From Escherichia coli (GTDB lineage: Bacteria; Pseudomonadota; Gammaproteobacteria; Enterobacterales; Enterobacteriaceae), in NCBI RefSeq assembly GCF_003334385.1, contig NZ_QOWN01000137.1: a stretch of 986 nucleotides of DNA; one strand, written 5' to 3'. Positions within the stretch are counted from its first letter, which is position 1, and every line of letters starts with the position of its first letter. The notes beneath the pieces were generated by a model that did not search any database, was not told the origin of the DNA, and saw only the letters and a list, made by a program, of their open reading frames with translations. The position numbers were made by a program, and so were the translations under genes. Of this stretch, positions 1 to 986 are shown one piece after another.

Positions 1-986
1 GGGCCTGCATCACCTTTGGGACCAGCTGCACCAGCCGGTCCCCGTGGGCCTGCGGGCCCCACTGCACCAGGTGCGCCAGGTTCCCCCCTGTCCCCCTTCG
101 GTCCGGGGACTGCTGCCCGGGTTGCTGCCTCTTCTGCCTTCGTTTTTGCTGCCTGCACTTCTGCCATTACCGCTTTCACAGCCTTTGGGGTTGCCGCTTT
201 TGTTTCATCATCGCTGTTGGTATCGCTGCTCAGCTGTACAACACCTTTCTGTGATGTGCTGGCATCCGGAACACTGGCGACACTGCCTGCGGGACCCGCA
301 GGACCTGCGGGGCCGGTTTCTCCCCGAGGGCCTGCGGGACCTGCCGGACCTGTTGCGCCGGGTTCACCTTTATCCCCTTTCGGGCCGGTTTGCCCTGCCG
401 GACCCTGTGGTCCGGGTGGTCCGGCCTCTCCACGTGGGCCGGTGTCACCTTTCGGCCCCGGCGGTCCGCCCGGGTCACCTTTATCGCCCTTCGGTCCCTG
501 TGGACCTGTTTCTCCCCGTTCTCCCTTTGGCCCCGGCTCACCTTTTGGTCCGACCGCCCCCGTTGCCCCGGCTGGTCCCTGTGCCCCTGTGGCACCCTGT
601 GGACCTGTGTCCCCCTTCTCGCCCGCCGGTCCCCGGGCATTCTCTGCCCGTTTCTTCGCTTCCTCTGCACTCGCCGCCGACGCTTCAGCACGCTTCAGGA
701 TTTCCGCTGCCACCGCTTCCAGCTCTGCAAGCGCTTTCGGGTAATACTGCGCCTCATCCTGTTCCATCAGAAATTTATTCAGCGTTCCCGGCTCAGAATC
801 CGCCTTCACCAGAATGTCACCCACATACGACGGGGCGTACCCTTCCGTGTTCAGCGTCACCCGGTACCACCCCGGCTCCACATCAAAACTGTAACTGCCG
901 GTTTCCCCCGGCTGCCCCTGCGCCACCGTGGTGACTATCACTGTCTCTGTGGTGCGTCGCGCTTTCAGCTCTATGGTGCATCCCGG
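1..986 (-). CDS. stf: Phage side tail fiber protein, Stf-like, with collagen-like Gly-X-Y repeats; internal fragment, partial at both ends (N-terminus lies beyond position 986, C-terminus beyond position 1)
   Basis: Minus-strand frame with codons complementing 984-986 down to 3-5 is open for all 328 codons; I checked it codon by codon. Translation N to C: [328 protein letters not shown]. The N-terminal part resembles, from memory, the N-terminus of phage lambda Stf (CTIQLKARR...SQPGTLNDFL), and the VQLSS...AATPKAVK motif is the phage tail-fibre repeat signature. Codon usage (CTG Leu, AAA Lys, GAA Glu) is enterobacterial. The symbol stf is a family-level assignment, not a specific orthologue. 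No search was run. Confidence 0.92.
3..104 (-). repeat. Collagen-like Gly-X-Y repeat tract 2 (residues 295-328), at least 11 triplets, continuing beyond the window start
   Basis: [34 protein letters not shown] has perfect Gly periodicity from G295 to G328 and is truncated by the window edge. Confidence 0.88.
105..164 (-). other. Region encoding a short Ala/Lys/Glu-rich helical spacer (residues 275-294)
   Basis: [20 protein letters not shown] lies between the fibre repeat and the second collagen tract. Helix prediction is from composition only. Confidence 0.4.
165..254 (-). other. Region encoding a phage tail-fibre repeat motif (Phage_fiber_2-like), residues about 245-274
   Basis: [30 protein letters not shown] closely matches the conserved repeat remembered from lambda Stf and related fibres ([25 protein letters not shown]). 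Identified by eye, not by HMM. Confidence 0.75.
285..632 (-). repeat. Collagen-like Gly-X-Y repeat tract 1 (residues 119-234): 18 plus 20 triplets separated by a single extra Gly
   Basis: Gly occurs at every third residue from G119 to G170, then GG at residues 173-174 (+ coordinates 465-470) shifts the register by one, and periodicity continues from G174 to G234. X and Y positions are rich in Pro, Ala, Lys, Glu, Thr and Gln, typical of bacterial and phage collagen-like sequences. Confidence 0.9.
633..776 (-). other. Region encoding an Ala/Glu/Lys-rich predicted alpha-helical linker, possibly trimeric coiled coil (residues 71-118)
   Basis: Sequence [48 protein letters not shown] has a strongly helix-favouring composition with no Gly or Pro except one Pro. 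Helix or coiled-coil assignment is an inference from composition only. Confidence 0.5.
777..986 (-). other. Region encoding the conserved N-terminal tail-fibre domain (Phage_fiber_N-like, tail-attachment end), residues 1-70 of the window translation
   Basis: Residues [68 protein letters not shown] resemble the lambda Stf N-terminal region as I recall it. Composition is beta-rich and not collagen-like, and this DNA is less GC-biased than the collagen tract. The lambda comparison suggests the true start codon is roughly 15-20 codons beyond position 986. Confidence 0.75.

Follow-up and report, generated by a model that had tools for sequence, protein, structure and literature searches.

The 986-nt stretch of E. 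coli DNA analyzed here (the window) lies, almost certainly, wholly inside a single protein-coding gene of the minus strand, which encodes a side tail fibre of the lambda Stf type with EPclC architecture and belongs to a lambdoid, P-EibA-like prophage of E. coli. An initial annotation of the window had claimed that the real gene is a stop-free minus-strand frame missing from the list of open reading frames (ORFs), and that the three ORFs that were listed are its shadows. Both claims are confirmed here. The identification of the unlisted minus-strand frame as the real gene is based on its domain matches, perfect (100%) identity to a gene annotated in the same orientation, codon usage, and the phase of substitutions between homologues. 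The features assigned within the window are as follows.

1-986, minus strand: assigned as an internal fragment of a prophage side tail fibre gene, codons 18-345 of 520 (no stops, identity to WP_096849294.1, codon usage)
2-1, minus strand: beginning of the next codon of the fibre gene (minus-frame reading)
636-983, minus strand: PfN, prophage tail fibre N-terminal domain, aa 2-117 (Pfam PF08400, phage_tail_N, 8.7e-32)
765-983, minus strand: counterpart of the lambda Stf 'collar' domain, the first ~73 residues of PfN (PDB 9e7m/9mgh, 3.5e-20, aa 2-74)
633-749, minus strand: short Ala/Glu/Lys-rich linker between PfN and collagen domain 1 (read from the translation)
279-632, minus strand: collagen domain 1, made up of two Gly-X-Y runs, aa 119-175 and 177-236, with 39 triplets in all (Gly-X-Y run search)
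456-479, minus strand: GDPGGPPG interruption (GxPGGPxG motif), aa 170-177 (sequence)
135-260, minus strand: Pf2, phage tail fibre repeat 2, aa 243-284, between the collagen domains (Pfam PF03406, Phage_fiber_2, 4.7e-16, profile positions 1-42 of 42)
3-104, minus strand: beginning of collagen domain 2, aa 295-328, with 11 of its triplets in the window (Gly-X-Y run; Pfam Collagen PF01391, 4.9e-5)
16-744, plus strand: shadow ORF of 242 aa, P 21, A 19, G 15, S 13% (no Pfam match; codon log-odds -211 bits)
44-934, plus strand: shadow ORF of 296 aa, P 22, L 17, V 8, R 8% (codon log-odds -199 bits)
230-691, minus strand, out of frame with the fibre gene: shadow ORF of 153 aa, R 22, V 12, Q 10% (codon log-odds -233 bits)

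Six-frame translation of the window revealed no stop among the 328 codons of the minus frame that runs from 986-984 down to 5-3, as the initial annotation had predicted for that frame. The two other minus frames, 1 and 2, contain 13 and 15 stops, and plus frames 0, 1, and 2 contain 2, 1, and 1, respectively. When the window was subjected to mononucleotide shuffling, the minus frame was left open in a fraction of 5e-5, and any of the six frames was open in 1.1%. The ORF lister takes Met-to-stop ORFs only and leaves out those that run off the ends of the window; its output consisted of exactly three ORFs (16-744 and 44-934 on the plus strand, 230-691 on the minus strand), and the open minus frame was absent from it. 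The products of the three had been described as low-complexity (plus strand) or Arg/Gln-rich (minus strand) strings, and their compositions agree, being rich in P/A/G/S, P/L/V/R, and R/V/Q, respectively.

Three genomes among the matches listed contain the window with 100% identity, one of them being that of E. coli 2018-166 (chromosome NZ_CP075632.1, positions 198082-199067). The 2018-166 copy sits in a CDS (WP_096849294.1, 520 aa; positions 7950-9512 of the locus extracted from this chromosome, L001) annotated as a 'prophage tail fiber N-terminal domain-containing protein'. In this locus, gpJ (4235-7765, +) precedes the fibre gene (7950-9512, +) on the same strand; next come a gene for a DUF4376 protein of 193 aa and a YadA-C (Eib-type) gene. 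The counterpart of the DUF4376 gene in PhiR5_2 carries the annotation 'tail fiber assembly protein'. The fibre gene is located directly downstream of the tail-tip gene J also in P-EibA and PhiR12_1. With orf-401 of prophage P-EibA (AAF63232.1), the window shares 99.0% identity and the gene order is alike, a 191-193-aa gene (orf-191A there, DUF4376 here) and then an Eib-type gene lying downstream in both. Genes of phages PhiR12_1, _2, and _4, for which K-12 or E. coli C are the recorded hosts, are 99.9% identical to the window.

It is very unlikely that the minus frame, though a real gene, has decayed to a pseudogene in a cryptic prophage from which no fibre is made. The frame is intact over all of its codons, the genomic copy identical to the window is complete at 520 aa and carries no PGAP pseudogene flag, copies that are 99.9% identical are found in the phage records just mentioned, and substitutions between homologues bear the mark of purifying selection (see below), which argues against decay. 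What favors decay is that several EPcl copies with frame loss are listed by Ghosh et al. 2012 (PMC3368898), that frameshifted copies of such genes occur in public assemblies, and that as many as 7 window-matching places, some of them likely redundant, are found per E. coli genome.

The domain content of the minus-frame product is clear. All three Pfam families that had been proposed for it, PF08400, PF03406, and PF01391, are matched at the E-values listed above, while the products of plus-strand ORFs 16-744 and 44-934 match no Pfam family even at E<=10. With the full-length 520-aa protein, Pfam matches to PF08400 (2.4e-42, covering profile positions 1-134 of 134) and to Collagen (3.3e-8 and 6.8e-8) were obtained, Pf2 was present, and the PfC domain (PF06820) was not found. 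In a PHROGs search the minus-frame product matched tail fibre families, with phrog_366 as the best (3.6e-84). In the PDB, collagen chains match collagen domain 1 (down to 7.5e-76), and the Pf2 region gives a weak match to a phage Mu-type tail fibre protein S (5yvq/8ju3). The Gly-X-Y runs comprise 19, 20, and 11 triplets (window positions 462-632, 279-458, and 6-104), 50 in total; position X is occupied by Pro in 24 of the 50, and position Y by Ala in 13, Lys in 10, Thr in 8, and Pro in 7. G recurs with period 9 in the collagen block (power ratio 30.6), a signal that the N-terminal domain lacks (0.5). Translation of the full-length gene reveals that collagen domain 2 goes on outside the window until about aa 447; the full protein terminates in GLFQRAY. 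The last part of the PF08400 match runs into the Ala/Glu/Lys-rich linker, which, judging from the analogous PCoil region of Ghosh et al. 2012 (PMC3368898), is probably helical. An Rfam search of the window returned no family reaching the gathering score. The tandem repeats present are short, 9 nt in ~2 copies, and confined to the collagen blocks, which is ordinary for DNA coding for Gly-X-Y.

Collagen-like proteins are also found on the bacterial cell surface, and the product does match the NCBIfam models of SclB (8.1e-27), Lcl (5.9e-23), and SclA (2e-22), as well as BclA in the PDB (3e-7). An identity as a Scl/Lcl adhesin was rejected because the NCBIfam scores do not come near the curated cut-offs: NF038329 scores 94 bits against a cut-off of 325, NF046116 81 against 500, and NF038330 80 against 400. 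In addition, the Scl/Lcl matches span the Gly-X-Y stretch only, the N-terminus is a phage Stf collar domain, the gene belongs to a phage tail module, following J, and the full-length protein lacks an LPXTG anchor at its end. We conclude that the alternative to a phage fibre, namely a cell-surface adhesin resembling Scl, Lcl, or BclA, is effectively refuted.

A side tail fibre of this kind is not new. Ghosh et al. 2012 sort the collagen-like proteins of E. coli prophages into types EPclA to EPclD, and in their Table 3 both P-EibA ORF-401 and a 520-aa protein of strain ED1a (Col lengths 118 and 117) are EPclC (PMC3368898). The protein studied here has the EPclC architecture, that is, PfN, a short linker, Col, Pf2, Col, and a C-terminal domain other than PfC. 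Like the ED1a protein ECED1_2081, it is 520 aa long with a first Col domain of ~118 aa; like ORF-401, to which it is 99% identical in DNA over the window, it has the order PfN, Col, Pf2, Col and carries the GxPGGPxG interruption, which is described as conserved in EPcl proteins with two Col domains (PMC3368898). The differences from EPclC-type proteins amount to essentially nothing. Collagen domain 1 is 3 nt shorter in P-EibA and 9 nt longer, by one extra GPP triplet, in phage PhiR5_1; ORF-401 is 479 aa long versus 520 aa here because its second Col domain is shorter. The gene is thus already known and correctly annotated in current databases, as a member of an established and experimentally characterized family, and its identification adds nothing new to the biology of collagen-like side tail fibres of E. 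coli prophages, which were described and biochemically characterized in 2012.

Two groups of more distant relatives are informative. EPclA and EPclB proteins of O157:H7 prophages and Stx phages (ECs2717, Z1483, ORF-13 of Stx2 phage I) likewise combine PfN with collagen domains; EPclB also has the order Col-Pf2-Col and is 72% identical in DNA to the window over Pf2. They possess a PCoil of ~109-116 aa and a PfC (PF06820) C-terminus, while here the linker is ~40 aa and PfC is not detected by Pfam. EPclA and EPclB were shown by CD, AUC, and EM to be trimers with a collagen triple helix and were proposed to be side tail fibres (PMC3368898). The second relative, the (Ur-)lambda Stf (P03764), has a homologous N-terminal collar domain (3.5e-20 over aa 2-74) and a Pf2 repeat, and its gene is also located in the region downstream of J. 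In Ur-lambda, the place where the tail tube meets the tail tip is encircled by a collar of 12 Stf N-domains; the four side fibres, each a trimer, extend to bind OmpC (PMC12617516; PDB 9E7M/9MGH). In models of lambda Stf, the shaft consists of coiled-coil domains (proximal, hinge, and distal) free of Gly-X-Y, in contrast to the two collagen-like domains here, and the C-terminal receptor-binding parts of the two proteins are unrelated. Lambda Stf is a trimeric side fibre that speeds adsorption; the same is presumed for the protein described here.

From these characterized relatives, we infer how the fibre would be assembled and bind its receptor. Three chains would trimerize, the corresponding experiments having been done on EPclA and EPclB. 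The N-terminal PfN domains would join a collar around the junction of tail tube and tip, as in Ur-lambda Stf; the Gly-X-Y stretches would form a rigid shaft of collagen triple helix in two segments, with Pf2 and the linker segments acting as its hinges or joints. The C-terminal domain, which lies outside the window, may bind a cell-surface receptor, and in this way accelerate adsorption or set the host range.

Codon usage was compared among the six frames using a table trained on 12 CDSs that neighbor the fibre gene in the NZ_CP075632.1 locus (4,064 codons). The total log-odds was -20 bits for the minus frame versus -198 to -298 bits for the other five, so that the minus frame is clearly favored in this comparison, which the initial annotation had suggested making. 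The scores of the collagen blocks are negative in every frame, and in the 34-codon block at 1-104 the minus frame (-0.56 per codon) is narrowly outscored by another frame (-0.23); the frame of this block is therefore called from frame continuity and the Gly-X-Y periodicity, and not from codon usage.

Substitutions were located by pairwise local alignments with homologues. In the comparison with phage 1720a-02, 29 of 37 substitutions fall at the third codon position of the minus frame (chi-square P=5e-8), as do 40 of 60 in the comparison with Stx2 phage I (chi-square P=3e-7). The period-3 pattern persists past the stop of ORF 16-744 (19 of the 25 substitutions beyond base 744), and the indels seen among homologues come in multiples of 3 or 9 nt. 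Substitutions in the minus frame show purifying selection. Most substitutions are non-synonymous in the frames of ORF 44-934 (33 of 37 and 49 of 60) and ORF 230-691 (32 of 37 and 54 of 60). Synonymous and non-synonymous counts are identical for the minus frame and plus frame 0 (23 and 14) and cannot separate the two, since the antisense frame of ORF 16-744 has its wobble positions at the same bases as the minus frame. Because these counts are uninformative, the minus frame is set apart from plus frame 0 by codon usage, by the persistence of the period-3 pattern, and by the non-conservation of the plus-strand ORF.

The equal synonymous to non-synonymous ratio is one of several observations that could be taken to mean that one or both plus-strand ORFs (16-744 and 44-934) are genuine, either in place of the minus frame or as overlapping antisense genes (dual coding). 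The product of ORF 16-744 has one strong match among PHROGs, to phrog_26766 (2.5e-39), and shares 66% identity with ORF-8c, an annotated CDS of Stx2 phage I; 'hypothetical proteins' resembling the plus-strand ORF products are present in NCBI and metagenome collections; and plus-strand stops are mildly fewer than expected when synonymous codons are permuted with the protein kept fixed (4.6-4.9 stops predicted for plus frame 0 and 4.0-4.5 for plus frame 1 versus 2 and 1 observed, P=0.03-0.04). The conservation of plus frame 0 is automatic, given the wobble position that it has in common with the minus frame. The P values of the stop deficit are uncorrected and would fail correction for about six tests, and the permutation null ignores codon context and the non-independence of repeats. 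The phrog_26766 profile matches ORF-8c end to end (1-97 of 97, 7.6e-57), and ORF-8c itself is antisense inside ORF-13, the fibre gene, in a record that annotates every ORF; phrog_26766 therefore does not appear to be a real protein family. Homologues keep neither the boundaries of the plus-strand ORFs (97 aa for ORF-8c versus 242 aa here) nor their frames open: the antisense frames of Stx2 phage I ORF-13 contain 5, 11, and 16 stops, and an additional stop is present in plus frame 0 of phage 1720a-02. In view also of the poor codon usage of both ORFs (-211 and -199 bits) and the lack of Pfam matches to their products, we regard a coding function of either as exceedingly unlikely. Equally remote is the narrower proposal that the wobble-sharing antisense frame (ORF 16-744; ORF-8c and ORF-9c in Stx phages) is a genuine overlapping gene for a Pro/Ala/Gly-rich peptide, which, if true, would explain the slight deficit of plus-strand stops. 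The product of ORF 44-934 matched no PHROG or NCBIfam family; that of ORF 230-691 gave marginal PHROG matches only (1e-4), and its frame is interrupted by 13 stops across the window. The three Met-to-stop ORFs are non-coding by-products of the minus-strand fibre gene.

Shadows of this kind, antisense to coding DNA that is rich in GC or compositionally biased between its strands, are a known artefact of gene prediction. As in other such cases, composition keeps the antisense frames of the window free of stops, and the best-conserved shadow is the one that has the wobble position of the true frame; unlike in the usual case, the bias comes from a T-poor, purine-rich coding strand for collagen and Ala/Glu/Lys in a segment of ~64% GC, and not from a high GC content of the whole genome. 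Every stop codon (TAA, TAG, TGA) needs an A, and the A content of the plus strand is 10.4% overall and 6.6% in the collagen blocks, the coding strand having ~10% T. Plus-strand stops are rare in all three antisense frames because the coding strand, with its GGN, GAR, AAR, GCN, and CCN codons, is purine-rich and T-poor, which leaves the plus strand A-poor; about 5.4 stops per plus frame would be expected from composition versus 1-2 observed. The earlier claim that the shadow ORFs are what collagen-type coding DNA yields when read antisense or out of frame thus holds as far as the Gly-X-Y code is concerned, but not as the sole cause, since the entire plus strand is A-poor. The openness of the plus strand reaches beyond the strictly collagenous parts, and the plus-strand ORFs cross non-collagen stretches as well.

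It had further been suggested that annotation pipelines that choose the longest complete ORF would mis-call this locus on the wrong strand. This is only partly right. In full context, none of the antisense frames stays open for as long as the true ORF: their longest runs are 261, 334, and 404 aa versus 520 aa. In every row among the matches listed from 150 matching complete E. coli genomes, PGAP/RefSeq annotates the fibre gene alone, on the correct strand, with no antisense CDS, and the phage records examined also have the fibre gene on the correct strand. The suggestion is borne out at copies that are broken or truncated and in records in which ORFs were annotated exhaustively. In the record of Stx2 converting phage I (AP004402.1), which annotates ORFs in many frames, at least 6 overlapping CDSs are placed over the fibre gene: ORF-13 is overlapped by the antisense CDSs ORF-7c, 8c, 9c, and 10c and by out-of-frame sense CDSs. 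A search of a 5.8-billion-cluster protein collection with the plus-strand ORF product retrieved a protein (P0001) that is 97% identical to it; on its Logan contig, this protein is called on the strand opposite an EPclC-type gene that carries two frameshifts. The same search retrieved the NCBI 'hypothetical protein ECDEC11C_1927' (E. coli DEC11C), which, together with its neighbor, is called antisense to a frameshifted EPclA-type gene truncated by the contig end. Miscalls are therefore real, but they concern frameshifted or contig-end-cut copies, as in these two cases examined in detail, and exhaustive-ORF records, and not intact loci in current pipelines.

The consequences of such miscalls extend to protein family collections. 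ORF-7c, 8c, 9c, and 10c each match, end to end, a PHROG family of their own that is labeled 'unknown function' (phrog_23477, 26766, 23612, and 18077, respectively). These families, at least four in number, are probably artefacts, and they appear to go back to the early 'annotate every ORF' records of Stx phages. A curation note on artefactual PHROG families and a few mis-called 'hypothetical proteins' is the only new by-product of the analysis; its practical value is small but real. Scanners that list complete Met-to-stop ORFs alone will, in short windows, display the shadows and hide the real gene.

In Stx2 converting phage I, the gene for the collagen tail fibre (ORF-13) contains four annotated antisense CDSs, each of which matched end to end a PHROG family described as "unknown function" (coordinates are those of the locus AP004402.1 7732-10946):

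615-905, minus strand, ORF-7c, matching phrog_23477
1253-1942, minus strand, ORF-9c, matching phrog_23612
1479-1772, minus strand, ORF-8c, matching phrog_26766
1564-2418, minus strand, ORF-10c, matching phrog_18077

We conclude that these four families are probably shadow-ORF artefacts. The "hypothetical protein (x6)" pattern of AP004402.1 was also observed in AP005153.1 and AP005154.1.

Antisense genes had also been called over fibre genes that are broken, both in E. coli DEC11C (AIGX01000022.1) and in a Logan contig (SRR24001507):

DEC11C, 3001-3807 and 3833-4375, plus strand, "hypothetical protein ECDEC11C_1927" (NCBI) and the gene called after it, both antisense to a collagen fibre gene of the EPclA type
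Logan contig, 909-1631, plus strand, a called 240-aa gene, antisense to an EPclC-type fibre gene

The DEC11C fibre gene is both frameshifted and truncated where the contig stops, and its true strand is without any called gene. A protein similar to ECDEC11C_1927 was seen in DEC11E (P0109). The 240-aa product of the Logan contig is 97% identical to the product of the window's plus-strand ORF; the fibre gene opposite it is split by two frameshifts into three minus-strand frames, which could be either assembly errors or the mark of a pseudogene.

When the plus strand of the window (1-986) was compared with synonymous-codon permutations of the true protein, two stops were observed in frame 0 versus 4.6-4.9 expected, and one in frame 1 versus 4.0-4.5 expected. 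The deficit in these two frames is slight (P about 0.03-0.04, uncorrected); its probable causes are codon context and the fact that the repeats are not independent of one another.

The fibre gene itself is a mosaic, with window 594-986 set against 1-593. The former, N-terminal part (393 nt) was found at ca. 90-91% identity in roughly 100 E. coli genomes and in phage 1720a-02, whose downstream parts differ; at least 80% of the window was matched in only 38 genomes. The median number of matching places per matching genome was 3 (maximum 7). Collagen domain 1 is polymorphic in length in the window 424-441 region, as revealed by comparison with phage PhiR5_1 and prophage P-EibA. Relative to the window, PhiR5_1 carries 9 additional nt (CCGGACCAC), i.e., one more G-P-P triplet, and P-EibA has 3 nt fewer, which breaks the Gly-X-Y register (GPPGPQG to GPRPQG); the P-EibA record dates from 2000, and this difference may reflect a sequencing error.

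Two genes were distinguished in the prophage neighbourhood of the identical copy in E. coli 2018-166 (coordinates within the NZ_CP075632.1 locus):

502-1665, annotated porin OmpC, flanked by the genes for a "phage tail protein" and for minor tail protein L
10906-12231 (3918-5096 in the P-EibA locus), YadA C-terminal domain (Eib-type immunoglobulin-binding) gene, after the fibre and DUF4376 genes

The order fibre gene, DUF4376 gene, YadA C-terminal domain gene matches that of P-EibA; the window's element is a P-Eib-like prophage, marked by the Eib-type gene in this order. The porin gene lies within the prophage tail module and, since OmpC is a receptor of lambda-type side fibres (PMC12617516, Ur-lambda), may matter here, for instance in superinfection exclusion. 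In phage PhiR12_1 (4529-6986), the gene 3' of the fibre gene is shortened to 126 nt. It is followed by opposite-strand genes whose notes name a transposase/integrase and an ATP-binding transposition helper protein, an arrangement suggestive of an IS having inserted into the DUF4376/assembly gene.

Follow-up and report, generated by a model that had tools for sequence, protein, structure and literature searches.

A collagen-like tract in a side tail fibre of the EPclC class from a P-Eib-like lambdoid prophage in Escherichia coli

A stretch of Escherichia coli DNA of 986 nucleotides, referred to here as the window, carries a long run of Gly-X-Y triplets on its minus strand (nucleotides 285–632), which raises the question of what kind of protein bears such a tract and whether its chains could wind into a collagen-type triple helix. 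The analysis relied on what was observed here of the reading frame, the spacing of glycines, the order of domains, the place of the gene in the genome and its homology, and on homologues for the assembly of the fibre. We consider it highly probable (roughly 90%) that the tract corresponds to collagen domain 1 in a side tail fibre of 520 aa, which is of the EPclC type, encoded by a P-Eib-like lambdoid prophage of E. coli and forming, by homology, a homotrimeric collagen shaft.

The minus strand read from nucleotide 986 yields 328 codons without a single stop, while 13 and 15 stops interrupt the remaining two minus frames and each plus frame contains one or two, so that the minus coding frame is the sole one of the six open across the full window. 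The segment 285–632 falls on exact codon boundaries and corresponds to window residues 119–234, and the Pfam scan placed PF08400, PF03406 and PF01391 in this one frame. Likewise, substitutions with respect to diverged homologues fall mostly at codon position 3 of the minus frame. Specifically, the counts at positions 1, 2 and 3 were 52, 60 and 135 against the E. coli homologue L004 (approximately 77% identical over the aligned region) and 19, 17 and 63 against the Citrobacter farmeri homologue L005. The minus frame, on which the earlier note depended, thus held both for the glycine periodicity on re-translation and as the expressed frame in the homologues, as judged by the Pfam domains, the third-position bias and the annotated coding sequences. 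When both strands were compared with Rfam, no family reached its threshold and one sub-threshold match was returned (17.6 vs. 49.5 bits, E = 0.24); since no Rfam match exceeded the threshold, the window is taken to contain no RNA feature.

The tract, hereafter Col1, comprises 116 residues (full-protein aa 136–251; nucleotides 285–632, minus strand) with a GC content of 71% and values of 0.86 and 0.78 at the first and second codon positions. It is composed of 18 triplets (GPAGEKGDT to GDKGDP), an extra glycine, 20 triplets (GPPGPKGDT to GPAGPA), and the glycine of a trailing GSV. The total of 38 canonical Gly-X-Y triplets with one single-residue register shift (GDP-G-GPP) is exactly what the earlier note had counted, the extra glycine lying within GDPGGPPG. 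The first part, Col1a, consists of 18 unbroken triplets (471..632, minus strand; window aa 119–172), and the second, Col1b, of the other 20 (288..467, minus strand; window aa 174–233), with the glycine at 285–287 opening the GSV. Between them, the Gly-Gly of the GDPGGPPG motif (full-protein aa 187–194) forms the register break at 465..470 on the minus strand, a one-residue insertion that can equivalently be described as a G0G/G3G interruption. The longest in-register glycine run was 21, whereas shuffling the same residues gave longest runs that averaged 3.2 and never exceeded 9 (n = 20,000). The search with the PF01391 model that had been proposed for the tract gave two matches when Col1 was scanned alone, at 2.6e-9 in Col1a and 0.012 in Col1b; in the hmmscan of the whole window, PF01391 was listed for the second collagen tract only (4.9e-5) and not for Col1. 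The omission is perhaps attributable to the composition-bias correction and calls for caution in automated collagen annotation. In the homologues, the precomputed Pfam matches include Collagen on both flanks of the Pf2 repeat.

The surrounding parts of the protein, all on the minus strand, follow the order PF08400 collar, Ala/Ser heptad helix, Col1, Pf2 (PF03406), Col2, and small tip. The N-terminal PfN domain (PF08400, phage_tail_N) occupies 636..983 (window aa 2–117, Pfam E = 8.7e-32) and is cut by the window edge, leaving the first 17 residues of the protein outside. The collar beta-domain (full-protein aa 1 to ~94; 765–986, from aa 18) matches residues 1–91 of lambda Stf with E = 2.1e-30 (PDB 9E7M/9MGH). 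It is followed by an Ala-rich helical linker (full-protein aa 98–135; 633..746) of about five heptads, with L, A, A, A, A at the a positions and L, I, S, A, A at the d positions, which is almost invariant among homologues. An Ala/Ser pattern like that of these heptads has been described in PCoil and in the C-terminal 30 residues of PfN (PMC3368898), and the 38-residue linker probably forms a short trimeric coiled coil. The earlier placement of the tract directly after an attachment domain and a helical linker therefore stands, Col1 following a PF08400 domain whose last ~38 residues are helical Ala-rich heptads. Downstream of Col1 lies a non-collagen spacer (full-protein aa 252–311; 105–284) that contains the Pf2 phage tail fibre repeat (PF03406; 135..260, window aa 243–284, Pfam E = 4.7e-16). 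A second collagen tract, Col2, absent from the earlier note, begins at nucleotide 104 and leaves the window at nucleotide 3 (3..104) with 12 triplets visible; in the full-length protein (L003 7950–9512) it spans 117 residues (aa 312–428). The C-terminal tip of ~92 residues (aa 429–520; L003 9234–9509) is not covered by the window. Taking 0.286 nm per residue, a length of ~33 nm is expected for each collagen domain.

The window is 100% identical to a segment of E. coli 2018-166 (NZ_CP075632.1) located inside the 520-aa coding sequence WP_096849294.1, which is annotated as a 'prophage tail fiber N-terminal domain-containing protein' and situated downstream of gpJ. It is also 99.9% identical to phages PhiR12_1, _2, _2_star, and _4, for which E. 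coli K-12 or C is recorded as the host; a literature search on the PhiR12 and PhiR5 phages found no relevant paper. Additionally, the window is 99.0% DNA-identical over 976 nt to orf-401 of P-EibA (AF151091). The deposited orf-401 sequence lacks one codon in Col1 (GEAGPR-PQG, aligned with window aa ~189–191), which would introduce a second register break and could equally well reflect a sequencing error in a GC-rich stretch or a real variant.

At every locus compared, the fibre gene comes after J, which encodes the tail tip; lom separates the two in P-EibA and Citrobacter. This position is that of lambda stf/orf-401. The next gene downstream encodes a DUF4376 protein that matches PHROG 'tail fiber protein' families (phrog_1141, 5.7e-78) and zero NCBIfam families, and is not a recognised Tfa. 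In PhiR12_1 (L001 7529–10696), this gene is split by an IS21-type element composed of a transposase and an ATP-binding helper; the two pieces, a 41-aa N-terminal and a 172-aa C-terminal one, both match the intact gene at L003 9529–10110. The DUF4376 gene is followed in the E. coli and P-EibA loci by an Eib/YadA-type gene. Specifically, a gene with a YadA C-terminal domain, of the Eib immunoglobulin-binding type, is located at L003 10906–12231, two genes downstream of the fibre gene, likewise in P-EibA, which marks the prophage as P-Eib-like. An ompC-annotated porin gene (L003 502–1665) was also found within the prophage tail block, between a tail protein gene and the gene of minor tail protein L, and the Citrobacter locus L005 also ends with a porin gene. 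OmpC is the receptor of lambda Stf, and a prophage-borne porin might change the susceptibility of the lysogen.

Collagen-like proteins of EHEC prophages were catalogued by Ghosh et al. in 2012 (PLoS One 7:e37872; PMC3368898) as EPclA to EPclD. The EPclC class has the architecture PfN-Col-Pf2-Col with a non-PfC C-terminus and usually without PCoil, and its entries include P-EibA ORF-401 (479 aa, Col 117 and 75) and ECED1_2081 (520 aa, Col 118 and 117) (PMC3368898). The protein described here shows the same succession of PfN, Col, Pf2, and Col, with a non-PfC C-terminus (no PF06820 match) and no long PCoil. It agrees with ECED1_2081 in its 520 residues and in its Col lengths of ~116–118 and 117, and differs from P-EibA ORF-401 in the length of Col2 (117 vs. 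75 aa) and in bearing another variant of the C-terminal tip. Two-Col EPcl proteins have a conserved interruption, G-X-P-G-G-P-X-G (PMC3368898), and the break GDPGGPPG in the first Col fits it. The X and Y composition of Col1 (X: Pro 53%, D/E 32%; Y: K/R 29%, Ala 24%, Thr 21%, Gln 11%) agrees with that tabulated for the EPcl family (X: Pro 48.1, D/E 35.6; Y: K/R 31.0, Ala 21.2, Thr 20.2, Gln 14.5; PMC3368898). The fibre protein is thus a member of EPclC, and nothing of substance sets it apart. It also resembles EPclA and EPclB (E. coli O157:H7 ECs2717 and Z1483) in PfN, in the type of Col, with Pro and D/E in X and K/R/A/T/Q in Y, and in presumably acting as a trimeric side tail fibre, and EPclB additionally in the Col-Pf2-Col arrangement with the same interruption. 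In contrast, EPclA and EPclB carry a PCoil of 109–116 aa and a PfC domain (PF06820), where this protein has a helix of ~38 aa and an unrelated tip of ~92 aa.

The physical evidence for a triple helix comes from the same family. EPclA forms trimers that dissociate on denaturation, its Col-PfC fragment has a collagen CD spectrum, its Col melts sharply and reversibly with a Tm of 42 °C without hydroxyproline, and by EM the protein appears as a dumbbell with a rod-like, hinged stalk (PMC3368898); these experiments concern EPclA and partly EPclB, two proteins equipped with a long PCoil and with PfC for trimerisation. Together with the trimers of lambda Stf, they support by analogy the earlier view of the tract as a plausible collagen triple-helix shaft of a homotrimer, an idea that experiment has thus borne out in a close relative. 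The accompanying remark that structure and stability without hydroxyproline are poorly characterised is largely out of date in view of the EPclA data (PMC3368898).

The alternative that survives best, although we regard it as very unlikely, is that the Gly-X-Y tract serves as a flexible, low-complexity or disordered spacer that forms no triple helix. The lack of hydroxyproline, the register break, the absence of Col1 from the full-window Pfam listing and the fact that the collagen evidence derives from EPclA would all suit such a spacer, whereas a disordered linker has no need of a strict glycine periodicity that extends over 38 triplets and survives every indel among the homologues. Moreover, the composition is that of the EPcl Col domains, for which EPclA provides the collagen CD and the cooperative melt at 42 °C, and homology to lambda Stf makes the chains trimeric.

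This homology concerns the N-terminal part of the fibre. The lambda structure shows a collar of twelve Stf N-domains where gpV meets gpM; the N-domains are tied in threes by short linkers into trimeric bundles, giving rise to four trimeric side fibres, and virions of Ur-lambda carry four such fibres that speed up adsorption (PMC12617516). The fibre studied here shares with lambda Stf the N-terminal collar domain, the position of the gene after J/lom and the Pf2 repeat, a motif whose presence in lambda Stf had already been described (PMC3368898), and its trimeric state is assigned by homology to the trimer of lambda. Unlike this fibre with its two collagen domains, lambda Stf has a shaft made of a long Ala/Ser-rich coiled coil and a gp37-like distal domain, with no Gly-X-Y.

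Comparison of triplet numbers among homologous fibres, as the earlier note had suggested, was carried out on the best 120 homologues listed and indicated that lengths vary by whole triplets with the glycine register kept. Two Col domains were present in 116 of these 120, and in all 116 the residue number of the second Col domain is divisible by three, ranging between 54 and 216 aa. Among the same 120 sequences, unbroken Col1 domains are always multiples of 3 aa (33 to 66 aa), and those with a break measure 91 to 136 aa, corresponding to a multiple of 3 plus the extra glycine; the G-G break motif occurs in 18 of these sequences. The homologues hardly vary in the collar, in the helix and at the start of Col1 (…ENARGP), and the C-terminal tips fall into at least three divergent variants. 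Alleles that are at least 97% identical at the protein level differ by whole triplets only, always keeping the frame and the glycine register. For example, the PhiR5_1 allele has one additional triplet, PhiR12_5 has an additional four-triplet cassette, JNEC-KY179 lacks four triplets in Col2, and JE86-ST05 lacks seven. At the DNA level, Tandem Repeats Finder and a repeat search detected only weak, imperfect repeats of 9, 18 and 36 nt in the tract. Since there is no clean tandem array, the changes in triplet number are not fully explained by simple slippage between perfect repeats.

These indels also bear on the second alternative, which we rate marginally below the disordered spacer, namely that the gene is a decaying prophage remnant without a functional fibre and that the tract has no present function. 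Laboratory lambda dispenses with its side tail fibres (PMC12617516), the DUF4376 gene of PhiR12_1 has been split by an IS element, and near-full-length copies are limited to 38 of the 5426 complete E. coli genomes, all of which could be expected of a remnant; the 520-codon ORF is nevertheless intact in those genomes and in phages recorded with E. coli C or K-12 as host, the substitutions fall preferentially at third codon positions, and all indels keep the frame and the glycine register.

Hydroxyproline-free Gly-X-Y stalks similar to that of the prophage fibre are found in Scl1 and Scl2 of S. pyogenes, BclA of B. anthracis, Lcl of Legionella and the phage 'collagen like minor tail' family phrog_1806, where a triple helix stabilised by charge pairs is nucleated by an adjoining trimerisation domain. 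The partial NCBIfam matches to Scl2/SclB, Scl1/SclA and Lcl could accordingly suggest a bacterial cell-surface collagen-like adhesin of the Scl/Lcl type instead of a virion fibre, a reading to which we assign only a remote likelihood: these matches cover the Gly-X-Y part only and score far under the curated cut-offs (146 vs. 325, 124 vs. 400 and 120 vs. 500 bits, respectively), none of which was reached; the N-terminus is a Stf collar domain and not a signal peptide; and the gene is located in the tail module after gpJ. Unlike Scl, BclA and Lcl, the protein has no signal peptide, LPXTG motif or C1q-like head, and the likeness is confined to the repeat. Finally, the chance that the true product lies on the plus strand, with Gly-X-Y as a by-product, is negligible, as the long ORFs found there (16–744, 242 aa; 44–934, 296 aa) were rejected as shadow ORFs of GC-rich GGN-CCN coding, the plus frames having stops inside the window and the minus frame none, and as the minus frame is the one that agrees with the Pfam domains, with the third-position bias and with the CDS annotated in each record. 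One of these shadow ORFs is itself vaguely Pro/Gly-periodic.

Within the collagen shaft favoured here, the surroundings of the register break are rich in charge pairs. Of the eleven K/R-G-D/E motifs in Col1, three are no more than three triplets away from the break, namely two KGD motifs immediately before it and one two triplets after. K-G-E/D salt bridges have been reported to cluster round collagen interruptions, most strongly in viral collagens (PMC11923368), and by the same placement of such motifs the GG break is likely a stabilised local kink. A further suggestion, which remains tentative and in our estimation is rather unlikely, is that the whole-triplet length differences, the strictly conserved GG break and the nearby K-G-D pairs together constitute an adaptive ruler and hinge, with reach and bend tuned by recombination to the thickness of the O-antigen or capsule, such that the number of triplets helps to set the host range.

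The C-terminal tip has hardly any detectable relatives and shows no recognisable fold or family. A word-index and exhaustive search of 1.84 billion representative proteins returned only 12 matches, comprising eight close relatives, one distant protein (P0136) and three repeat-protein matches that were judged spurious. P0136 is a protein of 154 aa composed of no more than a short collagen stem and this tip. The three divergent tip variants share the elements Y-x-[IV]-G-[ST]-[YF], P-G-x-W and LFQR, in this order, near the end. The AF2 model of the tip, built from a six-sequence alignment, was mediocre (mean pLDDT 65.7), and a Foldseek comparison of this model with the PDB gave no match at E ≤ 0.001.

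On the basis of EPclA and lambda Stf, the following arrangement can be proposed. Three identical chains would be anchored on the tail by their N-terminal collar domains, where tube and tip join, as in the homologues, and would be brought into contact by the collar linkers and by the short Ala-rich coiled coil. The 116-residue Gly-X-Y tract would then wind into a homotrimeric collagen triple helix of ~33 nm, in which hydroxyproline may be replaced as a stabiliser by proline at about half of the X positions and by inter-chain charge pairs of the K/R-G-D/E type. The single GG interruption would probably act as a local kink or flexible point, and the Pf2 joint would lead to a second collagen rod of ~33 nm carrying the small C-terminal tip, presumably the receptor-binding part; nucleation of the trimer from the C-terminus is assumed. 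The collagen tracts would thereby serve as rigid modular spacers whose lengths may shift by whole triplets via recombination or slippage.

As a discovery, the tract carries little weight, being a correct but ordinary member of a family known since 2012: the family, the architecture, the interruption and the hydroxyproline-free stability were all published in that year, and a gene 99% identical to this one is named there. Its value lies in offering naturally modular, heat-stable and hydroxyproline-free collagen rods, with whole-triplet length variation between near-identical alleles. These could be a possible scaffold for recombinant collagen, and they provide a convenient system in which to ask whether fibre length affects the adsorption and host range of Stx/Eib-type prophages.

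What the first reader, a model, noticed from the sequence alone, without database searches (positions are those of the whole stretch)
465..470. Single-residue register break (Gly-Gly) inside the collagen tract
The sequence [11 protein letters not shown] inserts one extra Gly between two otherwise perfect runs of 18 and 20 triplets. In collagens, such one-residue interruptions create a local kink or flexible hinge. In a fiber this could be a functional hinge. Alternatively, since the three plus-strand bases 465-467 are exactly one Gly codon, it could be a single-codon insertion in this isolate or assembly.
Basis: seen in the sequence. Interest (0 to 1): 0.3.

Follow-up and report, generated by a model that had tools for sequence, protein, structure and literature searches.

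The report
Known Gly-Gly break in phage fibre collagen
The extra glycine is a real, inherited break in the collagen-like shaft of an E. coli prophage side tail fibre. This conserved motif was already described in 2012, and whether it acts as a hinge has never been tested.

Summary
The gene lies on the minus strand. Plus-strand bases 470-465 read GGC GGA, giving Gly-Gly. Upstream are 18 perfect Gly-X-Y triplets; downstream are 20 perfect triplets plus GSV.

The window is part of a 520-aa side tail fibre (Stf-like, EPclC architecture) of an Eib-carrying lambdoid E. coli prophage.

The artefact reading is refuted:
- The 76 nt around the break occur without gaps in 39 complete E. coli genomes and in isolated phages.
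- The peptide G-D-P-G-G-P-(P/Q)-G-P-K-G-D is kept in a second fibre lineage, where the local DNA is only about 60-67% identical and the Gly codons differ.

Ghosh et al. [quoted passage not shown] Their table lists the P-EibA homologue, which is 99% identical to the window. By current nomenclature this is a G0G interruption.

What I add: in this lineage the break always follows exactly 18 triplets, while the downstream run varies from 6 to 52 triplets. In most sibling fibres the collagen simply ends at the same P-G-G-P. Mosaic breakpoints lie just 3' of it. So it marks the end of a conserved tail-proximal module.

A hinge function is plausible but untested, and variants without the break exist. 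Novelty: already known. Interest is low.

The parts
465..470 (-). The Gly-Gly pair (GGC GGA), a G0G interruption. Residues 173-174 of the window protein, 190-191 of the full protein.
   Evidence: the Pfam Collagen hits split at 190/191
456..479 (-). [quoted passage not shown]
   Evidence: Literature: PMC3368898.
444..491 (-). Extended context [16 protein letters not shown]. Two KGD triplets lie directly N-terminal of the break and one lies C-terminal. These are candidate salt-bridge clamps.
   Evidence: One search gives the positions: 3 of the 8 K-G-D/E triplets of the tract lie within 16 residues of the break. The enrichment of KGD/KGE around interruptions in viral collagen-like proteins comes from PMC11923368.
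471..632 (-). Collagen module A: 18 perfect G-X-Y triplets (54 aa, about 15 nm if triple-helical). Its length is invariant in this lineage.
   Evidence: The N-side is 18 triplets in all close lambdoid relatives that carry the break.
279..467 (-). Collagen module B: 20 perfect triplets plus GSV (63 aa, about 18 nm). Its length varies among relatives from 6 to 52 triplets.
   Evidence: From nt 525 of the minus-strand query onward, the DNA is 97-100% identical to fibres of a different phage type.
636..986 (-). Prophage tail fibre N-terminal domain (PF08400), cut at the window edge. It is the collar domain that attaches the fibre to the tail.
   Evidence: E 2.4e-42; residues 1-91 match the Ur-lambda gpStf collar chain of 9E7M/9MGH, E 4.8e-29. 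Structural role from PMC12617516.
633..746 (-). Short Ala/Glu-rich, presumably helical segment ([38 protein letters not shown]) between the collar domain and the collagen. It overlaps the C-terminal end of the PF08400 match.
   Evidence: Sequence. Its helical nature is inferred by analogy with the PCoil region of PMC3368898; no coiled-coil predictor was run.
135..260 (-). Phage tail fibre repeat (Phage_fiber_2, PF03406) separating the two collagen domains.
   Evidence: E 8.7e-16, residues 260-301 of the full protein
3..104 (-). Start of the second collagen domain (11 triplets plus G), which runs off the window.

Best explanation
The Gly-Gly is a genuine, inherited G0G interruption with the motif G-x-P-G-G-P-x-G. 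It sits in the first collagen-like domain of a trimeric side tail fibre (Stf homologue, EPclC architecture) of an Eib-carrying lambdoid E. coli prophage.

Shown:
- It lies at the C-terminal edge of a conserved tail-proximal module: collar domain, short helical segment, then exactly 18 triplets.
- In most sibling fibres the collagen stops at this same P-G-G-P and the Phage_fiber_2 repeat follows.
- In this fibre a second collagen module of variable length is joined there instead.
- The sequence downstream of the motif is exchanged by recombination with fibres of another phage type.

Inferred:
- All three chains of the homotrimer shift their Gly register by one residue at the same level. A regular triple helix therefore cannot run through this point.
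- The two rods (about 15 nm and 18 nm) are probably separate helices joined by a short, locally loosened and probably flexible joint.
- The flanking imino acids and K-G-D triplets would stabilise and re-nucleate the helix on each side.
- Whether that flexibility is selected for, for example for fibre reach or orientation during adsorption, is not established.
For: Reality:
- 100% match to a complete genome, and 99-100% matches in phages and genomes.
- The 76-nt core is gap-free at >=99% in 39 complete genomes.

Protein identity:
- Pfam finds PF08400, two Collagen hits and PF03406.
- PHROG 366, tail fiber.
- The gene follows gpJ and precedes a DUF4376 gene, which the PhiR5_1 record annotates as a tail fibre assembly protein.
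- The N-terminal 91 aa match the solved Ur-lambda Stf collar.

Conservation with codon turnover:
- The Gly-Gly codons are GGC GGA, GGG GGG or GGA GGG in different lineages, with mostly third-position differences in the flanking codons, while the residues G-D/E-P-G-G-P are kept.

Fixed position:
- There are 18 triplets N-terminal of the break in all close relatives, including P0014, whose 18 triplets differ in sequence. The C-terminal run ranges from 6 to 52 triplets.

Module edge:
- Among the 120 best 90%-identity clusters, 96 have 18 triplets followed by G-GPD-ATTAQKG (Pf2), and 18 continue as collagen.
- P0008 lacks exactly the 18 triplets plus the G.
- L007 is identical to the window up to about 21 nt past the Gly-Gly and then diverges. 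L009 and L010 become 97-100% identical from one codon after it.
- The phi24B preprint independently notes the same sharing of the collagen shaft between phage types.

Literature:
- The motif is described as conserved, and P-EibA ORF-401 and ECED1_2081 (520 aa; Col 118, 117) are listed as EPclC.
- G0G nomenclature and the KGD/KGE enrichment around interruptions.
Against: - No structure or EM locates a bend at this motif. The documented hinge in the family lies elsewhere.
- Three of the 21 close clusters with this type of fibre (P0007, P0008, P0009) and about half of the divergent relatives bearing the collar domain have uninterrupted collagen. The break is therefore not required for such a fibre. 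It is unknown whether those copies are functional.
- Much of the conservation among the closest relatives is simply recent common descent at about 99% DNA identity.
- Conservation at a module junction could reflect recombination history rather than selection on mechanics.
Confidence: 0.6

Rival explanations
1. Neutral historical seam. The Gly-Gly is only the scar left where a collagen cassette was joined to the original end of the first collagen module (P-G-G-P). The trimer tolerates it because it is short and is flanked by stable triplets. It contributes nothing to fibre function.
For: - The same P-G-G-P ends the collagen in 96 of the 120 best clusters.
- Recombination breakpoints lie next to it.
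- Variants without it exist.
- No functional data were found in the literature searched.
Against: - The motif is kept in at least two lineages with diverged DNA and different numbers of upstream triplets: 18, 22, 26, 27, 28 and 30.
- G0G breaks recur periodically in unrelated giant collagen-like proteins, and Pro precedes the Gly-Gly in 15 of 32 cases against a 5% background. This looks like a reused structural element rather than a one-off scar.
Confidence: 0.33
2. Sequencing or assembly artefact, or a private single-codon insertion of this isolate.
For: The region is GC-rich and repetitive, which is error-prone in principle. One old Sanger record (AF151091) does carry a unique 3-nt difference elsewhere in the tract.
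Against: - The segment is identical in 39 complete genomes from different laboratories and platforms, and in independently sequenced phages.
- It is present with different codons in other lineages.
- It was published as a conserved motif in 2012.
Confidence: 0.01
3. Specific recognition or processing site. The exposed P-G-G-P loop could be a docking point for another virion or assembly protein, for example the DUF4376/Tfa-like product encoded downstream, or a proteolytic site, rather than a mechanical joint.
For: Only indirect: the local sequence is strongly conserved, beyond the two glycines, over about 12 residues.
Against: - No evidence of processing or binding was found.
- PMC11923368 notes that K-G-D/E triplets seldom appear in collagen binding sites.
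- The same motif occurs at the collagen end in siblings that have different downstream domains.
Confidence: 0.05

Closest known systems
EPcl proteins (EHEC prophage collagen-like proteins), EPclC architecture; Ghosh et al. 2012, PLoS One 7:e37872
   Same: - Same domain order: PfN, Col1 with a single G-X-P-G-G-P-X-G interruption, Pf2, Col2, and a C-terminus that is not PfC.
- The paper's Table 3 lists P-EibA ORF-401, which is 99% identical to the window.
- It also lists ECED1_2081 (520 aa, Col 118 and 117), which matches the length and collagen lengths of the full protein here.
   Different: Nothing essential. This copy comes from another E. coli strain. The paper did not report the fixed 18-triplet position, the use of the same P-G-G-P as a collagen end in sibling fibres, or the adjacent recombination breakpoints.
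Bacteriophage lambda side tail fibre gpStf (Ur-lambda; PDB 9E7M/9MGH)
   Same: - Homologous N-terminal collar domain (residues 1-91, E 4.8e-29).
- Same gene position after J.
- Trimeric, hinged side fibres that speed adsorption.
   Different: According to the Ur-lambda model, the lambda Stf shaft is built of coiled-coil domains, with a hinge at residues 394-422. Here the shaft is two collagen-like rods separated by a Pf2 repeat.
phi24B gp61 / 933W-type lateral tail fibre (EPclB architecture)
   Same: - The collagen shaft, Pf2 and C-terminal part are shared at 97-100% DNA identity from just after the Gly-Gly onward.
- It carries the same G-D-P-G-G-P-Q-G motif.
   Different: - A divergent N-terminal domain and a long Ala/Glu-rich helical-looking segment.
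- 28 to 30 triplets before the break instead of 18.
- In the PhiR5_2, PhiR12_3 and JNEC-KY173 loci the fibre gene is not preceded by gpJ; a 'phage adaptor protein' is annotated upstream. phi24B itself is described as related to podoviruses.
Interruptions of the Gly-X-Y repeat in animal collagens and defence collagens (G1G and G4G breaks of type IV collagen; the kinks of C1q and mannose-binding lectin)
   Same: A local loss of the Gly-every-third-residue rule inside a long triple helix. Such breaks are associated with kinks or flexibility. That association is my own background knowledge plus the statement quoted.
   Different: - This is a G0G break in a homotrimer without hydroxyproline.
- G0G is catalogued, but I found no structural study of it.
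- The kink in C1q and MBL was seen experimentally; here nothing has been seen.

Membership tests
EPclC-type prophage collagen-like side tail fibre | N-terminal PfN domain (Pfam PF08400) | tested here: met
   residues 1-134, E 2.4e-42; matches the Ur-lambda Stf collar
EPclC-type prophage collagen-like side tail fibre | Two collagen (Gly-X-Y)n domains separated by a Pf2 repeat (PF03406) | tested here: met
   (Collagen hits, PF03406 at 260-301). Col1 is 118 aa and Col2 about 117 aa.
EPclC-type prophage collagen-like side tail fibre | C-terminal region without homology to PfC (PF06820) | tested here: met
   no PF06820 hit on the full 520-aa protein at E <= 10.
EPclC-type prophage collagen-like side tail fibre | Long PCoil domain (about 109-116 aa) often missing | tested here: inconclusive
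   Only about 38 Ala/Glu-rich residues lie between the collar fold and the collagen. No coiled-coil prediction was run.
EPclC-type prophage collagen-like side tail fibre | Encoded in a prophage tail module, after the J gene and before a tail fibre assembly gene | tested here: met
EPclC-type prophage collagen-like side tail fibre | Forms a trimer with a collagen triple helix | not testable with these tools
   Shown experimentally only for EPclA, and partly for EPclB, in PMC3368898.
Conserved G-X-P-G-G-P-X-G (G0G) interruption of EPcl Col1 domains | Two adjacent Gly flanked by runs of perfect triplets, with a one-residue shift of register | tested here: met
Conserved G-X-P-G-G-P-X-G (G0G) interruption of EPcl Col1 domains | Pro immediately before and after the Gly-Gly | tested here: met
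   G-D-P-G-G-P-P-G
Conserved G-X-P-G-G-P-X-G (G0G) interruption of EPcl Col1 domains | A single interruption, located in the first of two collagen domains | tested here: met
   Col1 has one break. Col2 of this protein has none.
Functional collagen hinge (as in C1q or mannose-binding lectin) | A bend or increased flexibility observed at the interruption | not testable with these tools
   No structure exists. The collagen shafts of related fibres are unresolved or aggregated.
Functional collagen hinge (as in C1q or mannose-binding lectin) | The interruption is retained across homologues | tested here: inconclusive
   It is retained in several lineages with codon turnover. It is absent from P0007, P0008, P0009 and about half of the divergent collar-bearing relatives.

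The most novel reading that the evidence does not exclude
The P-G-G-P G0G motif might be a dedicated, selected element with two roles. First, it could be a mechanical swivel between two collagen rods. Second, it could be a conserved junction next to which fibre cassettes are swapped between lambdoid siphophage side fibres and 933W/phi24B-type lateral fibres. The same kind of G0G joint might be used periodically in giant bacterial collagen-like proteins.
Probability: 0.2. Interest if true: 0.35.

Novelty: already known. Interest (0 to 1): 0.12.

Why it matters
This matters little beyond housekeeping. The result removes an apparent anomaly: the break is not an error and not a private mutation. 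It assigns the window to a described family of prophage tail fibres.

The modest open point is mechanical. No one has shown what a G0G break does to a triple helix. These fibres are a natural homotrimeric system without hydroxyproline, and isogenic variants with and without the break occur in nature, so the question could be tested in them.

The module-edge pattern is also useful for anyone engineering chimeric tail fibres, because it suggests a junction that nature itself uses.

Tried and rejected
- The exhaustive representative search with the collar, Col1 and Pf2 regions was swamped by giant collagen-rich proteins. Only about 14 of the 150 hits carried the collar domain. I used the remainder as a background census of break types instead.
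- A literature search for the PhiR12/PhiR5 phage records found no paper.
- A search for structural work on 'G0G' found only the 2025 nomenclature paper.
- I did not run structure prediction. The tool folds a single chain, a collagen triple helix needs three, and the output (confidence and secondary structure) could not show a kink.
- I considered reading the junction as Gly in an X position (G-G-P triplet). I rejected this because the register stays shifted for all 20 downstream triplets. In contrast, the in-register G-P-G-G-V-Q and G-G-R cases in relatives show no shift.
- I considered whether the absence of other register breaks, despite many length changes, proves selection. I rejected this as uninformative, because misalignment of 9-nt repeats favours in-register events on mechanistic grounds alone.
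- The long plus-strand ORFs (242 and 296 aa) were dismissed as antisense shadows of the collagen-coding repeat.

Full report
**What is in the window**

The only frame open across all 986 nt is frame 0 of the minus strand. It encodes 328 residues with no start or stop inside the window.

The window matches a complete E. coli genome at 100% (strain 2018-166, NZ_CP075632.1). It matches several isolated phages (PhiR12_1, _2, _4, PhiR5_1) and prophage P-EibA at 99-99.9%. In the 100% match the gene is a 520-aa 'prophage tail fiber N-terminal domain-containing protein'. It lies directly after gpJ. It is followed by a DUF4376 gene, which the PhiR5_1 record annotates as a tail fibre assembly protein, and then by a YadA-like (Eib) gene.

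Pfam finds these domains on the full protein:
- phage_tail_N (PF08400) at residues 1-134
- two Collagen hits at 135-190 and 191-249
- Phage_fiber_2 (PF03406) at 260-301
- no PfC domain

PHROGs gives tail fibre families. Residues 1-91 match the solved collar domain of the Ur-lambda side tail fibre (9E7M/9MGH, E 4.8e-29). In that structure, twelve copies form a collar on the tail and carry four trimeric, hinged side fibres (PMC12617516). So the N-terminus is the end attached to the virion, and the collagen tract is the proximal shaft.

**Checking the observation**

Plus-strand 465-470 (TCCGCC) reads GGC GGA on the coding strand. This encodes Gly173-Gly174 of the window protein, or residues 190-191 of the full protein. 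Before it are 18 perfect G-X-Y triplets (plus-strand 471-632). After it are 20 perfect triplets plus GSV (279-467). The register shifts by one residue and stays shifted, so the break is real in the sequence. Pfam's two collagen hits split exactly at this point. The only correction is that the gene is on the minus strand.

**Artefact or real?**

The 76 nt centred on the break occur gap-free at >=99% identity in 39 complete E. coli genomes. The same peptide, [15 protein letters not shown], is present in six full-length variants whose downstream collagen differs through recombination or triplet indels.

A second fibre lineage has a divergent N-terminal domain (PhiR5_2, PhiR12_3, strain JNEC-KY173; 645-663 aa). 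It carries [14 protein letters not shown] after 28 to 30 triplets. Around the motif, the DNA of that lineage is only about 60-67% identical to the window. The Gly-Gly codons are GGG GGG there instead of GGC GGA, and the flanking codons differ mostly at third positions. An assembly error or a private insertion is therefore excluded.

**It is already described**

Ghosh et al. 2012 (PMC3368898) defined the EPcl family of prophage collagen-like proteins. [quoted passage not shown]

Their Table 3 lists P-EibA ORF-401 as EPclC. It also lists ECED1_2081 as EPclC, at 520 aa with collagen lengths of 118 and 117. That is the architecture and size of the protein here. In the nomenclature used by PMC11923368, loss of both X and Y from a triplet is a 'G0G' interruption.

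**What the comparison adds**

1. Position. In every close relative with the lambdoid collar domain, the break follows exactly 18 triplets. This includes P0014, whose 18 triplets differ in sequence and whose motif is G-A-P-G-G-P-P-G. The run after the break varies: 6, 12, 14, 18, 20, 21, 22, 23, 25, 27 or 52 triplets.

2. Collagen end in siblings. Among the 120 best 90%-identity clusters, 96 have the same 18 triplets followed by G-GPD-ATTAQKGIVQL. In those fibres the collagen ends at P-G-G-P and the Pf2 repeat begins. Eighteen clusters continue as collagen after the Gly-Gly. Three lack the break through in-register deletions. One of these (P0008) has lost exactly the 18 triplets plus the G.

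3. Mosaic breakpoints next to the motif.
   - L007 is identical to the window up to about 21 nt past the Gly-Gly and then diverges.
   - The PhiR12_3 and JNEC-KY173 fibres become 97-100% identical to the window from one codon after the Gly-Gly onward. PhiR5_2 does so from about 36 nt before it.
   - The phi24B preprint independently notes that its gp61 collagen shaft and C-terminus are shared with lambdoid lateral fibres.

Together these results place the Gly-Gly at the C-terminal edge of a conserved proximal module. Variable cassettes are attached downstream of that edge.

**Is G0G unusual?**

No. I examined 147 collagen-rich representatives from the exhaustive search, covering 26,404 triplets in strict runs. 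They contain 32 G0G breaks and 22 one-residue non-Gly insertions. Fifteen of the 147 proteins have at least one G0G. Two giant proteins have them periodically: P0195 has 14, mostly GDPGGAS, often 24 triplets apart, and P0137 has six, five of them GPAGGAT. Pro occupies the position before the Gly-Gly in 15 of 32 cases, against 5% Pro at Y overall. These counts are inflated by repeats within single proteins.

**Mechanism**

Shown: the register shift is the same in all three identical chains. The break is flanked by Pro on both sides. Two K-G-D triplets lie immediately N-terminal of it and one lies C-terminal. PMC11923368 reports that K-G-D/E triplets are enriched around interruptions, most strongly in viral collagen-like proteins. 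That paper proposes that their salt bridges help the helix fold and stay folded across breaks.

Inferred: a regular triple helix cannot pass through a one-residue register shift. The shaft is therefore probably two rods, about 15 nm and 18 nm long, taking 0.286 nm per residue from general knowledge of collagen. They would be joined by a short, loosened and probably flexible segment.

Not shown: that the joint bends, or that any bending matters.
- The hinge seen by EM in this family was at the coiled-coil/collagen junction of EPclA, which has no Gly-Gly.
- rEPclB, which does have the motif, aggregated and was not mapped.
- The phi24B collagen shaft is unresolved.
- PMC11923368 states that the structural consequences of interruptions that change the chain offset are not understood.
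- Relatives without the break exist.

I rate the 'real, conserved, module-edge G0G that locally interrupts the helix and probably adds flexibility' reading at about 0.6. I rate a purely neutral seam at about 0.33, a recognition or processing site at about 0.05, and an artefact at about 0.01.

**Verdict**

The artefact alternative is refuted. The conservation is supported here and was already published. The hinge remains an untested inference. Novelty: already known. Interest: low.

Noticed in passing
L002 (AF151091.1, P-EibA orf-401), CDS 1208-2647; corresponds to window plus-strand about 418-435: The 2000 GenBank record reads GEAGPRPQG where all other sequences read [10 protein letters not shown]. 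This is a 3-nt deletion that creates a second break and restores the original Gly register. It is unique among roughly 275 sequences inspected, so it is probably a sequencing error in the old record or a private mutation. It explains the Col1 length of 117, rather than 118, in Ghosh et al.'s Table 3.
   Followed up: partly
window plus strand 16-744 and 44-934; minus strand 230-691 (frame 1): Long ORFs of 242, 296 and 153 aa overlap the fibre gene. They are rich in Pro, Gly and Arg, and are the expected stop-free shadows of a GC-rich collagen-coding repeat, not genes.
   Followed up: partly
L008-L010, codons for P-G-G-P (for example L008 CDS residues 313-316): In the second fibre lineage the Gly-Gly is encoded within CCG GGG GGG CCT. 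This run of seven G is prone to slippage, yet the reading frame is intact in all three records.
   Followed up: no
L006 (NZ_CP053284.1, strain SCU-104), CDS region 1950-3480: This copy of the fibre gene carries an in-frame stop (GPQ to GP*) in the second collagen domain and is annotated as two pseudogene pieces. It keeps the Gly-Gly and has a module B shortened by five triplets.
   Followed up: partly
P0195 (2341 aa) and P0137 (2028 aa): These giant collagen-like proteins of unknown origin carry periodic G0G breaks. P0195 has 14 in all, mostly GDPGGAS, often 24 triplets apart. P0137 has six, five of them GPAGGAT. This suggests that G0G is a reused element of repeat units in long prokaryotic or viral collagens.
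   Followed up: partly
L001 8906-10231 (downstream of the window's gene): A YadA C-terminal domain (Eib-type immunoglobulin-binding) gene lies two genes after the fibre gene, as in prophage P-EibA. The phages PhiR5_1, PhiR5_2 and PhiR12_3 have a putative adhesin/invasin gene or an unnamed gene at the same place.
   Followed up: no
P0023-P0030 and relatives, second collagen domain: The sibling fibres carry G-P-A-G-P-G-G-V-Q-G in Col2. This is a Gly-Gly that does not shift the register (Gly at the Y position), so it is a look-alike that must not be counted as a G0G break.
   Followed up: yes

Follow-up and report, generated by a model that had tools for sequence, protein, structure and literature searches.

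In-frame length variation and mosaic junctions in the collagen-coding tracts of an Escherichia coli prophage side tail fibre gene

The stretch of 986 nucleotides of Escherichia coli DNA that we analyzed (hereafter, the window) belongs to the shaft-coding region of a Stf homologue, a side tail fibre gene of a lambdoid prophage that encodes an EPclC-type collagen-like protein. Close relatives of this gene differ in length, and the differences are restricted to the collagen tracts, occur in a quantum of 9 bp, have junctions with more short homology than expected and, in most cases, have clean flanks; the junctions of mosaic alleles fall in the same tracts. We consider it probable (about 0.75) that the repeats in these tracts reflect coding periodicity together with old duplications, that misalignment at short homologies gives rise to alleles differing by whole triplets, and that the tracts serve in addition as crossover zones.

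The window DNA was a 100% match to positions 198082-199067 of NZ_CP075632.1, which belong to an E. coli prophage gene for a side tail fibre (protein WP_096849294.1), and a single reading frame is open throughout it on the minus strand. Gene positions were converted by subtraction, the window position being 1038 minus the gene position. The domain layout is as follows:

1..986, minus strand: internal gene fragment (gene nt 52-1037) of the 1563-bp, 520-aa side tail fibre gene
636..986, minus strand: PfN (PF08400) N-terminal domain, residues 18-134 inside the window, with a short Ala/Glu-rich stretch after PfN
462..632, minus strand: collagen tract Col1a, 19 Gly-X-Y triplets, PF01391 match at residues 135-190
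456..479, minus strand: conserved one-residue interruption of the Gly-X-Y pattern, G-D-P-G-G-P-P-G, read from the translation
279..458, minus strand: collagen tract Col1b, 20 triplets, harbouring the repeated 12-mers, PF01391 match at residues 191-249
135..260, minus strand: Pf2 (PF03406), phage tail fibre repeat, residues 260-301 (E=8.7e-16), non-collagen, separating the two collagen regions
1..104, minus strand: start of collagen tract Col2, which has 39 triplets in total and extends past the left end of the window

In a Pfam search with the whole protein, PF08400 matched residues 1-134 over the full length of the model (E=2.4e-42), PF13620 also matched (residues 5-82), and there was neither a match to PF06820 (PfC) nor any Pfam match past residue 301. 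The Col domains comprise residues 136-253 and 312-428, which corresponds to lengths of 118 and 117. The gene is a part of a prophage tail module, with genes for minor tail protein L, a C40 peptidase, a tail assembly protein and gpJ upstream, and a DUF4376 gene, designated "tail fibre assembly protein" in some phage records, as its downstream neighbour. An Eib-type YadA-like gene was also seen just downstream of the fibre gene. The fibre gene is also carried by PhiR12_1 and PhiR5_1, phages whose records are complete genomes naming a host; a literature search for the PhiR12/PhiR5 phages gave nothing relevant. PGAP was observed to break seemingly intact or near-intact copies of the fibre gene into pseudogene fragments.

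The preliminary description of this DNA had claimed that whole Gly-X-Y blocks are gained or lost in frame. Copies of at least 96% identity, compared in 26 complete E. coli genomes and 6 phages, did not have the same triplet number but fell into eight gene length classes (1572, 1563, 1554, 1518, 1509, 1500, 1491 and 1437 bp). We mapped 14 indel events (13, if both 54-bp placements represent one event) between copies that are about 96-100% identical; 13 of the 14 indels are multiples of 9 bp, and all of them keep the register, as had been claimed. PhiR12_5 and a Citrobacter homologue, which are too diverged or mosaic for unambiguous gap placement, were excluded from the event counts. Each of the 14 events is located inside the collagen tracts, even though these tracts make up 45% of the gene (binomial P=1.5e-5). 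In Col1 there were 7 indel events vs 5 SNP sites, and in the 856 nt of non-collagen sequence 0 indels vs 29 SNP sites.

The observation from which this analysis started was a 12-mer, GCCTGCGGGACC, claimed to occur twice, 45 bp apart and with an imperfect extension around the copies, and a related 11-mer in the second collagen tract. Both k-mers are where they had been placed. The coding-strand (minus) sequence of the 12-mer is GGTCCCGCAGGC, which specifies G-P-A-G; the other copy of the 11-mer is at 328-338. The repeats relevant here are:

285..296, plus strand: 12-mer copy 1, exact; retained repeat of the 18-bp (GPA)3 to (GPA)1 indel
330..341, plus strand: 12-mer copy 2, exact; retained repeat of the 63-bp indel
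46..56, plus strand: 11-mer GGGCCTGCGGG, core of the 282-bp-offset duplication (3-101 vs 285-383)
279..368, minus strand: two adjoining 45-bp (5-triplet) units, 33/45 identical, from the in-phase self-comparison

Matches with at most 2 mismatches were clearly in excess of dinucleotide shuffles (7 observed vs 0.33 expected). The exact 12-mer was nevertheless rejected as significant by itself, as an exact repeat of at least 12 nt was present in 77-91% of nulls in which the protein and codon usage were kept or Gly-X-Y blocks were shuffled, and in 61% of sequences from a stricter per-position codon shuffle. The number of 12-mer repeats was likewise ordinary under the protein-keeping nulls (4 observed vs 3-4 expected, P=0.35-0.51), and the 12-mer is surpassed in length by the 14-mer ACAGGTCCACAGGG (coding strand) at 496-509 and 595-608, the longest exact repeat of the window. 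Thus, collagen coding is sufficient to yield the exact k-mers as such, and yet they mark two real diverged duplications. In a self dot-plot limited to the same Gly-X-Y phase, in which the background identity is about 50%, they are the cores of the two top-ranked diverged duplications, with offsets of 45 bp and 282 bp. The 45-bp-offset pair rises above the in-phase background, in agreement with the claimed extension, its identity being 73% across 45 nt, at the 99.8th percentile of in-phase pairs, and 81% across 27 nt. No other internal repeat in the whole gene is as good as the pair with the 11-mer and the 282-bp offset (identity of 80% across 45 nt and 70% across 99 nt).

As in a VNTR or contingency locus, copy number varies among close strains, but the 45-bp units, just 73% identical, are not the near-identical head-to-tail units of such a locus. 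In the window, TRF detected just 9-bp mini-arrays with about 2 copies each and no 45-bp array; in a sibling allele (L016), the 45-bp unit is amplified to 7.5 tandem copies. Since the repeats are short and diverged and there is no 45-bp array, the events look like deletions between dispersed microhomologies. A role of a DNA hairpin or quasi-palindrome in window 270-365 was considered and rejected: the fold of this region stood out against dinucleotide shuffles (z=-3.95), but not beyond synonymous-codon resampling (P=0.43 for the coding strand and 0.07 for the plus strand), and is a by-product of GGN-CCN-GCN coding.

The indels that fall within the window, together with the tandem repeat that varies in copy number, are listed below:

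297..314, minus strand: 18-bp indel, (GPA)3 in the reference vs (GPA)1 in E. coli GCA_048002085
342..404, minus strand: 63-bp indel in JE86-ST05/ST02, UCPROB-001/002 and further genomes, exact junction GGTCC
317..361, minus strand: 45-bp in-frame deletion in SCU-104, CCGGC junction, in the same 45-bp register as the 12-mers
407..424, minus strand: perfect 9-bp tandem repeat CCGGACCAC (coding strand), two copies
416..442, minus strand: 27-bp deletion in SW0716xx strains, CCGG junction
277..285, minus strand: 9-bp deletion (GSV) in JE86-ST05, CAGTGT junction, abutting 12-mer copy 1
26..70, minus strand: 45-bp deletion in JNEC-KY208, CTGGT junction, spanning the 11-mer at 46-56
354..608, minus strand: 255-bp deletion in one metagenome scaffold (short-read), junction ACAGGTCC

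The proposal that the 12-mers are substrates for recombination or slippage found support. For each exact copy there is one indel in which that copy is the repeat retained and a near-copy its partner: the copy at 285-296 pairs with the near-copy 303-314 in the 18-bp contraction, and the copy at 330-341 with the near-copy 393-404 in the 63-bp indel, where the 12-nt boundary copies match at 10/12 positions. As mutual partners the two 12-mers did not fare as well, as no sampled allele joins both exact copies, and neither the product of recombination between them nor an expanded allele was present among 120 homologues; one 45-bp deletion, that of SCU-104, did occur in their register, with CCGGC microhomology. 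This deletion comes from one assembly, and the same copy has a TAG stop. None of the alleles inspected was a Pf2-deleting one, as could arise from the repeat with the 11-mer and the 282-bp offset.

The 9-bp tandem at 407-424 has three copies (GPP -> GPPGPP) in strain JNEC-KY204, in protein P0008 and in phage PhiR5_1. One unit is lost from an exact repeat pair of 16 nt. A Citrobacter farmeri homologue has undergone the same (GPA)3 to (GPA)1 contraction with another resolution, the junction codon being GGC and not GGT. The 45-bp deletion at gene position 968 is inferred in seven genomes, mapped in JNEC-KY208 and in six more recognized by a shortened match span. The 255-bp deletion takes out the one-residue interruption (an extra Pro codon), and the Gly-X-Y phase is kept.

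As is characteristic of deletion or duplication between short direct repeats, the endpoints of the events lie in direct repeats beyond chance: in the 11 events first mapped, exact junction homology had a mean of 5.6 nt vs about 1.0 for random same-length deletions, and 0/5000 resamples reached 5.6 nt. Three of these 11 junctions have homology of at least 8 nt, and several junctions have just 1-4 nt. For each of the leading short-offset in-phase diagonals (18, 45 and 54 bp) there is an observed deletion allele. The flanks are also clean for most events, but not for the 9-bp difference of JNEC-KY202 at gene position 1183, which is inside a patch of 17 SNPs in 80 bp and was imported by recombination, not produced by slippage. 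With JNEC-KY202 set aside, SNPs at most 40 bp from indels numbered 10/1363 vs 0.0101 elsewhere, and most flanks were SNP-free.

That modules are swapped between fibres, as had also been claimed, was confirmed. One N-terminal part occurs with four different distal parts and, in the reverse case, this distal part is shared while the N-terminus is another one. The mosaic junctions are at gene nt ~532-599 and ~1027-1183, every one within a collagen tract. The orf-401 of P-EibA is 99% identical over gene nt 1-1027, and in PhiR5_2 the N-terminus of the fibre differs.

We propose that the repeats have two causes: Gly-Pro-Ala runs written with few codons would impose a 9-nt periodicity, and old diverged duplications, namely the two adjoining 45-bp units and a roughly 100-bp segment flanking the Pf2 domain on both sides, would be superimposed on it. 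Short homology is common to any pair of in-phase positions, and this would make the collagen tracts prone to misalignment. Each event would remove or duplicate one repeat together with the interval, either in replication, when strands slip or switch templates at short direct repeats, or by short-homology recombination, and only changes preserving the Gly-X-Y register, in which one triplet would correspond to about 0.87 nm of triple helix, would survive; therefore, the alleles would differ by whole triplets. Being of low divergence and tolerant with respect to frame, the tracts may also be crossover zones joining N-terminal (tail-attachment) and C-terminal (distal) modules of different prophages. 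The anatomy of the junctions suggests slippage as the molecular mechanism, the designation of each event as a deletion or an insertion gives its presumed direction, and fibre length or host range may be affected. The 9-bp quantum could be explained by selection alone.

Alternatively, the repeats could be a passive by-product of Gly-Pro-Ala-rich collagen coding with no mutational role, and the length differences could be due to ordinary homologous recombination, or to gene conversion, involving diverged prophage fibre genes of the same cell, followed by selection for the Gly-X-Y register. Exact 12-mers are indeed expected under the protein-keeping nulls, there are up to 8 related places per genome, mosaic alleles are plentiful, the 9-bp difference of JNEC-KY202 is in an imported patch, and PhiR12_5 differs by 63 mismatches and compensating indels; moreover, Ghosh et al. 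account for the modularity of prophage collagen-like proteins by prophage recombination (PMC3368898). However, the flanks of most indels are free of SNPs, the copies concerned being about 99% identical in other respects, and junction homology is well over the random in-register level, an excess that register selection alone does not predict. The increase of a perfect 9-bp tandem from two to three copies and the loss of one unit of a 16-nt exact repeat pair are also against this explanation, and we regard it as unlikely.

Far less probable still is that errors of sequencing or assembly, for instance, repeat collapse in GC-rich repetitive DNA, created the length variants. The copy of strain G1/2, which has only 2 mismatches to the reference and is annotated as frameshifted in RefSeq, shows six deletions of 1-2 bp, mostly within short G/C runs; these deletions are likely errors, and both the 45-bp deletion of SCU-104 and the 255-bp deletion are known from one assembly each. 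Nevertheless, several variants recur in independent complete genomes (the 1437-bp class in four, the 1500-bp class in three and, as inferred, the 45-bp deletion at gene position 968 in seven), for which reason assembly artefact was rejected as a general explanation, identical protein-level alleles turn up in separate database entries, and all variants are in frame and, the 255-bp event aside, multiples of 9 bp. Assembly collapse would also be unlikely because typical assembler k-mers and reads exceed the junction repeats (1-18 nt) in length.

Whether misalignment at short homologies goes beyond passive instability is a separate matter, and we are doubtful that the collagen tracts are selected, hypermutable modules for length tuning and splicing. 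If they were, the excess of indel events over SNP sites in Col1 (7 vs 5) would allow a phage lineage to tune the reach of its fibre fast in steps of about 0.9 nm, e.g., to the thickness of O-antigen or capsule, distal receptor-binding domains could be attached in frame at the tracts even between phages of unrelated type, as with the different N-terminus of PhiR5_2, and the synonymous-codon pattern and kept duplications would be maintained for the variability that they supply. Side tail fibres give faster adsorption and a wider host range to lambdoid phages, including carriers of virulence genes. Should collagen tracts readily allow shaft length and distal domains to change, near-identical prophages could not be taken to have equivalent fibre genes.

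The gene shares with λ Stf (orf-401/orf-314), and with the mosaic fibres of lambdoid and other phages, its place after J, the PfN and Pf2 domains, a next gene recorded in some phages as "tail fibre assembly", and swapping of the C-terminal domain. The shaft of λ Stf is Ala/Ser-rich and, to our knowledge, devoid of collagen tracts; in contrast, the crossover junctions described here concentrate in Gly-X-Y coding DNA.

Collagen triplet number is also known to vary in Bacillus anthracis BclA, where it is linked to filament length, and both BclA and streptococcal Scl1/Scl2 vary via near-perfect tandem units. The collagen tandem repeats of Legionella Lcl are typed as a VNTR, and their triplet number is linked to binding strength (PMC6460258). 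The present gene resembles Lcl, BclA and Scl in the in-frame variation of triplet number between strains, but differs from them in that the repeats of the window are short and diverged, with only 9-bp mini-arrays. The Lovett laboratory has reportedly described how, in E. coli, replication that slips or switches templates at short direct repeats leads to deletions and duplications. Our events are similar to these in having endpoints in short repeats, one copy retained, distances of 9-255 bp, clean flanks, and the gain or loss of a tandem unit; they differ in that some junctions have just 1-4 nt of homology.

The closest counterpart is EPclC (Ghosh et al. 2012, PLoS One 7:e37872, PMC3368898), of which P-EibA ORF-401 is an example. 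The likeness includes the PfN-Col-Pf2-Col order with a non-PfC C-terminus and the G-X-P-G-G-P-X-G interruption in Col, which is GDPGGPPG here, and the entry ECED1_2081 is equal in protein and Col lengths (520 aa; 118 and 117); at the protein level, there is no difference. A trimeric collagen triple helix has been demonstrated experimentally for rEPclA (PMC3368898), and the Gly-X-Y tracts of the present protein may form one as well. The protein family, its whole-triplet length variability, with Col lengths of EPcl proteins varying by multiples of three residues, and modular fibres were thus already described by Ghosh et al. (2012, PMC3368898) and for other bacterial collagen-like proteins. What our result mainly adds is junction-level detail: DNA-level junctions, the 9-bp quantum, junction homology and the indel-to-SNP ratio, small additions that are absent from PMC3368898.

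The minus strand of the window contained a single open frame through all 986 bases, and the window matched NZ_CP075632.1 (E. coli 2018-166) at 198082-199067 with 100% identity. There it forms nt 52-1037 of a 1563-bp gene, used here as the reference, the product of which, WP_096849294.1, is named 'prophage tail fiber N-terminal domain-containing protein'. Upstream of this gene are the genes of minor tail protein L, a C40 peptidase, a tail assembly protein and gpJ, and downstream are a DUF4376 gene (tail fibre assembly protein in some phage records) and, about 1.4 kb past the fibre gene, a gene with a YadA C-terminal domain (L001:8906-10231 among the compared loci). The gene layout of prophage P-EibA is matching, with eibA, encoding an immunoglobulin-binding protein, in the position of the YadA gene, which suggests that the window probably derives from an Eib-type lambdoid prophage. 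The features of the fibre protein, encoded on the minus strand, were as follows:

Residues 1-134: PF08400 (Pfam)
Residues 135-249: PF01391 collagen, two matches (Pfam)
Residues 136-192, window 462-632: Gly-X-Y tract
Residues 194-253, window 279-458: Gly-X-Y tract
Residues 260-301: PF03406 (Pfam)
Residues 312-428, window 1-104 (part in window): Gly-X-Y tract

Among copies of the gene with at least 96% identity in 26 complete E. coli genomes and 6 phage genomes, we found lengths of 1572, 1563, 1554, 1518, 1509, 1500, 1491 and 1437 bp, with two distinct alleles of 1554 bp and three distinct haplotypes of 1518 bp. Thus, the number of triplets differs among related copies in whole-triplet steps, as the preliminary description had anticipated. 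With alleles recovered via the protein database taken in, 14 indel events were mapped (13 if both 54-bp placements represent a single event). All 14 were in the 45% of the gene that is collagen tract (binomial P = 1.5e-5), and the remaining 856 nt contained no indel events and 29 SNP sites; the first collagen region had 7 indel events versus 5 SNP sites. The indels were multiples of 9 bp in 13/14 cases, and the 255-bp event takes out an extra Pro codon and preserves the Gly-X-Y phase. Selection for Gly-X-Y register probably adds to this 9-bp quantum. These events inside the window were (window positions, gene on the minus strand):

297-314: 18-bp indel, (GPA)3 to (GPA)1, E. coli GCA_048002085 and Citrobacter farmeri; near-copy 303-314 of the 12-mer joined to exact copy 285-296
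317-361: 45-bp deletion, SCU-104, junction CCGGC
342-404: 63-bp indel, JE86-ST05 and others, junction GGTCC; 12-mer near-copy 393-404 fused to exact copy 330-341
407-424: +9 bp, PhiR5_1, JNEC-KY204 and P0008 (a homologous protein), perfect tandem of CCGGACCAC, going from two copies to three
416-442: 27-bp deletion, SW0716xx, junction CCGG
277-285: 9-bp deletion, JE86-ST05, junction CAGTGT
26-70: 45-bp deletion, JNEC-KY208, inferred in six more, junction CTGGT
354-608: 255-bp deletion, single metagenome scaffold, junction ACAGGTCC
Left edge of window: 9-bp deletion, EC2, junction GCAGGCCC

The 12-mer claimed at 285-296 and 330-341 (GGTCCCGCAGGC on the coding strand, encoding G-P-A-G) was present at both sites, and so was the 11-mer at 46-56, with its second copy at 328-338. 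The 12-mer family was strongly over-represented relative to dinucleotide shuffles (7 sites within 2 mismatches, 0.33 expected). However, an exact repeat of at least 12 nt occurred in 77-91% of nulls that kept protein and codon usage or shuffled Gly-X-Y blocks, and in 61% of stricter per-position codon shuffles, so the exact 12-mer is an ordinary outcome of collagen coding. More telling was the imperfect extension reported around the 12-mer. In a self dot-plot restricted to in-phase pairs, the 45-bp-offset pair reached 73% identity across 45 nt (99.8th percentile) versus a background of about 50%, and the 282-bp-offset pair (285-383 vs 3-101) was the strongest internal repeat of the gene. The k-mers therefore mark two diverged duplications. 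No exact direct repeat in the window was longer than the 14-mer at 496-509 and 595-608 (ACAGGTCCACAGGG on the coding strand, T-G-P-Q-G), whose copies are spaced by 99 bp (11 triplets); a 99-bp indel matching this spacing was absent from sampled alleles. Additionally, window 270-365 folded into a hairpin (-30.6 kcal/mol; z = -3.95 relative to dinucleotide shuffles). Self-complementarity is inherent in DNA that encodes Gly-Pro-Ala (GGN-CCN-GCN), and the fold showed no excess over synonymous-codon resampling, so we regard it as a coding by-product.

In the 11 events first mapped, mean exact junction homology was 5.6 nt versus about 1.0 in random same-length deletions within collagen, and 0/5000 resamples attained the observed value. 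A deletion allele was observed for each of the three highest-ranking in-phase diagonals at short offset (18, 45 and 54 bp). Most events had no SNPs in the flanks within 40 bp, which fits local misalignment rather than import. From this junction anatomy, we infer slippage as the probable cause of these indels. The 9-bp difference of JNEC-KY202 was inside an 80-bp patch with 17 SNPs, indicating that homologous replacement contributes too. The 18-bp contraction was resolved with junction codon GGT in E. coli and GGC in Citrobacter, suggesting that it arose independently in each. The SCU-104 45-bp deletion, seen in a single assembly, shares the register of the 12-mers, given that 33/45 positions are identical between the two adjacent 45-bp units, and it was resolved upstream of the 12-mers. 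No product of exchange between both exact 12-mers was found among 120 homologues. Thus, the proposal that in-frame repeats are substrates for slippage or recombination held with respect to whole-triplet changes, junction homology and 12-mer copies at two junctions, but not as a joining of both exact 12-mers. Past gene nt ~599, up to which it shared about 95% identity with the reference, the sibling allele L016 carried a tandem array (L016:2064-2400) with 7.5 copies of a 45-bp unit (GPKGDTGDTGPAGPQ) at 90% match; five-triplet units can thus expand in this fibre gene family. Taken together, these results confirm the repeats and support the earlier reading of them.

Module swapping between fibres, also proposed earlier, was evident as the same N-terminal part with different distal parts. 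P-EibA orf-401, UPEC-245U and JNEC-KY208 were 99% identical to the gene from nt 1 to ~1027, ~1047 and ~1183, respectively, beyond which their collagen and C-terminal domains differ, and L016 was about 95% identical across nt 1-599. PhiR5_2 and JNEC-KY173 (L017:500-2434 and L018:559-2520) carried fibre gene nt ~532/576-1563 at 95-97% identity. In both, this distal two-thirds was fused to another N-terminal domain (~230 aa), and a 'phage adaptor protein' is encoded upstream, indicating that the fibre shaft and tip serve another phage type too. In all these cases, the junctions were within collagen tracts.

In a more distant class of homologues (P0023-P0120, 65% identity), proteins were of 616-688 aa, with length equal to 616 + 3 x (triplets - 55) and modes at 55, 67 and 79 triplets, i.e., steps of 12 triplets (108 bp), suggesting the gain or loss of a larger repeat unit. 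The JNEC-KY204 and SCU-104 copies (L009:101-1618 and L002:2950-4467) are separate pseudogene fragments in RefSeq; the JNEC-KY204 frame is intact, without internal stops, and the SCU-104 copy has one TAG stop at gene nt ~1228. It seems that low-complexity collagen genes are poorly handled by automatic annotation. The 1556-bp G1/2 copy (L004:101-1656), frameshifted according to RefSeq, has six 1-2-bp deletions, chiefly at short runs of G/C. Elsewhere it matches the reference with about 99.9% identity, and we take the deletions as probable sequencing or polishing errors, not true frameshifts. P-EibA orf-401 (L019, GenBank AF-series) has a 3-bp deletion in the CCGGACCAC tandem at gene nt ~623 (window ~415), giving GPRPQ, an additional break in the Gly-X-Y pattern; this deletion may be genuine, as a non-9n indel, or may reflect a sequencing error.

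The protein family and this kind of variability are already known, and our junction-level analysis is an incremental addition. Polymorphism in Gly-X-Y number is established for BclA and Scl1/2. It is likewise established for Legionella Lcl (PMC6460258), and in EPclC-type proteins Col lengths vary by multiples of three residues, with a modular architecture consistent with prophage recombination (Ghosh et al. 2012, PMC3368898). At the collagen rise of 2.9 Å per residue given there, the calculated collagen shaft is about 68 nm, and sampled alleles would alter it by +0.9 to -25 nm. By its domain content, the fibre gene has the architecture of EPclC, and its GDPGGPPG is the conserved G-X-P-G-G-P-X-G interruption. 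Table 3 of the same paper lists P-EibA ORF-401, 99% identical to the gene here across nt 1-1027, and ECED1_2081, which has the same total length (520 aa) and the same Col lengths (118 and 117) as the fibre protein described here.

Follow-up and report, generated by a model that had tools for sequence, protein, structure and literature searches.

The window, by which we mean the whole stretch of 986 nucleotides analysed here, lies inside a single gene read on the minus strand, where frame 0 was open over all 986 nt. A sequence with 100% DNA identity to the window was found at locus JFX80_RS01000 of E. coli 2018-166, a chromosomal prophage gene whose product (WP_096849294.1) carries the RefSeq name "prophage tail fiber N-terminal domain-containing protein", and orf-401 of prophage P-EibA, an "ORF-401-like" gene, displayed 99% DNA identity to the window. 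The top PHROG match of the protein was phrog_366 (tail fiber; E = 3e-121). The open frame and the Pfam matches showed that the minus-strand frame and the collagen assignment given in the preliminary description were correct. The gene and its domains within the window are:

1-986, minus strand: codons 18-345, from the interior of a 520-codon side tail fibre gene of a lambdoid prophage (open frame and homology)
636-986, minus strand: PfN domain (Pfam phage_tail_N, PF08400), residues 18-134 in the window (Pfam match over residues 1-134, E = 2.4e-42)
288-632, minus strand: collagen block 1, residues 136-250, consisting of 18 Gly-X-Y triplets, one extra Gly and 20 triplets (register parse)
135-260, minus strand: Pf2 phage tail fibre repeat (Phage_fiber_2, PF03406), residues 260-301, between the two collagen blocks (Pfam, E = 8.7e-16)
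3-104, minus strand: start of collagen block 2, residues 312-345 (register parse; the block ends at residue 428, outside the window)

The N-terminal region matched a 94-aa chain of known structure (9e7m_Ta, "Tail fiber protein") over residues 1-91 (E = 4.8e-29), and the PfN region also had a Pfam match to PF13620, the carboxypeptidase regulatory-like domain (E = 3e-9). Collagen begins at residue 136, directly behind PfN, and a distinct PCoil region, about 110 aa long, is absent between them. Two Pfam Collagen (PF01391) matches covered residues 135-249 (E = 3e-8 and 7e-8), and the register parse placed glycine at every third residue in both blocks, with 38 triplets and one inserted Gly in block 1 and 39 uninterrupted triplets in block 2. 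A Pfam scan of the protein did not find PfC (PF06820) on the C-terminal region. NCBIfam matches to the Scl1, Scl2 and Lcl adhesins were rejected as far under the curated cut-offs (146 vs 325 bits, the others being similar); these matches reflect shared collagen composition and not family membership. The order PfN, collagen, Pf2, collagen is that of the EPclC architecture in the catalogue of Ghosh et al. (2012; PMC3368898), and by its domain order the window gene is best classed as an EPclC-type collagen-like prophage tail fibre.

The gene order (2018-166 and P-EibA loci) was minor tail gene L, C40 peptidase gene, tail assembly gene, gpJ, tail fibre gene, DUF4376 gene and YadA-C/Eib gene, with lom lying between J and the tail fibre gene in P-EibA and in PhiR5_1. 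The tail module in which the gene sits, behind J, is that of a lambdoid prophage, as is required of EPclC members. The second gene after the tail fibre gene has a YadA-C domain (8906-10231 of the 2018-166 locus; 3918-5096 of the P-EibA locus), and the P-EibA copy of this YadA-like gene is the immunoglobulin-binding protein EibA. This YadA-C-domain/Eib gene constitutes virulence-associated cargo directly after the tail fibre gene and its DUF4376 partner.

Within collagen block 1 the preliminary description had flagged two stretches sharing an exact 11-mer inside an imperfect repeat. The 11-mer, TCACCTTTATC, was confirmed as exact at 364-374 and 475-485, with no further sites in the window even when 2 mismatches were allowed. 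The ungapped alignment around it extended to 356-386 vs 467-497 (26/31 nt identical), the best 26-nt stretch, counted from the 31-nt alignment, having 22/26 identical positions, slightly above the 20/26 given earlier. On the minus strand the two copies encode peptides (residues 218-227 vs 181-190) that agree at 9/10 amino acids, and of the 9 codons for these shared residues 4 show synonymous differences. The copies are:

468-497, minus strand: flagged copy 1, double Lys-Gly-Asp motif (KGDKGD), residues 181-190, just N-terminal of the interruption (register parse, motif scan)
357-386, minus strand: flagged copy 2, double Lys-Gly-Asp/Glu motif (KGDKGE), residues 218-227 (register parse, motif scan)

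The copies are spaced 111 nt, or 37 codons, apart, which is no whole number of Gly-X-Y units because one extra Gly lies between them. A stretch of the second collagen block of P-EibA (2243-2277 of its locus) was 91% identical to copy 2 over 35 nt, a better match to copy 2 than the flagged intragenic pair make to each other.

The similarity of the pair was compared with four Gly-X-Y-aware shuffle nulls applied to the 345 nt of collagen block 1. The share of shuffles reaching an exact repeat of at least 11 nt, a DNA match of at least 26/31 and a peptide match of at least 9/10 was, in that order:

Codons reordered inside each of the G, X and Y classes: 75%, 10%, 67%
Triplets reordered as whole units: 100%, 17%, 84%
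Synonymous codons exchanged at constant protein sequence: 87%, 22%, 100%
Y-G-X units reordered: 95%, 22%, 83%

The similarity of the pair is at chance level for a Gly-X-Y sequence of such composition. For the 26/31 DNA identity codon usage alone suffices, since with the protein fixed 22% of synonymous shuffles reach it. The longest exact repeat of block 1 was a different 14-mer and not the flagged pair, and a blastn-short self-search returned several internal matches equal to or better than the pair, which had an E-value of 0.08 in a tiny database. A dinucleotide shuffle of the whole window reached two TCACCTTTATC matches in 5/200 shuffles; this apparent rarity was set aside, as the null ignores codon and triplet periodicity and the pattern was chosen post hoc.

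The non-random feature here is a pairing rule, (K/R)-Gly-(D/E). Block 1 has Lys/Arg at Y positions only and Asp/Glu at X positions only, and all 11 of its 11 Y-position Lys/Arg residues are followed by Gly-Asp/Glu vs 3.4 expected (P < 1e-5; 0/100,000 X-shuffles). Block 2 displayed the same tendency more weakly (4 observed vs 1.1 expected, P = 0.005). Across 93 distinct collagen sets drawn from 120 homologues, 76% of Y-position K/R were followed by an acidic X residue vs 32% expected, and the double motif [KR]G[DE][KR]G[DE] occurred 1-8 times per protein (mean 3.4), KGDKGD and KGDKGE being among the commonest forms. The window holds four double motifs, each after Gly-Pro: KGERGE at residue 171, KGDKGD at 183, KGDKGE at 220 and KGDRGE at 314. 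Besides the two flagged copies these are:

510-527, minus strand: third double motif KGERGE, residues 171-176 (motif scan; inside the repeat-family member at 499-533)
81-98, minus strand: fourth double motif KGDRGE, residues 314-319, at the start of collagen block 2 (motif scan; reference repeat-family copy at 70-104)

A repeat search grouped the four double motifs and GEKGDT into one five-member family with 66-77% identity. By this grouping the flagged pair are two members of a motif class and no private duplication. KGD is also an integrin-binding motif, for example in the disintegrin barbourin; this reading was dropped, as the protein forms the stalk of a phage tail fibre, and its KGD fits the generic collagen Y-Gly-X pairing.

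Lys-Gly-Asp/Glu triplets have a described structural role. Interchain bridges form between Lys(i) and Asp/Glu(i+2) and between Lys(i) and Asp/Glu(i+5), the i+5 bridge running from Lys of the trailing chain to Asp/Glu of the leading chain (Malcor et al., 2025; PMC11923368). According to the same study KGE/KGD are anomalously frequent in bacterial and viral collagen-like proteins, raise kinetic stability, and form clusters, or "knots", around interruptions, viral and bacterial collagen-like proteins included. When this rule was applied to the window protein, K183 and K220 had an acid at both i+2 and i+5, and K186 and K223 had an acid at i+2. In a homotrimer three bridges each would be predicted for K183 and K220 and two each for K186 and K223, or about 5 per flagged motif. 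Three full-ring positions are predicted in block 1 (KGERGE 171, KGDKGD 183, KGDKGE 220). The predicted total for block 1 is 25 bridges with Arg included, Arg-Gly-Glu being counted here together with Lys-Gly-Asp/Glu and the cited geometry having been established for Lys.

The reading we favour, with a probability of roughly 0.82, is that the two "copies" belong to a set of four tandem G-P-K-G-(D/E)-(K/R)-G-(D/E) motifs in a trimeric stalk, and that their resemblance comes from the recurrence of one short peptide rule, without detectable duplication. The rule consists of a Lys/Arg at a Y position, then Gly, then Asp/Glu at the next X. A Y-position Lys (i) could pair with Asp/Glu i+2 on the next chain, giving two bridges per homotrimer in a helix without hydroxyproline, and pairing of Lys (i) with Asp/Glu i+5, trailing chain to leading chain, would close the ring. 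As KGDKG(D/E) satisfies both the i+2 and the i+5 geometry, each flagged motif would be a dense cluster of about 5 predicted interchain ion pairs. E. coli is without prolyl hydroxylase. Pro at X and the high proportion of charged residues are the factors that Ghosh et al. tentatively invoked (PMC3368898). A true collagen triple helix in a trimer was demonstrated by experiment for EPclA and EPclB only (PMC3368898); in the predicted EPclC helix, the bridges would probably form and stabilise it. The earlier suggestion that recurring charged triplets could form interchain salt bridges held as far as spacing is concerned, which both the sequence statistics and the literature support, and the actual bridges are what we infer from it.

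Copy 1 lies directly before the only break in the Gly-X-Y register of block 1:

456-479, minus strand: single Gly-X-Y interruption G-D-P-G-G-P-P-G, residues 187-194, right after copy 1 (register parse)

A conserved G-X-P-G-G-P-X-G interruption in the first collagen domain was reported by Ghosh et al. (2012; PMC3368898), and the interruption in the window matches this form. The interruption was present in 61/120 homologues. Among the 20 distinct interruption contexts in the homologues, 16 had [KR]G[DE][KR]G[DE] directly before PGG and 11 had [KR]G[DE] one triplet beyond the interruption. This association fits the published pattern in which knots flank interruptions; since the 20 contexts are homologous, it reflects conservation and not independent recurrence or convergence. 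Copy 1 abuts the one-residue interruption and its motif may clamp it, most plausibly by holding the helix register beside a weak or hinge point. A stronger version, tentative and on balance doubtful, is that the double K-G-D/E motif before G-X-P-G-G-P-X-G is a dedicated, family-conserved register clamp that would allow the stalk to tolerate a one-residue insertion as a hinge or module junction. If so, motif and interruption together would be a functional unit of tail fibre architecture and not general charge decoration.

The stalk is length-polymorphic and modular. Homologues P0009-P0015 have a 21-aa in-frame deletion (residues 216-236; window 330-392), apparently between GPAG...GPAG repeats, that removes copy 2. 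Copy 2 is dispensable in these natural variants and so no single motif is essential. Homologue P0016 has a 55-aa deletion in which the first 18 triplets and the extra Gly are gone, so that the copy-1 half is lost and the helix is uninterrupted again, and P0020 has a larger deletion in the collagen region. In phage PhiR12_5 (650-2200 of its locus) the copy-2 segment is swapped for a different collagen sequence, and in phage 1720a-02 the first collagen ends at ...KGEKGEPGGP, as does the collagen of homologue P0032. Block 1 behaves as two separable modules that meet at GG. A short unit between the copies also varies:

414-422, minus strand: 9-nt unit GGACCACCC (Gly-Pro-Pro), residues 206-208, copy number varying among phages (comparison with PhiR5_1 and P-EibA)

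The window has one GGACCACCC unit and phage PhiR5_1 has two. P-EibA is 3 nt shorter at this site, which would add a second register break; this difference could be an error in an older (AF-series) GenBank record.

The preliminary description had taken the pair as evidence of an ancient internal duplication of collagen triplets, in which case the flagged stretches would be diverged copies of an old triplet block, possibly of a 37-codon unit whose junction made the extra Gly. We regard this as improbable. Collagen domains grow by duplication, the halves of block 1 act as separable modules in P0016, 1720a-02 and P0032, and offset 111 gave the top ungapped self-alignment in block 1 (112 nt, 71/112 identities, 63%, score 30), its arms abutting at the extra Gly. 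This maximum score was, however, lower than shuffled blocks reached on average (maxima 33.4 +/- 6.2), and an identity of 63% is simply the in-register background, other in-register offsets of block 1 giving 63-66%; a 37-codon tandem duplication at this offset was rejected for these reasons. The 11-mer, 26/31 and 9/10 matches are all common in shuffles, DNA identity is not raised with the protein fixed, and the synonymous differences at 4/9 shared codons likewise speak against it. DNA and protein self-similarity fall inside all of the shuffle distributions, leaving the duplication unsupported. A self-alignment had been set beforehand as the check, with self-similarity no higher than that expected of Gly-X-Y sequence named as the outcome that would count against duplication, and this was the outcome obtained. 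As for a duplication decayed to background similarity, nothing in the sequence appears to point to it.

Two further explanations assign the similarity to the DNA and not to the peptide rule. The repeat might act in DNA, with recombination or slippage at its short homology altering the length of the tail fibre or exchanging modules, and the collagen region is indeed an indel and mosaic hot spot (the 21-aa, 55-aa and P0020 deletions, the GPP unit copy number, the PhiR12_5 replacement). Ghosh et al. noted that collagen lengths differ by multiples of three residues (PMC3368898). Recombination between the copies would, however, delete 37 codons, and no fusion allele joining both copies was present among the 120 homologues listed; the deletions seen use other short repeats, such as GPAG...GPAG, and none of the observed deletion or indel junctions uses the flagged pair, which makes a role of this kind very unlikely. 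The probability that the similarity is due to a plus-strand feature, an RNA or a regulatory element is close to nil. The plus strand has long ORFs of 242 and 296 aa, but these were rejected: every Pfam, PHROG and RefSeq assignment points to the product of the minus strand, and the ORFs are a by-product of GGN/CCN-rich sequence. An Rfam search of the window gave no match, so no RNA element was found, and together these results refute a reading of this kind. The recurring peptide rule is the explanation that we retain.

For short exact repeats in Gly-X-Y coding sequence, a periodicity-aware null is needed before duplication is read into them. The recurrence in the window reflects strict (K/R)-Gly-(D/E) pairing, and the result is mostly negative or clarifying, adding little beyond correct annotation. 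What hosts the prophages of pathogenic E. coli can infect depends in part on such tail fibres, and the prophage type described here has, besides, an Eib-type YadA-like gene downstream.

The closest known systems are the EPclC proteins, the list of which includes P-EibA ORF-401 (479 aa) and ECED1_2081 (520 aa; collagen 118 + 117 aa) (Table 3, PMC3368898). The window gene shares with them the PfN-collagen-Pf2-collagen order, the lack of PF06820 at the C-terminus and the same interruption of the first domain. ECED1_2081, compared by lengths alone, has the total length and the collagen lengths of the window gene. P-EibA orf-401 differs in the second collagen block, in the C-terminus and by the 3-nt indel in block 1, none of which is a difference of kind. 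Lambda Stf (orf-401/orf-314) has the N-terminal PfN and the Pf2 repeat in common with the window gene and occupies the same genomic position, downstream of J and upstream of a tail-fibre-assembly-like gene, but is absent from the list of collagen-like proteins and has an unrelated distal receptor-binding part.

The KGE/KGD motifs described by Malcor et al. (PMC11923368) resemble those of the window in having Lys at Y and Asp/Glu at the next X, in the i+2/i+5 spacing and in clustering by an interruption; a difference is that the bridges in the window protein are predicted from its sequence. Scl2 of Streptococcus pyogenes is the hydroxyproline-free example in that study (PMC11923368), and the host of the window gene is likewise without prolyl hydroxylation. 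Compared to Scl2, the EPcl collagens have fewer charged residues (22% vs 30%) and far more Pro at X (PMC3368898). The gene, its domains, the interruption and the charge-rich X/Y preferences (2012), as well as the KGD/KGE rule, are all already described in these systems.

Follow-up and report, generated by a model that had tools for sequence, protein, structure and literature searches.

The window, meaning the whole 986-nucleotide stretch analyzed here, lies inside a single protein-coding gene on the minus strand. No stop codon interrupts frame 1 of the reverse complement (328 of 328 codons), which encodes residues 18-345 of a 520-residue protein, whose first 17 residues fall outside the window. 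The DNA is 100% identical to prophage genes on E. coli chromosomes, which RefSeq labels "prophage tail fiber N-terminal domain-containing protein", and PHROG tail-fiber families match the protein (E 3.6e-84). An exact-sequence look-up found the 520-residue protein absent from a clustered-sequence collection, and an Rfam scan of both strands of the window gave zero matches. The full-length domain plan is PfN (residues 1-134), Col (136-253), Pf2 (about 258-301) and Col (312-428). The window holds the following features, given in the direction of translation:

765..986, minus strand: tail-attachment (collar) part of the prophage tail-fiber N-terminal domain (PF08400; residues 1-74 of the window product, 18-91 of the full-length protein)
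633..743, minus strand: helix 1, a short Ala-rich heptad segment with a continuous a/d heptad register (full-length residues 99-135)
279..632, minus strand: collagen-like tract 1, 39 Gly-X-Y triplets by Gly-X-Y run detection and PF01391 (full-length residues 136-253, 118 residues)
456..479, minus strand: GDPGGPPG, a one-residue break in collagen tract 1, read from the sequence (residues 170-177 of the window product)
135..260, minus strand: single Phage_fiber_2 (Pf2) repeat (PF03406; residues 243-284 of the window product, about 260-301 of the full-length protein)
108..188, minus strand: helix 2, an Ala-rich heptad helix identified by its heptad register (full-length residues 284-310; the register itself covers 283-310)
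3..104, minus strand: first 12 triplets of collagen-like tract 2 (residues 295-328 of the window product, running off the window end)

Long open reading frames also lie on the plus strand, at 16-744 and 44-934 (242 and 296 residues), and the first of them matches phrog_26766 (E 2.5e-39). The chance that these are the true genes, with the minus-strand frame an artefact, is practically nil. The minus-strand frame contains two non-repetitive Pfam domains (E 1e-16 to 1e-42) and aligns with an experimentally determined lambda structure, whereas phrog_26766 has no known function and the remaining plus-strand matches are to the collagen tracts of tail-fiber families. RefSeq annotates the minus-strand gene alone at this locus. 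The plus-strand frames are the stop-poor antisense of GGN-NNN-NNN codons and, given the Pfam domains on the opposite strand, were rejected as genes.

The N-terminal domain matches PF08400 over residues 2-117 of the window product (E 8.7e-32) and over the complete model, positions 1-134 of 134, in the full protein (E 2.4e-42). It also matches the structure of the lambda Stf collar (PDB 9E7M, Stf residues 1-91; E 2e-30), and BLASTP aligns residues 1-129 with lambda Stf at 53% identity (E 8e-38). Judged by these alignments, the domain is a homologue of the lambda Stf collar, which clamps the fiber to the tail. In Ur-lambda, 12 copies of this Stf domain make up a collar where gpV meets gpM (PMC12617516). 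The 37-residue helix 1 has A, V, I, L or M at 82% of its a/d positions. It lies within the PF08400 model (up to position 134), corresponds in alignment to the beginning of the lambda coiled coil and ends exactly where collagen 1 begins. A word-indexed homologue search with the N-terminal domain returned only truncated "partial" proteins of 237 residues or less, and so gives no census of domain architectures.

In tract 1, Gly recurs at every third residue through window residues 119-175 (19 triplets) and 177-236 (20 triplets), and PF01391 matches it in the full protein with E-values of 3e-8 and 7e-8. Tract 2 comprises 39 triplets in the full protein (residues 312-428, 117 residues). It is detected by PF01391 from the window fragment (E 4.9e-5), and its coding DNA matches the end of tract 1 at 70% identity. 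The composition of the tracts (Gly 0.33-0.34, Pro 0.20-0.21, charged residues 0.17-0.19) shows the high Pro and charged content that goes with PF01391, and collagen chains in the PDB align with them at E-values down to 7.5e-76. If triple-helical, each tract would form a rod with a calculated length of about 34 nm, and the protein would be a homotrimer. Per residue, collagen is about twice as long as a coiled coil (0.286 versus 0.148 nm). Proteins of a related class, EPclA, are trimeric and triple-helical by CD, AUC and EM (Ghosh et al., 2012, PLoS One 7:e37872). The C-terminal 92 residues that follow tract 2 match no Pfam family, with a weak phrog_17472 match only. By analogy with lambda Stf and OmpC, this domain probably binds a cell-surface receptor and thereby speeds adsorption.

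The Pf2 repeat is complete (PF03406 model positions 1-42 of 42) and is found in both the window fragment (E 4.7e-16) and the full protein (E 8.7e-16). BLASTP aligns residues 251-293 with residues 348-390 of lambda Stf, at 63% identity (E 2e-11), and the repeat also matches residues 109-153 of the Mu fiber protein S. Helix 2 begins within the C-terminal half of Pf2 and runs to ...AAVPG, where collagen 2 sets in; 88% of its a/d positions are A, V, I, L or M. A first-pass annotation, made from the DNA letters, had placed a fiber repeat at 165-254 (window residues 245-274); this span is the core of Pf2, 30 of its 42 residues. The same annotation had described the repeat as lying between two collagen-like tracts, in the order attachment domain, helix, collagen, repeat, helix, collagen. 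This order is borne out by PF08400, PF03406, PF01391 on both tracts (39 triplets upstream and 39 downstream in the full protein) and the two heptad helices. It had also allowed that profile searches might miss the repeat or the N-terminal domain; both are detected. As sequence matches, the profile E-values and the 39 uninterrupted Gly-X-Y triplets cannot be chance.

In the reconstructed Ur-lambda Stf of 774 residues, the lambda reference used for comparison, PF08400 covers 1-134 and the only PF03406 lies at 358-396. An Ala/Ser-rich stretch (residues ~130-354) with no Gly-X-Y run precedes this repeat, as the first-pass annotation had stated. StfR of the K-12 Rac prophage follows the lambda plan too, with the repeat at 460-496. 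The protein described here shares with these fibers the collar domain, the single Pf2 and the position of the gene after J and lom. It differs in the shaft between the N-terminal domain and Pf2, which in lambda Stf and StfR consists of 220-330 residues of Ala/Ser coiled coil without Gly-X-Y runs. BLASTP aligns only the two ends of this shaft, the N-terminal domain and the repeat, with lambda Stf, and a collagen tract of 120 residues occupies the slot of lambda's ~220-residue Ala/Ser coil. Relative to lambda Stf and K-12 StfR, the aligned sequences thus have the coiled-coil shaft replaced by collagen and the two flanking conserved elements kept, which agrees with the earlier suggestion of a shaft built from collagen modules instead. 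The distal parts also differ. In lambda Stf and StfR there are a collar domain and His-rich Phage_fiber repeats (T4 gp37 type), and the next gene encodes a Tfa chaperone, whereas here collagen lies on both sides of Pf2 and the C-terminal domain is small and unrelated. A trimeric virion fiber that speeds adsorption has been demonstrated for Ur-lambda only (PMC12617516).

The position of the gene is also that of a side tail fiber. In NZ_CP075632 the order is L, a K-like C40 peptidase, I, J, the fiber gene, a DUF4376 gene and Eib. This order recurs in P-EibA, read there as J-lom-fiber, and in phage PhiR12_1, read as K-I-J-fiber, for which the record gives E. coli K-12 MG1655 as the host; a literature search on the PhiR12 and PhiR5 phages turned up nothing relevant. 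The fiber gene thus closely follows the central fiber gene J in a lambda-like tail module, the position that marks Stf-type proteins.

The same architecture has a published name. Ghosh et al. (2012, PLoS One 7:e37872) defined the EPclB and EPclC classes of collagen-like proteins, the latter including P-EibA ORF-401 and ECED1_2081 of E. coli ED1a. Like EPclC proteins, the present one has PfN followed by two collagen domains parted by one Pf2, a C-terminus other than PfC (a PF06820 search of the full protein gave no match) and no long PCoil. The gap between PfN and collagen is the 37-residue helix only, which fits the description of PCoil as usually missing in EPclC. The GDPGGPPG break is likewise the GxPGGPxG interruption that these authors describe in the first collagen tract of EPclC. 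Their Table 3 lists P-EibA ORF-401 together with a 520-residue entry with collagen lengths of 118 and 117. By comparison of lengths, the present protein agrees with the ECED1_2081 entry (520 residues, collagen lengths 118 and 117). Taken together, the best explanation, to which we give a probability of about 0.85, is that the window is an internal piece of the side tail fiber gene of a lambda-like E. coli prophage, in the stf position and of the EPclC class, with a trimeric fiber, a node at Pf2 and a receptor-binding tip as its proposed workings. The fiber architecture, the link with lambda Stf and the idea of recombination were already known and published in 2012, so that the finding is correct but ordinary, and the value of this check lies in confirmation and correct annotation, not in discovery.

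Other collagen-bearing and Pf2-bearing proteins resemble this one in part. EPclB proteins of Stx phages (933W Z1483, Sp5 ECs1228, phi24B gp61) also have two collagen tracts parted by Pf2 and a short helix, the first tract being interrupted. They differ in a ~109-residue PCoil before collagen 1, a PfC (PF06820) C-terminus and their occurrence on short-tailed phages, in place of the 37-residue helix, the lack of PF06820 and the lambda-type long-tail module found here. PhiR5_2 encodes a fiber of comparable domain order with an N-terminal domain of its own. Fibers with Pf2 arrays, such as Mu protein S and many others with 2-12 tandem copies, share the 37-42-residue motif, but carry it in tandem, at a spacing of 44 or 56 residues, and without collagen. 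The Scl1/Scl2, Lcl and BclA adhesins have similar Gly-X-Y tracts, with much Pro, many charged residues and no need for hydroxyproline; their flanking domains are unrelated. Prokaryotic collagens that fold without hydroxyproline are of interest as biomaterials.

Could the protein then be a collagen-like adhesin of the bacterial surface, of the kind of Scl, Lcl or BclA, whose gene just happens to lie in a prophage, and no virion fiber at all? NCBIfam models for SclB, SclA and Lcl do match it (E 1e-42 to 9e-35), BclA is among the PDB matches, and the next-but-one gene encodes the YadA-like adhesin Eib. The scores, however, reach 146, 124 and 120 bits where the curated cut-offs are 325, 400 and 500, which is below half in each case, and the best-scoring of the matched stretches are largely Gly-X-Y tracts. 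Inspection of the translation reveals no signal peptide at the N-terminus (MTVRISGVLKDG) and no LPXTG or other anchor motif at the C-terminus; the N-terminal domain is the lambda Stf collar domain, and in a tail module of lambda type the gene comes immediately after J. The first-pass annotation had considered that the closest homologues might be non-phage surface collagens, and they are instead prophage genes next to J. An adhesin of this type is scarcely credible and was rejected on the NCBIfam scores, which lie far under the cut-offs.

Relatives of the gene are mosaics. P-EibA ORF-401 is 99% identical in DNA over nt 1-1027 of the gene and then diverges inside collagen 2, so that the distal half of this tract and the C-terminal domain are not shared. 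With PhiR5_2 the match (95% identity) begins only at nt 532, within collagen 1, and takes in Pf2, collagen 2 and the C-terminal domain; upstream of this point PhiR5_2 has a different N-terminal domain and an Ala/Ser/Glu coil. Phage 1720a-02 shares nt 22-576 alone. Among the 60 records listed from a search of 5,426 E. coli genomes, partial matches end at nt 444-461, 576-599 or 1048-1187, all of them in collagen-coding DNA, and the several breakpoints at nt 576-599 adjoin the GDPGGPPG break. As read from these DNA alignments, the relatives differ by exchanges with junctions inside the collagen-coding repeats. Modular recombination of this kind had been proposed by Ghosh et al. (2012, PLoS One 7:e37872), and the first-pass suggestion of shaft exchange between related fibers finds its counterpart in the breakpoints of P-EibA, PhiR5_2 and 1720a-02. 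Side tail fibers influence the hosts to which lambdoid prophages adsorb, and the swapping of shafts and tips affects the spread of virulence genes, since these prophages include Stx-converting and Eib-carrying ones.

Why should a single Pf2 repeat be kept between two collagen tracts? Between the rods, Pf2 and helix 2 would form a small trimeric node that is not collagen and that probably sets the chain register and nucleates the distal triple helix, and probably also gives the knee of a jointed fiber. The node and its nucleating and hinge roles are argued by analogy, because the AlphaFold2 model of the trimer is poor. For this model three 63-residue Pf2-helix copies were linked through (GGGGS)6 and supplied with a 31-row alignment of diverse Pf2 copies; it was uninformative as a whole (mean pLDDT 42, pTM 0.35), and the sole part predicted reproducibly was helix 2, helical in all three copies (pLDDT 50-62). 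The Ur-lambda hinge has been placed at residues 394-422 (PMC12617516), directly after the repeat, where PF03406 ends at 396. In tentative EM of EPclB, a middle globule was assigned to Pf2 (Ghosh et al., 2012, PLoS One 7:e37872). For the Mu repeat, the available part of the in situ structure paper (PMC11915804) gives no account of gp49/protein S residues 109-153.

The sequence at the Pf2-helix-collagen junction is conserved across different fiber backbones. The motif KAEEAA...VPGPKG recurs at six other Pf2-to-collagen junctions, and one of the backbones concerned has an N-terminus that we take to be P2 gpH-like. Every Pf2 that precedes collagen bears the Ala-rich helix extension, which is absent where other domains follow Pf2. 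A tblastn search of phages with the 59-residue Pf2-helix segment aligned query residues 1-27 only, in nine near-identical records; the low-complexity filter is suspected of masking the Ala-rich half, so that this search is no census. As a tentative extension, Pf2 with its Ala-rich helix (AKxKAEEAA…VPGPKG) may be a portable N-terminal register and nucleation cassette for collagen, and the collagen repeats, especially around GxPGGPxG, may be preferred crossover sites, the two together letting lambda-like, 933W-like and, by a putative resemblance, P2-like phages swap shafts and receptor-binding tips.

Alternatively, Pf2 might be a rigid spacer of the shaft with no special role in hinging or nucleation, which would leave the identity of the side tail fiber unchanged. 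Among the 150 best representative Pf2 proteins, 146 carry at least two copies, for the most part as tandem arrays of 2-12 at the spacing given above, any Gly-X-Y run is present in only 8, and collagen flanks Pf2 on both sides in 2. The prevalence of tandem arrays suggests a generic building block of the shaft rather than a specialized joint, and the Pfam family is itself named a "repeat". Against this, the lambda hinge starts at the end of the repeat, the EPclB globule is tentatively assigned to Pf2, and the Ala-rich helix is confined to the copies that precede collagen; a plain spacer thus appears somewhat unlikely. Far less probable is that Pf2 is kept mainly as a DNA-level homology patch for recombination of fiber genes, with little structural importance. 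The repeat does lie at module borders in every relative examined, and tail-fiber genes are known mosaics (Haggard-Ljungquist, 1992, cited in Ghosh et al., 2012, PLoS One 7:e37872). Yet between this and other Pf2 copies 24-30 of 37 amino acids are identical (65-81%) and only 13-19 of 37 third codon positions are conserved (35-51%), which argues for selection at the protein level; blastn finds no match at all to lambda or StfR, and all observed breakpoints fall in collagen-coding DNA, with none in Pf2. A purely DNA-level patch was rejected on these codon-position and breakpoint data.

The gene downstream of the fiber gene encodes 193 residues (DUF4376/phrog_1141) and is labelled "tail fiber protein". 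An NCBIfam search with it gave no match, and it is not a recognizable lambda Tfa. In PhiR12_1 this downstream gene is split by an insertion sequence, which suggests that the fiber may be dispensable or unassembled in some carriers. The record of PhiR5_2 names a homologue of the DUF4376 gene a tail fiber assembly protein.

The reverse complement of the window is open in a single frame over 328 of 328 codons, and the window DNA matches chromosomal prophages of several E. coli strains at 100% identity (99.9% for the PhiR12 phages). In strain 2018-166 the stretch is part of a 1563-nt gene encoding the 520-aa protein WP_096849294.1, annotated as "prophage tail fiber N-terminal domain-containing protein", in which residue 18 corresponds to window residue 1. 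Just ahead of the fibre gene come, in order, minor tail protein L, a C40 peptidase, a tail assembly protein and, adjoining it, tail tip protein J. The fibre gene also comes after J in PhiR12_1 and in P-EibA (there after lom as well), where the copy is named "ORF-401-like", from the lambda stf fragment. The domain matches in the window are:

Residues 2-117, minus strand: prophage tail fibre N-terminal domain (PF08400; Pfam, E 8.7e-32)
Residues 243-284 (nt 135-260), minus strand: Phage_fiber_2 repeat, hereafter Pf2 (PF03406; Pfam, E 4.7e-16, whole 42-position model)
Residues 294-328, minus strand: collagen (PF01391; Pfam)

In the full 520-aa protein PF08400 reaches E 2.4e-42, and Pfam also matches the first collagen tract in its two halves. 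This tract has Gly at each third position for 19 triplets, a one-residue break (GDPGGPPG) and 20 further triplets, while the second runs for 12 Gly-X-Y triplets to the window end and for 39 in the full protein. The tail-fibre repeat between two collagen-like tracts described in the first-pass annotation is thus confirmed, once the minus strand, a longer repeat and the truncation of the second tract by the window end are added. The span it gave (nt 165-254, residues 245-274) covers the core of Pf2, the Pfam match being slightly longer. Its two "helix" segments also hold up, both having an unbroken a/d heptad register with small hydrophobics at 82% and 88% of core positions; helix 2 is predicted helical in 3/3 copies in an AlphaFold model that is poor elsewhere. 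The start of the second collagen tract (window 3-106) is 70% identical in DNA to the end of the first (285-388, and also 366-469), at a spacing of 282 nt, so that the sequences on both sides of Pf2 may be paralogous duplicates.

Ur-lambda Stf (774 aa), assembled from orf-401 and orf-314 of J02459 by bridging the known frameshift, carries PF08400 at 1-134, one PF03406 at 358-396, and then a Collar domain and His-rich Phage_fiber repeats. BLASTP aligns the 520-aa protein with it in two places only, the N-domain (residues 1-129, 53% identity, E 8e-38) and Pf2 (residues 251-293 against lambda 348-390, 63% identity, E 2e-11). Separating the two in lambda are about 220 Ala/Ser-rich residues without a Gly-X-Y run, where the window protein has collagen; in K-12 StfR about 330 Ala/Ser-rich residues precede the repeat at 460-496. 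As the first-pass annotation stated, the lambda repeat follows a long Ala/Ser-rich region, and its reading of a shaft built from collagen-like modules instead is supported: N-domain and repeat are common to these fibres, and a collagen tract takes the place of the lambda coiled coil.

Where are such modules joined? P-EibA ORF-401 is the same protein to residue 343 (99% DNA identity, gene nt 1-1027), beyond which its second collagen tract is shorter and its C-terminal domain differs. PhiR5_2 has another N-domain, an Ala/Ser/Glu-rich coil of about 110 residues and a longer first collagen tract, but the same Pf2, helix, second collagen tract and C-domain (94.9%, nt 532-1563). Phage 1720a-02 shares the N-domain and helix (83.8%, nt 22-576), followed by a short collagen stopping at ...GEPGGP with Pf2 directly after, a globular insert (about 150 residues), another Pf2 carrying the Ala-rich helix, collagen and a further C-domain of its own. 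All three DNA junctions lie inside collagen-coding sequence (tracts at gene nt 406-759 and 934-1284). Of 5,426 complete E. coli genomes searched, 150 have a match, which in 26 covers 80% of the gene or more. Within the 60 listed records, the ends of partial matches fall at nt 444-461, 576-599 and 1048-1187, all in collagen tracts and none in the N-domain, Pf2 or the C-domain. Modular shaft replacement between related fibres, as the first-pass annotation proposed, is supported by relatives that combine the same pieces differently. Internal DNA repeats common to the collagen tracts (60-77% identity) could provide a substrate for crossovers.

The GDPGGPPG break (window 456-479, minus strand) is the conserved GxPGGPxG interruption reported by Ghosh et al. 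(2012). A number of mosaic breakpoints in E. coli and phages, at gene nt 576-599, adjoin it, and the 1720a-02 collagen stops at ...GEPGGP just before Pf2, so that the break may mark an old module junction. P-EibA ORF-401 (AF151091, locus positions 1208-2647) reads GEAGPRPQGPAG, with one residue deleted relative to the window gene and the Gly-X-Y register broken, which may reflect an error in sequencing or a genuine second break.

A HMMER search with the 52-residue Pf2 segment against 1.84 billion representative proteins returns 1006 at E <= 0.001. In the best 150, ranked by summed score and hence biased to many copies, 146 carry at least two Pf2 copies (up to 12), typically spaced by 44 or 56 residues. 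A Gly-X-Y run of at least five triplets occurs in only eight of these 150, and collagen on both sides of Pf2 in only two, P0095 and P0133, the latter a 426-aa shorter allele of the window protein. Among the best 150 of 1006, then, this widespread fibre repeat sits between two collagen tracts in a minority of proteins only. Pf2-to-collagen junctions have a conserved Ala-rich extension (…VKAxM…AKxKAEEAA…VPGPKG) in 6/8 found, missing where Pf2 precedes other domains, and collagen-to-Pf2 junctions span 0-4 residues with a conserved GPAGS(V/A)A(S/N)Vx-DA. One of the six is in the 481-aa representative P0093, which starts MAEKYKTIITNAGAEKMAAA, has an N-terminus that may resemble P2 gpH, and carries Pf2, a globular insert and then the same Pf2-helix-collagen module; the module is therefore also found on a backbone that lacks the PF08400 N-domain.

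What might Pf2 do between two collagen rods? A purely DNA-level "recombination linker" is argued against by conservation at the level of the protein: Pf2 copies are 65-81% identical in amino acids but only 35-51% at third codon positions, and blastn finds no match in lambda or StfR. In the Ur-lambda cryo-EM structure, 12 collar-domain copies (four trimers) wrap the junction of the gpV tail tube and gpM tip protein, followed by a flexible linker and a trimeric rod (PMC12617516). By homology, residues 1-91 would form the collar domain, and the rod would comprise a 37-residue coiled coil (~5 nm), a collagen triple helix (~34 nm), the Pf2/helix 2 node, another collagen rod (again ~34 nm) and a tip domain of 92 residues. 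EPclA, a related collagen-like prophage protein, forms a trimer, gives a true collagen signature by CD and has a hinge where coiled coil meets collagen, and EPclB micrographs are tentatively read as three globules (PfN, Pf2, PfC) with two stalks between (Ghosh et al., 2012; PMC3368898). The Ur-lambda hinge region (394-422; PMC12617516) starts where Pf2 ends, at 396. Together these suggest that Pf2 and helix 2 form a small trimeric node, on which the AlphaFold model is uninformative, that would bring the three chains into register, nucleate the triple helix beyond it and act as the knee of a jointed fibre. That Pf2 is a rigid spacer unit only would fit the tandem use of the repeat in other proteins, and seems less likely than the node and knee.

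The architecture, although read correctly, was already known. Ghosh et al. (2012; PMC3368898) sorted E. coli collagen-like prophage proteins into EPclA to EPclD, traced PfN and Pf2 to lambda Stf and ascribed the modular architectures to recombination among prophages. EPclC proteins have differing C-termini and usually lack the PCoil domain, and every EPclC feature testable by sequence is found in the window protein. Their Table 3 lists P-EibA ORF-401 (479 aa; collagen 117, 75) and ECED1_2081 (520 aa; collagen 118, 117), the latter, compared by table entry, having exactly the total length and tract sizes of the window protein. A bacterial Scl/Lcl-type adhesin was rejected, scores falling more than twofold short of the NCBIfam cut-offs.

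A YadA-like immunoglobulin-binding Eib gene lies second downstream of the fibre gene in strain 2018-166 (locus positions 8906-10231; phrog_9547, E 2e-167) and in P-EibA (3918-5096), making the fibre part of an Eib-carrying lambdoid prophage. An N-domain homologue search returned 56 database proteins (P0001-P0056), all of at most 237 aa and most of those with a source name labelled "partial"; draft assemblies probably break within the collagen-coding repeats, leaving full-length proteins under-represented. Plus-strand ORFs at window 16-744 and 44-934 (242 and 296 aa) only mirror the collagen-coding frame in antisense. Since the first matches phrog_26766 (function unknown, 97-position profile; E 2.5e-39), that family may be made up of antisense ORFs wrongly called in genes for collagen-like fibres.

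The lambda tfa position is occupied in strain 2018-166 (7529-8110) by a gene for a 193-aa DUF4376/phrog_1141 protein, with no NCBIfam match and not recognisable as lambda Tfa, which might serve as the fibre's chaperone or form part of its distal end. In PhiR12_1, whose recorded host is E. coli K-12 MG1655, an insertion sequence (transposase and ATP-binding helper; 8529-11696) splits this gene after the fibre, a hint that the phage, like lambda PaPa, may do without its side fibre system.

Follow-up and report, generated by a model that had tools for sequence, protein, structure and literature searches.

We identified the 986-nucleotide stretch of Escherichia coli DNA analyzed here (the window) as codons 18–345 of the side tail fiber gene, a homolog of stf, of a lambda-like E. 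coli prophage, an assignment confirmed by homology at the nucleotide, domain and genome level. Taken with its flanks, the locus is very probably that of an stf homolog with a collagen shaft, a distal knob, an assembly chaperone carrying a DUF4376 domain, and a cassette exchanged between phages. The finding is an ordinary one in that both locus and protein class are already known: prophage P-EibA was sequenced earlier and the class was described in 2012. The coordinates of the features are collected in Table 1.

Frame 0 of the minus strand is open across all 986 bases (328 codons, no stops), and the remaining two minus-strand frames carry 13 and 15 stops. By itself the open frame says little, since the GC-rich Gly-X-Y coding repeats keep the plus-strand frames nearly stop-free too, with one or two stops in each of the three. 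Homology settled the identity of the gene decisively. Three Pfam domains were recognized in the window translation, namely phage_tail_N at E 8.7e-32, Phage_fiber_2 at E 4.7e-16, and Collagen; the best PHROG match of the gene was phrog_366, a tail fiber protein (E 3e-121), and the annotation at matching genomic loci was always 'prophage tail fiber N-terminal domain-containing protein'. Collagen-like repeats also occur in bacterial surface adhesins of the Scl/Lcl type, and the NCBIfam SclB, SclA and Lcl models indeed gave E-values of 1e-42 to 1e-35. However, these matches are confined to the Gly-X-Y repeats and score far under the curated cut-offs (146 vs 325, 124 vs 400 and 120 vs 500 bits), the sequence has neither a signal peptide nor an LPXTG motif, its N-terminus is the Stf anchor domain, and the gene lies between J and a fiber-associated gene. 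Plus-strand ORFs of 242 and 296 aa (positions 16–744 and 44–934) are present as well, but their translations are Pro/Gly/Ala-rich mirror images of the collagen codons, unannotated in all records examined, and we rejected them as shadows of those codons. Domain and context data thus refute both an adhesin and a genuine plus-strand gene, a pair of readings whose probability we regard as negligible.

Table 1. Features of the window (position 1 is its first letter; residues are numbered on the 520-codon fiber gene).
Feature	Positions	Strand	Residues	Basis or remark
Side tail fiber gene (stf homolog, EPclC collagen-like class), internal part	1..986	-	codons 18-345 + 2 nt of codon 346, of 520	
Beta-rich anchor (collar) domain, predicted fiber-to-tail attachment	765..986	-	18-91	match to Ur-lambda Stf 1-94 collar
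Ala/Glu-rich C-terminal part of phage_tail_N, short neck before collagen	636..764	-	92-134	PF08400
First collagen-like (Gly-X-Y) triple-helix domain	285..632	-	136-251	Gly-X-Y runs + Pfam
GDPGGPPG, single conserved Gly-X-Y register break in first collagen domain	456..479	-	187-194	sequence
Non-collagen spacer	105..284	-	252-311	PF03406; Phage_fiber_2 repeat = residues 260-301, window 135-260
Second collagen domain, start	1..104	-	312-345	Gly-X-Y run 312-428; domain ends ~428 outside window

The encoded fiber runs from an Stf-type anchor through a first collagen rod, a Phage_fiber_2 module and a second collagen rod to a small beta-rich C-terminal knob. Its N-terminal 91 residues matched PDB entries 9E7M/9MGH, the Ur-lambda Stf 1–94 collar domain (E 2e-30), and the collar role given to the anchor is taken from PMC12617516. 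On the full protein, PF08400 covered residues 1–134 over the entire model (1–134 of 134, E 2.4e-42), and in the neck the alignment with lambda Stf goes on to residue 129. The first collagen domain is built of Gly-X-Y runs at residues 136–192 and 194–253; Pfam Collagen matched twice, and the GC content of the first collagen region is 71%. A tandem-repeat finder returned only weak 8–10-nt arrays in the window; at the DNA level the collagen region is thus no simple tandem repeat. The GDPGGPPG break adjoins one of the mosaic junctions within the window. The spacer, in which PF03406 matched the full protein with E 8.7e-16, probably folds into a globule that links the two collagen rods, by analogy with the 'internal globule' reading of EPclB-type fibers (PMC3368898). 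For the knob, a homolog search returned relatives that are all at least 89% identical and all from E. coli. A structural model built from 8 sequences reached a moderate pLDDT of 75.6, and a fold search with this moderately confident model gave no match; the term 'receptor-binding' is therefore applied to the knob by virtue of its position.

Both ends of the gene were found where the initial annotation, by comparison with lambda Stf, had placed them. It had predicted that 15–20 N-terminal codons would be missing and that an ATG and its ribosome-binding site would lie about 50 bp past position 986; 17 codons lie outside the window (MTVRISGVLKDGTGKPV), with the ATG 51 nt past position 986 and a GGGAG ribosome-binding site 6 nt upstream of it. 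Just 12 codons before the ATG the frame meets a TAA, so the ORF cannot run further upstream, and a far longer upstream frame, which would have spoken against the lambda comparison, is thus absent. Past position 1, where the C-terminal fiber end was expected, the gene continues for 526 nt encoding residues 346–520 and the stop (175 codons), which comprise the remainder of the second collagen domain and a knob of ~85 residues. The window therefore represents the middle two-thirds of a 520-codon gene; in our reference locus L001 it corresponds with 100% identity to 12001–12986, within a CDS at 11950–13512.

Three complete E. coli chromosomes contain the window at 100% identity, and 34 genomes carry it at 99% or more. 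It shares 99.9% identity with the deposited phage genomes PhiR12_1/2/4 and 99% DNA identity with orf-401 of prophage P-EibA. The three identical genomes have in common the 520-aa protein WP_096849294.1, the downstream protein and an insertion beside btsS, and in each the fiber gene sits directly after J near the right end of a lambdoid prophage of ~55 kb. In strain 2018-166 the order is integrase and excisionase, regulators, Q, tRNAs, lysis, terminase, capsid, portal, tail, J, fiber gene, DUF4376 gene, Eib-like gene, DinI and chromosomal btsS. J ends 185 nt upstream of the fiber gene in L001, lom lies in between in two other loci (L002 and L007), and the order J-(lom)-stf-DUF4376-YadA-like-hyp-hyp-DinI recurs in prophages at three insertion sites, btsS, ssrA and prfC. 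The proposal of a phage late-gene setting was thereby confirmed, with phage structural genes around the window as part of a complete lambdoid prophage.

Several copies show damage, which raises the possibility that the prophage is defective and that the gene, in decay, yields no working fiber. The portal gene is annotated as frameshifted in strain 2018-166, whose prophage copy may hence be defective, and in strain SCU-104 the fiber gene itself is broken into two pseudogene fragments. The neighboring DUF4376 gene of phage PhiR12_1 is interrupted by an IS21-like element, which suggests that the side fiber is dispensable for plaque formation, as in laboratory lambda, whose strains lost Stf yet are viable. 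However, three genomes carry the same uninterrupted 520-codon frame, conservation reaches 99% or above in 34, the ribosome-binding site and start codon are intact, and at 99.9% identity the gene is present in deposited phage genomes whose records name a laboratory host, either E. coli K-12 MG1655 or E. coli C. None of the papers searched describes the PhiR12/PhiR5 phages, and what is said of their biology comes from GenBank records alone. We consider decay very unlikely, and treat the gene as one encoding an intact side tail fiber.

Comparison with lambda places this fiber in the same position, after J (after lom where present), as lambda Stf, which is divided into orf-401 and orf-314 in laboratory lambda. 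Anchor residues 1–131 are 53% identical to lambda orf-401/Stf, and the Phage_fiber_2 region (residues 242–293) is 56% identical to lambda Stf 339–390. The two diverge elsewhere: the lambda shaft is Ala/Ser-rich, whereas the present fiber has two collagen triple-helix domains instead, and the lambda distal half orf-314, with its T4 gp37-like, OmpC-binding tip, has no similarity here. A closer relative is the EPclC class (Ghosh et al. 2012, PMC3368898), which includes P-EibA ORF-401 (AAF63232, 479 aa) and ECED1_2081, the latter of the same 520-aa length as the present fiber. The PfN, Col, Pf2, Col order is shared, GDPGGPPG corresponds to the GXPGGPXG break in Col1 of that class, and a C-terminus unrelated to PfC and the lack of a PCoil, which is usual in the class, are common to both; a Pfam search of the full fiber accordingly gave no PF06820 (PfC) match. 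P-EibA ORF-401 differs in the length of its distal collagen, and its knob, although related, is only ~20–25% identical. The related EPclA proteins were found experimentally to be trimers with a true collagen helix (PMC3368898).

Downstream, a 193-codon DUF4376 gene starts 16 nt after the fiber stop, in the position of tfa. Lambda Stf, too, is followed by a gene for a partner of ~193 aa, which in lambda is Tfa, and the Tfa proteins of lambda and Mu (Caudo_TAP) likewise are encoded directly after the fiber gene and measure ~190 aa. The expectation of a tfa-like chaperone gene past position 1 held as to position and size (193 vs 194 aa), with the correction that no Tfa or Caudo_TAP sequence match accompanies them. 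Pfam returned only DUF4376 (PF14301, residues 73–183, E 8e-20) and no Caudo_TAP match for the downstream protein, BLAST against lambda Tfa gave E 0.068 over 12 residues, a profile search of PDB sequences found nothing, and two fold searches produced no significant match and no Mu Tfa chain among the structural neighbors listed. By position, modular design and literature precedent, we regard the protein as a probable functional analog of Tfa, rather than a demonstrated member of the Tfa family. Alignment and breakpoints reveal a Tfa-like layout of variable N-terminus and conserved C-terminus, which matches the Tfa design of North et al. 2019 as cited in PMC7882524. Both Alteromonas phage V22 (PMC7289586) and Campylobacter CJIE1 prophages (PMC7882524) need a DUF4376 protein, encoded just after the fiber gene, for their fibers to function. 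[quoted passage not shown] Furthermore, in a natural chimera (L066/L067) the N-terminal domain resembles lambda Tfa (45% identity over residues 1–117, E 4e-37), and the C-terminal domain is of the DUF4376 type, 69% identical to that of the present locus; the chimera is encoded after a fiber that ends like lambda Stf. A PhiR5_2 protein 99% identical to the DUF4376 protein bears the RAST label 'tail fiber assembly protein'.

Alternatively, the DUF4376 protein might be a structural distal subunit or cap that touches the receptor itself, in the manner of gp38 of T2-type phages, or might stay bound, as Mu Tfa does on its fiber according to PMC7882524. PHROGs labels the DUF4376 families 'tail fiber protein', the Alteromonas work speaks of 'transient chaperone caps' (PMC10579305), and a host-facing N-terminal domain would likewise be expected to vary. 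Yet the sole experimental data on DUF4376 proteins concern their need in fiber maturation and function, not receptor contact, and the most conserved half of the protein would make an unexpected exposed adhesin. The present data fit either role, but we judge a structural cap unlikely, though it carries more weight than decay of the gene, and favor an assembly chaperone.

The flank had been proposed as a mosaic hotspot, and homology indeed breaks there: in otherwise 99%-identical loci, the left junctions fall from 10 nt inside to 72 nt past position 1. P-EibA stops matching L001 at 12976 (window position 11), and two other prophages do so at 12996 and 13058 (10 and 72 nt past position 1). Mosaic junctions also occur inside the window, at about 462–506 and about 594; homology to PhiR5_2 begins at window position ~506 and to PhiR12_3 at ~462. 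In five loci, near-identity lasts until residues ~339–362 and then gives way to divergence, and ~97% identity returns at DUF4376 codon ~70–80. Across 45 loci (40 distinct combinations), knob identity correlated with identity of the DUF4376 N-terminus (Pearson 0.855), a value reached in 0 of 2000 permutations of a Mantel test, and the DUF4376 C-terminal domain had a mean identity of 78%. These alignments show that a single cassette, swapped as a unit, comprises the distal collagen and knob along with the first 70–110 residues of the DUF4376 protein. Its junctions sit within the repeats that encode collagen and where the conserved DUF4376 domain begins, and its left junction coincides with the low-coordinate edge of the window. 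Physical adjacency alone could be the cause of the co-variation between knob and DUF4376 N-terminus. Exchange reaches across anchor types as well: between the lambda-like prophage and the PhiR5_2 type, residues ~205–520 and the chaperone are ~99–100% identical, and the anchors are unrelated.

The flanks had also been named as the likeliest place for unusual content; what lies there, further downstream, is a gene for an Eib-like trimeric autotransporter, already described for prophage P-EibA. Signal peptide-like at its N-terminus, the 441-aa product ends in a YadA-type anchor, shares 55% identity with EibA over the C-terminal 263 residues (E 2e-87), and matches the NCBIfam YadA model at residues 312–441. 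Its passenger domain differs from that of EibA and varies between loci, in which the proteins measure 360–441 aa. The gene occupies the same position as eibA of P-EibA, after the fiber and DUF4376 genes; by anchor, stalk and position it would belong to the immunoglobulin-binding Eib group, with immunoglobulin binding putative. The 800-bp AT-rich gap before it contains only short ORFs without support, and an Rfam search of L001 11600–17800 at gathering thresholds yielded no RNA family. The suggested invertible segment past position 1 proved absent. The 12 kb to each side of the fiber genes contain no annotated site-specific invertase gene, and near these genes the inverted repeats comprise only short, imperfect collagen-codon matches, with no hix/gix-like core; the locus thus lacks the features of a host-range segment of the Mu G, P1 C or e14 P type.

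Based on lambda and on published work on related proteins, three fiber chains would trimerize, their N-terminal domains joining a collar that encircles the tail. A hinged shaft would be made up of the two collagen triple helices with the Pf2 joint, and its distal knob may touch a cell-surface receptor and speed adsorption. The DUF4376 protein would act as the assembly chaperone of the fiber, its variable N-terminal domain recognizing the knob and its conserved C-terminal domain driving trimerization. The trimeric, virion-attached state is modeled on lambda (PMC12617516) and on the biophysics of EPclA (PMC3368898), and we infer receptor contact, trimerization and chaperone dependence of the present fiber likewise by analogy.

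What the locus adds is modest and concerns its flanks: a host-range cassette has its left boundary at the edge of the window, and the partner of the fiber is a DUF4376 protein rather than Tfa. The conserved DUF4376 C-domain may represent a second, structurally distinct class of fiber-assembly module that replaces the classical Tfa C-domain, as the natural Tfa-N::DUF4376-C chimeras support, and the collagen-coding Gly-X-Y repeats may serve as homologous-recombination linkers that move the distal rod, knob and chaperone N-domain between phage morphotypes. We put forward the two proposals jointly as a tentative reading, with somewhat less than an even chance of being correct. The natural chimeras provide a simple argument for the functional equivalence of Tfa and DUF4376, which could help to annotate many 'DUF4376 domain-containing protein' genes of E. 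coli prophages as fiber chaperones. For fiber-swapping in engineered phages, the knob and the chaperone N-domain should move together, and the cassette could guide such designs.

Six-frame translation of the window left minus-strand frame 0 without stops over its entire length (328 codons), against 13 and 15 stops in the remaining two minus-strand frames and one or two in each of the three plus-strand frames. The 242-aa and 296-aa plus-strand ORFs present in the window were rejected as Pro/Gly/Ala-rich mirror images of collagen codons, a by-product of Gly-X-Y coding repeats of 66-71% GC. Because such repeats leave few stops in the plus-strand frames too, openness is weak evidence and homology decides: in Pfam, the minus-strand product matched phage_tail_N at E 8.7e-32, Phage_fiber_2 at E 4.7e-16, and also Collagen. 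An older annotation of lambda (J02459) lists an antisense 'orf206b' in the 5' half of stf, a shadow ORF of the same kind.

In every genome matching the window at 99% or more, the segment is annotated as a prophage tail fiber gene. The complete E. coli chromosomes of strains 2018-166, G6/7 and G8 are 100% identical to it, four deposited phage genomes (PhiR12_1, PhiR12_2, PhiR12_2_star and PhiR12_4) 99.9%, and orf-401 of the eibA-carrying prophage P-EibA of ECOR-9 99%. Since the three identical chromosomes agree in the 520-aa fiber (WP_096849294.1), the downstream protein (WP_096849293.1) and the neighbors, the reading of the flanks is secure no matter which genome the window came from; we took one such locus, L001, as reference.

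The fiber ATG lies 51 nt outside position 986, with GGGAG 6 nt upstream, so that 17 codons (MTVRISGVLKDGTGKPV) sit outside the window. Since an in-frame TAA stands 12 codons 5' of the ATG and the stretch between them contains no start codon, the ORF cannot be longer. From lambda, the initial annotation had expected about 15-20 missing codons, an ATG with a ribosome-binding site about 50 bp past position 986 and no much longer reading frame, all as found; the underlying comparison also holds, the N-termini being collinear and the identity to lambda orf-401/Stf 53% over residues 1-131. On the other side, the fiber gene continues for 526 nt past position 1 (residues 346-520 with the stop codon), and a 193-codon gene begins after a further 16 nt. 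The C-terminal end is therefore where it had been placed, and the receptor-binding role ascribed to it is inferred from position only.

The fiber (see table) has the architecture of the EPclC class of prophage collagen-like proteins of Ghosh et al. 2012 (PMC3368898). In the same study, related EPclA proteins were found by experiment to be dumbbell-shaped trimers whose collagen helix is genuine and thermally stable. The first 91 residues of the fiber match the solved Ur-lambda Stf collar domain (PDB 9E7M/9MGH, E 2e-30), which assembles at the gpV/gpM junction into a dodecameric collar; the lambda collar carries four trimeric fibers that bind OmpC (PMC12617516). The window holds the anchor minus 17 residues, the whole of rod 1 and the Phage_fiber_2 joint, and ends 34 residues into rod 2. 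The last ~90 residues of the fiber had no Pfam match, and a homologue search with this distal knob returned close E. coli relatives only. An 8-sequence alignment of knobs from several cassette types revealed a weak shared framework in which G12, G38, P70, G71, F91 and R93 are invariant. The structure predicted for the knob is all-beta, with moderate confidence (pLDDT 75.6), and no PDB fold matched it.

Coordinates of the fiber, its domains and features of the compared loci
Feature	Locus	Position	Detail
Fiber gene (stf homologue)	L001	11950-13512	window = 12001-12986
Stf anchor domain	L001	residues 1-134	Pfam E 2.4e-42, full model
Collagen Gly-X-Y domain (rod 1)	L001	residues 136-251	single register break GDPGGPPG at 187-194
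Phage_fiber_2 repeat	L001	residues 260-301	56% identical to lambda Stf motif
Second collagen domain (rod 2)	L001	residues 312-428	
Hairpin and eight T residues	L001	11900-11937	13-50 nt 5' of fiber ATG
ompC-like porin gene	L001	4502-5665	387 aa
Eib-like passenger region	L001	14975-15914	
orf206b	L003 (lambda)	5148-5768	minus strand, inside orf-401
DUF4376 gene split by IS21-like element	L004 (PhiR12_1, PV340549)	10529-13696	insertion point ~ L001 13615-13622
PhiR5_2 fiber	L092 (PV340546)	2559-5118	653 aa
Chimeric DUF4376 gene	L066, L067 (IMG/VR)	~3150-3900	248 aa
Frameshifted portal gene	L005 (strain 2018-166)	33224-35808	
Split fiber gene	L008 (strain SCU-104)	5950-7134	two pseudogene fragments

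A tfa-like chaperone gene had been predicted past position 1. A gene does stand there, but its product is a DUF4376 protein (Pfam E 8e-20) for which Tfa family membership is not supported by sequence: it showed no significant similarity to lambda Tfa, matched no NCBIfam model, and had no sequence-related solved structure that we could find. PHROGs place it in 'tail fiber protein' families. Three lines of evidence nevertheless support a putative Tfa-like role. Both Alteromonas phage V22 (PMC7289586) and the CJIE1 prophages of Campylobacter (PMC7882524) need a DUF4376 protein encoded just 3' of the fiber gene for their fibers to function, and such proteins are named fiber chaperones in PMC10579305. 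A two-part design is reported for Tfa (North et al. 2019, as cited in PMC7882524), and the partner protein likewise has a variable N-terminal and a conserved C-terminal part. Finally, two IMG/VR viral contigs encode a natural chimera, whose residues 1-117 align with lambda Tfa 1-117 at 45% identity (E 4e-37) and whose residues 121-237 match the DUF4376 domain of the L001 partner at 69% identity. In the chimera the DUF4376 module thus replaces the Tfa C-terminal domain, and the fiber encoded 5' of the chimera gene has its last 43 residues 70% identical to the lambda Stf end. In PhiR12_1 a 2.58-kb IS21-like element (transposase and ATP-binding helper, 8-bp duplication) splits the DUF4376 gene. 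The deposit describes a phage genome and lists E. coli K-12 as host, which suggests that plaques can form without the partner gene, and perhaps without the side fiber, just as laboratory lambda forms them without Stf.

Alignment of five loci sharing the window at 99% or more revealed the exchange pattern. Their fibers are near-identical through residues ~339-362, after which distal collagen length and knob diverge, and the DUF4376 proteins vary in their N-terminal 70-110 residues but are almost identical beyond. Homology to L001 stops at 12976 in P-EibA, 10 nt within the window, and in other loci at 12996 and 13058 (10 and 72 nt past position 1), and picks up again at 13738-13769, within the DUF4376 gene. 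These junctions place the left edge of a ~700-790 bp exchangeable cassette, comprising distal collagen, knob and the DUF4376 protein N-terminus, at the low-coordinate edge of the window. The window segment occurs at 99% or more in 34 genomes, the adjoining 1.1 kb at that identity in only 5, and the 3' part of the DUF4376 gene at 84-88% identity in more than 100. Pairwise identities of knob and DUF4376 N-terminus, compared over 45 loci (40 distinct combinations), were correlated (0.855; none of 2000 Mantel permutations as high), nine knob clusters mapping onto seven N-terminal clusters, with a mean identity of 78% in the DUF4376 C-terminal domain. Such linkage could be produced by adjacency alone; what is informative is the site of the junction, at a domain boundary within the partner gene and not between the fiber and partner genes.

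The flanks had been expected to hold the most unusual mosaic content, which fits the cassette edge at position 1, but junctions fall inside the window too. PhiR5_2 and PhiR12_3 match only window 1-506 and 1-462 (97% identical). The PhiR5_2 fiber, which sits on a different virion module (PHROGs 399/437/482/486), has an anchor 26% identical to that of L001, shares residues ~205-520 almost exactly and is accompanied by a 99% identical partner protein; its junction (window ~462-506) adjoins the GDPGGPPG break. Phage 1720a-02 matches the anchor only (window 594-986, 90.6% identical). A suggested invertible segment past position 1 did not materialize: searches around the fiber genes found no invertase gene, no hix/gix-like core and no convincing inverted repeat.

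The late-gene context was borne out by a complete lambdoid prophage of ~55 kb, ordered integrase and excisionase, regulators, Q, three tRNAs, lysis, terminase, capsid, portal, tail, J and fiber gene, followed by the 193-codon gene, a YadA-type gene, two small ORFs, a DinI-like gene and chromosomal btsS. The identical right-end order recurs in prophages at the ssrA and prfC insertion sites, which makes it a stable module rather than a one-strain accident. Some copies are decaying, as a portal gene annotated as frameshifted and a split fiber gene indicate. The J-stf gap of L001 lacks the lom present in lambda, P-EibA and a further locus, L007. Directly before the ribosome-binding site, a GC-rich hairpin (dG -22.5 kcal/mol, z -4.1, 0/200 shuffles equally stable) followed by eight T residues looks like an intrinsic terminator that late antiterminated transcription would read through. 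No Rfam family reached threshold in the flanking sequence.

Phage-borne Eib genes are well established. The YadA-type gene encodes a 441-aa trimeric autotransporter whose C-terminal 263 residues are 55% identical to EibA, and eibA occupies the matching position in P-EibA. The passenger region makes up a second variable cassette: it differs between loci that agree on either side, while signal peptide and YadA anchor are kept in proteins of 360-441 aa. An ompC-like porin gene interrupts the tail operon ~7.5 kb upstream of the fiber gene, where it is inserted between M and L. The NCBIfam OmpC subfamily model gives it 496.7 bits (cut-off 484), and its only matches in the phage collection are partial ones of ~73% to porin genes of P7-like phages. 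Because lambda side fibers are reported to bind OmpC, this prophage-borne paralogue in the tail operon could change the receptor landscape of the lysogen.

Our analysis confirms the initial observation and supports its interpretation, for a gene class and a kind of locus already described, with fiber anatomy and exchange pattern directly observed. By analogy with lambda and EPclA, the fiber would be a trimer attached to the tail through the collar, with collagen rods and a hinge; its distal knob would be the putative receptor binder and the DUF4376 partner the putative chaperone, and cassettes would be exchanged through homology of the collagen-coding and DUF4376-coding sequence.
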